DNA of 58,887 bases, the filler included, from Asterionella formosa (taxonomy: Eukaryota): NCBI GenBank assembly GCA_002256025.1. It is 10 parts of 10 records of this genome, joined end to end, with 100 filler letters (N's around TTAATTAATTAA, not from the genome) between each part and the next. Parts side by side here need not be neighbours in the genome. Positions count along the whole stretch, not along the records: positions 29,556 to 35,354 come from NKIB01012921.1; 9 more parts are not named here. The stretch is one strand, 5' to 3'. The translations under genes were made by a program, and so were the position numbers. The notes beneath the pieces were generated by a model, which saw only the letters and a program-made list of their open reading frames with translations, did no database searches and had not been told where the DNA came from. Positions 1 to 58,887 of the stretch are shown here, one piece after another (the first letter of the stretch is position 1; each line of letters starts with the position of its first letter).

Positions 1-151
1 AGCCTGTGATGCAGGTGCACAAATGAGTCCAGCCTCCTCTTCAAGCCCTTGATTCCAAGACGATGAATCATATCCTTAAATCAGCAGCAGGAGTTGATGA
101 TGCGAACATTCGTGTGTGAAGTTGTGTCAATATGTATTTTGATATGATTGA

Positions 152-428
152 TGTTGGAGAAATTATTTTAGGAAAGAAAAATCCCGGCATGAATTGCCTA
201 CTACATATTGAATCGAATGAATCAAAAACGAATATGGTACCAGAGAAAACTCGGAATTAGAAAACAATCTACTTCACCAGTAAAACCTATAATTCTACTA
301 AAACTCTTAAGAACGATTACAATCAATTACTGCAACATTGTTGTTCATATCTACAGCCCATTTGGTCCCTGACATGTCCTTACAGGATACAAGAAAGCAA
401 TAGAGGGCTTCGGGACGCAATTTCAAAA
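152..428 (+). repeat. 5' LTR
   Basis: Begins TGTTGG. By manual alignment it is about 93% identical to 4870-5149. The terminal CA is mutated to AA. Confidence 0.95.
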
Positions 429-564
429 GTTTCAGTAGAATTAGCCGGCCAGGAAGAGCTGCTGTAATATTACAATCAACAACAGGTGGACTGTTGAGAG
501 TGCGGAGACAAGATCTGAGGGTACCAGACCATCCAGAGTCTGAAGAAGTCGCACAAGGCGCATC

Positions 565-3500
565 ATGAGTGGCAAAGGAAAGTTTTCCAAGAAGGCTCAG
601 GCCAAGGGCAAGTTTCAAGCCAAGGGAGGGAGCAATATTGCTTCTCAAACCATCAAAAAGTCAGTTAATGACTATAACTACTACCTAACAGCAAAGCAGG
701 CATCTGATTATGAGACTACTACTGAGTACCTCATCAACTACATCAATAAAGTGTTTGACTATGGCAGTGACATAGGAATGGTGCTAAAGTTGGTAGAACA
801 ATTTATCACATCAGCATGGAAGCCAAGAATGCAAGTGAGCATTGCAACAACTTAAGAAGATCGTGCTGCAGAGAATCGGCAATATGAGATCAAGTTTAAG
901 GCAGATGATGACACCTACTACAGTAAAAAGGGTACAGGCCTACGAAAACAACAATACCAAGGCATATGCGTTGCTCTGGGAAAGATGCAACAAAGCCATG
1001 AAGAACAAGATCAAAGCAAGATCCAATTACAATTGGATCGAAAATAACCCAATACCATTGCTTATGGCAATTAAAGAACACGCATTGAATTTTCAAGAGA
1101 ATCGATATTCAATGCCAATTATTTTAGATGCAATGAGAACGCTTTTACATACAAAGCAAAAAAGGAGAAAGTCTACAAGACTACACCAAGAGGTTTCGGG
1201 TGGCATGAGATGTGCTCAAGTCACACATTGGAGGACCCATTATACTCACCAAGTTTGGTGAAGCCATGAAAAGGTAGAACAAGACAGTCATCAAGCTACG
1301 AGATAAATTTCGCAAACAAGCTTTCAGTCAATTTATGGCCTATTTATACCTCAACAATGCTGATAAGGCCAAACATGGATCAATTATGACCGGGCTGAAC
1401 ACTCAACAGTCACTCAGCAATTATCAATACCCAAAGAGTATCACCAAATCCAATAATGTTCTCAGTAACCACAGGTTCGACATAACAAATAAGCGCAACA
1501 GTCACAAGAAACCAGGAGATCACAATAAAGACAGGGAACAAAAGGATGCAGAGAAGGATGATGAAGATGTGAACTTATCGTTTGCACAGTTAGAAGGAAA
1601 ATGTTACTGCTGTGGAAGAGCCGGACATAAATCACCAACATGTCGCGATAAGAATAAACCCAAAGAGGAATGGGCGATCAACAAGGCCCAACAAAGCCAT
1701 GCACAGGCACAGGCTGCTACATTGGACACAAGTACGGTTATCTCTGTTAATTCCAACAACCCACCGTCATCACAAGCTTCACAACAAGCAAATGTCAATC
1801 AAGTTGGATGGGCGGGAGCTCATGTCAAACTGCAATTTTACCAAGCATCCGAGATGCGTGACTGGATACTATTGGATAATCAATCAAGTGTCACAGTCTT
1901 TTGCAATCCAAAAATGGTTGAAAACAATTAAATGTCAACCAATGGAAGCATGCACCTGGCCACAAATGGTGGATCCATGGTCACTATTATGAAGGCTGAT
2001 CTTCCACAATGGGAAGAAGTATGGTTTAATGAGAAGGCAATCACAAACATCTTCAGTTATGCCGAAATGGCAGATAGGTACAGGACTACGTATGATTATG
2101 AAAAAGACGATGCATTCATTGTTCATTTGCCTGACAAACCAGTTCGATTCGAAAGAATTGGGATGAACTTAGATGTTTTCGAGACTCCTACAACAATTAA
2201 GGCGGAGAATGGTGATCTAATGTTAAATACAGTTGAAGAAAACAAAACACTCTACACTGAACATCAATTTGAGAGAGCCAAGCGAGCTTGTAATCTATCT
2301 CATGCCTTGGGCACACCATCAATTAATGATTTCAAGGCTTTAATTCTTATGAATACGATCAACAATAATCCAGTGACTACCGATGATATCAAAATTGCAG
2401 AGAAAATTTTTGGACCTGACACTGGGACATTAAAAGGCAAGACAACTTGTTGCAAGCCACTGCCAGTCGTGAATGACTACATCGAGATTCCTAAAGAGCT
2501 TATCAGAGCTCAACGCAAAGTGACTCTTTGCATGGATGGATTGAAAGTGAATGGACAATCATTTCTTACAACAATTTCTCGAACATTATGTATAAGACAG
2601 CGCAATGGGTCAAGAATCAGACAGCAGATGTCTATCGAGATTCTTTGACTCAGGTATTCCATATTTACAATACCAGAGGATTTAAAATTACAACAATCCA
2701 CTGTGACAACGAGTTTCGACCTTTGATGGAACAAATTTCCAATAAATTCCAAGTCACTATGAACTACGCAAACCCACAAGAACATGTTCCTGAAGCGGAA
2801 CGAAATAATCGAGTGATTAAAGAACGCGTACGCGCAGCTTATCATCGATTATCTTTCAAACATTTGCCACGACTTATGATCAAGATTCTAGTCACAGAAT
2901 CTGCAAAGAAACTGAATTTCTTTCCGTCAATAACGGGATATCCCCATATTACAGTCCTTGTATGATTTTACATCAACGAAACCTGGACTATGCTCGACAT
3001 TGCCAGTATACATTTGGCACTTATGTCCAAGCACATGAAGAACCGGTGTTCTCAAACAATAATGCACCACACAGCCTAGATTGCATTTATCTACGCTACA
3101 ATGACAACAAGCAAGGAGGTAATGAATTATTACACCTACCTACAAATTCATTGATCACTAGACAAACAGTTACTCCTCTACCACTTACCCCAGCAATCAT
3201 AAATCAAGTACATGCGCTTGCTGTGCAGGAAAATACGCCAGACGATCTCAAGATATCTAATCAAAAGGAACAACTATTTTATGATAGTGCTTGGATTGCA
3301 GGAGTGGATTATGATAATGAAGCATTTGAAGATGCACAAGATGAAGATTATGAAGATCAAGACGCTAGTGACAACGAAAGCAATGATGAAATTCTCAGAG
3401 AAGAAGACTATGATGAAATGAATCCAGATGAAATGTATGAAGCAATACAGCTTGAATTAAACAACAAGATCCAAGAGGATGACCCTGAACCTGACGAGGG

Positions 3501-4847
3501 CAACAATGAGAATAATATTGAAATAAATGCAGATGAAATCTAAGATGAGGATGAAGAACTGGCAAATGAAACTGAAAATGAAGAGGCAATGTTAGAAGTC
3601 AATCCAAGCACCACTGAGGATGACTCAGACCCAAATGTTAGAACTACAAGGTCTGGAAGAGTCTCAAGACCACCATCAAAACTTACTATGGTCCAAAATC
3701 ATTTGCATACCCAAGCACACTGTCGAGAAGAATACACGACTGATAATGCGAAAGTGATCGCAATGACAATGTGTTATATGAATGAGATGTTTATCGATAA
3801 AGAAGCATTCCACTTTGTTCAGTCATACAGCTTAAGAAAAGTCCTCAAGAAATTTGGCCAGAATGGAAGAGACGCTGCGTATAAAGAAATGAAACAACTA
3901 CATGATAGAGTTGTATTTGAACCGACTAGGATTGAAGACCTAACAGAGATCGAAAAGCCACGCGCAATGGAAAGTCAAATGTTTTTGGTTGAAAAAAGAG
4001 AGAAGAGTATTAAAGGCAGAGCTTGTGCCAATGGCAGTTCGCAACGTGAATGAATGGAAAGCGATGAAGCAGCTAGTCCTACTAGTACTACCATGACGGA
4101 ATCTTTCATGATAACAGCAAAAATTGATGCAAAGCAAATCGTGATGTTATGACAGCAGATATACCCAATGCATTTGTGCAATTGGATATCGATGAGAAAG
4201 AAAAAGGGGTACGAATCATTATGAGGATTGAGTGTTCACTTGTCAATATGTTGACAGAACTCAGCCCCAAGACTTATGAAAAATATGTTGTTTATGAAGG
4301 AAACAACAACAAGGTCCTCATGAATTTCTTGAAAGCAACTCAGAATGAGGTTGCATCAATGAGTGCTGATGAAACTCAGAGCATTAAATGGTATGTTGAT
4401 GTGGCGTTTGCTGTACACAAAGATTTAAAAGTCTCTCAGGAGCTACGTTGTCACTTGGAAATGGAATTATTTGTTCTATGTCTATGAAACAGAAAGTGAA
4501 CATTAGATGTTCGACTGAAGCAGAATTGGTTGGTGTTGATGACATTGTATCAAAAGTGTTGTGGACGAAATTATTTATTGAAGCACAAGGACACAAGGTG
4601 ACTACAAATGTCATTTACCATGACAACACTAGCGCAATGAAGCTAGAAGAAAATGGAAAAGCAAGTTAGGAAAACGCACGCAACATTCCAACATCAAGTA
4701 TTTTTTTACATTACTGATCTTATTGAAAGAAAGGAAGTACAAATTAAGTACTATACAATGGATGCAATGTTAGCAGACTACATGACAAAACCACTGGTTG
4801 GAACGAAATTTATTCATTTTCGTCAGCAAATTATGAATTCAAAGTGA
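565..4847 (+). pseudogene. copia gag-pol polyprotein, with frameshifts and stops
   Basis: Motifs spread over many frames: Zn knuckle CYCCGRAGHKSPTC, protease WILLDNQSS, integrase IHCDNEF...PEAERNNRVIKER, RT N-part KGRACANG...ADIPNAFVQ, and RNase H WYVD...STEAELVGVDD...ADYMTKPL. Confidence 0.95.
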
Positions 4848-4869
4848 GCATCCGTGTCCAGCAGGAGTG

Positions 4870-5149
4870 TGTTGGAGAAATTATTTTAGGAAAGAAAAAT
4901 CCCGGTATGAATTGCCTACTACATATTGAATCGAATTAATCAAAAACGAATATGGTACCAGAGAAAACTCAGAATTCGAAAACAATCTACATCGCCAGTA
5001 AAACCCATAATTCTACAAAAACTCTTGGTAACCACGATTACAATCGATTACTGCAACATCGTTGTTCATATCTACAGCCCATTTGGTCCCTGATGTGTCC
5101 GTACAGGATACAAGAAAGCAATAGAGGGCTTCAGAATGCAATTTCAACA
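4870..5149 (+). repeat. 3' LTR
   Basis: TGTTGG...TTCAACA followed by the TSD ATTGA. Confidence 0.95.
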
Positions 5150-5816
5150 ATTGAAGGATGAGCGAATCTAAATTTAAATAAATGAGGATATGGTTTACCT
5201 ATGTAGGCTACCGGTACCGGTAATTCTTGTATGTGTACATAACAAATGCCTATATACTCCGAGGACATGGTAAACAGCTATTTTGTCCAAAAAAGGTCGA
5301 TCTGTTGACACTTTCACGTACGGTATATCGGTATGTATCGATCATACCTGTACAAATGAATGTTCAGTGTCGCTCGTATGCACATAGAGAAGCAAGCGCT
5401 ACGAGGTACCAGGTACATGCTCAGCTACAGATGGATCGTTTCAGATTTGTCAACCAAGATGTAGAGAAATTCGTTACAAAACGTGTTATTCGACGTACCG
5501 TATAGAGGTTCAAAGCAGTTTTTCGGTGGAACCAGGTACCATGACAATGACATCCCCTGATGCTTCTAGTGCCACCAATGTGAATTTTAGTTTGAATGAA
5601 AATGAAGCTCTTGCCGCTGACAACCCCGTGCCAAGGCAGAGGCGAGGATCGCCGCTTGTCGTTGTAGCTGTAAGTGCCATCCGAAATCACAGTGTTCCGT
5701 TGTGTCCAAAGCTAAATACCTCATGCCTTCCAGGTGCGATCCCAAGAGGCCGCAAATCGCTACAGTGGGAGGCTCGTCCATTACTTTCGTCAGCTCTGCT
5801 GTCGCTCGTCGTCCCA

Positions 5817-5916
5817 NNNNNNNNNNNNNNNNNNNNNNNNNNNNNNNNNNNNNNNNNNNNTTAATTAATTAANNNNNNNNNNNNNNNNNNNNNNNNNNNN
5901 NNNNNNNNNNNNNNNN
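5817..5916. other. artificial contig linker N44-TTAATTAATTAA-N44 (also at 11730-11829, 17642-17741, 23551-23650, 29456-29555, 35355-35454, 41242-41341, 47125-47224, 53007-53106)
   Basis: Identical 100-bp spacer with stops in all six frames. The flanking contigs are sorted by length. Confidence 0.99.
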
Positions 5917-6071
5917 TGATCACGTAATATAGTGATGATCAGGAATGCATGCATGATACTCTGATCAAATAATGAACGTGATGTATTCAGATAATATATA
6001 GATATATTCAAGTAAGCATTTTGATGTATTCAACTAATTCATGTGATCCATTCAAAATCAACTAGGCTTAT

Positions 6072-6624
6072 TTACGTGATGGTCACTTCATGTAATACGC
6101 GGCTTAGATGTACTGTTGTCTCTTGAACTTTGTTGTTCCTTTCATCATTATCATCTTCGCGATTTTCATCGACTTTGAATTCCTCATCATTAATTGATGA
6201 ATGTTTGTGATTATCATTATCATTATCCAATTCAATGTCTGATTCATTGACATTGAAAGATCTAGGGTATATCCTCTGTGACAAGCTGTCTCTCTTCAAA
6301 AGTCAAACAATCAAAGCAACAGTGAAAGCCTTCTTCGCATTTTTGTATCCAGAAACTTTGTATCTGACGCAAATTTTTCGGAGAACCTTGACCAAGATCT
6401 GCTTCATTGCAACACCTTTGATGAAAATCACCTGTGTCCTTTCACTATCAATCCCAAAGTCATCAGGAAGTATGAGGGAGTCAACAAATCGATCAACTTC
6501 AGTATCTATAGCAAGAGACTGCATTGCATTGTTGAAGGTGGTGGGTCGATCTTGATATACAGTGGTCTCCACATCAACAGTTGTTGATTGCGTTTGTGTG
6601 ACTGGTTCCATATGCGGTTCCATT
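6072..6624 (-). pseudogene. interrupted ORF of unknown function, probably TE-derived
   Basis: Two collinear ORF pieces (…LRKICVRYKVSGYKNAKK… / KRDSLSQRIYP + acidic tract) separated by a stop. They sit next to a GATACC repeat cluster. Confidence 0.35.
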
Positions 6625-6884
6625 TGCCTTGCTTGTAGTATCTTCAGGGAGATTCCAATGACTGATCTGTAGTAACAAATACACAAAAACACTTGGGAGT
6701 TATAAGATCGCCATTATAAGTAAGTGGCAAGTATAAGTTTTTGTCTGGTACCATATAATTGTATCAATGGTGTTGCTTGGACGATGTACGCAGCCAGCAT
6801 AAAATTGAAGGAATAGTATATGCCATTAATATTTTGAGCGGTGCCTTGCCTTGCAGGCTTATTTTCGGTTATTTTATTAGTGAC

Positions 6885-7141
6885 AACGGAAATGATACCC
6901 ACGTGAAAACATCAGTAGTATCACTGATACCGTTTTTGGAGGGGGCAAAAAAAGGTATCAATTTTGTATCAATGATACAAAATTGATACCATCAAGTTAC
7001 CGTTGCTGATACCGTGTTTTGATACCAACCTTCCTTTTTTGCCCGCAACCCGGAAATGATACAGCAAATTCGGAATGATAAGAATGACCCTAAGTCACAA
7101 GCCATTTGTATCATTATTTATACGCAATGATTTTGGTAGTT
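6885..7141. repeat. cluster of GATACC/GGTATC short repeats ending in a CACTA-like terminus (putative DNA-transposon subterminal region)
   Basis: Several TGATAC(C) copies in both orientations. The minus strand reads (A)ACTACCAAAATCAT from 7141. Confidence 0.4.
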
Positions 7142-7256
7142 AATTATTCAAGCCGCTTTTTTGGGCGAGAGTTCTTCATGTATACATCATATGATCATAA
7201 CATTTTATCATATATACTGAGTACCAGCAGTAGCAGGTAGGAAGTGATATACTGGG

Positions 7257-7489
7257 GGTAGTCGGAGTAGTAAGCAAGCAACAGAACACCATATGTTCAG
7301 GACTGTTGCTACTGCAGTGGGATAGTAAATCATCATATTTTTAGGATTGTATGATTGTAAAATTGAAAAAGAATACCGGTAGTCAGAGTAGTAAGCGAGC
7401 AACAGAACACCATGTGTTCATAACTGTTGCTACTGCAGCGGGACAGTAAATCATCATAGTTTCAGGATCATATGATTGTAAAATTGAAA
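7257..7489 (+). repeat. two-copy ~121-bp tandem duplication
   Basis: ggtagtc(g/a)gagtagtaagc..aacagaacaccat..actgttgctactgcag..gtaaatcatcata..tatgattgtaaaattgaaa at 7257 and 7378. Confidence 0.9.
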
Positions 7490-10400
7490 GCAAGATATGC
7501 CATTACTCAAACTCAGTTATGATTTTGTATATGATAATGTAAATAGCAATGTTGGTCTTATGGTATCATAACTAGTCATCGTAAAATATTATATGCATGT
7601 AGTGGCTGATGATTCATTTCATTGTAGCTAGCAACACCTGATTTTAAGATCATCAAACTTAAGACAACAGTTATCTAGTGGTACAATGTCTTCAAAAAAC
7701 CATAAAGAGGTTCATGGAAACAAGCGACTTGTGGCAAATACTGCCAGTATGGAACAAAGAAGCAAGTACCAAAATGAGTTAACAAAGAAAAAGCGAATCG
7801 GCGATTATCCAAAGGAACCCAATTGGCAACAGGGAGTTAGTGGGTGTACTACGACCCCATCGTAGATGGGGACACCATCAGCTACACAGGATCCCCTAAT
7901 CGATACTGAAAGCTATGAAGACGTTTCTTCTTCAGTTGTTGCTACAAGAAGAATGGCTCCTGTTGATGATACAATTAATAATTTCCGGATGCAGATGGAC
8001 GACATGGTTCCATATCATAAATTTCTAATCGCACAGACCAGCAAGTACATGACAAACTAAGGGAAAATCATTTTGCACTTGCCAAAGGATATAATCAATT
8101 GGTCAATGAACTCAATCACTACAAAGGTTGTAATTCGGTTCAAAACTCGTCCATACAAATTTATCAAGAATCTTCTACTTCAGCAGCCTTTTCAGAATGT
8201 CGTTCTCGCTTAGCTAAAATTGAGCCATCAATTGTCACAAAGGTTGTGAGTTTTATTTGCTTTCAAGACCAAGAAGTTTTGCTGTGAACATGTAAGTTTG
8301 ATGTTATAGTTCGTGAAATGCAGGTACTGTAAAAAAGATTATCAATTAAATGTGTTTTTTCTGGTCCCAAAAGAGAATCAAACATCCTGCCTTATCTGGT
8401 CCAAGTAGTATGAAAGGCATTTCCAATCACAAAAAGGATTGGTTTGCCCAATGTTGACCTGCCTAACTCAGCTATACACAGTGAAACCGGAGTTAGGCAA
8501 AGAAGTGGAGAGTGACCCAGAGCTTGCCGACTTCCAATGAATCAGACCATTGAACGTATCAACAAGGCATGTTTAGATTAGCTACATCTAATCAACATTT
8601 GGTGTCATGTGCATTAAAAAGTTGAGAGAATGTCAGAATGTATTGAATATTCAATGTAGTTTAAAGGAATCTTAGGTAAGTTCTTGCAGGGAGATGCTCC
8701 GAAGAAAGCATGATGTTTTGATTTGGTGATTATATTCTTATCAAATATGGTTTGAATTTTAAAATGCTAACATAATTCATGATACACCAGCTGGTCTAAC
8801 AGAATATAGTTAACTTCCAGACTATGGATATTGATGACTTTATTAGGTGGGCGTTCACGCTTTATCGTTTTGCGCAGTCAAAGGACTTTGACAGGGGAAG
8901 CAAAGGATACCAAGTCTGGCGTGATGTTCTTGCTCCAGTGTATTTTATAGGCAGGACAAGCCGTGGAGAGCCATTTTTAACAGGAGACAAATCTGGTGTG
9001 ACCAAATTTCAACTAAGTCTTCGGGCACAATGTGAATTGCAATCACGTTTTGTTGGTTCGCTGATCAATGCAAGTACAGAAGCCTTTTGCTTCTTGGTGC
9101 TGAAAGGAAAATTCCGATTGCAACAAAAATATTTGGGTTTCAATTCAGATACGCAGGAAATTTCAGAGAACGAGTGATATTCGTCATTCTACTGATTTTG
9201 TCGACATTGGTGGGAAACCACTAATCAAAAAAGTGTGAGGGAAGAAAGTTTAGTTTCAAATGGTCTCACTGATCAATGGACTGATGATTTACTCGGTTAT
9301 TAGGTTATTATAAGGAAATCTACACTGGCCTTTCACAAAAGAATCGATCTGAATATGGAAGGAAGAATCCTAGTGGAATCACTACTTCCACAACAAATAT
9401 CATCTACCCACACTCATACTTCTCATTTCCCAACGTAAGTGAAGAGGATATGCATCAATATGCATGTTGAACCACTTCAACCAAATGTTCCTGAGAAGAA
9501 TATTGATTACAATGACCGCATTAATCAAGGGGACATTGATGACGACGTTGATTTTGAATGGATCTAATAGAATCCAATGCATACTTAGTAGTTACATAAT
9601 AAATATAGTAAGTGTGAGACTTCTACAATGCAAACCATATCATAGATGTAAGAAAATTGATGCTGCTCTATACTACTATTAGTTCCGCCTGTACTATATG
9701 TAGCGGTATACCTCCATTTTTACTACTATGGTGGAGTGATGGAAATTTTACGACTCCGTATTGTCCAGCACAGCATGCATGGTAAGCAAGTGAAATGTTT
9801 TCTTGCCTTCTGCTGATATTGTTTGCTGTTGCTTGTTGTGGATCTCCTCTCCTATTCTCCTTCGTCTTTGTTCGGAATTGTTAGCGCAAGCATCGCTTTT
9901 TTGTCATGAATTAAAAAAGGGCTTGATTGTGTGCTTGTTAGTTGTTGATCACGGACTTACTCTGCAAACCGCCGCTGTTCTTTGCTTGCCTACAGACAAT
10001 CAATCTGTTGAGCAAGGGTTTTGCTGGGAATCAGGCGGCATGGTAAGCACAACGAAAACGATGCCTTTTGTTTTAACAATTTTTTGTTTATGAACTCACT
10101 CTGTGACTGTTGTTCACTGATTGCAGACAATCAATTTGACGAGGGCTGGGTTGGCCATTGGGGAACATGGTAAGGAGCACAACAGAACCGAAATCATGGC
10201 TTCACAACTTTTGTTTTCTCATCAACTCACTCTGCAAATTTTGCCCTCTTTCTACAACAGACAATAAATTTGAGCAATGAGAATGAGCAGCTGGCTCATT
10301 TGCTATGAATTGATCTACCGGTAGTAGTAGTAACAGGGACTCCTGCAAGAAGTATGAGTAGCCAAGCAATCTTGCGATTTGTTACAGCATCCGGCTGCAA

Positions 10401-11833
10401 GAATGAACATCCATTGCTTGTCGTATTAGTTTGAGAATCGCGTTTTATAGAAATTATTAATATAAACTATATAGCAAAGCTATTACTTTGATTCATTTTG
10501 CGACTGTAGAATTAAATTGAGATGTTGATTGGTTACACATAATTATTTGTTTGACTAAAATATATATTTGATTAACCTTGAGGTATTAGTGTGATCAAAA
10601 TTAAGATTAAATGGGAGTGAACAAACAGAATTAATGGTAGTCAGAGTGAAGAATATTTGTGAACGGACATTTTGCGAATTGTAGAGAAAAGTAGCGTACT
10701 TTTGAGATTATTCCTGAACAAATTTTTCTTTGTTTCGCCAAAAAATATTGTCAGTTGGCCCAAAAAATTATGTGGGTTTCTAAAATGATTATGGAAGTTG
10801 TCAAAACCTTTTAATTCACTCCATTCATATACATTGTATGATGCATCATATTTTTTATGTGATGTCATACCCTTAAATTATGTACATAGCTAAATTTGTC
10901 ATATTGGGCCACCAAAATAATTAATTTGGGTGATCATATTTTTTGGCAGCTGTACCAGTAATCAGCATTGTAGATGTAGTTAAGAAAGCCAAAAGAAAGA
11001 AACGAGTTTGAGGAGCTGCAAAGAAATGTCAGGACCGCAATGGGATCATTGCAACCTGATAACCATGAATTCGCGAGCGCATGACAAGAAAGTGGGCACC
11101 GACTGAATATGCATAATTTCGAATGGGGTCTTTGGCTAAAGAAGACGACCTGAGTTACCGGTACCGCTCTTGCTCCAGGAATGCTCGATGACGACTACCG
11201 GTACGGACATTCGGTCGACTTACAGAAGTATGTCCGTACATATGTGGTACAGTTGGTTCGAATGGGGGCGTCTCGCAATCGAGGTACCGGTACCGGTATT
11301 AACCATCATTTGCTTTGAAAACTTTTGAACGATGATTGCTTACATACGTATATGTATGTCATATACAATATGGAGCTATTCAAATACTGCACGGTAAATC
11401 AATAACACAAACAATTGTCACCGTTGCTTCCGTTTGTTTCAGCTGCTGATGTTTCGGAGCCTTCATCACACAAGGATTTACCGGTACTTGTTCATCGATT
11501 GAAGAGAAGAGCTCTCGTATCAGCACACAGCACATCAATCGCAATGATGCAGGAATCGCAAGTGGTCCGAGGAACGGTAGGTCACCGAAATCATCTGAAT
11601 TATCGGACGCGAAGTGTTACACATAATCCATTAGCTAATACTCCCATGCAATGCTTCTTCGACGCAGTCCCCGCGCAGATCTTTCGGCACGGAGCTTACT
11701 TCCTCGGTAGTAGGAAACCGCTGCAGTCCNNNNNNNNNNNNNNNNNNNNNNNNNNNNNNNNNNNNNNNNNNNNTTAATTAATTAANNNNNNNNNNNNNNN
11801 NNNNNNNNNNNNNNNNNNNNNNNNNNNNNTTGA

Positions 11834-13741
11834 TTGAAATCTGAATTTCATCTTGCCAGAATGATTGATGGAGACGTGAACGACGACGAAGCATTGCACC
11901 ACGGAATCATCGTTCGCGAGGCCGACTTCAATAGAGAAGCCCTGAATCCCGCGTTCGGCGTGCAAGAGGTCGAAGAAGATCTCACTCAGTTGCAGCTTTA
12001 CATTGAGGAAGGACAATGGGAAGAAGCGTTGAACAGACTGATGAGTCACCCTCACGAGGTACATCACCCGAGAGCTCAACCTGGCTCCAAGGCAAGGGCC
12101 ATGACCGCGTTGCACCTTGCTCTAGAGACCGGCGAGTGTCCCCTTCCTGTCATACACGCGATACTGGCAAGGAAACCCCTAGCAGCAGCCATGAGAGACA
12201 ACCATGGAAATACTCCACTTCATATTGCGTGCGCCGGGCAGTTTTCTTATGATCACAGAGTGATTTGCTGCCTGCTAGCTGCCTACCCGCAAGCCGTACT
12301 CCTCTCGGAAGATACCGAAGGAGCAACACCGCTACATATGCTACTCACGCTAGGGGGAGATGTAAGTCTGACTTGCGTAACCCTGCTATTGGATGTAGCC
12401 TACTCAAGAATGGCCGGCCTACCACTTGCATATGTTCCTTTAGTGGATATGATTTGCAGTCCCTTGTCGATTTCAATGGAAATCGTTGCCAACTTCCCGC
12501 CGAGAATTGTACAGCTTATACGAGAGCTCGCGATAAGCGACCCCTATAACTTTCCCTCCTGTTTTCAACCGTTCTTATATCTACCTCAACCAGAAACATT
12601 GGAATGTATATCCGAACGGATGGAGAATCAAGGCGAACTTTTGATCATGACTGATTGCAAGGGACACACCCCGCTGCACACCTGTTGTTCAAGAGCACTT
12701 ATGCCCGACGTCGTCCGGGTGCTTCTAAATGAACATCGATACCCTGGTGCTCATCGGGCAAGCTTTGTCTTGGACAACAAGCAACGTTATGCGCTCTTCT
12801 ATGCTGCTTGTTATCAACTTCCATTCGAAGGTGCCAAGCTTGTGTTCGATGTCAATCCGGACGCTATTCGACACATTGAGGAATACCGGCTCCTCTACCC
12901 TCATGTTGCGTACATCTCACCAGTATACTCCCAAAAGGACCGAACATTGGAGTTAATTTCAACTCGACTTAACCCGTCCGATGATATTCGAAATTTCTTC
13001 AAAACTGAAACGATGTACAAACTCTATTGCACAATTGAATTCTATGTTCGACTAACCTATCATGGAACATACTTGGATCCTCCACCACGACATTCAAAAT
13101 GGCGTGCATTGCATGCGATTGCATCAGTTCAATCGCCGCCACAGGTCATTCGAGCCGCAATCGGACTGTATCCATGGTTGTTGCATGAACGGGATGAAGG
13201 AGAGAATCTTCCGCTGCATTTAGCCTGCAAAAATACATATGAAGAGGGGAACGATGAAATTCATTATTGGTGCCTGAAAGGAGTCAATCGGGAAAAGATT
13301 CATCACAGGATAGACCCAGAAGACTTGGAGAGAGAAAATCCAATTACCCTCTTTGCAGTCGCTGAACCCAGGGCAGCGAAGTGTTTCGACAATGACTATT
13401 GTTTGCCGCTTCATAATGCCATTTGTTCTCAGAAGGGTTTTAATGATGGAATTAAGTCGCTCATTTCTGCTGCTCCACAAACCCTGACCGTTCGAGATGG
13501 AAAACATCATCTATATCCATTTCTCCTTGCTGCGATGGACGAGGTCAATACTTTAGACACAGTTTTCGACCTTTTGCAGTCAAATCCAACTCTGGTACAA
13601 GACGGCATACAGGCTTTCACTCAGCACATGATTGACAAGGATTGTGTTTCAAATTACGATCACAAAGCATCATTGGCTGGCGAAAAAGAGTCGAACAAGC
13701 GATACAAATCAAGCGACGATGAAAATGAAAAGTCGAATTAA
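11834..13741 (+). CDS. ankyrin-repeat protein (start may lie beyond the contig edge; first ATG at 11861)
   Basis: 635-aa ORF with repeated GNTPLHIAC / GATPLHML / GHTPLHTCC / NLPLHLAC / LPLHNAI motifs and a C-terminal LYPFLLAA. Confidence 0.9.
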   Translation: MKSEFHLARMIDGDVNDDEALHHGIIVREADFNREALNPAFGVQEVEEDLTQLQLYIEEGQWEEALNRLMSHPHEVHHPRAQPGSKARAMTALHLALETGECPLPVIHAILARKPLAAAMRDNHGNTPLHIACAGQFSYDHRVICCLLAAYPQAVLLSEDTEGATPLHMLLTLGGDVSLTCVTLLLDVAYSRMAGLPLAYVPLVDMICSPLSISMEIVANFPPRIVQLIRELAISDPYNFPSCFQPFLYLPQPETLECISERMENQGELLIMTDCKGHTPLHTCCSRALMPDVVRVLLNEHRYPGAHRASFVLDNKQRYALFYAACYQLPFEGAKLVFDVNPDAIRHIEEYRLLYPHVAYISPVYSQKDRTLELISTRLNPSDDIRNFFKTETMYKLYCTIEFYVRLTYHGTYLDPPPRHSKWRALHAIASVQSPPQVIRAAIGLYPWLLHERDEGENLPLHLACKNTYEEGNDEIHYWCLKGVNREKIHHRIDPEDLERENPITLFAVAEPRAAKCFDNDYCLPLHNAICSQKGFNDGIKSLISAAPQTLTVRDGKHHLYPFLLAAMDEVNTLDTVFDLLQSNPTLVQDGIQAFTQHMIDKDCVSNYDHKASLAGEKESNKRYKSSDDENEKSN

Positions 13742-14334
13742 AATAGATTTTGTTCTGATTTTCTTACTACTAAATATTGAGCATTTTTTACAGTTGCTAC
13801 TAGCATTTCCATTCTCCTTCATTATTTGGCAATAGAAGCTCCTGATGGGTTCAATGGGTTGTCTCGCACTCAAAGATTGGCCAGCGATCCTTTTTAAGCG
13901 CCTGTCCTGCGTCACGTGGTCATTTCACCAAAGTGACCGGAACGGTTGGCTGATGGTGCCGGCCCAACGTTGTCCAACCATCAGCCCTACCGGTACCCCT
14001 GGTGCAACAATGATATCAGAATACCAGTATATCTCTACCCCCAGGCACCGGTACCAGTTATCCTCATAGATACAAACGTAAACGACGAGAATCGCAAATA
14101 CCGGTGTACGACTCTGGTGTTTTTGCTCATGTACTCCGGAGTACGGCCGGAGTACCAGGGGAGTACTTGGTAGCAGTACCAGCTTACCAGTAACACTCTG
14201 AAAGTAGCATCCTGTTACTGCTGCTTTTTGTATGTACATAATGTACAAAATCATGATGATCGCAACGAAATAATTTTATTTTTGTAGAGTACGGTACAGT
14301 ATTTATCATTTATGATTGTGGACTTCGATTGACC

Positions 14335-15462
14335 ATGGGATTGTCATCGACGAAGAAAAAAGCGAAGAATGCGATTCTCGGCATTTTGAAGAGCGAAAAA
14401 TCTTCCAAGAAAGAAATAATCAAAAAAGTGCTCGATCAATTTCCGACGCTTGAAAAGAAGGAGGTGAAGAAAGCGCTGCGAAAACTCCAAGAAAACAATC
14501 AAATCTGCGCTGAAGACAACAGTTACATCATCAACCAGAATGAATCGTCACGGAAAGCGATTCAAACCTCTTCCTCATTTCCTCCTCGTGAAGGAAAATA
14601 TCCTTATGGCGTGGCGTCGAGTGAGTCTGGCAGTGACATTGAAATTGAGCAGCCTCTTGACACCAGAGCCATTCCATTTGCAGAAATGCTCCGACAAAAG
14701 GCAGCAGCGTCTGTGTCTGCGGAAGACGTCAGCACCAATGATGGTTATAAAAGAGATAGAGTTTTCGACATTGATGATGAAATTCGTTGTTTGGAGGCGG
14801 CATTAGCTGGAGGCAGTGATTCTGACGACGATGTTTCGGAAGGAAGCACAGATGACGAACAGGAGGGACTCTCAAGGACCCGAAACGTATCATTTGGTGC
14901 AACATCAGTCAAGGCGTTCGAAACCACATATTCAAAGCAAGAACATAATGCGCCAGGTGCAATCATTTGTTTATCAGAGGTCGCGGATGAACGCATTGCT
15001 CCCCTACCAGAGAGTTATTTGCCACAAACAAGGAAGAGGACCTTAAAAGGAATCGACAGAGATCATCTTGAACAACCCAGAAAGAAGGCAAAAGATTTGG
15101 TCAGTGACGGTCTTAAAGACGCCGTGAGAGAGGTCCTAGAAAGCTACGTTGCTAGATCATCAGAACGACTACCGTTTTACTGTCGACTTTGTGCCAAACA
15201 ATACGAGAATGAAGAGGAGTTCTTTGCACACAAAACTTCCCATTTTCACAAGGCTGCGGTCGACATGGAGCAAAAGGTGTCATTTTGCAAGCTCTGCCGA
15301 AAGCAATTTACAAGTCCTGTTCAGCTCAAGGAACATCTTTCGTCGCGTCCACACAAACTGCAGCTTGATCGAGCCCGCCAAGGACAGCGAGGAGGACGAG
15401 GGGGGCGTGGCGGCGGACGCGGAGGAGGCCTTCGTGGACAATCACAACGGCAGTGGTGTTAG
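14335..15462 (+). CDS. C2H2 zinc-finger protein with Lys-rich N-terminus and RGG tail
   Basis: FYCRLCAKQY..H..SHFH and FCKLCRKQF..HLSSRPH fingers, with GGRGGRGGGRGGG at the C-terminus. Confidence 0.85.
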   Translation: MGLSSTKKKAKNAILGILKSEKSSKKEIIKKVLDQFPTLEKKEVKKALRKLQENNQICAEDNSYIINQNESSRKAIQTSSSFPPREGKYPYGVASSESGSDIEIEQPLDTRAIPFAEMLRQKAAASVSAEDVSTNDGYKRDRVFDIDDEIRCLEAALAGGSDSDDDVSEGSTDDEQEGLSRTRNVSFGATSVKAFETTYSKQEHNAPGAIICLSEVADERIAPLPESYLPQTRKRTLKGIDRDHLEQPRKKAKDLVSDGLKDAVREVLESYVARSSERLPFYCRLCAKQYENEEEFFAHKTSHFHKAAVDMEQKVSFCKLCRKQFTSPVQLKEHLSSRPHKLQLDRARQGQRGGRGGRGGGRGGGLRGQSQRQWC

Positions 15463-15499
15463 AGAGGAAGTTTAGATTATTGCCCGTTGAAGGGTATAT

Positions 15500-17488
15500 T
15501 TAATTGCTTTCTTTCGTCAGGGCCTTCGTCATTACAAATTTAGTTGTTCCCGTCTTGTAGTTGATCGGCAGCATATCTTTCCAATAATCTTGTCCGAAAA
15601 GGATTGCATCTCCGTCGCGCATCTGAAACATCACAGACCCACGGATTCGAACAGGTCGTTTAGAAAATCGAGCTTCTAGTCGGGCTCCACGGTCGATAAA
15701 CCCTCGGTATTGAAGAATGGTGCCATCGTCACTCAATACTTGAAATGTGCAAGTGTCCAAATGTGTCGGTCCAGGGTCCAAGCGCCATCGAAGGCCTTGC
15801 ATTGGAGGAGCAACTTCAACTTGTCCGTGGGAATTGAATATAACTGTTGACATGCCAATTGTTTCGCCTCCAATTTCGTCCTGCACTTCCCAGGATCCCT
15901 CCATGTCTTCAGGATAAGAATTAATATCAGGAGTTCTTTTGCGGAAAGTTGTCTCCCACACAGCAAAACGCCCGAGCTCCTCTTGAGCTGTCCGAGGTAG
16001 TGGCATGCCCTTGACATTCTGTACAGGCTTAACATAGCCACTCCCAAGCTCCACCAATGACCCTGTGAGCCTTTGATATGCATTGGCATAGCTTTTGATA
16101 AGTGGAAATGGAGGCAAAAGATCCTCCATACCACCATCTTCGTAGCATCCTTTAAGTAGCGAAACTAGGCAATTCAGATATTGAACACCAGGTCTCATTT
16201 CATCTTCTGGCTTCGTTAATTCAATAGTCCCTTTGTCACCAGAGGGGTACCAACGTTGAATAAATGCCGCTTTATCGGCATCTAACGTTTCCGAAAGTAC
16301 AAGAAGCTCTTGATCGCCACCGAAGAGCAACGCTCGCTGAACAATGTTCGACAAAGCGTTGAGCTGTCTGGTCATACTTGGTTCTTCTGCGCTTAAGAGA
16401 ACTCCACCCAAGTCTTCTCGGCTCAATTCTACTTCGTCTTCTTCGTCAATAACGTCAACTTCTTGTCCCATTCTCCAAAATTTCAGGCGGATTAGATTGT
16501 CGGGTTTCGCCGTGGTGGCCCTGTCCCTATTACCTTGCTTAATAGGTTCCACAGCCGAAAGTCTTTCTGTTGATACCTTTTGTACGAACATATCATCACC
16601 AACCTTTCCACTCTTCGAGTTGAGCTTATCCAACATTGATAAGCAAATGTCCTGGTCGACAAGCTTGTTGGCAATCCTTCGTCGTCCATCGTCAAGATTC
16701 TCAAAGACAGTTCCAACACTTTTGAGAACTGCCAGCACTCGACAATACGATTCATCATACACCCCTTCATCCATAACTTCCTTGATACGCGGTGACTCAA
16801 AGCCACTTGTGGCCAAACTCAGAATACATTCCAAATACACTTCCGCCAGAGAATATCCAGGAATAGCTCCATATGACTCTCTAAACGCGATAATCTGATC
16901 ATTGACATATTCTTCGTCCGTTCGACTTCGAGGAATCGGTACTTCCACTTTGTCACCCACAGGATCTTCGGTTCTCCGTCTCATTAAAATGTTAAGTATT
17001 GGTCGGGGCACGGGGCATTTGGAGGTCGAGGCGACGATGGAGTCGACAGACTGTTTATTATCCTGTGCCAAGACTTGACGAAGCGAGGCGTTCAGTGCTT
17101 CTGCCGAAGGCCATGACCTGGCCAACAAAATGCGTCGTACCGCTCGATTGGACGCATTGTTCAATGCGCGAGTCAGAGACAAGACGCGAATTTCAGGATT
17201 CGCAGACTGTGTTTGTAGATATGATCGCGAGAGGGATACATCGGCGGGGGCAATGCAAAAGTCAATCTCGTTGACCTTTCCTCGATTGGGAACAGATTCG
17301 GCTCCAGTTATAGCAGGAGCTGTTTCTGATGTGGGTTGTTCAATGTCAGCGCCACTGGATCCCAGATGCGTGGCATGTCCAGCGTGATGATGAAAGCAGT
17401 GACGGGTAATAGAAGGAGGAAGGGGACTAAATGCTGCTGATCCCATGCACGTTGTGGTCAACAACAAGAACGCACATGACAACTTCAT
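15500..17488 (-). CDS. uncharacterised protein with bipartite plastid-targeting presequence
   Basis: 662-aa intact ORF. Hydrophobic signal MKLSCAFLLLTTTCMG, then SAA-FSP (ASAFAP-type motif) and a Ser/His-rich transit region. Confidence 0.8.
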   Translation of the reverse strand: MKLSCAFLLLTTTCMGSAAFSPLPPSITRHCFHHHAGHATHLGSSGADIEQPTSETAPAITGAESVPNRGKVNEIDFCIAPADVSLSRSYLQTQSANPEIRVLSLTRALNNASNRAVRRILLARSWPSAEALNASLRQVLAQDNKQSVDSIVASTSKCPVPRPILNILMRRRTEDPVGDKVEVPIPRSRTDEEYVNDQIIAFRESYGAIPGYSLAEVYLECILSLATSGFESPRIKEVMDEGVYDESYCRVLAVLKSVGTVFENLDDGRRRIANKLVDQDICLSMLDKLNSKSGKVGDDMFVQKVSTERLSAVEPIKQGNRDRATTAKPDNLIRLKFWRMGQEVDVIDEEDEVELSREDLGGVLLSAEEPSMTRQLNALSNIVQRALLFGGDQELLVLSETLDADKAAFIQRWYPSGDKGTIELTKPEDEMRPGVQYLNCLVSLLKGCYEDGGMEDLLPPFPLIKSYANAYQRLTGSLVELGSGYVKPVQNVKGMPLPRTAQEELGRFAVWETTFRKRTPDINSYPEDMEGSWEVQDEIGGETIGMSTVIFNSHGQVEVAPPMQGLRWRLDPGPTHLDTCTFQVLSDDGTILQYRGFIDRGARLEARFSKRPVRIRGSVMFQMRDGDAILFGQDYWKDMLPINYKTGTTKFVMTKALTKESN

Positions 17489-17741
17489 AGTTTATGCAGG
17501 AGAGGGTTTCTTGCTTGGGCAGTAGGCATGCGAGGAGAAGCAAAAGCAAAAGGAACTGTCTCTTTTCGCAACATGCCGATTGTCCGTTCATTCAATGCCA
17601 TGTGGAATCATAAACCATTCAAGCAATTGATGATGGCTGATNNNNNNNNNNNNNNNNNNNNNNNNNNNNNNNNNNNNNNNNNNNNTTAATTAATTAANNN
17701 NNNNNNNNNNNNNNNNNNNNNNNNNNNNNNNNNNNNNNNNN

Positions 17742-18724
17742 AATTGTTGGAAAGCAAAACGATATTAAATGGTTCAAAAAGGAAATCAAGAAACACTTCA
17801 CAATCAAGGAGCTTGGCCGGTTGAAGAAAGATTTGGGAGTGCGGTACAATTGGGGCCAAGATAAAGTAGGACTCTACTTGGAGTCGAGCATGGAGGATTT
17901 TGTGCAGGTTATGCTCCAAGATTATCACGATATTTTTGGAAAGTATCCAAGAGATGCATCAACCCCAGCATTGCCAGGAATTGTTCTCAAAAAGAATCCA
18001 GACAAAGTTACTCTCCATAAAAGATATTTTTCTATGGTCGGAAAATTGTTGTATTTTGTGAAGAAATTTGGACCAGTATGCGCAATTGCATGTTGGGAAC
18101 TTTCTCAACATTTAGAGAATCCAGGAGAGGCCTATTGGAATGCTGTTGAACGTTTGTTAGGTTTCATTAGAACTGATGAAAGGAACAGAAAATTATAAAT
18201 AAGACCACCACATGAATTACAAAATTCAAGACATGGTTAACAGCTTGTTTGGAGACAATCATCCAGATTCCAGGAAATCGACAAGTGCATCATACTTGGG
18301 TGCAATTGGTGGTGCATCGCTAGTGAATTGGATTTCGAAAGGACAAAAGATTGTTACTGTTTCCAGCACTGAAGCAGATTATGTGGCTTTATGAGATGGA
18401 TCAAAGGAAACTACTTTTATAATGAATCTACTTGATGAAGTTGAATACGTGGAAATGCCCAGAATCATTGCAGAAGACAATACAGGTGCAATCTTTTTAT
18501 CAAAGAATCAACAGGTTGGTTCACGAACTAAGCACAATGATGTGAGATATCATTTCATTCAAGAAGAGGTGAAGGCTGGGGATATTAGAGTTGATTATGT
18601 GAATACTTTGAATATTCCTGCAGACCTGCTCTCAAAGAATGTCGCTCAGAAAATTCATGACACTCATGCAACTCACATTATGAATGGGACTATGGATTGT
18701 TGGTTTCGAGATCAGGGAGAGTGA
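17742..18724 (+). pseudogene. copia RT C-terminus and RNase H, decayed, cut by the contig edge
   Basis: FTIKELGRLKKDLGV, MVGKLLYF, VTVSSTEADYVAL, EDNTGAIFLSKN..GSRTKHNDVRYHFI, NIPADLLSKN, with in-frame stops. Confidence 0.93.
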
Positions 18725-19078
18725 TAAAGTATATGGAATTCAATGAGTCGAGGATCAATATTTTTAGTGATTAGAAACCAAGGCACACAACACTTATTGA
18801 CAAATGAATTGAAATGCTTACTTATTGAAAAGTGAATTAGATGCTCACTAATTGTCAAACGCATATGCTTACTTATTGTCAAAGCAAGGAAGATCATATT
18901 GACGAGATTAAGGAAACAATGAGATGTCTTGTTAAGGATTACATGAGTAATCAGGCAAGAATAAGACTAGATAGACTATGAACAGACAAACCGTAAAGTG
19001 AAAGTACGTTTCCAGCTTTAGTGATCTTACAAGTAAGATCTGTGAGATTCTCAATGAATTAAGCTAGACAATTTAACA
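18722..19078 (+). repeat. probable 3' LTR of the copia fragment
   Basis: Follows the purine tract cagggagag. The ends TGATAAA...TTTAACA form an imperfect inverted repeat. The partner LTR is not in the contig. Confidence 0.6.
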
Positions 19079-19497
19079 GCTAGAACCAACACCACACCAC
19101 CTACCAGTAGATGAGTGAGGCAAACTACAAACCAGTACCTGGTACCAAGTACCTTGGGGAAGGGATAGCTATCGCCCTTCTGAACTAAACTAAAAGACCA
19201 GTATTTAGGCGCGCACGCTTTTGTATGACCCGCAATGCGTGCTGCACAAAATCCGAACTATCTCAACGACACATACGTTGAAATACGGGAACCTGGTGCT
19301 TGTATGTACTTCGACAACGAAGAACTCCATAAAAGCCTCCTAACATTCCAGTACATATACCGGTACCGGGTAACAATGCTTTCCGATATGTGATACTTAC
19401 CGGTACACGGACTTTTTTAATATCAAAAATCGATATAACTCCACCCATGTAACAATTGCGATCACAGAGGTACAAACTTCACTTTTTCACAGAAACC

Positions 19498-21420
19498 ATG
19501 ACGAACAACCACACCCCGTTGATCGATCCAGACCTTCTTGCCACCATTCCTGAAGGTGAACGCGAGCAAGCCTTAGCTGCTGCTGCCGCTGCTAGACGAG
19601 CCGAACTTCGGGCCGAAGAAAGAGCCGTGCAAGCTCAGTGCGACCGGGAACGCAAGCAAGCGACATTGGCCAAGGGGGTTGTCTTTGTCAGCAAAGATCA
19701 GAGAGGAAAGGCTGTTGCAGCTGACCTCATCTCTGTCACAGATGCTGTCACGGACAGAAATCCTACCCAGGCACCGACAATCTCATCTGTCTTGACCGAC
19801 GGGCAGCGATCTGCCATTAAACGATCGTACCTTGGCAAAGCAGCTGTGGAATCCGAATCATGGCGGCTGGAGCAGCGAAACAAGCGACGTGCAGCCAAGA
19901 AAATTACCTTCAAATTCAAATGGGACAACGCCGACGACACTAATGAAAACAACGACGATGACATGCTGTACCAAGCCATGGTGGCTAAGAAACAAAAGCG
20001 ATCCAAGCTAGACGCAATGCCCAATCTCACTTTGTCCTTGGATACTGTCATGAAGAAGCCTCTCGCACAAATGACAACACGAGATTGGAGGATTGTCAGA
20101 GAAAATTTTGACATTGTCGTCAAGGGTGGCATGACGCCATCGCCCCTGCGCTCATTTCAGGAGGCAGCCTTGCACCGAAGCATCCTTGATGCCGTCGAAC
20201 GCACGATGAAGTACACTGAGCCATCACCGATTCAGAGACAAGCAATCCCGATTGGACTGCAGCGACGGGATTTAATTGGTCTTGCCGAAACAGGAAGTGG
20301 AAAAACCGCAGCCTTTGGGATTCCACTCTGTCACTACGTCTTGTCCTTGCCTACTGACATTCTACAAAACGTGGCTGAACAGGGTCCGCTCGCTCTTATT
20401 ATGGCACCCACACGAGAATTGGCAATCCAAATCGACGTGGAATTCCAAAAACTGCTTTCCTTTGCATCTCACATCACCTGTATTGCCATTGTCGGTGGAC
20501 AGCCCCTACCACAACAAGCTCAAAAATTGAGACAAGGCGTCCATATCGTTGTAGGAACACCGGGACGGCTGAACGATTGCCTCGACATGGCATACATGGT
20601 ACTAAATCAATGCTGTTATGTTGTATTGGATGAAGCCGATCGAATGGTGGATATGGGATTTGCTCCACAAATCACGTCCATACTCGATGCCATGGGCGGA
20701 GCATTGAAATCAGACGTCGAACAGGAAGCTTACGAACAGGAATTGAGTGATTTAAAGACGAGTGGTTTACCAAAATATCGATTAACGGCCATGTTTAGTG
20801 CGACAATGCCAACAGAAGTTGAGCGTATGGCCAAGACCTATCTCCGACATCCTGCTGTGTTGTCTATTGGTGACCAACACTCTCGGAAGAATGCTCGCAT
20901 CAAACAACGCATTGTATTTTTACCATCTCCTAAACAAAAAGAGCGCGCTCTTCGAGACATTTTGGGACGGCCTAGTGCTCCTCATGACAAGATTATTGTT
21001 TTTGTTAATGAGAAGAAACATGCAGACGGCGTGGGCCGCATGGTGGAACGCATGGGACGGACATGTGTGGTGCTGCATGGTGGCAAGTCTCAAGAACAGC
21101 GAGAGGAACACTTATCTCTCTTTCGACAGGGCGGAGGTGTGGTGATGGTCGCCACCGACGTGGCCGGTCGTGGGTTGGATATTCCCAATGTATCCCATGT
21201 CATCAACTTTGATTTGCCAACGAGATCGATTGACAATTATAGTCATCGGATCGGTCGTACGGGTCGTGCGGGGAAAGAAGGGTTGGCAACGTCTTTTATT
21301 ACAGATGAAGATGAAGGTATTATGGCAGCGTTGAAACAGTACTTAGAGAGCACTGGAAATGAAGTGCCGGATCGACTTGCACGCCATCCTGCGGCAGCTG
21401 AGTCATCGAATATCACATAG
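19498..21420 (+). CDS. PRP28: DEAD-box RNA helicase, U5 snRNP Prp28/DDX23
   Basis: KFKWDNADDT, QMTTRDWRIVRENFDI, PSPIQRQAIPIGLQRRDLIGLAETGSGKT, DEAD, SAT, HRIGRTGRAG, and C-terminal LARHPAA. Confidence 0.93.
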   Translation: MTNNHTPLIDPDLLATIPEGEREQALAAAAAARRAELRAEERAVQAQCDRERKQATLAKGVVFVSKDQRGKAVAADLISVTDAVTDRNPTQAPTISSVLTDGQRSAIKRSYLGKAAVESESWRLEQRNKRRAAKKITFKFKWDNADDTNENNDDDMLYQAMVAKKQKRSKLDAMPNLTLSLDTVMKKPLAQMTTRDWRIVRENFDIVVKGGMTPSPLRSFQEAALHRSILDAVERTMKYTEPSPIQRQAIPIGLQRRDLIGLAETGSGKTAAFGIPLCHYVLSLPTDILQNVAEQGPLALIMAPTRELAIQIDVEFQKLLSFASHITCIAIVGGQPLPQQAQKLRQGVHIVVGTPGRLNDCLDMAYMVLNQCCYVVLDEADRMVDMGFAPQITSILDAMGGALKSDVEQEAYEQELSDLKTSGLPKYRLTAMFSATMPTEVERMAKTYLRHPAVLSIGDQHSRKNARIKQRIVFLPSPKQKERALRDILGRPSAPHDKIIVFVNEKKHADGVGRMVERMGRTCVVLHGGKSQEQREEHLSLFRQGGGVVMVATDVAGRGLDIPNVSHVINFDLPTRSIDNYSHRIGRTGRAGKEGLATSFITDEDEGIMAALKQYLESTGNEVPDRLARHPAAAESSNIT

Positions 21421-21506
21421 TCACGTTTAGCTGAGATTCAAAAATAGGAACTGCCTTGCTGCTACAAAAGTCAATTATAGAGAGTTGGAAATCATGCTTA
21501 CGTTCA

Positions 21507-22283
21507 CTAATTGTCACGGCATTTGTTCAAGATGTAATCCACGGCTTGACCTATGTGCTCCGCCAAAAAGGTTGGTTGGCATTTTTCCTCGTCTCCCTCT
21601 TGGTACTTTCCAGTCTTAACGAGAATGGTGTGACCGATCCCGGCCTCTTTGGATCCCATAATATCCTGTTTCCAATCATCTCCCACCATAACCGTGGTCT
21701 GCCATGATGCGACATTGGCGGTGGCGAAGAACTCACGATTTGGCTTTCCCATGACAATAGCTTGTCGTTTGGTGGCATGCTCGAGGCACGCCACGAATCC
21801 CCCTGGTCCTAGGGACAAGTCTCCGTCCGAGTCTCGAATATACGGGGCTCGATGAATAGCAATGAGCGGCGCTTCTGGTTGGTGAAGTAACAATCGAAAG
21901 GCTTGATTGATGAGCTCATAGTGAAAATGAGTCGGAGCGAACCCAACGACAACGGCATTGTGAGGAGCGTCTAGAGGTACTTGTGGGGAAAAATCGGACG
22001 TATCCTCCATCAAACATAATGGACGTAGCTTGTGCTGTATCAGGTATTCTTTGGTGGCCAAGACAGATGTTAACAAAGGAGTATTAATAGTAAAGCCCAG
22101 CGCTTGCAGTTGCTCGAGCAGTTTTATACTTGATTTAGTCGAAGTGTTAGTCAGAAATGTCACGCCAATGCTGGACTGCTGCAGTCTATTAATAGCATCG
22201 ACTGCGCCATCAATGACAGAGTCGCCGATGTGAAGAGTTCCTGACAGGTCAATGAGGGCATCAAGAATTATGGGTGGGTCCAT
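21507..22283 (-). CDS. HDHD2: HAD-IIA hydrolase, HDHD2/LHPP family
   Basis: LIDLSGTLHIGD, FLTNTS, LIAIHRAPY..DGDLSLGPGGFV, GKP, MVGDD..QDI, ILVKTGKY. Confidence 0.88.
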   Translation of the reverse strand: MDPPIILDALIDLSGTLHIGDSVIDGAVDAINRLQQSSIGVTFLTNTSTKSSIKLLEQLQALGFTINTPLLTSVLATKEYLIQHKLRPLCLMEDTSDFSPQVPLDAPHNAVVVGFAPTHFHYELINQAFRLLLHQPEAPLIAIHRAPYIRDSDGDLSLGPGGFVACLEHATKRQAIVMGKPNREFFATANVASWQTTVMVGDDWKQDIMGSKEAGIGHTILVKTGKYQEGDEEKCQPTFLAEHIGQAVDYILNKCRDN

Positions 22284-23328
22284 CGCTGCTATTTTAAAAT
22301 TTTCTATCCGTGGGACAGGAGCGATGAATAAAAAGGTGCGGGGGGAAATTATGTATGTTGCTGGTTTGTATACCGCAGGTACATATGATGTAAGGGTAAT
22401 CCGTGACAGGAACGTGCGTACCGGCAGTCCATGGCTATCCATAATTAGCATCATAGCAGACTTTGGTACCAGGTACCGGTAGCTATTAGCTATCATTATG
22501 ACATCATTATTCACCTCCAGGGAAGGTCCGGTAAAACAAGGTTTTTATTTAGAATATTAGTAAGCTAAATATCTCGATTACGGACCTTCCACAGAGTACC
22601 AGTACCAGGTACCAACCAGTACTGAAGATGGGATTGGGTCGTACATGGCTAATACTACCAGTTCGTACCTAGGAGAAGCAGCCGTTGGGACAGCTCATGC
22701 ATTGCATCAAACATGCGTCACTGCTGAAAGGCGTAACCAGCCCTAATACGGTACCGGTAAGATTTTTTACAGATCTGAGATGATATGGACCTGAAAATGA
22801 ACCAGAGTGAAAATTTGGAAAGGTGCATGGTCTATTTAATGAATTATTCACAGGAATGTCATCATTAGCATGATTGGAGTTGCCAAAAAGTTAAAATAAT
22901 ATTCTATGTATGCTATGAAGTAAAAGAATGATTGAATGATCAGCCAAGAAAGATCATTATCATTACTTGGTTATCTATATGAAAGTTTAGGGAATGGTTG
23001 CTTTGGTGGTTTAACATGTTGCCTTTGATATGAGGTGTGATGTTTGATTGTTTGGCTTTCTTTTTTATTGTGAGCTTATCAAACTAGAAATCGATTTACA
23101 ATCCAAATAATTCCACTTAATTCAGACCAGTTTGATCTTTGATCTTTTGCTCAAACTTTCATTTAGATAAAGGATATTATGTTTTACAGCCCATTCATAC
23201 TCTCCTATTTCTAGGCAATTCTTTTATTGTGCTACCTGCCAACAAGACCTGTGGTTCCCTTGTTTTTTTTGCATAGGTGAGTCCCCAACAACCTTTCATG
23301 AAAGGTAATTGTCTTAACTGCACCAGTG

Positions 23329-23521
23329 TTAGGGGAAACTCCGACCGCCTTCGAAGGCCTTGCTTGTAGGGGGAAACCCAATACTTCTTGCACACCAGGC
23401 AAGACCGTGCGGGACGGTAAGGAGTGTGGGAACCCAACAATTGCTTCTCAAAAAATTGCGGGAATCGAACCTCACAACCTTAGATGAAAGGCAACGTGCT
23501 AACCACTAAGCCATTCCCTAA
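23329..23521 (-). mobile_element. tRNA-derived (SINE-like) interspersed repeat, copy 1
   Basis: The minus strand has A-box TGGCTTAGTGG, a CTTTCA loop and B-box GGTTCGATTCC, but no acceptor stem. Modules are shared with 50509-50727. Confidence 0.65.
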
Positions 23522-24331
23522 GGAGGAATGCAAAATACACTCATACACATNNNNNNNNNNNNNNNNNNNNNNNNNNNNNNNNNNNNNNNNNNNNTTAATT
23601 AATTAANNNNNNNNNNNNNNNNNNNNNNNNNNNNNNNNNNNNNNNNNNNNAGTAAATTGATCAATAATATTCAAAACATTGTGAAACGGTTTTGTGTAAT
23701 TGTTGTAAATTATAGGATTTCAAATGGAAATACAATCAAATTTATTTCTATCATTGTAGTAGAACATAGGATGGAATTTCGACTGAATCTTTAGCTCTGA
23801 GGCAAAACTCAGGTTCTTACGGCTCGAGTCGGAGCCCCTTGGAGCCAATGGAATGTGCGACCGCGTGCTTCAGGTGGGTACCAGGTACCATACGTGTACC
23901 AGGGTACGAAGTCAGCGAGGCTATGCGTGCATGCCGGTAGTGATGCTGCTTGGAGTTCGTACGTAGCAGCGCGCAAAACGTAGTAACTGGAGCGCGCGCT
24001 CCAGAATGTGACGTCCTGTTGATATGCCTGCGACATCAGGGAAGTGATGTCAACTGTCATCATCATCGTTTCTCATCTTTCAATGGGAAGCAAGCCCCAA
24101 CTAGCTTGGCTCGTCACAAGCAAAGCAAGCGCTTTTGGATTTGTTTGTTGACTCCAGAGTCCCCAGTTTCCATCATTGGTCTTCGTCTGAATTGCGTCGA
24201 AGGAACTTTCCGCGCTGGGCCTCCGATTGGTACTCATTTTCCCACAGCTGATATCAGCCCGGAGTCTGCAATTGTGAAGCAGTCAAGTCAGGGTAACAGA
24301 GGAGAAGGCAACGTACACTCACACAAACGTC

Positions 24332-27300
24332 ATGGACCCTGCCCTGGATGTTTTGAACAGGGCGTTGGCTGGTGATCACGGCGCCCTCTCGTTCCTGGAT
24401 CGGACTTCTTCAATTTACATTCTAGATGCCACAGACCCCTTTAAACCAAAAACCTACGGAGGATGGAACTTCATCCATCAGGCATTGAATGAAGTTGAAC
24501 GCCACGAAGCTCTGCATTACGCGAGTGGGTCCAAGGTCGGCCTCAATGGGCATGTGCAACTCTTGACGACTTTAGCTGAACGGGTCGCTCGACGATCACC
24601 CGCTGTAGATAAAACATTGGTGACGACTTGCATAGCCAATGCCTCGCAAGGCAGCCAGGCCGACGCCGAGGGACTGATTGCATTGAACGTCGAGATTCGC
24701 GAGATCGTAATGGGAAGAATCGCAGCCATGGCTTTCGACTTTTCCTTTCACAACCTAACCGGACCGCACGTGTCGGCTTTCTCAGATCCTGTAGCCATGG
24801 AGAAGTTATGTGCAGTACTAGCTGCAAATGCAGTGTCAAGTGGCCCTCAGGCAGTCCATCATTTCATGGTGGAATGGGTCATTCCCAGTGCACGGTCTCT
24901 CCCACCTTTCTCCGTCGCGAGCGTGACTTGTCATTTGGCAATCGAGGCCCTGAGGAAGGGGGCGCCAGCAGGTACAAGGGATGTACTACAGAGACTGTCT
25001 CATCCAGTTGTTTCCATCGTCCTAGCTCCTGTTTTGGTTGAAGCGGTCAGTGACGAGCGCGATGCGTCAAATGGCCTCTCAAATCGGGACCAGACAATTA
25101 GAGTCGCGGCTGTTAGCATTCGAGCGCTAGATCGATGGTGTGCTGCCACTGACATGAGTCTGCCGCAAGTGAAGCACATTTGCGCTAAAGTACAGGTACG
25201 TAGCATCGACTCAGACTCGTACAGGTTTACCCCATCTTCTCAAAGAATTGCTCAATTCTGCTTTAAAAAAAGATTGATATCGTCGAGGTCATCAGTGACG
25301 CTTTATACTCTGATTCTCACTTCGTCGTCGACGCCATGGCGGAACTACTAGAACTATGCCTAGTACAGAATAACGAGCAGAAAGTCTCAAAAGACAGAAT
25401 GACACAAGCAAGATATATAATGGAAGTTGACGAGGAATCTTTTCGATCGATATCCGCTGAAGATTTGTTCCGTATTGAATTAAAAGAGATGTATACTGTG
25501 TTAGGGGAGCTTGTTGCTGCCGTAGGACTTCAGCGGTATCGTTTTGTCGAGCGACAAAAGCATGGTAAGCCAGGAAGTGTGCATGCAATCAGGTTATGTC
25601 AACACTAAACACTCATCAGTTTTTGAGTAGGCGACAATAATCTCTGCCGGAATTTGACTCGGATTGCTGCTGCTGTTGGAAGTGCTGCTATGCTGGCTCT
25701 GATTTCAGGAGAAATCAAAGGCGGTGGGACAGGTATTTTGGATTTGTTAATGAAGGCTGCCGCTCATCCATCTGTTAACATTTGCGGTATTGCTCTTAAT
25801 GTTCTCTCCCAATTTGTTCCACTCGAACCTGGATTCCCACTGCGACTACTCCCGGTTTTGCAGCACCGAGCAATTATTCCACATATTGTTGTAGGAGGCG
25901 TTCCCACTATTCTAGCAGCTGATCTATGCGGTGTCGACTTCCACGAATTCGAAAGCTTCCGAGAAAACACATTAACAGAAGCTTTGCAGGCTTGCTTTCG
26001 CCAGAATGCGAAGTACTATATGGATTCATGCACATCCGCTATTGAAGAGTTCTGTAGCGCAGAAGGCACCGTCGAAGTTTCTTTCCAGCTCGAAGCTGCA
26101 TTGTTTTGCGTTGGCGCTGTCTCGCTAGAAGTTGTAGCTTCGAAGAAGAATGAAATGTGCTCAGAAGATGTGGCAGCGTCAGATGGGATTCACGACTCTC
26201 AGTTATTAAGGTGTACGAATGCATTGGGGAAAAAGCCTGTCTGTATCACTGCCAACCCATTGACACTGGCGCAATTGAACCGATTCCTTCGACAGGTAGG
26301 CAGCACATAATTTCGCATTTGAAGAAAATCTTACAGCGAATACTCACCTATTACTGTTTTTATCATTTTGTCACAGTATGGAAGCTGGTATGCTCGTGAT
26401 AAAAACGAGGCTGCTTTGGACATTGGTGCTGATCTTGCCTTGTCAACATTTTCTATGGCCGGTAGCGCATTCGCTCCTGGGGAACCAGCCCGAGATATAC
26501 TCCGCGAAATGTCGTCAACTCCTTTCGCAGAGGCTGCGGAAGCGTTGAGAATTATGCTAAGTCGAAAACCAAAGCATTTCACATCGCAGCAAGCCTTATC
26601 GGTCTTAGGAGGTATGTACCAATCGGCCTTGTTCATGTTCCTTTTTATCGGACGGAGACATTTAACATTTTCTTATTGATTTATAGGAGGTTGGGAAGCC
26701 TCATATGCAGCAAGTAACAAAGCTGGAGCATTATCAGTTGATGACCGCATTGCATTTGCCACAGGAATCTGCCACGTCTTCGCCTCTCTTCCTCCGCAGC
26801 AACGAGCGATTCCGTATCATGCCTTCTCATTACCTACACTAGACTGTCTGAAATCTATGCTTGGAATGGCGGACATGCTTTCACGAACGAATGGTAGCGT
26901 CGAGGGGCGACTGTACCCAGTGCTGGTGAGGATGGCAGATGAAATAACTCTTCTTTCCTCAATGCTTCTGTCGTACCAAAGCGCATTGAAAAGTGAAGGA
27001 AATTTTCACGAAGAATTAGTAAACATTGACGATCCACGTATTGGATTGCTACGGGAGGCTTGGCCTTCCTTTTCTCACGCAGCGATATCATTTGGTTATG
27101 ATAAGGTAAGGAGAAGGCCTAGCTTTGTCAATTTCGCTCTGCCTTATAGTATAGTCCTCACCACAATGTACAGACACTGTCAAACGCCCTGGGCCTTTTC
27201 TTAATTACTTGCATTCCTGTAGCTTTGGACCGGGAGGAAGACGTTGCAATGCTCCGTGAACTTTGCTCACTTTCGTCGAATTTAAGTATACAACAAGACG

Positions 27301-28282
27301 GAAATAGCCCAGCTTTATTGGTTGTGTTAGATTTTGGACGAGAACTGTTAGACGTTCACGGTGCAACAATAGATGTGACGACAAAAAACATGCTGAACGA
27401 ATCTTGCGAAGCTCAAAGTTCGAAACCAGATGTAGAAGTTGGGCACCTTGTTGAGACCTTGGTGTTATCTACGATTCAAAGTGCAAGTTCGAATCTCGGA
27501 TCAGCATGGAGTCGACCAAAGGAACAAGGCCAAGGGCAGAATCCGTTCGAGAGAAGCAAACCTGACCCCGTCCAAAGAACAACAGCCCCGGAAGCACTTG
27601 CAAAGATATTTTCTCTTTTGGAGACATGTGCACGTTGCTGCCCCACTTTTCTGGCTCACCTACCAAGTGCTCCTGGATTGGACAGAGATATCAATCTATT
27701 GCTCGGCTGTGCAGTGCAGTCAGCAGTATCGTCGCTTATGGATGAAGATGTCGAAGTCAGTCGAAACGCAATACTCTTCCTCAAATCAACGGTAAGCAAA
27801 CATGCATGATCAAATTTCATTGTAGTTATAGCAGCTGACTGATCTCTGCACCTATGTATCAGGTTGAGCTATTGCTCCCACAAGTCACGCAAAATTCAAC
27901 GCAAAGTATAATTCGCGGATTACTTGAGGGAGAGCGCCAAAGTGCAACCAACATGCTTGTGGCAGGGGCGTGCGGGGGTATGCAACAGGCCGTATTAGAC
28001 CCTGCAGCTTCCTTGCTATACTCAATGTTGCGAATCTGTCATCCTGATGATGTTCAACTTTGCTGCGAAACGTCTCTTCGTCAAACTGCCTTCCAGCTTG
28101 GAGATATTGCCAAGGAAATAGTACTTTCCATTTTAGGTAGATGTTCGACTGGCGAACTGCCCTCTAGTGCACTTATGGATATATTCGAAGATTTATGGAA
28201 GCTTCATCAATTCGAACAGAATGCCTCCATTTCAGAAAGCGACGTTGTTCTCCGATTTGCCGAGGAATATGGAAACCTGTGA
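24332..28282 (+). CDS. importin-beta/transportin-3/importin-13-like HEAT-repeat protein, 7 exons (24332-25195, 25273-25564, 25631-26295, 26377-26611, 26687-27105, 27174-27791, 27863-28282)
   Basis: GT-AG introns of 66-81 bp keep the frame. Alpha-solenoid character, e.g. LDLLMKAAAHPSVNICGIAL, FESFRENTLTEAL, QLEAALFCVGAVS. Confidence 0.75.
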
Positions 28283-28497
28283 TGCTAGAACAATAAGCAT
28301 TACGCTCAGAATGGGCCGTTGCGATGTTAAGATACAAAATTTTGTCCAGACTTTCCTGTGATACATTGCACTAAACTTTTCCTTTTTTCAACGTTTTTGC
28401 CATTCAAAATCGTCTAGATCCGTTTACAAGAAATAATTGTCATGATACTATCGTTTGATGCTCTAAAACAGGGGGATATAATTGATTTCTTTCAAAT

Positions 28498-29289
28498 TTA
28501 AATTGATCCAAATTCATCGAGCCTTACAGTAAGGTCGAAGAATTGTTGTGCAATCATGTTGCGATCTCTTTTGCTTCGTTCCACTCTAACAATGTAAGGG
28601 TGATTTGGAGGAAGAGCTGCCTTATACACCGCTAGAGCCTTCTGATGTGCACGTTTTGATTCCCTGTATCGCCGACGCTGGTGAAATGCGCGTCCAATCG
28701 CTAAATGAATGTCACCGACATCGACATGTTCTGCCCCAAGGACTTCCTCTTTCAAAGCCAGTGCGGACTGGTAATTACGCATAGCCTCGATATAGAAAAG
28801 CCTATTTTGCTGCGCATTTCCAAGTTCTACTAATGTATTGGCTAAGCCGTTGATAGCCCACTTGTCAGTAAGTCCATTCTTCGCAATTTCCTTCATAAGG
28901 TGCACGGCATGCTCCAGATCTGTGACGGCAAGAAAATACTCTCCAATCTTCGCATATGCATTACCTCTACGCCTCAATGTTTGAGCCACCAACTGGCTCT
29001 GTTTTCCATATTTCTCAATTTGTAATTGCAGGGCGTCACTCCACATTTGAAATGCCTTGTCCCATAGGCCAAGGTGTGCATGCGCCTCCGCCATTTCACT
29101 CAACGCGAAACCGACAAGTTCGTCGATCTCCTTCTGTTTATTTATTTTCACTTCCGATTTTTTCGTGTTTTCTGCCGATATGAGCATCTTCTTTGTATTA
29201 ATTGCCACGACAGTTTTCTTGTTTGCCCCGGGTCGCACTGCCACGAGAGGCATCGACCCTGTGATGTGCATCATCGATATCCATGTCAT
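28498..29289 (-). CDS. TPR-repeat protein (kinesin-light-chain-type TPRs)
   Basis: Repeated ALQLQIEKYGKQSQLVAQTL / ALALKEEVLGAEHVDVGDIHLAIG / ALPPNHP helices. The start codon is uncertain. Confidence 0.85.
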   Translation of the reverse strand: MTWISMMHITGSMPLVAVRPGANKKTVVAINTKKMLISAENTKKSEVKINKQKEIDELVGFALSEMAEAHAHLGLWDKAFQMWSDALQLQIEKYGKQSQLVAQTLRRRGNAYAKIGEYFLAVTDLEHAVHLMKEIAKNGLTDKWAINGLANTLVELGNAQQNRLFYIEAMRNYQSALALKEEVLGAEHVDVGDIHLAIGRAFHQRRRYRESKRAHQKALAVYKAALPPNHPYIVRVERSKRDRNMIAQQFFDLTVRLDEFGSI

Positions 29290-29555
29290 ATTGGGCAGTT
29301 CTTTGATTAAGGTAGTTTCTACTTTTGAAGCTGTTGCATTGTATTGCAGGAGTTTGATTTCACAAGCTGAGGAAAGCGAGTTTTCAATCGTATAATGCTT
29401 TGAGAACAGTTTGAAATTATTTCTCTGTTGATTTTTCAATCACACCAGGTACTAGNNNNNNNNNNNNNNNNNNNNNNNNNNNNNNNNNNNNNNNNNNNNT
29501 TAATTAATTAANNNNNNNNNNNNNNNNNNNNNNNNNNNNNNNNNNNNNNNNNNNN

Positions 29556-30026
29556 AGAGAAAGGTTCCCCACCAGCATTGGCAATGGCACAAAGATGTTT
29601 GATGCGGATCCATAAATGTTCAATTGGCGCCTCTGGTGTCCAAGGATCAGCCAAGCACATGCGATTAAGTTCTAAATCATCCGCACTCAATGTTGCTTAT
29701 GTAGATTCTAAGTGAGCAAGCAAGGTCAGAACAGTGATGTCTGCATATCCAAATGTAGCATCTTCCAGAACATTGTAGTAAGTTGGGTCAATGGCTGTTA
29801 GAATTTGTTGGCGGAGAATTTCACGGATTTGGGAGTAACGGCGGAATGCGTCAAGGGAGGTGTCAAAGAGACGGTTGGCAGCAGTGATTTGGGACTGTGT
29901 TGCAGTAGCACTGTGTGGCGGCTGGGTGCCGGGATGTTTGGGCGGTAAAAAGGGTTCACCAGCATGTAAAAGATAAGGAGCAGCAGCCATGACAATACCA
30001 AGGAAACCATTGGCACCACCACCACT
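29556..30026 (-). pseudogene. copia (CoDi-type) gag, downstream part
   Basis: SGGGANGFLGIVMAAAPY...HPGTQP...LRQQILTAIDPTYYNVLEDATFGYADITVLTLLAHLESTY...WTPEAPIEHLW, a typical diatom copia gag N-region. Confidence 0.85.
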
Positions 30027-33000
30027 CGTCTGTAAATAGAAAATATCATGAAAATATGATCAAGGGTATCGTACGCTAAGCGGCACAGGATTTTCACATA
30101 TATGATAGTTTTTCGATCAAAAATATGATCAATGTATCATATAATTATGATCATGCAGTAAACTTTCACCGAGCTTGAAGTATGATGAGACTATCATAGT
30201 TATAATACCATTGCATCATATAATTAGTTAAACATAGTCATATGATGTGTATACTTTTGTCATACATCTATCTTAGCATGATTGTAATTCTCATCGATAT
30301 CACTGTCTAAAATAAGATGAAATTGATCGAAATTTAGAACTATATTTTGCTAAGAATGGTTCTATGATTCTATCATATCTTAAGTGGCTACAGAATGTTC
30401 TACAATGCTCTCATCGCAATGATTGTTGGTGCCGCTTTCACTTCCACCTCCCTCCCCCCCCAATCCAATTCTGAAGGTTGTTGTACTGGTTGCCTTGCCG
30501 TTGCTCCTCTGTTTGCTTTGTTTTTTCCATTTACTCCTGACGGATCTGAGTTTGCATTCACGCATTTTCCTATTACTATTTAATCCGTTTCGTTGTCCCA
30601 ATCATACTAACAAAGAGAAGCAATTCATTGTTAGCTGTTCATGTTTTGCTTACACAACAACATTCATTTCGCTTCTATCTTGCTTCACTTACCACAAATT
30701 GAGGAAGTAACTGATGCATATTTCTGTAGAAGAATGTGTCAGTCGAAGATTGAATGAGAAGCAAAGTATCGATCAATAAATGGGCTCCAACACTGCTGTT
30801 TGTAACATACAAATACTGTTTGTCTACCATTATCCTGAAAGAAGCAACACATATGTGTCAGTTTTTCTAACAGTTGTGGATTGATCCAAAGATGGCTGAT
30901 AGGCAGCACTTACCGATTTCTTTTGTCCACAGCCATTGATGTTTGGCCAGCCACCAAATCGAAAAGTAGCTATTGAATCACTGAAAGGGGCGGGACGAGT
31001 CATTCCGTATTTGTTATCCAAGCAATTGATCATCTTGGCATTTGCTCTTGACAAACCGTGATGCTATGCACAGCTTGTTGATTCCGCCCTTCTCCATCAT
31101 ATTCACTCCTTCTTAGCCGCATGGTGTATTGTCACTTCAGTTGTTCGCATTATGTGTTGCTTGAGATCCTTCATTTGAGGAAGTGGATGCAGCATGACAA
31201 GGAACATGAAAGGCATCTGCTCTTGACTTACCATCAATTGATTCCGCCATTCTCTTCTAAGCCGCAAGTATCGCTCATTGTGCTTTATTATCACTTTCGT
31301 TTTCCGCGTCATCATCTGTGTTAATCCTTTAATTCAGGAGCAAAGTGTATGCATGACAAGGAACCACATGAAAACATGATTTCAAATGTTTCAGCCATGA
31401 ATACATATATATAAAGATTTGTAAGAAGTTTAAATGTATACATAGTTGAACATTTGCATAACTTTAAACCACTTATTATACAGCACATCCTGTGTATACT
31501 AATATCAATTTTGATTATACATAGTTCAAATATACACAATGCATGATGAGTTCATAGTTTTCCACGACCTGTTGAGTTTTTTTCAATTTTTTTGTGTGTC
31601 AATTCTTGTACCTACAAGTCAGTGGCTGATTTAATTAAGCCCCTTAATAAACAGGAGACGACAAATTTTTCAAATGGTCGAAATCATACATTTATGTATA
31701 TAGACATATTGACCAAAATTCATATGGCCTACCGGTAGTACTGTATAATTGCTGGTAATTACTTCTATCATGGAAATACCACAATAGTGCAGCGGAAAAC
31801 TGAATATGCTCATGTGTTAAGGATCATTTGATCATATTTTTAAGATCAATCAATCCTGATTCTTGGAAATAAATGTTGATCTTTCATTTTCTCATCAATG
31901 ACACCGTCTATCATATGATCAATATGTTATGATCAAAGGTATAGGATAAACGAATCTAAATTCATTGATTAAAGATCATAGTTTATACCGGAGTAGTTGC
32001 TCATGCATGCAACCCCTTCCCCCCTGTATACAGTATGGAAGTGATAACCCCCAAGCTACCAAATTTTTATGTCTTGTAAGAATTATCGCAGCATGCATGC
32101 ATACATGACTCCTACTGGTATAACCAATGCGGGAGTGATGACCACCAGACTACGAATCCTATAGGTCCTGTAGAATTATCGCAACATTGCTGCATATCTA
32201 ATGAAAGGTCGGGAGGAGTCATCCATGCACCTGCATAGTATGAAATATGGAAATGATCAAATATAGCAAGTCTACACAAGGAGCAGTGCATCATATATGC
32301 CCTGTTTTTTTAATTCCTATGAAATCTCGCTCTTGATCTGTTCTGCGCTTTTTCGCCACAATTGTTTTCATTGCCTGTTTCACTGGACAGCATTCGAATT
32401 GATTGTGCTTTGAACGAAGCAATGATCAAAGTCCACCCCATTGCAGAATGGTGAGTCTCACAACTAAGTATCAGCCAGTCGATTAAAATTGGACTGTCTA
32501 TTGTGCACCCTCGTTGTGTTTGTACTTGACTTGGCAGCTGTCAGCCAAGAGCAGCCATGGTATGCCACCGTTTATTGTCTATACAAGTTTCGAATGCGTT
32601 CAGCTATGATAAGTTTTGCTCCCCCCTCCTAAACACTATCTCACAACGCACCCTTGTCATAGATTTTTCTTTATCCTTTGGCTTCACAGGCCCAGGTTAC
32701 TCAATGCCTTCATCTGCAAGGAGTTCAGCCAAGCAGGTCCACGTTGGCGTCAAGAACACCTCAACCCCGATTTTCCTCACATGTTCCACCCATCGAATTC
32801 TTCATTGATGAAGTCAAGGGAGCTATAGTGACGACATCAGGTGGCGCAGGCTTGTGTATAGATTGATGATGCCGAAAGCAATGCTTCCTTTTCCAGTAGG
32901 TACCTGTTTGTCAACATTGTTTGGTTCAATCCATTCTTGTTCCCGCAAGGAGACCAGAAGCAATTATCCCTTTACTTCTCCTCCCAAGAACCTTCATTTC

Positions 33001-34339
33001 TCTTTCACAATTGTCCTGATGTTTGCAGAGCATTTTTAGTTCTTCCCTTTTGATTTTTCCACTGGTTTCGATCCCATTTGCACCATTCAATTCAAGAAAC
33101 AAGCAACTCATTGAGATTTCTGGAGGTCTCGGTCAGTGGCACCATAAAGCAACAATCAACAGATCATGGCGGCTGTTCTACATTTTCTGTAGCAAGTGAC
33201 ATTCAAGAAGGGACTGGGATCATTGGGAAGAAAAATTAGTAGGATTCTCTGGCTGTGTTTGCCCCCGCCCGTTTGGCAGCCATTCTACCATTACTTCCTC
33301 TCAATCAATACAAGTATAGCTAATGAAAACCGTAATTAGATGAAATGTAACTTCCGGTTTCTAATATGTTACATTGTTGCACTACGACTGAAACTTGAAT
33401 CCATAAATGGGCATTCAACTTGTGCTTGCTTCTTGCATTTTTGCAGTATAGACTGGCTGGTGGGCGATAGGCCAAGCAAAGTGTCTCGCTGTTCATGAAC
33501 ATCTACAAGCTAGCTACTAGAGCTTTTGTCGAGGTTTGTGTCTGATACCCTACTACCAACTGCTGCCATCCATTGAAATATTCCAGATACATCAAAGAAT
33601 ACGCTCTTGTCTTTAAAGGTAAGGAACTAGAACGATGACAAAGAAAATCTAATGAGACATGAAAATTACGAAATCCAGAATCACTCTGTTACTATAAATA
33701 GACAGTCTCATGCTTCTTTGTGCATATCGCCTGCTATGCTGCGTTTCAATTCTTGATGTATTACGTTCTTGTTACTAGAGAGACGATGTTGTGGAGAAGT
33801 AGATTGTGCTGTTCTATAATGGATGTTGTTTAGCTATGATTGAGGTTGTAACACTGATTGATGCTCTGGTGACAGACCAGCCGGAAATTTTCGTCTTGTG
33901 TGATGAGCCATTTCGTTTTCATTGGATTTCTTTTCAAGCTCTTAATGGATTGCATAGTACGAACATACTTTACAATGTAGATGATGATTCATTGAAGACA
34001 TATGATGACTTGACCGACAAATGAAGATTTTATCACAAACATTCGTTCCTCTCGACATGGATGCTTTGTCGTTGTTGCAAGAATCAGAGTGAGGACTGGA
34101 GAGGATGATGAGCCAAACCACATAACTCTAACTGGTACATTATCCTACCAAGAAATTTAAATAAAGGAAACTAAAAGAAACAATACATATATTAATTAAA
34201 TTTCCATAGTCAAAAGGGTTACTATTTGAATTACAAGAGCATTTGTCAAAATTATTAGATGATATAACGAAAAATTATGATCAGATGATCATAATCCTAT
34301 GATGCATCATGGAAATATGATGGTTTTTATTTGCAGACG
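30027..34339 (-). mobile_element. TIR DNA transposon inserted in copia gag, 2-bp TSD (CT)
   Basis: The ends CGTCTGTAAATAGAAAATATCAT / ATGATGGTTTTTATTTGCAGACG are inverted repeats with TATGATC-rich subtermini. Removing the element and one CT restores the gag frame RSVHYTSGGGANG. Confidence 0.9.
32400..33300 (-). pseudogene. heavily decayed DDE-type transposase remnant
   Basis: Fragments across frames: IFLPNDPSPF, EGSWEEK..KG..REQEWIE, TSLRHLMS..LDFINEE, IGVEVFLTPT..AELLADEGIE, THHSA..DFDH. These resemble IS630/Tc1-like 'H.E.AGEGIEY.W' transposases. Confidence 0.6.
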
Positions 34340-34479
34340 CTGGTATAGTGGACAGAACGAGCGTTGGCAAAGAGATCCTTGTGAAGGCAGGTTACAGTGA
34401 GGGCTGTAGGTTTGCCCTCGATCGGCGTCAAGAGCGGATGAGGGAATGGGAAAACAGCGGAAACGATTGTATTCGTCAT
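34340..34479 (-). pseudogene. copia gag, N-terminal part
   Basis: MTNTIVSAVFPFPHPLLTPIEGKPTALTVTCLHKDLFANARSVHYT continues in frame into 30026 once the insertion is removed. Confidence 0.85.
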
Positions 34480-34616
34480 GGTGGAAGAAGGCCCGAGAGA
34501 CAGGGAAAGCGAACGGGCAAGCGGTTGATTGTTGAGAACAGTGCTGGTTTGCACCGCCGACAAGAGCCGCAACATCACAGGTGCGGACAAGAGAGAGAGA
34601 ACAGACATTGTAGTTC

Positions 34617-34680
34617 TGTTGAGGGGAACCTTGTCGTGAATAAAGGTGAACTACAATATTATGACTATTCTATTGCTGTT
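34617..34680 (-). repeat. 3' end (U5) of the 5' LTR of the second copia element (distal LTR boundary undetermined)
   Basis: In element orientation it ends ...CCCCTCAACA, about 140 bp upstream of the gag ATG. Confidence 0.6.
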
Positions 34681-35743
34681 TCGAGTACATCGTTGTTAGC
34701 ACTCATGCATGTACCTAATCTGGTGGCTGCGCCGGTATGGTTCGTACGGCGCATGTATGGAGCATCATATGCAGATGATATCGATACATCTGATGTTGGT
34801 GGCAAGTTTTTGCTCCGGTCATGTATGTAATGATGCTTAACGGATATTCTACCGGTACCGGCCGGCAGTCATCTAGTCTACATACGTACGTGGTACTAAA
34901 AACAACCATGCATGGTTTAAGCTATGCTGTAACGCTTACTTTGAACACGTTATAATATTATCTCTGTAGACTCGGTATTATTTTTACGAGACCTGAAATG
35001 TTGAATTATATCGTTCACATATTCATTGATTTTACGTACCGTATGCCCGATTTCGTCCTCACAAATATAGTTCTCACTCTATCTTGCCTGCCTTTGCTCT
35101 ATTCGGGCTTGCAATAGGCAACGTTCGTCTTTCTTTTATCCCATCGTCTGCTGCTTGTTATGCTAGTTGAAGCGGATCGGTGAGTACAACAGTGAAATAC
35201 TGAATGTGGATTGTAGATCGTATTTATCGACTTTCCGATTTGATTGCTTCCGTGGTTTGTTTTGATCGCTTCCATCGTTGTTTGTCGTTACGCACTGTCG
35301 TTTTGTTTCGATTGTACATATCTACATGAGAACCAATGCATTTATCAATGACTANNNNNNNNNNNNNNNNNNNNNNNNNNNNNNNNNNNNNNNNNNNNTT
35401 AATTAATTAANNNNNNNNNNNNNNNNNNNNNNNNNNNNNNNNNNNNNNNNNNNNGAAAACCGTCGATGTCGGTTGCCAACTAGAGCAGGTATTCGAGCTG
35501 TTTTGCAGATTTGGTGGGATACTGGCAATGCAAGCTCGACTTGTGATACCATCACATTGTAGGAGATCGTTATTGGTACCGCAAAATGATTTTTGGCTTT
35601 TCAATCGACATTAAGTTGCAATAGATTCGATGTACTGATTTTATTCAATGCACATTACGCCTTACTTCTATTTCCTAGTCTTAATAGGCAGAGATGAATG
35701 ACGCAAGAAACATTGATTGCAGTGAAAACTATAATTGCCTCTA

Positions 35744-37695
35744 CAGTGGAGCCTCCCTCAAAGATACATAGTACCCTATAGGATAGGATACACCCTCTAT
35801 ACAAGATACACTTTTCTCAATGGAGCACGCCCAATTGGAAATCCTTATAAGGGACCCTCTCTCTATACGATACACCCATCCATTAAATACACTTGGATAC
35901 ACTTTTTCTATAATATCGGTTATTCTGATCTCTGTATAAGATAAGAACAAGCGCCGCACACTCTGCACTCAGTTTGAGTCAGTAGTTTTCTACTTTGTTT
36001 TCCGTGCTTTGATCATCTCAAATCAGTGATGTGGACTGACAATCTTCAGTATTATGTCATGCTTAAGCATGTAATAGAAGTGTCAGTAGTATACGTACCA
36101 CATCATCTTGCTTAGCGATGATCTGGTGGAAATATCACTTGTGACATTACTTGTTAATGACACTTTTTATAATAATTTTTAGTTATATCCTTTACTGAAA
36201 TGAACCTTGATCGTTTCTTGTCCATTTGCTTCCATTCTTTCACTCATTTCAATCTCCAAGATTCAGACATCTTCACCATTGGGAACTGAAGGAACTATTG
36301 TGAAGAGCATGTTGGATAGCAGCAATAGAGCTACTTGGTGAAGGGATAGTGTTAGAGAAGTTGCTTTAAACTTGCCATAAGCATTGGAAATGTTCAAAAA
36401 GCAAAGAAAAAGAAGGAGGACTTGCTGATGGAAGGAGAATTGATGCAATCAATGAAAATGGCTTTCCTTAATAGCGGTACGGAAATCAGCACAGTATTGT
36501 GGATATGGCTGGCTTTGTAATGCTTGCACAAATGGATATCCAATTAGTGGACCCATCATCCTACAAAGCAAAGCTTTTTCGATAGCCAAAGCATTCGAAG
36601 CAGATTATAATTTTAAGGCATCTAATGGCTGGCTTGAAAAATGGAAGAAAAAAGGCACAATGTCAAATCCTATGCTATTTGTGGAGAGTCTGGGAATGTA
36701 GACATTGATAAGGCTGAAGAATTGATCTGGTTTGTGTGATGGATATACCCCAGCTGACAATTTTCAACATGGATGAGACTGGATACTTTTATCATGCTCT
36801 CCCTAATTCAAAGCTCAATTAAGTATTGAAATCATGCAAAGGAGGAAAATTAGCAAATGATCGAGTTACAGTTGCTTTGACATGCACTGCAGCTGGGGAA
36901 AAGCTGCAGCCGCTCATAATTGGGAAATGCAAGAAGCCTCAATGTTATCGAAACATTGATTTGAGCCGCCCTGGAGTTGTGTACAAGTCAAGTAGCAAAG
37001 CATGGATGACAAATCCTATTTTCAATGAGTATCTATTGGATTTGAATGCATACATGGCTTCTCAGAACAGGAAGATTTTTTGTTCTTAGATAACGCCCCT
37101 GTTCACATTGTTGATGAGGAAACAAGCTCAAGGCTAACATATGTAAAGGTTCAATTCTTCCCTTCAAACTTGACAAGTTTGTTGCAACCGTTAGATGCTG
37201 GAATCATTAGAAGTGTGAAAGCTCTTTCCCGTAAGCAGCAAGTTTTGCAGTTATTAAAATTTATTTAAATGGGAGAACATGCCGCAGATCTGGCTAAGAA
37301 ATTGCAGGTTATTGATACAATGAAGTATATGGCTACATCCTGCCTGTGGAAGTGTTGCAACTGAAACAATTCAAAAATGCTTTGAAGCATGTAGGTTTGA
37401 TAAGAATGTGATGACCGAAGAATGTGTATCAGTACCAGAGGAAACTGAAAATGAAGTGGAGGAACTGATGGAGAGGCTTGGAGAAGTTGATGTTCATTAT
37501 GTACAAGATTGCATTGGCAAATACTATGCAATCCCATGTGCTGAATTCTTAATTGCAAATTTTGTTGCTGAATATATTGATGTAGGGGATGAAAATGATG
37601 ACAGTGCCTTGGATAAAGGCGGTATCATGGCAGCAATCAGTGATGCGTCCAACAAGTTTCCTATAGAATTTTCAGTCTACTTTGTTCATTCATAG
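35744..37695 (+). mobile_element. Tigger/pogo (CENP-B-like) DNA transposon, decayed, right end missing
   Basis: TA|CAGTGGAGCCTCCCT terminus with GATACAC subterminal repeats. Transposase remnants: PISGPII, FKASNGWLEKWK, FNMDETG, CKGGKLANDRVTV, KAWMT, LDNAPVH, TSLLQPLDAGIIRSVK. Confidence 0.9.
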
Positions 37696-37699
37696 AGAT

Positions 37700-40234
37700 T
37701 ATAGATGTTTGCTCTGAATAATAATTGTTGTCGTTGATCACCCAACAGAGACGCATCGCTGTTGGTAAGTCTGTCAAAAGAAGCAAGGAGCACCAACCTC
37801 AAGTGAAAAATCAGACGGATTCACAGGACTAGTAGCAGGAGGGTTAGGGTTGAACAATAAGTCAATGGACAAGCGACGTCAAAGGAACAAGAAAGCGCGA
37901 ATAATCAGATAAATGAGGATTGATTGAAAGTGGGCGACATAAGATTGGTAGACTTGGGAATGTCTGGCGCAGTACCAGTCCAACAGAGGGCATCTGCATG
38001 AGTGTTATGCCCAAGGGACAATATAACATCATCATTAACAATCAAAGACAAATTATTATCGACCGACCAAGTGACATGAGAGTCATCACAAGTGGTAGCA
38101 ATAAATCCAAACCTTGTGAATTGAGGAACAAGAGCATTTTTTCAATTTGAGAGACAGTTTTGCAAGCCAATTTCGCTGTAGGACTCTTAGTGTCCTCAGT
38201 GAACTTCACAGTTGGTGCAATAGCAACAGCAGTGGGATCACAAGCAATGTGAGTAGCACCCGTGTGCGTTTTAACCCAACATTTGCACTTGGTGCACCAG
38301 AAAAAATTTGTGTCATGCCGGAAGATCATTGTTGGAGCACCAGCAGGTGGAGGAAGGTGCGTCCACTTAGTAGGACTTGGACAATTGTTTGCTTCTTATG
38401 TGCCCTTTCTTTCCACAATGATAGCAGCTGCTATTAGCAAGTTTAAAGGTGACAGAATCATCAGGAACTGCAGTGCCAGGTTTGATTGAGTTGCGGAGGG
38501 ACATCAGCTCTGCAACAATGATGGCTTGATATGCAGCATCGGAAGAAGCCTGGAAAGTGGCAGGGAGGGAGTCTGGATGAGACTTGAGAAGATTTAAGCC
38601 AACAATCCAGCGTCCATTTTCAAGTAGACGCTTGTAGTTGCGGAGAGCGATGTTACACAATGAATTTACACCAAGATCTGTTGATTGGAAGCGAAGATTG
38701 CAGCATTGTCTTTTCCAATGAGGCGTTTTTCTTGGATGTCAATTTCTTCAGAAAGAACATGAAATGCACTGCGAAAACCTTCAGTGCTGCAAAATAGAAC
38801 TTTTGAACAAGAATAGTAGAAGCCGTTTAATGAATGGAACCAACAATCTGACAATTTGAGGTTCTGAAACTTGGAGTGAGCGAGTATCGACCATGAGTTG
38901 AGCAGATCCAGAAGTAACATCATCAACAAGATCTAAGAATAACAATAAACCAGGACCTTGATTTCCATATGATGCAAGATGTGCCCGAAGTCCAAATAGA
39001 ATTGATTCTTCAACAGCATAGGACACAATTATATTCCACAAATGTGAAGCTTGTTCATCGGAAACTTGAGCACAAGAAAGGACAGAGGCAGGAGTTTCAA
39101 CGCCTAATGCATCAAGAATAGGAGCAGGTTCTGGTGCAAGGCAGTGATCAATGTAAGCCTATGCTTCAGTAAATGAGATGCGTGTGTAGTTTGTACTCAT
39201 GTCCCAAACATTTCCTTCATAGTCTGGAGCATGAAAGAAAGTGTCAACTCCACAGTTTTAAGCATCAAGGAGAAGAGCTTGACAAAGTCCACTGAGAGTG
39301 TAGTCCTTGAGAGGATCATAAGCATTGGGTCCCCGGTAGAGTCGTTTAGGTTCTTTATTTCATTATTCGAACAGACTGCGTCGTTCTGTAGCATCAACAA
39401 TCCGAGTTTGATAACAAGGTGACCACTGAGGGCGGAGGGTTACAGAAAAATCAGTGTTAAGGGTTCCAACGGAGTAACCAGAACCTACAAGGCGATCGAT
39501 ATCATGGCTGTCCAAACTTGGTAGCCATTCTTGCAACAGAAAAGAAACGAAGGAAGAGAGGAAAGTGAAAAAGAATGTAATCAGCAGAAAGAAAGGAAGA
39601 GCTAGTCGAAGAAGACTACCGATGGAAGCAAAGAAAATGAACGAAGGAAGAGCTAGTCGAAGAGGACTACCGATGGAAGCAAAAAAAATGAAAGAAGGAA
39701 GGGCTAGTCGAAGAAGACTACCGATGATGGAAGTGAAGGAAATTAAAGAAGTATCTAGAAAGAATTGAAGGGTAGTCGAAGAATACTACCGATGGAAGTA
39801 AAGGAAATGAACGAAGGAATCAGAAACAAGAAAGGAAGTGCTAGTCGAAAAAGACTACTGATTGAAGAAGCAGCAGCAGCAGATGAAGAAGAAGAATAAA
39901 AGAAATATTATGTTGGAAGGTTTGGGCTCAATAACCACTTGAAAGTGTTATGGAAACTGTAGATAATTGAATAATAGTAACATAAATGAAGACTTTTAGA
40001 CTCTATGTTTCAGAACAAAGTGAGCTAAATGTTAAAGGATTTAAGTAGAAGCTAGGAGTTGTCACCAGTTGACAACGACGACAGTCAATTTGAGAGAACG
40101 CAAGTTAGTAATAGTGGAGTGTCCACAATGGGCAGGTTGACCAGCATTAACTACAAAAGTCATGCTGTGGGAACCAAATGTCTGGAGAAATTGGTATTTA
40201 ACTGGTACTACTAGCTAGTGTCTATCCTTGTTCA
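37700..40234 (-). mobile_element. third copia element: LTR, PBS, leader and decayed gag (pol absent); boundaries approximate
   Basis: PBS TGGTTATTGAGCCC at 39925-39938 on the minus strand, close to the GGTTATGAGCCC copia type. Gag motifs GPGLLLFLDLV, CYHCGKKGH and WCTKCKCWVKTHTGATH. Confidence 0.75.
39593..39865. repeat. ~51-bp tandem repeat, about 5 degenerating units
   Basis: aaggaagagctagtcgaagaagactaccgatggaagcaaagaaaatgaacg at 39593, 39644 and 39695, plus degenerate copies. Confidence 0.9.
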
Positions 40235-40283
40235 ATCAAGATTTTTGAACCTTATTCAAAGAAGCACCATTTAGAATCCCCCA

Positions 40284-40750
40284 TTTACTCTTGAATTCGG
40301 ATGTCATCAAAAAGTCGAAACAAAGCCACTCTGAGGTTGTGGTTGCTCCTAGCCCTCTTTGTTTGATTGTCACTTTCATCTTACAGCTCAATGATTTGAG
40401 CAAACTTGTCTTGATATCAAAATCTTGTTTTCTCCAAAGCAGCAGTGTTCTTGCCCCAAAACCCGACCCTACACAGCTCTGTTCCATCTCAGACAAAAAG
40501 CCTTCATTGCCATCTGCAGCTCTTCCTCCTCACCAATCTCCACCATTGTTGTCAGCTTGAAATGCACTGTATCATTGATGCAAACATGAGCTCTTTCTCC
40601 TCACCAATCTCCACCATTGTTGTCAGCTTGAAACGCACTGTATCATTGATGCAAACATGAGCTCCACATCATCACTGTTGCACACAGTTTCGCCAATTTG
40701 TGACACTGGGTACTAGGCCGAGTATTTCTCCATCTCGAGGGGATGCAGTG
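40284..40750 (-). pseudogene. Cys-rich/HIRAN-like transposon-associated ORF, copy 1 (decayed)
   Basis: DGEILGL..TNWRNCVQQ..CGAHV..DTVHFKL..DGTELCRVGF..DKFAQIIEL*DESDNQTKRARSNHN..ALFRLFDDIRIQE*. Homologous to 55880-56246. Confidence 0.8.
40518..40659. repeat. 71-bp tandem duplication inside the ORF remnant
   Basis: agctctt(c/t)ctcctcaccaatctccaccattgttgtcagcttgaaa(t/c)gcactgtatcattgatgcaaacatg occurs twice. Confidence 0.92.
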
Positions 40751-40879
40751 CCTAACAAAATTATATGATGCGCCACATACTGGGAGCTTCTTCTTATAAT
40801 AGAAAAATATATGTGTTCTATTTTCTCCACAAGTAAAATATTTGGGTGTGTAGCACCAGATGTACACTGAGGAGACAGG

Positions 40880-40913
40880 AGCGTGGTGGACGACGGAAGC
40901 ACGGGATTTACGG
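40880..40913 (-). mobile_element. pogo-type terminus TA|CCGTAAATCCCG
   Basis: ...gggatttacgg|ta at 40903-40915, the same CCGTA end class as the element at 58602. The partner end is not seen. Confidence 0.5.
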
Positions 40914-41048
40914 TAGCAGGTACCGGTAGTATGATGATGTGATAATTTGCTGCCCGCCTTTTCTTATTGGCACGTTGCATGCTTCCTTTACTTATTTATG
41001 TCCCCTTCCTTCCAGTCATCATTGTTCTTCGTCAGCTCATCGTCTCCA

Positions 41049-41188
41049 ATGCCCCCTCAATTAACTCAAGTAGCCCGACTATCGGATGGAATGCCTTTAG
41101 TGGCGACAATCTCGAGTAGTCCAGATTCGCCGGTGACTTCCACACAGCAAGGCCAAGCCAAGGACATTCTACGGTCGTTGACGCATCA
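41049..41188 (+). CDS. SEC22: R-SNARE Sec22, first exon (rest beyond the contig end)
   Basis: LTQVARLSDGMPLVAT...QQGQAKDILRSL matches the Sec22 longin N-terminus. It is followed by a GTGAGT donor. Confidence 0.75.
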
Positions 41189-41391
41189 GTGAGTGCACCT
41201 TTCTCGTGACCCCCCTTGCCGTACGATACTTGCCCTCCTCANNNNNNNNNNNNNNNNNNNNNNNNNNNNNNNNNNNNNNNNNNNNTTAATTAATTAANNN
41301 NNNNNNNNNNNNNNNNNNNNNNNNNNNNNNNNNNNNNNNNNTCATTTTCAAGAAAACTGCAGATCATTGGGGCCAGGATGACGCTTCTTCT

Positions 41392-44300
41392 TCAGACAGA
41401 TAGAACAGGGACGGGTGTAGATGGATTTGACCCTGATGGACTCATTGCACAGAAGCATCCGCAACCAGTGGGACATGAGGATTGTTTTGAGAACCAGTCT
41501 GTCATGTGATTCATGTGACCGCCGTGCCCACATTTTTCACAAAATGTGAACAGCCCCCTCACAGCGCAATCACATATCGAGCAACGAAAAGCAAAGTCGT
41601 GACATGAAGAACACACGTTAGTGCCCGGAGTAGCACTTCCATCACATTTGGAACAACGAATCGCTGTTCCGATGCCAGGAGTATCGGCTCCTTCATCGAC
41701 AAGATTTGGTGACCCTTCGAAAAAAGAACAAAAGGGCATTTGGTGCACAATATGCTTCATCACTTCGGCTCTCACAGTTAGAAGGTCCCAGCTATACAGA
41801 ATTTCGCTATATCTGCGCATGGCAATATCAAATTTACTATTGAAGCTGGTTGGTAGAAGCAAGGAAGCATCGCGCTTGCTGTCAACTACCTTGCGTTGTC
41901 CACCACTTAACACGCAAACCATGGTGGACAACATTTGAACGTCGCCCTCCGATTCGTAATAGTTCAATAGATTGACAACCAGATCCTGCCCGAGGGAACC
42001 ACCAGATGAACCACCCCATCCGCTGAATGAGCCTACCTCGTCCGTAGCCTGGTTCTCGATCGTTTCTGCCAGAAGTGACCATACGTTTGCCTTGTCCTCT
42101 TGGCCCAAATCTCGACATACATTTGAATTATGGACGCAAGTACCTTTCATCTTCCCGAGCAACTGCTCAAGGTACTCTTGTCTCTCTTTCGTTTCTTTCT
42201 CAGGGTTCAGGACAACGACGCTGACTCTCTTTGTTTCTTCAATGTAAGAATCTGCGGAGAAATTCGTCGCTGATCCTTGCATCATGGCATTTAATGAGCT
42301 GTTTTTCTTTATGGTTTTGGGAAGCATCGGGGCGTCTGGTGGCGAAACGATGTTCTGATATGATGGACCATCTTGCTGATGACTGAAAAGCTTTTTAAGG
42401 AAGACAAGACTTTCTTGTCGGCTAGGGCGAACACTGTATTCCCCACCATGTACTGCCTCTTCGCCTACAACGCTGTCGTCCATTTGTGAATTGACCAGCA
42501 GCGGAATACTTCTAGACAAACCGTTAGGACCCAACGGCCCAGGTTCAGGAGAAAACTGCGACCTTTGTGACTTTGGCATAATGGAGCGAAAACTTGTCTG
42601 ACTGCGACTTGTCGACGAATCTATGTTGGTTTGATACCGGTTGCGATCGGGAAAACTGAACGATGTTTCCTGAGCGGTTTTCTGAAATGGTGGTGCGAAC
42701 CAATCGCTTAAGAGAAGCCTTTCTGCGAGTTGCGGTGTTTGGCCATTGAAAAAAATGTCATTTGCATGAGATACACTCACGATGGGAGAGAGAAGGTCGG
42801 TAGTTGGTCCATCAAGCCGATTTTCACTTGTAGAAGCGCTGATTTTGTCTTTCATATCTAATGATCGAGCGGAAGGATCAGCCTTCCCTTTCGGTGACAA
42901 TGAAGGCACTGCAATTGGCTTCTGAATTCCGCCTAAATATTTGTCGAAAAAGTCCCCGTTTTCCTCTGAATCTGCGTCCCCGTCCTCGGTAGTATCATCG
43001 TCACCAAGTAGGTCATCAAGAGAACCATCGCTACCAGTTGCATCCGCACCACCAGAGTCTTCTTCTTGCCCCCACTGGGCCTTTTTCGAAGCCTCTGTCA
43101 TGTCTATAAGGTCTTTAAGTGTTCGTGGTACATTTTGCGATGAATCCTCGGTATCAACTTTATTGGCTGCTTCATAAGGCTTAGACTCTTTGGTTTGAAG
43201 GAATGACATACCCATGATGCTTGATCGACGTTTACCTGACTGCTGGTACCAAGACCACATCTTTTTGACTTCCCCGTTTTGAAAGCAGATCAACCCACCT
43301 ATTCCTGGGCTGAACGAAGCACCGCACAGACGAGGACAAGGTATTTCCCGAATATTAATTTTGTTCATAATTGCTGCTGTTTTCTGTATCTTATCGGTGA
43401 TTGTCTCAACGCTTCGGGTTCCAGGAAGTATCGATCCGCTCACGGAGTTTATTGCGTTAATTGGTCCAACTCCGGCTTTAATAATCGCTGGATCATCCAG
43501 ATCAAACTGCATGCCTCCAATTTCTACTGATCGAGTGCTTGGGTGCGTTTCCTGCATGATGATATCGACTTCTCGTTCGCTCGCCATAATTTGTGGCGAG
43601 AGATCGAGGAATCCACCGCTAAATGACTCGTCGAGTCCAACTATAAAGCTTTGTCGGGGCTTTTCGCCAAAGGACCGCATAGCAATTGCGGCATCAGAAA
43701 ATACATTTTCCAGCGTGTCACTGAGGTAAACTGTTCCAGTGGGCCCTGTTTTACGCCATGGCTCACCATTGATAGTGTTATTCTCCATTGTTGCTCTCAA
43801 GGTTGTACTCATAAGAGTAGTCGTTGTGACGAATCCAGAATCTGTGAGGCAGCAAAGTAGCATCTCTCTTTGGTTTTCATCAATGTCTTTGTCATGATGC
43901 TTCGCTTGCGGCATGGCGACTGCTAGTTCTGCGCCTATGAGAGCACCTGTGTTAATGTTCCCTACTGTTGACGAGAGGTGAGCTTCGACAGTCCCACTTC
44001 GGCATGACAAAACATTTTTCACACAGATATTTGGTGTGACATCTGAAGAATCATCATCGCTGGAATTCAGCTTCCAGACGTCGGCTCTCCAACCCATATG
44101 TTCTTCATTGCTCTCAATTGAAACCGTTACAATATGACTTTTCAAGTCATCAAAGATGTCGGGGCAGACTCTAGCGCAGGCAAGACCCGGGGTGGTGAAT
44201 TGAGCTACAAGGTGGACAGCACTCGCAACCCTATTTGGTGATCCAACTCTGCTGATATCTAGCGGGGAGCGCTCTGATGCAGATCCGTCCATAAACCAAT

Positions 44301-45342
44301 ACTCGTCGTCAGCTGAATTGATAAAGCTCTCTTGATGTGCAGTTGCTGCCGTTGTCCAAATCTTCACGATAGCACCAGCGTGAGGTGCGTCTAGTCCCCA
44401 TGTGATCCAGTTCGTCTCATGGTTTGCGCCGATCGTTGATGTCAGCCCAACACCTCCGTATTGATGAGCAGGAAACGTGCAAATTGATCTCGTCATTCCT
44501 TTGTTCCGTGTACCTGCAATTCGCATGTCATACACTCGGACAACGCCAGAGGCATCTAAAGTAGCACATTCTTCGTTCTTTGCACTCGCCACTTGCAACA
44601 AAGGCGAAGCATCTGCCTGTGAAGTTCCAAAACGTATTGATGGTCTACCGGATTTCGACCCAAGGCAAGACCGAAGATCCCAAACCGATACATTTGCGGC
44701 GTTTGCCACAGCTAGCAAAGGATAGGATGATGACTCAATCCAAACCAAACTCTTGATTGATGCCTCCGACGAATCATTTGCAGTGACATTAGCTCCAAGT
44801 CTTCCTAACAGTGGGCTCAAGCTGTGACCACTTGCATCCCAAATGAGCACCCCACTTCCTCGAGCAGCTGCCAAGAGGAGAGCATGCTGGAGTTTCGGTT
44901 CAAAGGCTAATGTCCTTATCGACCCAAGCTCCGAATTCGTCGACGAAGCATGACTCAGGATCAGCAAAGGAGTTTGTGGCCTCGACATGCGAAAAAGTGC
45001 CACGCCATTTCTGCCTGCAATGGCGCCAAGAGACGAAGAAGCGTCCTTGTATCTCTGAGAACTCTGGTGTCCAATGAATCTTGGAGCCTCAACTTCAGAT
45101 TCTTCTGAAAAGTAAGAACACGTTGGAGCAGAGCATGCAATTGCTTGAGGCCGAAAGGGTTGGTACTTCGCAATGGAACGAAGGCGTGGAACAGCCCGAT
45201 TGTTTTCTATTTTGTCAAGTGACAGTGACTTCGGTGAACTTATTTCTTTTGCTGGTGATAAATCTGGCGAAGGAGGAAGTTGCGTCATGGACGCAGCTCC
45301 TTGTGCTATTGTCTGCGCCGAGAAGTAGGCAGAAAAGGCCAT
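41392..45342 (-). CDS. WDR59: GATOR2/SEA complex subunit WDR59 (Sea3)-like
   Basis: N-terminal WD-type strands (VLIWD, VSVWDLR, VRVYDMR), PCPRLCGASF, GDVQMLSTMVCVL, YSEILYSWDLL, and C-terminal RING CSICDCAVRGL..CGHGGH..H..WF..CPTGCGC. Confidence 0.85.
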   Translation of the reverse strand: MAFSAYFSAQTIAQGAASMTQLPPSPDLSPAKEISSPKSLSLDKIENNRAVPRLRSIAKYQPFRPQAIACSAPTCSYFSEESEVEAPRFIGHQSSQRYKDASSSLGAIAGRNGVALFRMSRPQTPLLILSHASSTNSELGSIRTLAFEPKLQHALLLAAARGSGVLIWDASGHSLSPLLGRLGANVTANDSSEASIKSLVWIESSSYPLLAVANAANVSVWDLRSCLGSKSGRPSIRFGTSQADASPLLQVASAKNEECATLDASGVVRVYDMRIAGTRNKGMTRSICTFPAHQYGGVGLTSTIGANHETNWITWGLDAPHAGAIVKIWTTAATAHQESFINSADDEYWFMDGSASERSPLDISRVGSPNRVASAVHLVAQFTTPGLACARVCPDIFDDLKSHIVTVSIESNEEHMGWRADVWKLNSSDDDSSDVTPNICVKNVLSCRSGTVEAHLSSTVGNINTGALIGAELAVAMPQAKHHDKDIDENQREMLLCCLTDSGFVTTTTLMSTTLRATMENNTINGEPWRKTGPTGTVYLSDTLENVFSDAAIAMRSFGEKPRQSFIVGLDESFSGGFLDLSPQIMASEREVDIIMQETHPSTRSVEIGGMQFDLDDPAIIKAGVGPINAINSVSGSILPGTRSVETITDKIQKTAAIMNKINIREIPCPRLCGASFSPGIGGLICFQNGEVKKMWSWYQQSGKRRSSIMGMSFLQTKESKPYEAANKVDTEDSSQNVPRTLKDLIDMTEASKKAQWGQEEDSGGADATGSDGSLDDLLGDDDTTEDGDADSEENGDFFDKYLGGIQKPIAVPSLSPKGKADPSARSLDMKDKISASTSENRLDGPTTDLLSPIVSVSHANDIFFNGQTPQLAERLLLSDWFAPPFQKTAQETSFSFPDRNRYQTNIDSSTSRSQTSFRSIMPKSQRSQFSPEPGPLGPNGLSRSIPLLVNSQMDDSVVGEEAVHGGEYSVRPSRQESLVFLKKLFSHQQDGPSYQNIVSPPDAPMLPKTIKKNSSLNAMMQGSATNFSADSYIEETKRVSVVVLNPEKETKERQEYLEQLLGKMKGTCVHNSNVCRDLGQEDKANVWSLLAETIENQATDEVGSFSGWGGSSGGSLGQDLVVNLLNYYESEGDVQMLSTMVCVLSGGQRKVVDSKRDASLLLPTSFNSKFDIAMRRYSEILYSWDLLTVRAEVMKHIVHQMPFCSFFEGSPNLVDEGADTPGIGTAIRCSKCDGSATPGTNVCSSCHDFAFRCSICDCAVRGLFTFCEKCGHGGHMNHMTDWFSKQSSCPTGCGCFCAMSPSGSNPSTPVPVLSV

Positions 45343-46141
45343 GGCGATTGCAGCGAAGTATTGAAGGTATTTGATTTATTAAAGATCACGCAACTTTATT
45401 TCTTTTGCATTTCATGACAACAGCTCGAGATCGAGCGATCACGACGAATGAAAATGATGACCTTCTTGTTTGTTGCTTGGGGATTTTCTTAGTACATAAT
45501 AGTAGCAAAGGATCGAGTCTGGGGAAAAAATATATAAGATGAGTTGCACAACCATTTTACCGGACACTGAGGTCGGTGTGTTCCGATTGTACCAGTCAGC
45601 TACATAGGACAAATTCTACACACGAGTATATGGAGAAACGGAATCCAGAATCAGCTTGGATGTAGTGCTTGATGTCGAAATCGAGCATCACATCATCAGC
45701 ATATCCAATCACACCGGGAGCGATATAGCAGTATCGCAGCTGGTACAAGATACCTGGTACCAGTAACCTGGAAGGGGTTACGTACTCACCACTCTAAGGA
45801 TGCTTTTCAGCACCACAGGAGGGCCATGTACGCGGCCAAAGTCAAAGAGTTTATCTTATCACATACATACATTGCTTTCTCCTAGCAGCTACATGGCAAC
45901 ATACCTTATGTACCTGACAGATATCAAGGACAGAAAGTGTGGAGTAAATAAAGCGCAGAGCTCACTATGTAAACTTGATGTTACAGTATTGCTTAAGCTA
46001 AGTGGCGATAAAAAGTTGAGATTGTTTGAACCATTTGGAGAGCTCAACACATAAACTGAAGAATGTTGAATGCAGCATGTGCTAGGCTATAACTATTTGT
46101 CGTGACTCTAAACTAAGACATAGATGCATTAGCATCAACAA

Positions 46142-46936
46142 CTAAAAATCCATGCTTCCCATTCCAGTATCCTTTCCTAGCTCTCCATTTCGTTGCTTTA
46201 ACATGGTCTCTCCAATCATCTTCTTCATTTTATCATCGCCATTGTCATACATTTCCTTCATCATTTCCATAATTCCTTGTGATGGATCTTCCTTCCCTTT
46301 CCCCTTTAGTTTGGTCTTCTTGCTGACAAGCTCTGACCAGTGATCAAATCCGTATTCGCCCTTCACCTTTGCAAGTTTGAGCACAACCTTATCAGTCTTT
46401 ACAGTGTATGAAGATTTGTCTGTGTCAATATCGTGCGAAAGATTGTCTTTGAAGAGTCGGTATGACTTTCCATTCAAGTCCTTGACAATAAGATCAAATG
46501 AACCAGCTTTAAATTCACATGTGATGAGGCCCTTATCTAAAGCTCCCACCGCAGGCAAAGGCACATACACCGTAACATGGCTCGAATTGTATTTTCCAGC
46601 GTCAAAGGAAAAGCGATCGATTGGATGAAACTTGGCACTTGGCATGATCGGGGGCACAGCTACTGTTTTTGGAGGATCAACTGGTTGAACAGCAACTGGT
46701 ACAGCGGGCTCCTCGCTAACAACCTTCGCTGCATTCTTGGCTCGACTTACTTCCACTCTCTTCAACGCCTCGCTCTCCTTTCGAAGTTTCTTACAAAGAG
46801 CTTCCAAATGCATCTTGGCGGTAGGTCGGGTAACGGAAGCAGCCGCCTCTTCAATGGCTTCGGCATCCAGTAAGCGCTCACCTGATTGAAGAATTTCTTC
46901 AATAACGACTTCGTCGATATCTTCTACGTCAACCAT
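46142..46936 (-). CDS. CACYBP: calcyclin-binding protein / Siah-interacting protein (CS + SGS domains)
   Basis: CS domain (SFDLIVKDLNGKSYRL..NL..DIDTDKS..VKTDKVVLKLAK) and SGS DPSQGIMEMMKEMYDNGDDKMKKMIGE. Confidence 0.92.
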   Translation of the reverse strand: MVDVEDIDEVVIEEILQSGERLLDAEAIEEAAASVTRPTAKMHLEALCKKLRKESEALKRVEVSRAKNAAKVVSEEPAVPVAVQPVDPPKTVAVPPIMPSAKFHPIDRFSFDAGKYNSSHVTVYVPLPAVGALDKGLITCEFKAGSFDLIVKDLNGKSYRLFKDNLSHDIDTDKSSYTVKTDKVVLKLAKVKGEYGFDHWSELVSKKTKLKGKGKEDPSQGIMEMMKEMYDNGDDKMKKMIGETMLKQRNGELGKDTGMGSMDF

Positions 46937-47371
46937 CTTCGATTGTCGCTCAGCGTTGGTAACAGTACTGAAGGCAGTATATTTAAACGATAGTACCGGT
47001 ACTCTTTCCGCTTTTTACACCTAGACTAAACTTCAATTGTTATGACAACTTTGGATGAGGGCTACCAACCACCCCAGGTCCCTGGTAAGGGTACTGGTAC
47101 CAAGGGGTACCAGTGTACCGGTATNNNNNNNNNNNNNNNNNNNNNNNNNNNNNNNNNNNNNNNNNNNNTTAATTAATTAANNNNNNNNNNNNNNNNNNNN
47201 NNNNNNNNNNNNNNNNNNNNNNNNTTCTTCCTCCCTGCTTTCTTTTTCATTTCTGCTCCAGAGGAATGAACCGATGATAAGATATAAAAGTGCAAAGCAA
47301 CTGATATTGACTTGTTCCTTTCATCTCATCTCCTTCCAACCAACGATACAAAAGTCATTCATTGCAGTAGT

Positions 47372-49781
47372 ATGGTAAGGCTCTCCTTAGCGATAGGCGC
47401 ACTCCCAGTATGCATCCTTTCCTATCCTACCATTAGCGCCTTTGCGCCAATCTTCCCTCTACCATCACGCTTGTTGCTGCTTCCTCCTCGTCCAGCAAAT
47501 CATCACCTAGACTATGTTAGCAGCAGAAGTAGCAGCAGTGGTTCAACTACTACTACAGCTCTGTTTGGAATTCCCAAAATGTTTCGATGGCTGACAGATC
47601 AATATCCTAATATTAACAAACGAATCAATGAAGGACTCGCGGCCAATACTATTCAAGTAGACAACTTGTACTTGGATATGAACGGAATCATCCACCCGTG
47701 CACACATGGAAATGCAGAAGGAGTTGTGATTGTCTTGGATGAGACTGCCATGTTTAAGAAAATATTCTTATACGTGGACCGGTAAGTGTTGCTGACAAGG
47801 ATCTCTCTATATAGATACCATGGCGTTCCATTCATTCACTTCTCTCTCACTCGTCATGACCAACATCAAAATAACCTGTAGCCTTTACAAACTAGTTCAA
47901 CCTGGTAATGTTCTCTATTTAGCTGTGGATGGCGTCGCCCCACGTGCCAAGATGAATCAACAACGATCTCGGCGCTTTAGATCTGCCAAGGAGGCGGAAC
48001 AAACTGCCATGGAAATTATGGCCAGAGATGGGGTCATGCCACAAGGGACAGCCTTTGATTCCAATTGCATTACACCAGGTACTGACTTTATGCTTAAATT
48101 GAGTTTAGCCATGCAAAAGTGGGTAGAATTTAAAATCGAGACGGATCCATTTTGGAGTTCTGGGGCAACTGTGATTGTTAGTGGACCTGATGTACCGGGG
48201 GAGGGGGAGCACAAGGTCATGGACTTTATAAGACAAGAACGAGACAAGTACCAAAACAAGGATCCCACATCACACTATGAACCAGACCAAACACACGTAT
48301 TGTATGGATTGGATGCAGATCTAATCATGTTGGGACTTGTCACGCATGAACAGAATTTTATGTTGTTGCGGGAGAAAATGTCGGTCGTTATGGCTGGTCG
48401 TGGAAGAAACAAGGGACAAAAGAAAAAAGATATGCTGGAATACAATGAAAATGATTTTGAAGTGCTGGAACTAAAGTCACTCAGGGAATTGTTGTCGATT
48501 CAATTTAGAAGATTTTCTGATGACATGTTGAAAGTGCCATATTCTTTGGAGAGAGTGATTGATGACTTTGTTTTCATGTGCATGATGGTGGGTAATGACT
48601 TTTTGCCACATTTGCCTCATATGGAAATTGACAATGGAGCTATTAGTCTTATGATGTCAACCTATGTGGAGTTACTTCCGGAGTGGGGGGATTATTTGAC
48701 CGACAAAGAGAAGATTCACCCAGCTCGGTTTGAACAATTCGTTTATCAATTAGCTGTGTACGAAGAGGAGCATTTCAAAAGGCGAGGACACGACGAGAAT
48801 GAACCAGGTTGGAAGCTTTCGACGGCGTTAGAAAACGAGGATACAGACTTCTATGGTACTTATTATGGTGGCATGCCGACACCAGAATGTGCAGTTCCTG
48901 CAAATCGAAAAGGTGCTGTGGCTCCACCAGAGAATGATCAGACAGCAGGGTTCTTGCCAGTAGACAATATGGCCTTTCGAAAAGATCACCCTGGTGATGT
49001 GAGTAGATCATACCGCGATTTTTACTACAACAGCAAGTTGAAGTGGCCTGTGACGGACAAGAATCGAACACTCTTCCAGCGCCGAGCCATTGTCCGCGAC
49101 TATATGGAAGGTTTGCACTGGAACTTGAACTATTATCACAACGGATGTATGTCGTGGGAATGGTTCTTTCCGTACCTCTATGCTCCCTTGGGGACGGATC
49201 TGGTCAATTTAGATGAATTCTACGGCGAGGATTCACCCGCCAATGAACGTGGCTTCAAGACGTTTCCTTTCGAAAAGGGCGAACCATTTCCTTCGTTAGG
49301 GCAGTTGCTATCTGTTTTGCCACCTCAGTCTGCTGCACTCTTGCCCAAACCTATTGGAGAACTCATGTTGCATCCTTCCAGTCCACTTATTGAATACTAC
49401 CCTCAAGACTTTACTTCGGATGCCAACGGCAAGCGTCAATCCTGGGAAGCCGTTGTTCAGATTCCTTTTATTGAAGCTAAGGACTTGTTGGGTACATTGA
49501 ATCAAGTGTTGGACGCGGATGCCCAAGCTGGCGAGGTAGAAGGTCTCCTTACCAAGGGCGAGAGACGGCGAAATGAGCGAGGCACGTCTCGGGAATTTGT
49601 TCCTCCCCAGGCCGGTCTTGACCCTGAACAAAGGGACGTGATTGCCCGACAAGCCAAGGCGTCGACACAAGTGAGTCGACCCCGGCAATCTGCCAACGGA
49701 GGCGGACGTGGTGGTAGTAGTGGACGGGGCCGTGGAGGTGGAGGTCGAGGCTCCCTTCAAAACAAGCGACAGTCCTTCTAG
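47372..49781 (+). CDS. XRN-family 5'-3' exoribonuclease with plastid-type presequence, 2 exons (47372-47781, 47882-49781), 769 aa
   Basis: GIPKMFRWL, DNLYLDMNGIIH, AVDGVAPRAKMNQQRSRRF, FDSNCITPGT, GEGEHK, YGLDADLIMLGL, GNDFLPH, YYHNGCMSWEWFFPYLYAP, QLLSVLPPQS. A 100-bp GTAAGT...TAG intron keeps the frame. Confidence 0.95.
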
Positions 49782-50508
49782 TCAAAAAGGTTGCGATTTA
49801 TCAAATTAATTGCTAATAATATACTTGTTCCAAATTTTAGCCAAAACTAGGTAATAAGCTCTCTAGTCGTTCGTGACTTCGCTCAAGATCATGTGGGGAA
49901 ATCTAGATGTATGATTTTGACCAATCCTCCATGTAAACCATTCTATCAGTGAAAAACTGTAAGCCACCGTTATTTTAGTAATGCAACATTCAAAACTTGA
50001 TGCAAGTAAGTTTCAAGTGTATGTTAGACGATGCACTCTACTCAACTAATCAATTTTGATCCTATATATATCGAGCCATGAAGATATAATGTCCCCAAAG
50101 TCATTAATAAGATTGTCGCATAGCAGTACCTTTGGGTCACAATACCCCAGCAGCATTCTATTTGGGTCTTGTAACAGCACTTAAAAACATAATTCATACT
50201 TTTTAACATGGGACTTGTAATGAACATCTCTTTCAGGAGGTAACACGTGTCTTGTACCAAATAGATCATCTGTGTAGACATTGAAACAAAGAACCACTTC
50301 GCCTATGTGAACATCATGATAGCTAACAGTTATTAAAGAAACCAAACTTAAATTGAAACTCACCTATAATGCGCTTTCTAAGACCACAGAGTTACACATG
50401 GAATTTCAAAGCACGGCCTGCCAACAAGTCCATATGCTTCCCTAGTTGTGTCAGTATAGGTGAGTCCGCAACCATCTTTTGCAAATGATGATCATCTTAG
50501 CCACAGCA

Positions 50509-50727
50509 TTAGGGGAAACTCCGACCATCTAGGAAGGTGGCACACTGCGCAACCCACTTTTCAACCAGGAAACAATTGCGGGAATTGAACCACAAAACTT
50601 CAAATCAAAGGCAATGTGCCCAACTAGCTGTTGTTTTAGAAGCAATTGTTGCTTGGGTTCAACTCCCACATTCCTTACCATCCCGCACAGTCTTGCCTAC
50701 TAGTGCGCAAGAAATAGTGGGTTGCTG
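50509..50727. mobile_element. tRNA-derived repeat, copy 2 (rearranged)
   Basis: Shares ttaggggaaactccgacc and gcgggaat(c/t)gaacc...aaaggcaa(c/t)gtgc with copy 1, plus an inverted copy of its central ~75-bp module. Confidence 0.65.
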
Positions 50728-51341
50728 ATTGATTGCAATATTGCAATTTGAATTTAGTCCTCATGGAGGCCGACAAATGTAATGCTTATGCTCTGGTATG
50801 ATGCCGTCAAAACTACCAGTAATAATGTGCAGCAGCCCATTCATACATACCGTTACATATGAAACCCAATCTATACTTGGCAAGCCACCCATGTGCTGAC
50901 AGGAGTGAACTGGTAACTCAATTTCCTTCTGCAGTGAGCTGCAGTGAGCAGGATGTAGGCAGCATGTACGAATGAATTAAGGACAAAGTTTGTCTAGTTT
51001 AAGCAAAATTTTGCTTCAAGTATATTTTCTTAAAGTAGAGTCCATTTGCTTAAACTAACATAGTCCCTCAGTACGTGAGCCCAAAATTACAAATTGTCCG
51101 AACCTGTTTTGTCCGTACTAAACCAGCAGGCATGAACCGTTATGTAGAAGTTTCATACTTTGATTTCATAAGCTGCCGAGTCAAGAATTTGGGAATGTGT
51201 ACACAAAGAAGCAAGATTACTGCAACTACCTTGCTGGAAGTTTGATTCTCGCAAGAAAACATGGAATAAGTCTAGTCGAACTAATCAAACGTGGAGGTGG
51301 TTCACAGCAGTTTTTCTATGTTAACTGGTACCAGGTACGAG

Positions 51342-51430
51342 CAAGTTGCGGTCATTTTGCTTAAATAAACAATTTAATATCTGATAAAGAAAGCTAAAGT
51401 TTTAATTTCATCACAATTTTTACCGCAACT
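51342..51430. mobile_element. ~90-bp MITE, copy 1 (degenerate right end)
   Basis: caagttgcggtcattttgct...ttaccgcaact, homologous to 51615-51702. Confidence 0.7.
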
Positions 51431-51614
51431 ACCGTTAGCAGGTTTCAGGTTGGTGGTGGTACCCTGGTTACCTGGTACCTGGTACCCTGAGGTACACTTG
51501 TTAGTCCAGTCGTTAGTACTTACAGGTTAGTTTTAGTTACTACTGGTACCGTGGCGTTTCTTCTAGTATACCGGTATACTCGGAGTACCAGGTAGTCTTG
51601 GCTACCGTTACCAG

Positions 51615-51702
51615 CAAGTTGCGGTCATTTTGCTTAAACTAACATTTTAATCTGGCAAAAGGATAGCTAAATCTTTAGTTTCAGCAAAATTACCGCAACT
51701 TG
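51615..51702. mobile_element. 88-bp MITE with 20-bp TIRs and CAG TSD
   Basis: CAG|caagttgcggtcattttgct...agcaaaattaccgcaacttg|CAG. Confidence 0.8.
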
Positions 51703-52496
51703 CAGTTACTGCTATGATTGCGTGTACGTTTATAGCGGTTGAGGATTTAACAGCCGGCGCGTTGTCCTTCCTGCTGGGGTTTTTTTCTTCGCGAAATGTA
51801 ACAGTAAAGCACCTACTTGAGAACCTTGAAGTTGCAGGCAGGAGAAAATGGTATGATATACCGGTACTGGTCCATTATTAAAAAGGGGTTTTGTCCGTGT
51901 GAGTGACGATAGGAACCTCAAGGAACAACTACCCAAATTTATTCCATATTTATGCTTACGTTTGTACACATAGAAGGGACCATGATGTGGACAAACAGGA
52001 AAAAGGCTAAGTAACCGGAACCAGGACGGTACTCGGAGTACCAGGCATCAAAACTACCATGTACCATTGAAGTTTCTACAGACTTAACCGGTACTGTAGT
52101 CCAGTCTACCTGTGCTGGTATGGAGGTGACGATTGTTCAGCATCCGCTGTTGTACAGTACCTGGAACCGGTGCCAGGTAGACCAGGTATCTGTACATAGT
52201 CTGACGTAAATTTATGTGACTCGCATTGCAGTTTTTGGTGTACGCAATTGCAGCCACTGATGATCTTTTTGCAGTGAAGATGTAATACTCAAGCACCAAG
52301 TGAGCGACGATTCTGGAACGTAATTGGGAGAAATCTCATTTATCATTAATTGCCATCGTGGTTAGAAGAAACAGACAATTCATTTGCTTTCTTTGGAATT
52401 ATAATTTTTAATCTAAGGGTTCAACACGTTTGTTGAACAAGCAAGAGTTTTTACCGTCATTTGTTTGAATTCATATAGGTATAGATGCTTCATTGA

Positions 52497-53006
52497 TCAT
52501 GATCTCAAAATGCGATCAATCCCTCGTTGAATAGACAATCGTCGAGCGTGATGTTGTGATACATGTTGTTCCTCCAACACTCGCAACGCCAGCTGATATT
52601 GCTGCAATGCATCCTCTGGCTGATCTGATCGCTCATAGCAATACCCCAAATCATTCCGTGTGATTGCCATTTCCATTTGAAACGGAGTCCCATCTAAAAG
52701 TTTGAGTGCCGTTTCGTGGCATTGTACCGCCGCTTGGACATTTTTCTGCACGTGGAGGCGGACCAGTCCCAGCGAATTCCAAGTTTCCGCTAGTTTCCTG
52801 TTGTTGTCATTGACACATTCCACGATTCGTTCTTCTTCTTGCCGTAATCGCATGGACTGGTGCAAGTCCCAGGCCGACGACGTCGACGTGGATGTAGAGG
52901 ATGACAAGGACGATGACAGGGAGGAATTATTCATCTGAAACTGTTCGAGGTCTGCCAAAATCAAGTCCAGCCGAACGCTGCAATTGCTGTTGTTGCTGTT
53001 GCTGCT
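52497..53006 (-). CDS. TPR-repeat protein, C-terminal part (5' end beyond the contig)
   Basis: LAETWNSLGLVRLH..AAVQCHETALKL and MAITRNDLGYCYER..ALQQYQLAL, with poly-Ser/Gln upstream. Confidence 0.8.
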   Translation of the reverse strand, partial: SSNSNNSNCSVRLDLILADLEQFQMNNSSLSSSLSSSTSTSTSSAWDLHQSMRLRQEEERIVECVNDNNRKLAETWNSLGLVRLHVQKNVQAAVQCHETALKLLDGTPFQMEMAITRNDLGYCYERSDQPEDALQQYQLALRVLEEQHVSQHHARRLSIQRGIDRILRS

Positions 53007-53106
53007 NNNNNNNNNNNNNNNNNNNNNNNNNNNNNNNNNNNNNNNNNNNNTTAATTAATTAANNNNNNNNNNNNNNNNNNNNNNNNNNNNNNNNNNNNNN
53101 NNNNNN

Positions 53107-55210
53107 ATGGTACAAATTACCTTAACGTGAACGAGAATGTTGCTTTCGATGTTACTGGCTACTGCTATTATCTTGAGGACGGTGTGGAGCATCACAATAC
53201 CATTTCATTCAACCTGGCTGCTCATATTCATCTCTTGGGACCAGAGCCACCTTGGGGTGGGGGACAAACAACCAAGGTATATCAACAGAGTAATATCTTA
53301 ACTCTCCCTGCTGATGTAACAGCCTCTGGGTTTTACATCACAAATGTTCAGAACAATATTATTGGCAATGCTGCTTCTGGTGGCTGGTCTGGATTTGCGT
53401 TCCCGAACCTACCTACACCACTTGGTATCCATCAAAACTTGTTGATGCGACCCTCATCTGCATTGCCTTTGATAATTAATGGGAATACGGCCCACAGTAC
53501 TGGATGGTGGTGGTATCATGCTGGTGCTTTCTATTTTGGCGGAGCTCTCTACTACAGCGGAGGAAAGCTTGAGTACAACCCTGGTCGTGACTTTGACTTC
53601 AATAATCATGGAAGAGACACATGCAAGTCAGACTTGTGCTCGGATGGAGTATGCGGTGGGTGGTGCGCAGAATACGATAAACTGTGGATACGAATGACAA
53701 ATACCAAAGCATTCTTGGTTCCTAGTGTTGGCCTGAATTCTTGGTCCGGTCGTATGGAGATTGTTGGTTTTGAAGCACACGATGTTGGTCTCTCCATTGA
53801 AGCTTTGGAAGCTGGGTTCTGGATCGATAATATGATGGTTGCGTGTCGTACAGGAACCAAACTTGCACTGCCCACAGGTGCTTCTACTTCATCTATGAGT
53901 GGCAATGGATTTACTTGGTATGATACAGGCCAGGAGCACATCATAACGAATTCATTGTTTCGAAACTGTGGTTATCGTTCACAGCAATACAACCAGTATG
54001 ACAATACCACCACTCGTGGTTGTGGCACTGATGTAAATACTGGATGTGCAAGCTCATCGTATGTGTTTGGTTTCCTCACTCATTCTGATCAATTTAATCC
54101 TGAGGTCATGCAAGGAACAAAAAATATAACTTTTGAGCAATGTGGACGCCGGTTCAGCTTAGACAATTGGGGTAAGTTTTTGAGTGTCAGTGGTCGGACA
54201 CAAAACTGGCTAGACTCTGATGGCACTGTTAGTGGGCTTCGTGTACCGGCTCTCATTGGATCCGGCTTGGTAGGAGCTGGACTTTGGTGGACTGTTGACA
54301 ATGAAGGTATGTGTTTGTGTTGAACATAAAAGTGCTTCTTCAATTTCTTCTTTCTCATGCTTTTGTTGCTTAAGTTGTCCATGACACCCAAGGGCCTTTG
54401 AAGTTCATTAAACAGACCAAGGAAAGAGGGCTTGGTGCATTGACCTTCTATTTTGATTACGCTCGGCATAACCAAGTCGGCAAAACTGTTTGTGGAAATG
54501 GCAACGGTCTACCTTGTCCACCTTTGGGCTACATTAAGCATATGGGGAAGAAGTTTTCTTTGGACAATGGTCTCCCTATCACTGCTAGCGCCGATGTTGC
54601 TGGACCTGTTGGAGGCTTCTCGTGGTTTCTCAAGTTGAACGCAGGGGCACCACAGAAACTCCGTGTAGATACAATTGAAGTTCGCCCAGATACTCCGATG
54701 CTTTTAAGTATTGCATACCCAATTGGCACAACCTTCACGATTACTGCAAATGCCCCGACCTGGTGTTCTCCCAGCGCGCAATACTCTTGCAAAGAAGTTT
54801 TCAAGCCAGTCGACTCAATTGCCGCAGTACGTAAGTCCCTTGGCAACACATACTTTTTCAGTCCACAAGGCTTGTTGACAGTCAGGATTATTCAGACTCC
54901 CAAGGACTATGTTGGAGCGCCAACATGGTTGTTGCCACAGTTCAATACCACAGGCCAATGGAGCAATGGATTTGCATTTCCAAGATTTGAACGGGGTGGG
55001 GTGTTGCTACCAGTCAACAGTTTTGGTCCATGGCTAGATATTGTTACCAATTGCCCAGTATCTACCAATAATAGCGCGTACTGCAGCCAACTGCCACCAG
55101 TTTTGGATCCTGACGTTTGTCCCTCAGGCTATACTCAAATGGCTTATGACAAGTGCTGTTTGGCTACAAATGTTTCTACATGTGTTTTTGCTGATGGAAG
55201 CTCAACTTGA
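53107..55210 (+). CDS. parallel beta-helix protein of the G8/TMEM2/fibrocystin-like type, 5'-truncated, intron 54307-54374
   Basis: NVAFDVTGYCYYLEDGVE..NTISFNLAAH, ADVTASGFYITN..N.IIGNAASGGWSGFAFP, GNTAHS. The GTATGT...TAAG intron restores the frame (NEVVHDTQGPLKF). Cys-rich C-terminus. Confidence 0.85.
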
Positions 55211-55879
55211 GAAATTTGCTGGTTTTTGTCTGGGAGTCTTCATCATTTCATCTGATCAATCCCTACACTTCTTGCTTCAACTTGAATTCTTATTTATTCT
55301 CGCCATTTCTATTTTTTATAATGATTATATCCACTATAGTCGAGGCTCCATAATGCGTACTTAAAAATCCATTTAGCAACTAACTTTACCTTGTTGTTGA
55401 TCCCTTGATTTCTTATTTGTCTAGACAATACCATCAGGATGAGCACATTTAGCATTGATTTGGTTTCCATTGACAATCAATTGTTCTGAAGGCACTTCCT
55501 GGTGCAGCTATCATCTTACCATTTGGGTACTTCTAAGTACTTTTTATTTAGGGGCAATATGGAGCACATTGATTTTTTGGGAGGGACATTGCAGATTTAG
55601 CATGATAGGTAGAAAAGGATTGTATATATGTTATGCATAGTAGAAATACATGTTTTGCATGTGGAATGGGCATCAAAACACACAAGAATGATTGTAAAAT
55701 AGCTGTAGTAAAGTAGAATCCAAGTAGCAGTTGCTCATCCTTCTGCTGCCCCAACCAAACAACCCTGATCAAATGATTCTATGCTTGATAGCCAGGCCAC
55801 TCCTATATCAGCTCCCCACATTGAAAGATAGCAAACCAAGTTATTACAAGAAAAGCATTGCTTGGCGGCAATGTTGACA

Positions 55880-56246
55880 TGATGGTCAATCACTATAAAA
55901 ATCCAGCAATGGGCGCTCATGTGAGCAACATGAATGCTGTGGGAAAGCGATTAAGGCTGATGATGTGATCAGGTTCAAGCTGGCTGTTGTGGAGGATGTA
56001 TTGGGCAAGCCATTGGAGACAATCAAGGTTGTCCTCATCAAGGACGGCACGGAACTTTGCACTGTTGGGTTTCTGGGCAGAGAATTTGCAGCATTTCCTT
56101 CACAATGGAGCAAGTACATCGACAAGTTCGCGCAGGTGCTAGAACTGTATGATGACAATGAAAATTCTATGATGAGAAATAAGAGCAAGAGGAATGCCGG
56201 AATGGCTTCATTCCGCTTGATGGAGGATATTCAAGGCCAGGAGTAG
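55880..56246 (+). pseudogene. Cys-rich/HIRAN-like transposon-associated ORF, copy 2 (5' end disrupted)
   Basis: SSNGRSCEQHECCGKAIKADDVIRFKL..TIKVVLIKDGTELCTVGFLGREFA..KFAQVLELYDDNEN..KSKRNAGMASFRLMEDIQGQE*. Confidence 0.8.
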
Positions 56247-56559
56247 ATTCGATTGTTGGAGTCCTCAGGAGTCCTCAATAACGATATGGAAATGCATTCT
56301 ATACTATATATTATAATATTGTAGAACAGTAAATAGAATCTAGAGTCATTTCCTTGAGAATTTATAGTGATTCACGTCAACTGTAGTTATACTAGCTTCA
56401 ACGCGAAAAATCGAATCGTAAATTACGACTTGAGCTATTTAACATTAATGCTATGGAATGGCTTCTACAAATAAATAATAGAACAATAGAGCATGCTTAA
56501 ACAGACTATAAAGTTATATTTTTAGTCACATGCTACACTTTTTGAATAAAATAGAGTCA

Positions 56560-58403
56560 TCAATCGCTTGCAATGTAACCAACCGCATTCCAAGTGTTCA
56601 AAATTGTTGATTGTGACACCCTCAGCCAAGCTGTCCAAACCCACTGAGCGACATCCTGTCGCTTCACCTTCGTACCATGAGGATGGGCTACCGTCCAGTC
56701 CTCATATCCATTCCTAACTACCGTAAACTTCATTGTCCTGGACCCCCCCCCACCCCCAATGTACACTGCCGTGACTGAATTTGACTGATTTTACTTAAGG
56801 GGGGCCCAGGACAATGAAGTGATTTCCCTTATAATGGACCTAAGTAAATCTCTTTAGTTCTACAGGATAGCCCACAATTTTCTAAGATGTATTAATATGA
56901 CAATTATTTCCCTGCTGATGTGAAAAATGAGAGAGTTCTTCACCTCGCAAGAAAAACGCGACTTCATGTTGTTATCAGCGATCTCAATTTTCGTTGTCAT
57001 TATTAGTGTTATTACTTTACTTCTTTTACGATTGTATTTTCCATGTCGTTCTTAATATAGGTAGCAAGTAGCAAAGCTTTGTTCTCTATTTTCGTAGAGA
57101 TAATTCGTATTTTCGCCATGGTCAAGCTTGCGACAACATTATGAAGGATTCTCCAGCTGCTCACAGCCCTTACCTGTCGTCTCTTGTGTTTTGTATGTAC
57201 AAAAGAATCGCAAAATGGTAGCTAAATAATTTATGCTAGTGCGTACGAGGACAAAAAGAATTATAGCACGTTACTTTGTCTATGACAAGAAAATTATTGG
57301 GTGTTTGGTGCCACCTCGAGAAAAATGTTCAGGGGGGTTCAGCAACCATAGGGGGGTCCAGGACAATGAAGTATACGGTAAACCCTTAAAGGGCTTGTTT
57401 ACTCCAACGTCCAAAACTTGAAGTTTTGATGTGTAGCCACAGCAGTGCCACAATGATCCTGAATCGCATTGAGGCTTGTCACCATCAACTGCGCCTTTAA
57501 CTCATCCATTAGAAGGTAGGATAGTTGGCTACCATGACTGATTGTCCATGGCTTCCACATTTCGCGAATCTATAATGCAAACACCAACTCATCGACCCAC
57601 GCCTTTGCCTGACAACAATAAACCATCTGTGGGGGATAAGTAAACTGTTGATTGTTGAATTCTCGCTGGATCCTGGCATCAGGTACTCCTTTGAAAACAA
57701 CAAGAGTAGCAAGCTTCTCTCCAGACATGGTAACACCCAACAACACTGTGCAACGCATGCTGCTGCCATTGGTGCATAAACTGATGGTTTTTGCACCTTT
57801 ATCAGCTAGCGTGAGCCCGCCTGCCATATCGAAATAAATGTTTGAATCATCTATATTTACGATACTAGCACAATTATACAACCCTTCAAGAAACTGTGCG
57901 TTTATGTACTGGAGATTCTCCTGTATGACACTCAGTACATAGCGCGTCTTTTGTGCTGCCTTGTGGGTGATACAACAATACACAATGTTTTGGGATGTGC
58001 ACCAACAAGCTACACGCTGTTGAATAATGCTCAAGCTAGCAACATGTCCCAACAAGCGCTTCAGCTCAGCAGCAAGCAACAACATGATCGAACAAGCGCA
58101 ATCATCACCACGAAACTGATCATACAAGAGACGAATCGCCGCAAATTCAGCTGCACTATGGCTACGCAACTTGCCTAAATGAAAAGTTTGTTTTTTCAGT
58201 AGAAGATGACCCTCATCCTACAATAAACCTTCTACATCAGAATAACGATTGTCGAAATCATGAAAGTTAGCTTTCCAGCGCCGAATATTGCTGGCGCCGA
58301 TGCCATACTTACATGCAACAGCCTTGATGATACCGGGGAGTTCCCATGCTTCATCCACTAGTACTATGTCGCGCTTTTCTTGCAAGGTGAAGAACTTTCT
58401 CAT
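56560..58403 (-). pseudogene. pogo-family transposase, frameshifted and split by a MITE
   Basis: N-terminal HTH (FTLQEKRDIV..AVACKYGIGASNIRRWK), IVNIDDSNIYFDM, RCTVLLGVTMSGEKL..VVFKG, QAKAWVDE, GYTSKLQVLDVGVNKPFKG | LVRNGYEDW..VAQWVWTAW..ILNTWNAVG. Confidence 0.92.
56721..57378 (+). mobile_element. non-autonomous pogo deletion derivative (MITE) with TA TSD
   Basis: TA|CCGTAAACTTCATTGTCCTGGACCCCCC ... GGGGGGTCCAGGACAATGAAGTATACGG|TA. Removal restores the transposase frame (PFKG-L-VRNG). Confidence 0.95.
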
Positions 58404-58496
58404 TTTTCACTTTTCGGAAACAGTGATCATATTAATATAAATATTAGAAAATTGCGCGCCATCCTGTAGAACTAATAAAATTAACTTAGGACTAGT

Positions 58497-58602
58497 AGTA
58501 TAAGGGAAATCTCTTCATTGTCTTGGACCCCCCTTAAGTAAAATCAGTCAAATTCAGTCACGGCAGTGTATATTGGGGGGTCCAGGACAATGAAGTATGC
58601 GG
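58497..58602 (-). mobile_element. 5' terminus (TIR plus internal inverted copy) of the pogo element
   Basis: ggggggtccaggacaatgaagtatgcgg|TA. About 110 bp are nearly identical to the MITE left end (56721-56833), and an inner repeat cttcattgtcttggacccccc lies at 58513. Confidence 0.9.
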
Positions 58603-58887
58603 TACTTCTAGTAAGATACTTCAACAGGTACGGTACCTGGTACTGGTACCCTGAGAAGCGTGGAAAAATGGGGAGAATGTAGGAGATACTCCTACATTTT
58701 TGGGGAGAAATTCTCCCCTTTTTTCCGCGCTGACATTTATTCCCCTCTAGCTTTTAACACGTATATTTTCTGCGGCCCCGTCAGCAGCGGCTTTTTGGGG
58801 AGACTTTTCTCCCCAAAAACATGTAGAAACAGCGTTCAATTTTGTACCATCGTAGGATTCAGATTGACAGTACATGCATGATATCAA

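Follow-up and report, generated by a model that had tools for sequence, protein, structure and literature searches.

Primer-binding sites complementary to their own LTRs suggest self-priming in a divergent diatom-associated clade of copia-order retrotransposons

Described systems and the diatom clade

To our knowledge, experiments have demonstrated self-priming of reverse transcription in the Tf1/sushi branch of Ty3/gypsy alone. In Tf1, the RNA's first 11 bases pair with the primer-binding site (PBS), RNase H cutting between bases 11 and 12 (PMC7175516), while the self-primed class is described as forming a three-duplex 'pretzel' around the primer-PBS helix (PMC10085805). An earlier note on the DNA studied here was not aware of self-priming having been described for copia elements. 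It has in fact been proposed for the plant elements Houba and Osr-1 and is predicted for the TAR lineage, in an account that recognises such sites by at least 10 bp of complementarity to the element's own LTR, starting 0–5 bp after the LTR (PMC6317226). Here, we describe an element in a stretch of 58,887 nucleotides of Asterionella formosa DNA (the window), together with its relatives; the window element and the relatives both carry own-LTR complementarity of at least 10 bp that starts 0–5 bp after the LTR. We consider it probable that these elements, a divergent diatom-associated clade of Ty1/copia order, prime themselves in the manner of Tf1, without a tRNA.

The likeness to Tf1 and Tf2 of Schizosaccharomyces pombe, and to Tf1/sushi elements, lies in the LTR end CA and, if our reading is right, in a priming step for which a tRNA is not needed (PMC7175516, PMC10085805, PMC4600332). 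Tf1/sushi elements are Ty3/gypsy chromoviruses, characterised by the order PR-RT-RH-IN, a chromodomain and a gypsy-type RT, whereas the diatom clade has its integrase (2495–2965 in the window) before the RT (from 3544), its RT matches RVT_2, and no chromodomain was seen. The duplex of the diatom elements measures 14–16 bp (up to 19) against 11 in Tf1, and self-priming was shown by experiment in Tf1 whereas in the diatom clade it is read from sequence. Concerning the side duplexes of the 'pretzel', RNAalifold with 13 sequences, in which the loop aligns poorly, gave the central helix only, and single-sequence folds branched variably. The clade displays the features of Ty1/copia, namely the order gag-PR-IN-RT-RH, an RVT_2-type RT (the relatives P0002 and P0100 score above the cut-off and P0015 below it) and, in the window element, a 5-bp target-site duplication. 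The mark of tRNA-primed copia elements, a TGG start or a conserved tRNA half, was not found at its PBS, with 0/37 sites starting TGG and 30 distinct PBS sequences among them.

The plant TAR lineage (Houba, Osr-1) is alike in its copia order and in a PBS complementary to the element's own 5′ LTR (PMC6317226). TAR hosts are land plants, whereas the named relatives of the window element are all from diatoms and their RVT_2 matches are weak (at most 45.2 bits); from the weak scores and the diatom-only names we infer that membership of TAR is disfavoured. CoDi elements, the Ty1/copia-like elements of diatoms with the lineages CoDiI and CoDiII, resemble the clade by description, in their diatom hosts, copia gene order, 5-bp duplications and distance from classical copia, as well as in their TG/CA LTRs of 153–844 bp (PMC2806351). 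The main text of the CoDi paper contains none of the terms 'primer binding', 'tRNA' and 'priming' (PMC2806351). The fungal GalEa elements are also copia elements that have no tRNA-type PBS and a conserved structure at the PBS position, called the Conserved Hairpin Site (PMC5445492). In GalEa, however, this is a local palindrome at the LTR end, for which the authors report finding no complementary LTR segment (PMC5445492), whereas in the diatom clade the PBS is no palindrome and its partner is located within the LTR, 55–226 nt upstream. No published self-priming in diatom LTR or copia elements was found in a search of the literature other than subscription journals and GyDB descriptions. The diatom lineage is new and well supported, and self-priming of this kind is already known. 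A diatom copia clade with this signature would mean that priming independent of tRNA had either arisen or been retained in a second superfamily and in a third eukaryotic supergroup. As to its origin, we see about an even chance that a deep-branching, diatom-specific copia clade abandoned tRNA priming independently of the Tf1/sushi chromoviruses and of plant TAR elements.

The window element and its LTR-PBS complementarity

The element is flanked by a target-site duplication, ATTGA, present at 147–151 and, as the identical 5 bases directly 3′ of the 3′ LTR, at 5150–5154. The 5′ LTR (152–428, + strand, 277 nt) starts with TG and forms a direct repeat, 92% identical, with the 3′ LTR (4870–5149, + strand, 280 nt), which ends in CA. 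In the 5′ LTR this CA is mutated to AA, such that the terminus reads ...CAAAA against ...CAACA in the 3′ LTR; because the 5-bp duplication flanks the element at both sides, the 5′ LTR end is nevertheless fixed at 428. Between the LTRs resides a broken gag-pol (565–4847, + strand) in copia order, comprising gag with a CCHC finger, the integrase core HCDNEF (~2495–2965), RT (from ~3544) and an RNase H with the terminus ...ADYMTKPL. It has several frame breaks, and the residues equivalent to ~1253–1449 of the intact relative P0002, the RT core, are missing in a tblastn comparison. The window element, with LTRs 8% apart, is an old copy of a high-copy LTR retrotransposon, dead through its frame breaks and RT deletion. 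A Pfam search with eight ORF pieces of the window gave no match except a sub-threshold one to DUF5662, since the pieces are too broken and divergent. Neither a second copy of the element nor a tRNA gene was found within the window.

Directly after the 5′ LTR, the TGG with which a tRNA-type PBS starts is absent. The putative PBS at 429–443 (GTTTCAGTAGAATTA, + strand) is the reverse complement of 290–304 (TAATTCTACTAAAAC) in the LTR at 14/15 positions, the sole mismatch being A300 × C433 and the longest perfect run being 10. With an inverted-repeat search, the arms extend to 290–308 and 425–443, giving 19 nt that are 89% complementary (17/19) with 116 nt between them. The earlier note had reported an LTR end at 428 followed by no TGG, the 14/15 match and the 17/19 extension, and all of these are borne out by the sequence. 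When the LTR was shuffled by mononucleotide 20,000 times, a match of 14/15 to the actual 15-mer arose only once. When other 15-mers were compared with the 5′ LTR, 14/15 was attained by 7 of 52,574 from the window and by none of 4,405 from within the element (0/4,405).

The predicted self-primer (289–305, + strand) consists of A289 followed by 290–304, which pairs with the PBS, and T305, which pairs with the LTR-terminal A428. From the primer 3′ end to the LTR end there are 124 nt (305–428, + strand), a loop closed by the primer-PBS helix in the minimum free energy (MFE) fold. The part of the LTR preceding the predicted start at A289, 152–288 (+ strand), would be U3, the promoter part. The 3′ LTR contains its own copy of the CA and the self-primer segment (5006–5023, + strand; CA TAATTCTACAAAAAC T), which matches the PBS at 13/15 positions owing to the equivalent of T299A. 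The closest relative with a junction, L004, belongs to the same family (its protein is 99% identical to P0002) and has a perfect duplex of 16 bp; the window mismatch arises from C433, a position at which L004 carries T. This mismatch and the 13/15 of the 3′ LTR segment fit the age of a decayed old copy.

Own-LTR pairing and covariation in relatives

A protein search with a piece of the window's integrase region yielded 139 relatives, the best being 84% identical and many being full-length polyproteins of ~1600–1650 residues. Those with names are all from diatoms (Fragilaria crotonensis, Nitzschia inconspicua, Epithemia and Attheya). RVT_2 was the sole Pfam match in the relatives, with 44.4 bits for P0002, 45.2 bits for P0100 and 30.5 bits for P0015 (cut-off 31.6), and this weak, sole match together with the diatom-only names therefore defines a divergent copia-order clade of diatoms. 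Within the window, 18260–18637 weakly matches (26–32% identity) this polyprotein clade at its RNase H end and, judged by this match, is likely to be what is left of a further, more distant copia element.

By means of an alignment of 35 full-length proteins, 73 loci (39–99% identical to P0002) were taken from metagenome contigs, many of which are collapsed assemblies with a single LTR between the pol end and the PBS. Six loci (L006, L007, L029, L040, L045 and L046) have exact terminal overlaps of 99–127 nt or a whole-element periodicity, with a period of 5385 in L007 and 5266 in L029; this could reflect collapsed assembly, tandem arrays or circles of these elements with one LTR. In the public run in which the family is best represented, 15,788 contig pieces with at least 80% likeness aligned on window bases 1–1300, a number that is not a copy number and possibly includes contigs of other organisms. 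Searching metagenome contigs with a 22-mer of the LTR gave 0 matches, and the lone match of an LTR 18-mer in viral contigs (L001) was rejected, as alignment shows it to be unrelated.

In a blind scan of all loci for perfect inverted repeats (11 nt or longer, arms 60–400 nt apart), nearly all repeats of at least 13 nt were found to have their 3′ arm at an LTR end, ...CAAC(A). The resulting set of 37 LTR-end/PBS sites comprises 36 metagenome loci and the window. In 37/37, the 14–19 nt that follow the LTR end find their complement in the element's own LTR, 55–226 nt upstream of that end. A simple CA rule places the start of complementarity at the last LTR base or the next base in 34 of the 37 junctions, that is, at the boundary where a primer 3′ end must sit; the three outside this rule are the window, where CA is mutated to AA, L006 and L042. 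The perfect run is 14 nt long in 16 sites, 15 nt in 12, 16 nt in 2 and 18 nt in 5, while the imperfect sites, scored over 15 nt, are the window (14/15) and L042 (13/15). Over the 14-nt core, 35 of the 37 sites match their own LTR perfectly and two, including the window, match at 13/14. There are 30 distinct 14-nt PBS sequences in the set, and a TGG start is present in 0/37.

Further loci were considered outside the 37. L040 has a positive site across its collapsed-circle junction. L065, read by eye, carries its partner segment in the 3′ LTR alone, and its PBS has TGG at offset 1, yet pairs with the element's own LTR at 14/14. L043, despite its long region upstream of gag, has no recognisable LTR end and no complementarity. 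Four loci (L008, L010, L012 and L073) contain too little LTR for own-LTR pairing to be judged; when the ends and starts of L073 and L012 were read together, 13/15 matches were obtained inside coding sequence, and these were taken as chance and rejected.

The pairing is specific to each element's own LTR, in that a PBS compared with the LTRs of elements with a different PBS reached 11/14 at best (1258 comparisons). A perfect inverted repeat of at least 13 nt is present in the 300 nt before gag in 26 of 33 sequences, counted among those with at least 250 nt upstream of gag (four shorter loci were left out), against a longest perfect inverted repeat of 12 nt in coding windows of the same size (n = 175). 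The 7 sequences that fall below 13 nt are all accounted for, L043 excepted. Two of the exceptions, L003 and L070, have longer leaders, and their sites were recovered in the blind scan.

To follow the two arms column by column, 13 of the 37 sites were aligned, chosen for their similar flanks. In this alignment, 95.7% of the cells are paired, compared with 34–47% when the partner is slid by 1–3 columns; 13 of 17 aligned pairs have changed on both sides, and a one-sided change occurs in 0/17. No shuffle of 500 reached the observed covariation score. From the same 13 sequences, RNAalifold predicts exactly the LTR-PBS helix and no other. In each of the 31 non-redundant elements that remain when six near-duplicates are removed, the MFE fold includes 12 or more of the 15 register pairs. 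Across the 30 distinct arm/PBS combinations, 418 of the 420 core pairs are Watson-Crick and 2 are mismatches, with no G·U pair. Within the window's own family, the pair C298-G435 of the window is replaced by T-A in L004, and the family contigs are split between C and T at 298, with a sub-population carrying T. Compared with the other 11 aligned elements, the family of the window and L004 has one extra base in both arms, which is a compensated insertion. The LTR-PBS pairing is itself shown by this covariation. The earlier note had proposed looking for co-variation between PBS and LTR segment in relatives, which proved positive (37 junctions, 30 PBS sequences and 13/17 two-sided changes); its suggestion that this copia lineage may self-prime is supported by the PBS/LTR covariation, by the 30 private PBS sequences and by the compensated pair in L004.

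Predicted start site, priming model and alternatives

The complementarity also has a sharp 5′ limit. A CA is located at −16/−15 from the primer 3′ end in 28 of the 31 non-redundant elements and at −17/−16 in 2; the exception is the window, through T288, and here the 3′ LTR copy, L004 and the family majority all have C at 288. In contigs of run X1, T>C at 288 accounts for 503,447.5 of 510,029.4 depth. The consensus around the conserved CA is Y-C-A-Y-T, which resembles the initiator consensus YYANWYY. Since the complementarity stops at this initiator-like CA, the transcript is predicted to start at A289, within the CA at 288–289; the start near 290 put forward in the earlier note fits this CA. 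In the L049–L054 family (5 contigs), the pairing runs on past the 14-nt core by 4 nt (CTCA), reaching 3 nt further than the CA's A; either the start is further upstream in this family or the CA is not the start, and the model has no explanation for this extension. At the other end of the primer, the next base 3′ is usually T and pairs with the LTR-terminal A in 24 of the 37 sites; conserved CTTAG, CTAAG or CGATA comes after it. Summed RNA-contig depth is far higher at 309–440 than at 133–308 or from 485 onward, contig depth being a quantity that cannot rank these parts. One RNA contig, alignable from 290 onward, was considered as a transcript start and rejected, as diverged LTR sequence continues upstream of it.

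Under self-priming, transcription would start in the LTR at the A of the conserved Y-C-A-Y-T motif (A289 in the window), and the first 15–16 nt of the RNA would fold back onto the 14–16 nt directly 3′ of the LTR (429–443 in the window), closing a loop of 55–226 nt that would represent the rest of R and U5. The element's RNase H would then cut the RNA at the end of the duplex (after 304 or 305 in the window), as in Tf1, and minus-strand strong-stop DNA (124 nt in the window) would result from extension of the freed 3′-OH through U5 and R. The model thus predicts a start at the conserved CA, a 15–16-nt primer and a 124-nt strong-stop DNA in the window family. In each cycle, a new PBS would be copied from the primer. 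Such recopying would keep an exact Watson-Crick register and let each family drift to a private primer sequence, and the absence of G·U pairs is in keeping with a PBS templated by the primer.

Retroviruses and Ty1 have U5-leader or long-range pairings around the PBS, and these count in favour of a reading in which the LTR-PBS pairing is a structural panhandle, serving packaging, dimerisation or positioning, while a tRNA fragment or other small RNA primes nearby. We regard this as improbable: in 34 of the 37 sites the duplex lies right against the LTR end, so there is no space for another PBS, and with 30 PBS sequences and 0/37 starting TGG no shared host RNA fits. Zero G·U in 420 pairs would also be unusual for a helix kept by RNA-structure selection alone, and RNAalifold found no other conserved helix or motif in the 13 sequences. 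Another departure from our reading retains self-priming but draws the primer from the segment as repeated in the 3′ LTR, or from a separate RNA molecule. The segment is indeed present in both LTR copies, and the L049–L054 pairing extends past the CA; against this, in 30 of 31 elements the complementarity stops a fixed distance away, at the initiator-like CA, as a primer made from the RNA 5′ end predicts, and in Tf1 the primer is the RNA 5′ end (PMC7175516, PMC10085805). A primer of such origin is accordingly a slim prospect.

Priming by a tRNA or half-tRNA is the rule in copia elements (PMC6317226), and the PBS might on that basis bind a host tRNA or tRNA half, leaving the LTR match to chance. 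This is extremely improbable, as chance is excluded by the shuffles (1/20,000) and by the 0/1258 cross-element matches above 11/14, the strong covariation contradicts it, and the 30 different PBS sequences include none with a TGG start. As judged from the 37 junctions, of which 0 start TGG, a PBS for a tRNA 3′ end is excluded, and tRNA fragments are implausible because the PBS sequences are so diverse.

Should self-priming from the RNA 5′ end hold, the LTR and PBS could co-evolve freely, each family having a private primer/PBS pair because the PBS is recopied every cycle. These elements will be under-called by LTR-element finders whose scoring includes a tRNA-type PBS, and contigs resembling the window family are very numerous. 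Abundant diatom elements would then be invisible both to tRNA-based PBS annotation and to tRNA-fragment-based silencing, and we infer that defences aimed at a tRNA-type PBS could not act on them.

Other features of the elements were observed alongside the PBS. The polypurine tract (PPT) region (CCAGCAGGAGTG; 4858–4869, + strand) adjoins the start of the 3′ LTR, and the PPT/LTR junction, GGAGTG followed directly by TGTTG (4858–4874 in the window), is exact in 47 of 74 sequences (the 73 loci and the window). An internal copy of the PPT core (GCAGGAGT, often GGATTGCAGGAGT) is present in the integrase-RT linker of 45 of the 74 sequences; in the window it is GGATTGCAGGAGT at 3293–3305 (+ strand), a candidate central PPT. 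This copy is kept at the nucleotide level across elements that are ~40% identical in protein, and may be a central polypurine tract or may reflect the coding of a conserved AWIAGV motif. A semi-conserved CCG is found 3′ of the PBS in many elements (444–449 in the window), and the bases just downstream are often predicted to form a small hairpin.

Repeats with an 8-bp period at 5809–5933 and 11722–11846 were rejected as features, as they correspond to N masks recurring every ~5.9 kb. The masks are paired runs of 44 N (5817–5916, and 11730–11829 onward; 792 N in total) and are not biology. At 7257–7489, the window contains two tandem copies of a 112-nt unit, which are 90% identical and 121 nt apart.

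Follow-up and report, generated by a model that had tools for sequence, protein, structure and literature searches.

Primer choice is a lineage-defining trait of LTR retrotransposons, and copia elements dominate the transposon content of diatom genomes. To our knowledge, the Tf1/sushi branch of Ty3/gypsy is the only group in which self-priming has been demonstrated, and the plant TAR lineage the only copia group for which it has been predicted. No description of the replication signals of diatom copia elements was found in the full-text literature searched. The locus analysed here, from the diatom Asterionella formosa, raises the question whether a copia-like element could prime its reverse transcription from its own RNA. 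The bases that follow the putative end of its LTR pair with a segment inside the same LTR.

The junction and its surroundings

The window, that is the whole stretch of DNA that was analysed, has 58,887 bases and consists of ten contigs of about 5.8 kb each, whose joints are N44-TTAATTAATTAA-N44 spacers. The sixth contig (29556-35354) carries the junction of interest, and its copia-like element lies on the minus strand. The large reading frames of the other contigs belong to ordinary eukaryotic genes, among them ankyrin, DEAD helicase, XRN and RING genes. A Pfam search with 22 reading frames of contig 6 gave nothing above threshold, and an LTR pair was looked for within this contig and not found. 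The search for tRNA genes in the whole window returned none, and Rfam on 34400-34800 gave a single match at chance level. The features are listed below; L001-L004 are four metagenome contigs with other copies of the family, and P0001 is a database protein of 164 residues.

34617..34776, minus strand: 5' LTR, positions 8-167 of a 167-bp LTR; homology to L001-L004 begins at 34776
34665..34667, minus strand: TAG at which pol ends when this sequence is the 3' LTR; the primer arm follows 5 nt downstream; coordinates via alignment
34648..34659, minus strand: candidate self-primer arm ATATTGTAGTTC (LTR positions 125-136), invariant across the aligned LTR copies
34628..34647, minus strand: inner hairpin ACCTT (34647-34643) / AAGGT (34632-34628), within the spacer 34617-34647
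34605..34616, minus strand: putative primer-binding-site arm GAACTACAATGT; G at 34606 private, A in three copies
34340..34479, minus strand: gag start, about the first 47 codons, ATG at 34479-34477; the translation matches the P0001 N-terminus (tblastn)
30025..34339, no strand assigned: high-copy non-coding insertion of 4315 bp splitting gag, with imperfect TIRs of about 16 bp and CT/CT flanks
29556..30024, minus strand: remainder of gag to the contig end; nonsense codon at 29697-29699, Tyr in L003
34777..35354, no strand assigned: unrelated high-copy repeat adjoining the truncated LTR; loose ends, higher depth

When the minus strand is read, the order of segments at the junction is CATA, ATATTGTAGTTC, ACCTT, TATTCACGAC, AAGGT, TCCCCTCAACA, GAACTACAATGT, CTGTT. 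The sequence-only reading had described two arms at 34659-34648 and 34616-34605 separated by a spacer of 31 nt, joined in the window by 10 Watson-Crick pairs, one G-U and one more A-U pair, with a 5-bp ACCTT/AAGGT hairpin inside the spacer, and all of this was recovered at the same positions. The minimum-energy fold (RNAfold) is this very structure; its energy is -14.4 kcal/mol as against -6.6 +/- 2.4 for 200 shuffles, which corresponds to a z of -3.3, and 0/200 shuffles were as good. The same fold gave z values of -4.9 in L001 and -3.6 in L004, and the stem was retained in the 195-nt leader. As background, a perfect reverse complement within 165 nt upstream was present for 10-mers at 112/112,492 positions and for 12-mers at 36/112,452 positions, both strands of the whole window being counted. 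The duplex of this family is AU-rich (3/12 pairs are G-C), and the arm GAACTACAATGT is not palindromic.

The copy in the window is dead: 7 nt are missing from its LTR, and its gag is interrupted by a transposon and by a nonsense codon. P0001, which is 84% identical, spans both gag pieces without a break. Contigs in 4/4 public runs mapped, two of them RNA libraries, skip exactly 30025-34339, and this 4315-bp block is therefore an insertion; it has no Pfam match. The gag family comprises 1,024 representatives at E <= 0.001 and is found mainly in Bacillariophyta according to the protein atlas, and Pfam on 15 gag relatives gave no family above threshold. On the other side of the LTR, loose ends mark the 5' edge of the element at 34774 (X1, 71 reads, agreement 0.86) and at 34776 (X16). 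The stretch 34777-35354 was considered as a part of the LTR and ruled out, since it is a different repeat that is common to none of L001-L004.

Other copies of the family and the ends of the LTR

The metagenome scan, whose reach was limited to close relatives, returned four contigs with gag 87-97% identical. In all four, 34776 is where similarity to the window starts, and gag runs through without interruption. The site after the LTR in L001, L002 and L003 reads GAACTACAATAT, a 12/12 Watson-Crick complement of the LTR arm that begins at the first base after ...TCAACA. The G-U pair of the window is a private mutation, A being present at that position in these three copies. L004, which is 84-87% identical over LTR plus leader, has T at the variant position, leaving 10 pairs, a mismatch and 1 more pair. 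The LTR arm ATATTGTAGTTC occurs once per LTR in each locus and is invariant in the window, the 5' LTR of L001, L002, both copies in L003, and L004. Of the two arms, only the site after the LTR carries variants (G in the window, T in L004). The 63-nt region contains 6 variable columns, 5 of them unpaired. There is no covariation within this family, 11/12 pairs never varying, and all 5 pairs of the inner hairpin are invariant in 4 distinct sequences. No TGG was found within 45 nt downstream of the second arm in L001.

Searches with the exact 31-nt LTR pattern gave 0 matches in genome contigs and 0 in viral contigs, and viral contigs scanned with the gag piece, alignment A4 and alignment A8 contained no relatives. 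Contigs from the RNA libraries X15 and X16 run across the uninterrupted gag junction and across the junction of polypurine tract and LTR. The presence of the family in RNA libraries, seen as contigs, is a weak hint in favour of self-priming.

The start of the full LTR is TGTTAATATC in the alignment of L001-L004. It is preceded by unrelated host flank in L001 and L004 and by the polypurine tract GGTGAGGGTG in the L001 3' end, L002 and L003; of this start the first 7 nt, TGTTAAT, are absent from the window copy. L001 has a 5' LTR and the first 48 nt of a 3' LTR, 100% identical, the latter preceded by GGTGAGGGTG, and in L002 and L003 internal sequence flanks the LTR on both sides. A 3' LTR-to-flank junction was recovered in no family, and a complete 3' LTR or a target-site duplication in no copy of this one; every LTR 3' end is therefore inferred. 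We place it at ...CCTCAACA (34617), which would give an LTR of 167 bp. AACA was found nowhere else nearby, and TGTT/AACA are usual short inverted termini. The summed contig depth changes from bin 34406-34599 to bin 34600-34793 by factors of 2.8 (X1), 4.4 (X3), 7.1 (X15) and 1.3 (X16), a step that would be expected if an LTR began near 34600-34620. Of the two LTR edges, the start at TGTT is thus fixed by its upstream contexts, whereas the end at 34617, the one given in the sequence-only reading, has the indirect support of the TGTT/AACA termini and the depth step. An LTR end downstream of the second arm would instead place the whole hairpin inside R-U5. The pol frame of L003 (1292-5425) extends 119 nt into the LTR and ends at the TAG 5 nt before the arm, which places the poly(A) site in the last ~50 nt of the LTR.

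L003 also shows the class of the element. It has a gag of 362 codons, then an in-frame TGA, then a pol of 1,377 codons. Two weak Pfam matches were obtained with this pol, SH3_retrovirus at 441-497 and RVT_2 (PF07727) at 914-1030, both below curated cut-offs, the score of RVT_2 being 20.9 bits against a cut-off of 31.6. The motifs in the translation, read by eye, come in the order D-S-G protease, D,D,E integrase core, VVDD reverse transcriptase and RNase H. Integrase thus lies upstream of reverse transcriptase, and this PR-IN-RT-RH order is of the Ty1/copia type. A PDB sequence search and NCBIfam with pol returned nothing, and P0171 against genome contigs found no relative. In a search with RT-RH, in which 8,000 candidates were scored, at least 1,839 proteins were found at E <= 1e-10. 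PF07727 is precomputed in 62 among the 120 relatives listed (53-76% identical; manual count), and some listed relatives are source-named 'Reverse transcriptase Ty1/copia-type'. The source names of several relatives are Fragilaria crotonensis, Cylindrotheca closterium, Nitzschia inconspicua and Fistulifera solaris. Judged by motif order and relatives, the element is a divergent diatom Ty1/copia-like LTR retrotransposon.

Complementarity in further families and in unrelated elements

It had been suggested that self-priming could be a lineage-wide trait of some diatom copia clades. Pol alignments were scanned against a prokaryote genome collection, where element-sized diatom contigs occur as contaminants in bacterial MAGs. 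Four further families were usable, the interval from polypurine tract through LTR to gag being present, and their pol is 47-58% identical to that of the family described above. All 5 testable families (5/5) have a perfect inverted repeat of 9-15 bp in the same place:

Own family (L001-L003): ATATTGTAGTTC / GAACTACAATAT, 12 bp, spacer 31 nt, preceded by TCAACA
L008: CTTACTAGCAAA / TTTGCTAGTAAG, 12 bp, spacer 31 nt, preceded by TCAACA
L009: ATAATGTAGTTC / GAACTACATTAT, 12 bp, spacer 30 nt, preceded by TCTTTA
L013: TTAATTATTTACGTC / its complement, 15 bp, spacer 54 nt, preceded by TCTTCA
L005: ATGTAAATC / its complement, 9 bp, spacer 40 nt, preceded by TCAATA

The arms of L008, L013 and L005 are unrelated in sequence to those of the own family. 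L009 differs from the own family by a single compensatory change, U-A to A-U, and the covariation score with L009 added was reached by 110/500 shuffles. The outer stem folds in all four relatives (z -3.2 to -7.7), and in the spacers of L008 and L009 there is an inner hairpin of 5 bp, its sequence differing from that of the own family. The families share a conserved polypurine tract, GAGGGTG, with TGT immediately after it. A YCATA-like motif, which may be an initiator, lies directly upstream of the arm in 3/5 families and possibly hints at an RNA start by the arm. In none of the 5 families does TGG occur in the arm or in the next 45 nt, which excludes a site for a tRNA 3' end.

As a control, 30,708 nt of gag-pol interior from the same loci was searched for inverted repeats; there were 28 of at least 9 bp, 6 of at least 10 bp and 0 of at least 12 bp, in a sample that is partly redundant, L001-L003 being one family. 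The 9-bp stem of L005 is not significant by itself, as such a length occurs about 0.9 times per kb in coding sequence. The stems of the remaining families, 4/5, are 12-15 bp long, lengths that are absent from the control. The matches thus exceed what chance gives, and the proposal of a lineage-wide trait is supported in silico. The comparison of L008, L005 and L013 was made by script, L008 not being in register under MAFFT. Several of the relative contigs look like assembly loops, and L005 has a terminal overlap of 141 nt. L006 has no repeat of at least 8 bp in the 171 nt available upstream of gag. L010 was left out, having only an 8-bp repeat that is ambiguous between 5' and 3' LTR, as were L007, L011, L012 and L014, which are without the LTR-to-gag interval, and L015, a false match that looks bacterial.

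The window holds two further elements for comparison. Contig 1 has an LTR pair at 152-426 and 4870-5147, 92% identical, and 428-443 pairs with 290-305 of the LTR at 15/16 positions with one C-A mismatch. Its geometry had been called identical to that of the junction in contig 6; the layout is indeed similar, but the pairing in contig 1 starts 2-3 nt after the CA of the LTR. No protein similarity at E below 1e-3 exists between the two elements, which bears out that they are unrelated and rules out that the contig-1 element belongs to the same clade. Its frames have a zinc knuckle and integrase-before-RT motifs when read by eye, and Pfam on these frames gave no match. Contig 1 is a second, unrelated copia-like case of complementarity between an LTR and the sequence after it. 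In contig 7 the sequence GTGGTTATTGAGCC, cited earlier as an ordinary primer-binding site of a third copia element, is present at 39938-39925, 2 nt after a CA. It begins with TGG and fits a tRNA-type site after a putative LTR end; presumably it resembles a segment of the initiator tRNA.

Proposed self-priming, rival explanations and known systems

Taken together, these observations point to the junction being that of a 5' LTR and its primer-binding site, used for Tf1-like self-primed reverse transcription without a host tRNA, a reading to which we give a probability of roughly 0.65. The pairing partner would be the RNA of the element itself and not a common host RNA, because the site differs between families and always matches the LTR of its own element. 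The 5' part of the genomic RNA would fold back so that the LTR arm pairs with the site next to the LTR, and the small hairpin in the spacer may help this pairing. RNase H of the element could then cut after the arm, and the freed 3' end would prime minus-strand DNA, giving a strong-stop product of about 31 nt. R plus U5 would measure about 43 nt in the own family and 42-69 nt across families. Among the points against self-priming are that R would have to be unusually short, at most ~31-43 nt, and that the duplex is AU-rich. In this model, priming as such, the cut by RNase H and the start of the RNA are all deduced from the layout of the sequence. The occurrence of variants only in the site after the LTR would fit renewal of this site from the primer in every round of replication.

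A wider reading is that self-priming, with a minimal R-U5 and a Tf1-like hairpin, is standard across a large diatom-specific copia clade, that contig 1 is a convergent case and that independence from host tRNA is recurrent. We hold this reading tentatively, at slightly less than even odds. The clade in question would have at least 1,839 pol relatives and, by source names, occur in the genomes of Fragilaria, Cylindrotheca, Nitzschia and Fistulifera. If true, self-priming may also free the elements from a host defence that targets tRNA-type primer-binding sites via tRNA fragments.

Other explanations of the stem have to be weighed against self-priming. It could be possible that the stem-loop has another role, in packaging, dimerisation, promoter or poly(A)-site control or integrase recognition, and that priming occurs elsewhere or by an unknown route. 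Conservation and covariation show that the pairing matters and are silent on its function, the LTR 3' ends are inferred, and the fungal GalEa elements have a conserved hairpin and no recognisable primer-binding site there (PMC5445492). The second arm nevertheless lies exactly at the position required of a primer-binding site, given the inferred LTR end, and no other candidate site exists within 45 nt; unlike in GalEa, the arm is no palindrome and its partner is in the LTR, upstream of it. We regard such a role as unlikely, though it is the strongest of the rivals. A chance inverted repeat without function, beside a misplaced LTR boundary, is very improbable. Repeats of 9-10 bp are not rare, as the 28 of at least 9 bp in 30.7 kb show, and the window copy taken alone has only 10 contiguous pairs. 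Chance would have to account, however, for 12/12 pairs in three copies, for stems of 12-15 bp at the same position in 4/5 families where the 30,708-nt control has 0 of at least 12 bp, and for an LTR arm that is invariant in L004 although LTR and leader are only 84-87% identical there.

A host RNA could also prime in trans, be it an internal tRNA fragment or another small RNA, with the LTR arm only masking or regulating the site. U5-leader interactions occur around retroviral primer-binding sites, and a part of the arm presumably resembles the 5' region of some organellar tRNAs. Among copia elements, priming by half-tRNAs does occur (PMC6317226). Priming in trans would need a separate host RNA for each family, each of them mimicked by the LTR, whereas the site is wholly different between families and in each one matches the LTR arm of its own. 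In addition, there is no TGG-type site, and Rfam found nothing above chance in the region. We consider a trans primer improbable, somewhat more so than another role for the stem-loop, and self-priming is kept as the preferred reading.

Self-priming has been demonstrated in Tf1 and Tf2 of Schizosaccharomyces pombe and in Tj1 of S. japonicus, members of the Tf1/sushi group of Ty3/gypsy chromoviruses, and the primer-binding site of Tf1 complements 11 nt of RNA derived from its own LTR and not a tRNA (PMC7175516, PMC4600332). In this group the site pairs with the first nucleotides of the mRNA, and RNase H cuts behind them. As in Tf1/sushi, the site of the diatom element complements its own LTR and a structure between the arms supports the pairing, here at the level of sequence. 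The element differs from this group, which has the order RT-RH-IN, by its PR-IN-RT-RH order and hence is no member of it, and the distance from arm to site in the diatom families is only 30-54 nt. By analogy, it would work like Tf1 without belonging to Tf1/sushi.

Within copia, self-priming has been predicted for the plant TAR lineage (Houba, Osr-1), for which the criterion of Neumann et al. 2019 (PMC6317226) asks for complementarity to the 5' LTR over at least 10 bp, starting 0-5 bp after it. The diatom element resembles TAR in being copia-type and in having such complementarity, which begins directly (0 bp) after the inferred LTR end and covers 10 bp in the window copy and 12 bp in L001-L003; absence of TGG 0-5 bp after the LTR, a further mark of predicted self-priming, was found in 5 families. 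It is unlike TAR in its host, a diatom and not a land plant, and in its diatom-associated gag, which has no Pfam model. The Conserved Hairpin Site of GalEa has a 9-bp palindrome at the LTR junction whose partner is in the internal region, 12-41 bp downstream, and its authors found no complementary sequence in U5 (PMC5445492); the diatom arm is non-palindromic and has its partner 31 nt upstream in the LTR. The element shares with the CoDi elements of Phaeodactylum and Thalassiosira (Maumus et al. 2009) that it is a diatom-specific, divergent Ty1/copia element, and the family is most plausibly one of the broad CoDi assemblage. A term search of the main text of the CoDi paper (PMC2806351) found that it treats neither the primer-binding site nor priming by tRNA. 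In the open full-text literature that was searched, self-priming was not found to be reported for elements of diatoms or stramenopiles.

The pair of primer and site offers a simple sequence rule for annotating LTR ends and for classifying diatom copia elements, and its cis-elements, being compact, could serve to construct a retrotransposition assay for diatoms. It would also add a third, independent case to the question of why self-priming arises; becoming independent of tRNAs is one option and evading silencing by tRNA fragments another, the silencing idea being drawn from PMC7472051. Self-priming is thus known from Tf1/sushi and predicted in TAR, and what is new here is a diatom family with clade-level support in silico.

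Composition of the window and its other transposons

It should be noted that the window does not represent a single locus: ten contigs of about 5.8 kb each are joined in it by N44-TTAATTAATTAA-N44 spacers, so distances and apparent neighbours across 5817-5916, 11730-11829 and the other joints are meaningless. Transposon-related features outside contig 6 include the following.

152-5147, contig 1: degenerate LTR element, with LTRs of 275 bp that are 92% identical
36456-37265, contig 7: pogo/Tc5-type transposase (HTH_Tnp_Tc5, DDE_1), surviving as remnants with frameshifts
38370-38738, minus strand, contig 7: gag-like frame adjoining these remnants, with a weak zinc-knuckle match

The contig-1 element gave no Pfam matches; a gag zinc knuckle and motifs with the integrase before the RT were read by eye. 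Its post-LTR segment 428-443 is complementary to 290-305 of the LTR, with 15 of the 16 positions paired.

Sequences inserted in and adjoining the contig 6 element

The gag gene of the contig 6 element is interrupted by a large insertion.

30025-34339: very high-copy, non-coding insertion of 4315 bp inside gag

The inverted repeats at the termini of the insertion are imperfect and about 16 bp long (CGTCTGYAAATARAAA), its subterminal parts hold AT-rich ATATGATCA-like repeats, and CT flanks it at both ends. Contigs without it were present in all four public runs compared. The block is probably a DNA transposon of the non-autonomous kind. A separate high-copy repeat (34777-35354), for which no Pfam match was found, directly adjoins the LTR, which is missing 7 nt. 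In other copies of this repeat a different, well-conserved sequence comes next (loose end in the assembled public run X1, agreement 0.86).

Structure and source of the related copies

In six contigs, namely the metagenome copies L002 and L003 and the representatives of further families L005, L008, L009 and L013, pol runs into a single LTR and then into gag without a break, and the ends of L005 overlap exactly over 141 nt. Such contigs may have arisen when the assembly looped through identical LTRs, or they may be elements in tandem with an LTR in common, or circles with one LTR. The loci L005-L014, from the scan of prokaryote genomes, are copia elements of diatoms, roughly 5 kb long, inside MAGs that carry labels such as cyanobacteria, Variovorax, Sphingobacteriaceae and Nitrospirae, and the Marinobacter protein record P0171 is likewise such an element. 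Their presence in prokaryote genome bins is eukaryotic contamination.

Boundaries of the pol frame

At the downstream end of L003 pol, the last 119 nt of the frame (L003 5307-5425, corresponding to 34776-34665 in the window) lie within the 3' LTR, and the frame stops 5 nt ahead of the primer arm; thus, U3 is mostly coding when in the 3' position. The pol stop codon of L005 overlaps the primer arm, and pol of L008 finishes upstream of the polypurine tract.

At the upstream end, gag and pol lie in the same frame, separated by one stop codon, in each of the five families where both are present.

L001 1522-1524: TGA
L003 1289-1291: TGA
L005, L008 and L013: single in-frame stop

This arrangement suggests that pol would be made by stop-codon readthrough, which is unusual among copia-type elements. 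Readthrough for pol, predicted in the diatom copia families, would be common to them and to Tj1, the self-priming Tf1/sushi element of Schizosaccharomyces japonicus.

Follow-up and report, generated by a model that had tools for sequence, protein, structure and literature searches.

Degradation of plastid RNA in the 5'-3' direction is attributed to bacterial-type RNase J, and the XRN exoribonucleases are, to our knowledge, considered to be eukaryotic enzymes confined to the nucleus and cytoplasm. The pennate diatom Asterionella formosa has a nuclear gene for an XRN whose catalytic core is preceded by an in-frame N-terminal extension, which an earlier note on this DNA had read as a plastid import signal. 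Where would such a nuclease work, and where does it come from? Our analysis of the locus, its transcripts and its relatives suggests, with a probability that we put at about 0.7, that it is an Xrn1-type nuclease of red-algal ancestry, which would be imported into the plastid stroma and there do a job like that of RNase J.

The gene and its transcripts

The window, that is, the whole stretch of 58,887 nucleotides that was analysed, joins parts of ten records of the A. formosa assembly GCA_002256025.1. The XRN gene occupies positions 47372-49781 on its plus strand, as do all the features described below, and codes for a product of 769 aa. It contains one intron of 100 nt, bounded by GT and AG (47782-47881), which is skipped in the RNA contigs of all four runs; this intron lies inside the range given in the earlier note, where it had been missed. 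The reading frame is closed upstream by a TAA at 47285, beyond which its earliest ATG is that at 47372, and the stop codon is found at 49779-49781, with the RNA contigs going on to 49783-49831 as 3' UTR. Spliced contigs from four runs, belonging to four studies, begin between 47243 and 47297, and hence upstream of the start codon; transcripts starting downstream of 47372 had been named earlier as an outcome that would refute a plastid reading. The 5' leader (47243-47371), as delimited by the coverage of RNA contigs whose ends are not true transcript starts, holds two upstream open reading frames, one of 3 aa from the ATG at 47266 and one of 34 aa, overlapping the main ATG, from that at 47274.

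The stretch coding for the extension, hereafter the presequence, is wholly covered by spliced contigs of all four runs and is collinear in them with the genome. In the case of run X2, a single spliced contig runs from 47243 to 49831, with the intron out and the presequence in. No alternative joints were found in the RNA contigs of the four runs, and the length variants among them comprise 12 nt, in frame, in an (ACT)n tract behind 47543, and 4 nt upstream of the ATG. The gene is expressed with the structure given here. A reading of the presequence as an intron, leading from ATG (followed by gtaagg) to GGA-ATT-CCC, was also considered and rejected: the sole nearby AG (47557-47558) is out of frame, and the RNA contigs are collinear over 47372-47780.

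Catalytic core and presequence

XRN_N (PF03159) is matched with 63.2 bits in exon 1 (3.3e-17; 47567-47781) and with 202.7 bits in exon 2 (7.7e-60; 47882-48377), against a cut-off of 22.9, the two matches jointly spanning profile positions 2-241. XRN_M (PF17846), the helical domain of Xrn1, follows with 273.2 bits (5.5e-81) against a Pfam cut-off of 23.8, its best-scoring stretch lying at 49008-49601. No further Pfam family was found at E<=0.01, the C-terminal D1-D4 and SH3 domains of Xrn1 being unmatched, and the protein ends about 60 aa past XRN_M, after an RGG-rich tail at residues 741-760 (49692-49751). The architecture claimed earlier, a catalytic core plus an RGG tail, is confirmed.

The best solved relatives are chains of Xrn1, namely 9e70 (2.2e-108), 2y35 and 3pie, and active-site positions were counted by eye on the printed alignments to these solved chains. 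The seven acidic residues D35, D86, E176, E178, D206, D208 and D291 are identical in the alignments to 2y35 and 3pie, in agreement with the earlier view that the catalytic motifs are intact, and the equivalents of the 5'-phosphate pocket (K93, Q97, R100 and R101) and of the stacking residues H41 and W540 are kept as well. Residue names and numbers, drawn from the Xrn1 structure papers, are what we take to be the K. lactis/Drosophila Xrn1 numbering. The motifs aligned to the pocket and stacking positions are AVDGVAPRAKMNQQRSRRF, MNGIIHPC and RQSWEAVV. The equivalents of D35 and H41 lie in LDMNGIIH, within the exon 1 part of XRN_N (47567-47781); those of D86, E176, E178, D206, D208 and the four pocket residues lie in its remainder in exon 2, and that of W540 lies within XRN_M. 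By profile and alignment, the protein is a member of the XRN family with a complete set of active-site residues.

Compared with Xrn1, the diatom protein shares the XRN_N/XRN_M core, with 41-48% identity to long Xrn1-like representatives, as well as the acidic site, the 5'-phosphate pocket, the stacking His and Trp and the alpha1 motif GIPKxFRW. It differs in its size, 769 aa as against 1400-1900 aa, in having no matched D1-D4/SH3 part, in the 65-aa presequence that stands in place of Met1 and in the basic RGG tail at its end. Full activity of Xrn1 is reported to require domains beyond the core; these are absent here, and they are absent in all the red-algal relatives too.

The motif of the alpha1 helix (M-G-[VI]-P-x-F-[FY]-R-W) is fully preserved, though it begins at residue 66 and not at residue 1. 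The XRN_N match begins, at profile position 2, on the G of GIPKMFRWL, and a Phe occupies the position of the XRN Met1. Among long Xrn1/Xrn2-like representatives (at least 850 aa) with a detectable motif, M-G[IV]P stands at residue 1 in 81 of 85. The diatom motif could become N-terminal solely through a putative proteolytic processing. The sections of PMC9512700 drawn on here describe the helix as functionally important, the loss of the first four residues cutting activity, which speaks against a translation start at the internal Met.

Residues 1-65 consist of MVRLSLAIGALPVCILSYPTISA (residues 1-23; 47372-47440) followed, beyond the predicted cut, by FAPIFPLPSRLLLLPPRPANHHLDYVSSRSSSSGSTTTTALF (residues 24-65; 47441-47566). 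The first part is, by hydropathy and motif rules, a candidate signal peptide: its best hydrophobic 9-mer, at residues 8-16, has a mean Kyte-Doolittle value of 2.57, and the small-x-small triplet I-S-A comes after it. The ASAFAP-type motif ISA-FAP (47432-47449), with F24 at +1, conforms to the +1 Phe rule as defined in PMC4329603, where import into the diatom plastid is said to depend crucially on this Phe. The 42 residues behind the cut, ending in STTTTALF, include 8 Ser, 4 Thr, 6 Pro, 3 Arg and one acidic residue (D), a composition with many hydroxylated residues, few acidic ones and a net positive charge (12 S/T, 1 D and 3 R of 42), as in a transit peptide. Every element that the earlier note had listed is present: the in-frame extension of about 65 aa with no Met immediately before GIPKMFRWL, the hydrophobic segment, the cleavage motif and the Ser/Thr/Arg/Pro-rich part ending in TTTTALF.

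The hydrophobic segment and the Phe behind it recur among the relatives. We applied a rule of our own making, based on hydropathy and motif, which asks for a hydrophobic 9-mer and, after it, A, G, S or C and then, across the cut, F. Among 115 non-redundant relatives whose extension measures 25 aa or more, 107 pass it and eight fail, whereas 794 of 5750 shuffled extensions (13.8%) pass; judged in this way, the presequence is beyond chance. The linker between the cut and the core measures 17-63 aa in the 107 relatives, and their transit parts contain on average 25% S+T, 3.8% D+E and 10.6% K+R. Of 121 diatom-type sequences, 112 have 25 aa or more ahead of GIPKMFR, and none of these 112 has a Met at the canonical position; the residues before the G are T at -4 (100), L at -2 (111) and F, Y or L at -1 (96). 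Their retention, with never a Met among them, suggests that the processing junction is conserved. The non-diatom ochrophytes Tribonema, Ectocarpus, Chrysoparadoxa, Aureococcus and Pelagophyceae CCMP2097 likewise have a putative signal peptide, with A, G or S before the cut and F after it. The extension is therefore retained in the orthologues, whose lack of it had been regarded earlier as a possible refutation. In most non-diatom ochrophytes the Met of KMFRW is a Leu (GIPKLFRWL), so that the internal Met is no conserved alternative start. Among the 137 family members bearing the junction, 14 start with M-GIPK and eight have short extensions, some of these probably being truncated models; the models of Undaria, Phaeomonas and Vitrella start with MGIPK.

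Relatives and ancestry

In trees computed under LG+G4 only, the diatom protein falls into a short-XRN family that contains, in our sample, only red algae and red-plastid lineages (support 100/99). Red algae group with ochrophytes plus Vitrella (98/98), and ochrophytes plus Vitrella form a clade of their own (100/100). Class-level groups are recovered within this clade, diatoms plus Tetraparma among them (100/100), which fits vertical descent. The 12 representatives of Xrn2-like type group apart (100), with the diatom protein across the branch, on the Xrn1 side. When cryptomonads and haptophytes are added, the four clades form a polytomy within a short-XRN clade of 85 rows and support 100.

The red-algal short XRNs (for example, those of Cyanidium caldarium KAK4535555.1, Galdieria, Porphyridium, Pyropia and Gracilariopsis) have the same short architecture and are ~46-50% identical to the ochrophyte members. 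They differ in their N-termini: the named red-algal relatives whose N-terminus is complete, 8 in number, all start with MG[IV]P, have no extension and are presumably cytosolic or nuclear. The haptophyte members, found by profile search in Prymnesium, Diacronema and Isochrysis, include many with bipartite presequences, as in ochrophytes. In the cryptomonad members, the first residues are the canonical MG[IV]P. Among them, the 'dhm exonuclease' proteins of Cryptomonas sp. and C. curvata (UXY87457.1 and UXY87955.1), of 541-556 aa and with an MGVP start, belong to the same family, come from what we take to be a nucleomorph gene and would act in the periplastidial compartment (PPC), not in the stroma. 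Their FYMINK fraction is 0.38-0.39, compared with 0.16-0.27 for the remaining members examined, the make-up of an AT-rich genome.

Since the short-XRN family is common to red algae, the gene is most simply explained as coming from the endosymbiont, and this would probably hold for the haptophyte members too. The earlier idea of a eukaryotic XRN recruited to the plastid is supported, with a refinement: the presequence-bearing ochrophyte XRN is there, but it is not a paralogue of the host's own enzyme. As a separate matter, the ancestral compartment of the enzyme in the red-algal endosymbiont would be the cytosol, which corresponds to the PPC and not to the stroma, and this speaks against a stromal location.

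Proposed role and alternatives

Because the import presequence is conserved in diatoms and other ochrophytes, we think that a eukaryotic RNA-decay enzyme of red-algal derivation probably works inside the plastid; the gene structure, its expression, the intact active site, the conserved presequence and the family tree are observed, whereas location, processing site, activity and substrates are what we infer. The endosymbiont's own Xrn1-type enzyme would have moved to the host nucleus and gained its presequence before the ochrophytes diversified. The signal peptide would lead the protein into the ER and be cut at ISA-FAP, and the Phe-led, hydroxyl-rich and acid-poor transit peptide would then guide it through the rest of the plastid membranes to the stroma. 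Removal of the transit peptide near G66 would free the alpha1 helix that XRNs need. Plastid RNA with a 5'-monophosphate could then be hydrolysed processively, whether in the decay of endonuclease products or in the trimming of 5' ends up to barriers made by proteins or structure, as RNase J does in plant chloroplasts. Primary transcripts of plastids bear 5'-triphosphates and are thereby closed to attack by XRNs; an upstream endonuclease or a pyrophosphohydrolase must therefore be assumed.

The likeness to the chloroplast RNase J of Arabidopsis and Chlamydomonas is one of proposed function only: the diatom protein may work like RNase J in the 5'-3' trimming and decay of plastid RNA, and is a functional analogue rather than a member of that family. 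RNase J has an unrelated metallo-beta-lactamase/beta-CASP fold of bacterial origin, and the Pfam search found no such domains in the diatom protein. According to PMC3799425, RNase J trims and degrades plastid RNA exonucleolytically in the 5'-3' direction, up to barriers formed by RNA-binding proteins.

The most serious alternative, which we nevertheless consider unlikely, is that the protein halts in the PPC, the remnant of the red-algal endosymbiont's cytoplasm, as a vestige of the machinery that once degraded mRNA there. It agrees with the red-algal, Xrn1-type nature of the family and with the MGVP start and AT-rich make-up of the cryptomonad 'dhm' proteins, which fit nucleomorph genes whose products act in that compartment; moreover, targeting to the PPC likewise involves a signal peptide plus a transit-like peptide. 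However, ochrophytes have, as far as we know, no nucleomorph, and hence no known RNA substrate in their PPC, and the PPC proteins known to us typically lack an aromatic residue at +1. The +1 Phe, to which the part of PMC4329603 cited above assigns a crucial role in import, is kept in 107 of the 115 long extensions.

Slightly less probable again is dual targeting to the plastid and a second compartment, be it the mitochondrion or, by leaky scanning, the cytosol. Dual organellar targeting has reportedly been observed for other diatom proteins (PMC4494062), but the A. formosa protein has no second in-frame Met between residues 1 and 70, and the RNA contigs offer no alternative joint. We give still less credit, and very little, to a mere ER/secretory signal or membrane anchor, with an endomembrane or extracellular role such as the scavenging of nucleotides or phosphate. 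Our presequence rule is no substitute for SignalP or ASAFind, and the 13.8% of shuffles passing it leave some room for such a reading; against it stand the linkers with transit-peptide composition in 107 proteins, the conservation of the +1 Phe and of the T-A-L-F/GIPK junction, and the N-termini listed, in none of which a signal peptide is fused straight to GIPK. Least credible of all is an annotation artefact or untranslated leader, with translation starting at the Met of KMFRW to give a cytosolic or nuclear XRN: the public models P0003 and P0283 of the same gene begin with MFRWL (a 700-aa model) and the leader has two upstream ATGs, but the frame is open from 47372, the presequence is kept in more than 100 relatives, many of them from transcriptomes, the Met is replaced by Leu in most non-diatom ochrophytes, and the indel within the presequence is of 12 nt and in frame, as against 4 nt upstream of the ATG. 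Those public models that begin with the internal Met probably lack the true N-terminal part of the protein.

Import into the stroma thus remains the reading that we prefer. A broader version of it, which we offer tentatively and with the odds somewhat against it, is that the red-algal nuclease was rerouted from the PPC to the stroma and so outlived the loss of the nucleomorph in ochrophytes, and in haptophytes independently or jointly, the gain of a +1 Phe having sufficed. It might now be the main 5'-3' exoribonuclease of these plastids, shaping the 5' ends of mRNA and rRNA and replacing or overlapping with RNase J.

Full-text literature searches on this question found no description of a plastid-targeted XRN. 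Nuclease terms do not occur in the main texts of PMC5462543, which covers 770 conserved plastid-targeted families, or PMC6723447, and the terms 'exoribonuclease', 'XRN', 'exonuclease', 'RNase J' and 'ribonuclease' do not occur in the supplements of PMC4329603, which probably hold protein identifiers only. On RNase J in red-plastid algae, nothing was found in the literature search or in the RNase J review PMC7154860.

If the proposal is true, this would be the first XRN known to be at work in an organelle of bacterial, namely cyanobacterial, ancestry, and a case of a cytosolic protein of an endosymbiont being reassigned to an organelle. The presequence-bearing clade spans diatoms, bolidophytes, pelagophytes, chrysophytes, xanthophytes and brown algae, so that phototrophs ranking among the most productive would use an enzyme of eukaryotic type to process the RNA of their plastids. 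How RNA matures in complex red plastids has hardly been studied, and this one gene, through catalytic and targeting mutants, would provide a testable handle on it.

Gene model, transcripts and enzyme core

A spliced, expressed mRNA on the plus strand at 47372-49781 encodes an XRN 5'-3' exoribonuclease with an intact active site behind a diatom-type presequence. The single gene has two exons, which appear in the ORF list as one frame up to 47785 and another at 47820-49781; the intron donor GTAAGT lies directly after GAC-CG at 47781 and the acceptor CTGTAG ends at 47881. In the Logan contigs of four RNA runs from four studies (X1, X2, X5 and X7), the 100-nt GT..AG skip is identical in all four and is the sole joint, with no second one found. 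The spliced frame has 769 codons and a stop, and ATG 47372 is the first in-frame ATG downstream of an in-frame TAA at 47285; the leader contains two short uORFs, at 47266 and 47274. The contigs, from which true 5' ends are not obtainable, start at 47243, 47274, 47283 and 47297 and end at 49783-49831, a single X2 contig representing the entire mRNA with the presequence in and the intron out. A 12-nt in-frame insertion behind 47543, within the (ACT)n stretch of the presequence (X1, X2), and a 4-nt indel at 47330, in the 5' leader upstream of the ATG (X7), are consistent with this model. Both indels are population variants carried by contigs of freshwater metatranscriptomes, as are SNPs at 47379, 47458, 47461 and 47481; the presequence SNPs comprise the conservative R3K, two synonymous changes and L37H.

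Between the gene and its divergent neighbor, an N run at 47126-47224 is broken by 'ttaattaattaa'; it represents either masked sequence or an assembly gap that contains a stop-in-all-frames linker, and the RNA contigs, the first of which begins at 47243, do not extend into it. The neighbor (46142-46936, minus strand) encodes a 264-aa protein of the p23/SGT1/CHORD-partner type, with a CS domain (PF04969, E 6.6e-11).

Pfam matches only XRN_N and XRN_M on the protein, XRN_N profile positions 2-76 falling on residues 66-136 in exon 1 and positions 79-241 in exon 2, and XRN_M scoring 5.5e-81. The closest solved chains are those of Xrn1 (9e70 at 2.2e-108, 2y35, 3pie), with Xrn2 ranking behind. Counted on the printed alignments, the protein is identical to Xrn1 at the equivalents of D35, H41, D86, K93, Q97, R100, R101, E176, E178, D206, D208, D291 and W540, whose functional roles we take to be those of the Xrn1 structure papers. 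Whereas canonical Xrn1 has C-terminal domains, Pfam matches none of these in the 769-aa protein, which closes, about 60 aa beyond XRN_M, with a basic tail that includes an RGG run. The earlier note was thus right that the catalytic acidic residues (D35, D86, E176, E178, D206, D208 and D291) are intact, and that the architecture is that of a bare core with an RGG tail.

A presequence conserved across ochrophyte classes

The 65 residues before the XRN domain, which starts at G66 (GIPKMFRWL), read MVRLSLAIGALPVCILSYPTISA|FAPIFPLPSRLLLLPPRPANHHLDYVSSRSSSSGSTTTTALF. Their top hydrophobic 9-mer has a mean hydropathy of 2.57 and is followed downstream by an ISA|FAP site, and the 42 residues behind ISA|F include 12 S/T, 6 P, 3 R and one acidic residue. 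The features found are those that the ASAFind paper (PMC4329603), where it describes the signal, gives for diatom plastid presequences, the +1 Phe being crucial for import in diatoms. By its sequence, then, the presequence is predicted to be of the diatom plastid type.

An exon 1 search among longer proteins gave 321 matches, of which the best 120 were used. Those listed are mostly diatom proteins of 690-850 aa, many covering 90-100% of the query including the extension (Seminavis, Nitzschia, Cylindrotheca, Mayamaea, Pseudo-nitzschia, Thalassiosira, Cyclotella, Skeletonema, Detonula). Scanning the full library with exon 2, and a word search from the non-diatom relative P0126, brought in chrysophytes (Epipyxis, Dinobryon), pelagophytes (Aureococcus, CCMP2097), Tetraparma, Tribonema, Ectocarpus, Undaria, Chrysoparadoxa, Heterosigma and Phaeomonas and, outside the ochrophytes, the chromerid Vitrella and many red algae.

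Among 137 non-redundant proteins of at least 500 aa with a GIPK[ML]FR junction, 14 start M-GIPK, 8 have 2-24 aa before it and 115 have at least 25 aa. In 107 of these 115, a hydrophobic 9-mer has [AGSC]|F no more than 20 aa behind it, as against 794 of 5750 shuffled extensions (13.8%); among the eight exceptions are models that are clearly truncated and two that show other patterns. Behind the Phe, the median length is 41 aa and the composition 25% S+T, 3.8% D+E and 10.6% K+R. In the diatom-type set (our protein and the best 120 of 321 exon 1 matches), 112 of 121 sequences carry at least 25 aa before GIPKMFR. The linker of these 112 is variable except at the junction, where position -4 is T in 100, -2 is L in 111 and -1 is F, Y or L in 96 and Met in none. 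This conserved junction may be read as a processing site.

Six of 13 named non-diatom relatives (12 ochrophytes and Vitrella) have a predicted signal peptide followed by [AGS]|F, namely Tribonema, two Ectocarpus proteins, Chrysoparadoxa, CCMP2097 and Aureococcus. The partial Heterosigma model has GNA|F without a clear hydrophobic start, the Undaria, Phaeomonas and Vitrella models begin MGIPK, and those of Tetraparma, Dinobryon and Epipyxis are truncated. In contrast to our protein, 8 of 10 named red-algal relatives start MG[IV]P, the other two being fragments that begin inside the domain, and among 118 long (at least 850 aa) Xrn1/Xrn2-like representatives M-G[IV]P stands at residue 1 in 81 and elsewhere in 4, with no detectable N-terminal motif in 33. 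From one ochrophyte class to another the presequence is conserved; red-algal and canonical XRNs lack it. Among red-alga-type members, P0447 alone (856 aa, grouping with florideophytes) has 70 Ala/Arg/Pro-rich residues ahead of MGIPKMFRFL; these could be a genuine extension or stem from translation of a 5' leader. Each component of the earlier note's presequence (hydrophobic segment, ISA-FAP motif, Ser/Thr/Pro/Arg linker) is present, orthologues keep the extension, and transcripts of all four runs cover it.

Some alternatives to import into the plastid alone have to be weighed. Retention of the enzyme in the periplastidial compartment is attractive because this compartment was its ancestral home, but the conserved +1 Phe speaks against it, as does the fact that we know of no RNA in this compartment of ochrophytes, and we regard it as unlikely. 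Dual targeting seems to us quite improbable. A purely secretory signal, which would leave the conserved transit-type linker unaccounted for, deserves very little credence. Translation from the 'internal' Met of KMFRW is scarcely credible, since the extension upstream of it is conserved in relatives and, in the contigs of all four runs, present in mature spliced RNA, the position is Leu in most ochrophytes other than diatoms, and GIPK would be lost. Two public 700-aa models of this gene, P0003 and P0283, start at that Met, without presequence and GIPK, and are probably N-terminally truncated annotations; a free α1 helix, which matters for XRN in the account that PMC9512700 gives of it, counts against them. 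P0003 differs from our protein at one residue (VPHQ against VPPQ). P0048, an 811-aa diatom orthologue, has 36 extra in-frame aa between YVDR and LYKLV, exactly at our intron position; they look like an unspliced intron, and the intron position thus seems common to both.

Relatives and ancestry of the short XRNs

Trees (LG+G4) were built on the core only, with extensions cut off, from the sequences reached with the queries used here. In a 92-row quick-search tree the short, core-only XRNs form one clade (SH-aLRT 99), separate from Xrn1-like and Xrn2-like representatives, with red algae sister (92) to ochrophytes plus Vitrella (100). A 50-row careful-search tree recovers the short family (100/99), red algae plus ochrophytes (98/98), ochrophytes plus Vitrella (100/100) and diatoms plus Tetraparma (100/100), our protein lying among raphid pennates. 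With cryptomonad 'dhm exonucleases' and a haptophyte group (Prymnesium, Diacronema, Isochrysis) added, a 109-row tree holds a single short-XRN clade of 85 rows (100) in four groups, cryptomonads (100), haptophytes (99), red algae (96) and ochrophytes plus Vitrella (99), whose order it does not settle. Within this sample, the family occurs only in red algae and in lineages whose plastids are of red-algal origin, so that its simplest history would be inheritance of the Xrn1-type gene that the red-algal endosymbiont itself possessed.

The cryptomonad members (P0475, P0479, P0459, P0463, P0473; 541-556 aa) start MGVP and have the make-up of AT-rich genomes (FYMINK 0.38-0.39), which fits nucleomorph genes, as they presumably are. 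In the haptophyte-type group (P0419, P0423, P0425, P0427, P0429, P0430, P0433-P0437, P0461 and P0213 in its clade), 14 of 21 proteins have an N-terminal extension, mostly a hydrophobic start and an Ala/Arg/Pro-rich linker, some with [AS]|F, and Met is kept before GVPKFFRW; the other seven start MGVP. Some members of the clade carry a SAP domain (PF02037). The ESM Atlas has short-XRN clusters (515-638 aa) in giant viruses, mostly Nucleocytoviricota. Two Cannabis sativa models, P0125 and P0428 (1248 and 1314 aa), each contain a tandem pair of XRN cores and rank high only because both halves match.

Predicted role in the plastid

The XRN enzyme family and the diatom import signal are already well known; their combination, its breadth and its red-algal ancestry appear undescribed. 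Targeted full-text searches, together with the main texts of two large diatom/ochrophyte plastid-proteome papers, gave no description of a plastid-targeted XRN. The nuclease terms looked for are absent from the supplementary tables of PMC4329603, probably because only protein IDs are given, and the family may stand unnamed in published genome-wide prediction lists.

Plastid localization and activity are predictions from sequence. Most probably, the precursor would enter the ER co-translationally and be cleaved at ISA|FAP; the transit peptide, led by Phe, would bring the enzyme into the stroma, and its removal near G66 would release the mature form. Acting after endonucleolytic cleavage or pyrophosphate removal, this form would degrade plastid RNA processively, in a 5'-monophosphate-dependent manner, and trim its 5' ends, a role that may be likened to that of RNase J in plant chloroplasts, as far as PMC3799425 describes it. 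A plastid XRN would be of high interest for the field of plastid gene expression.
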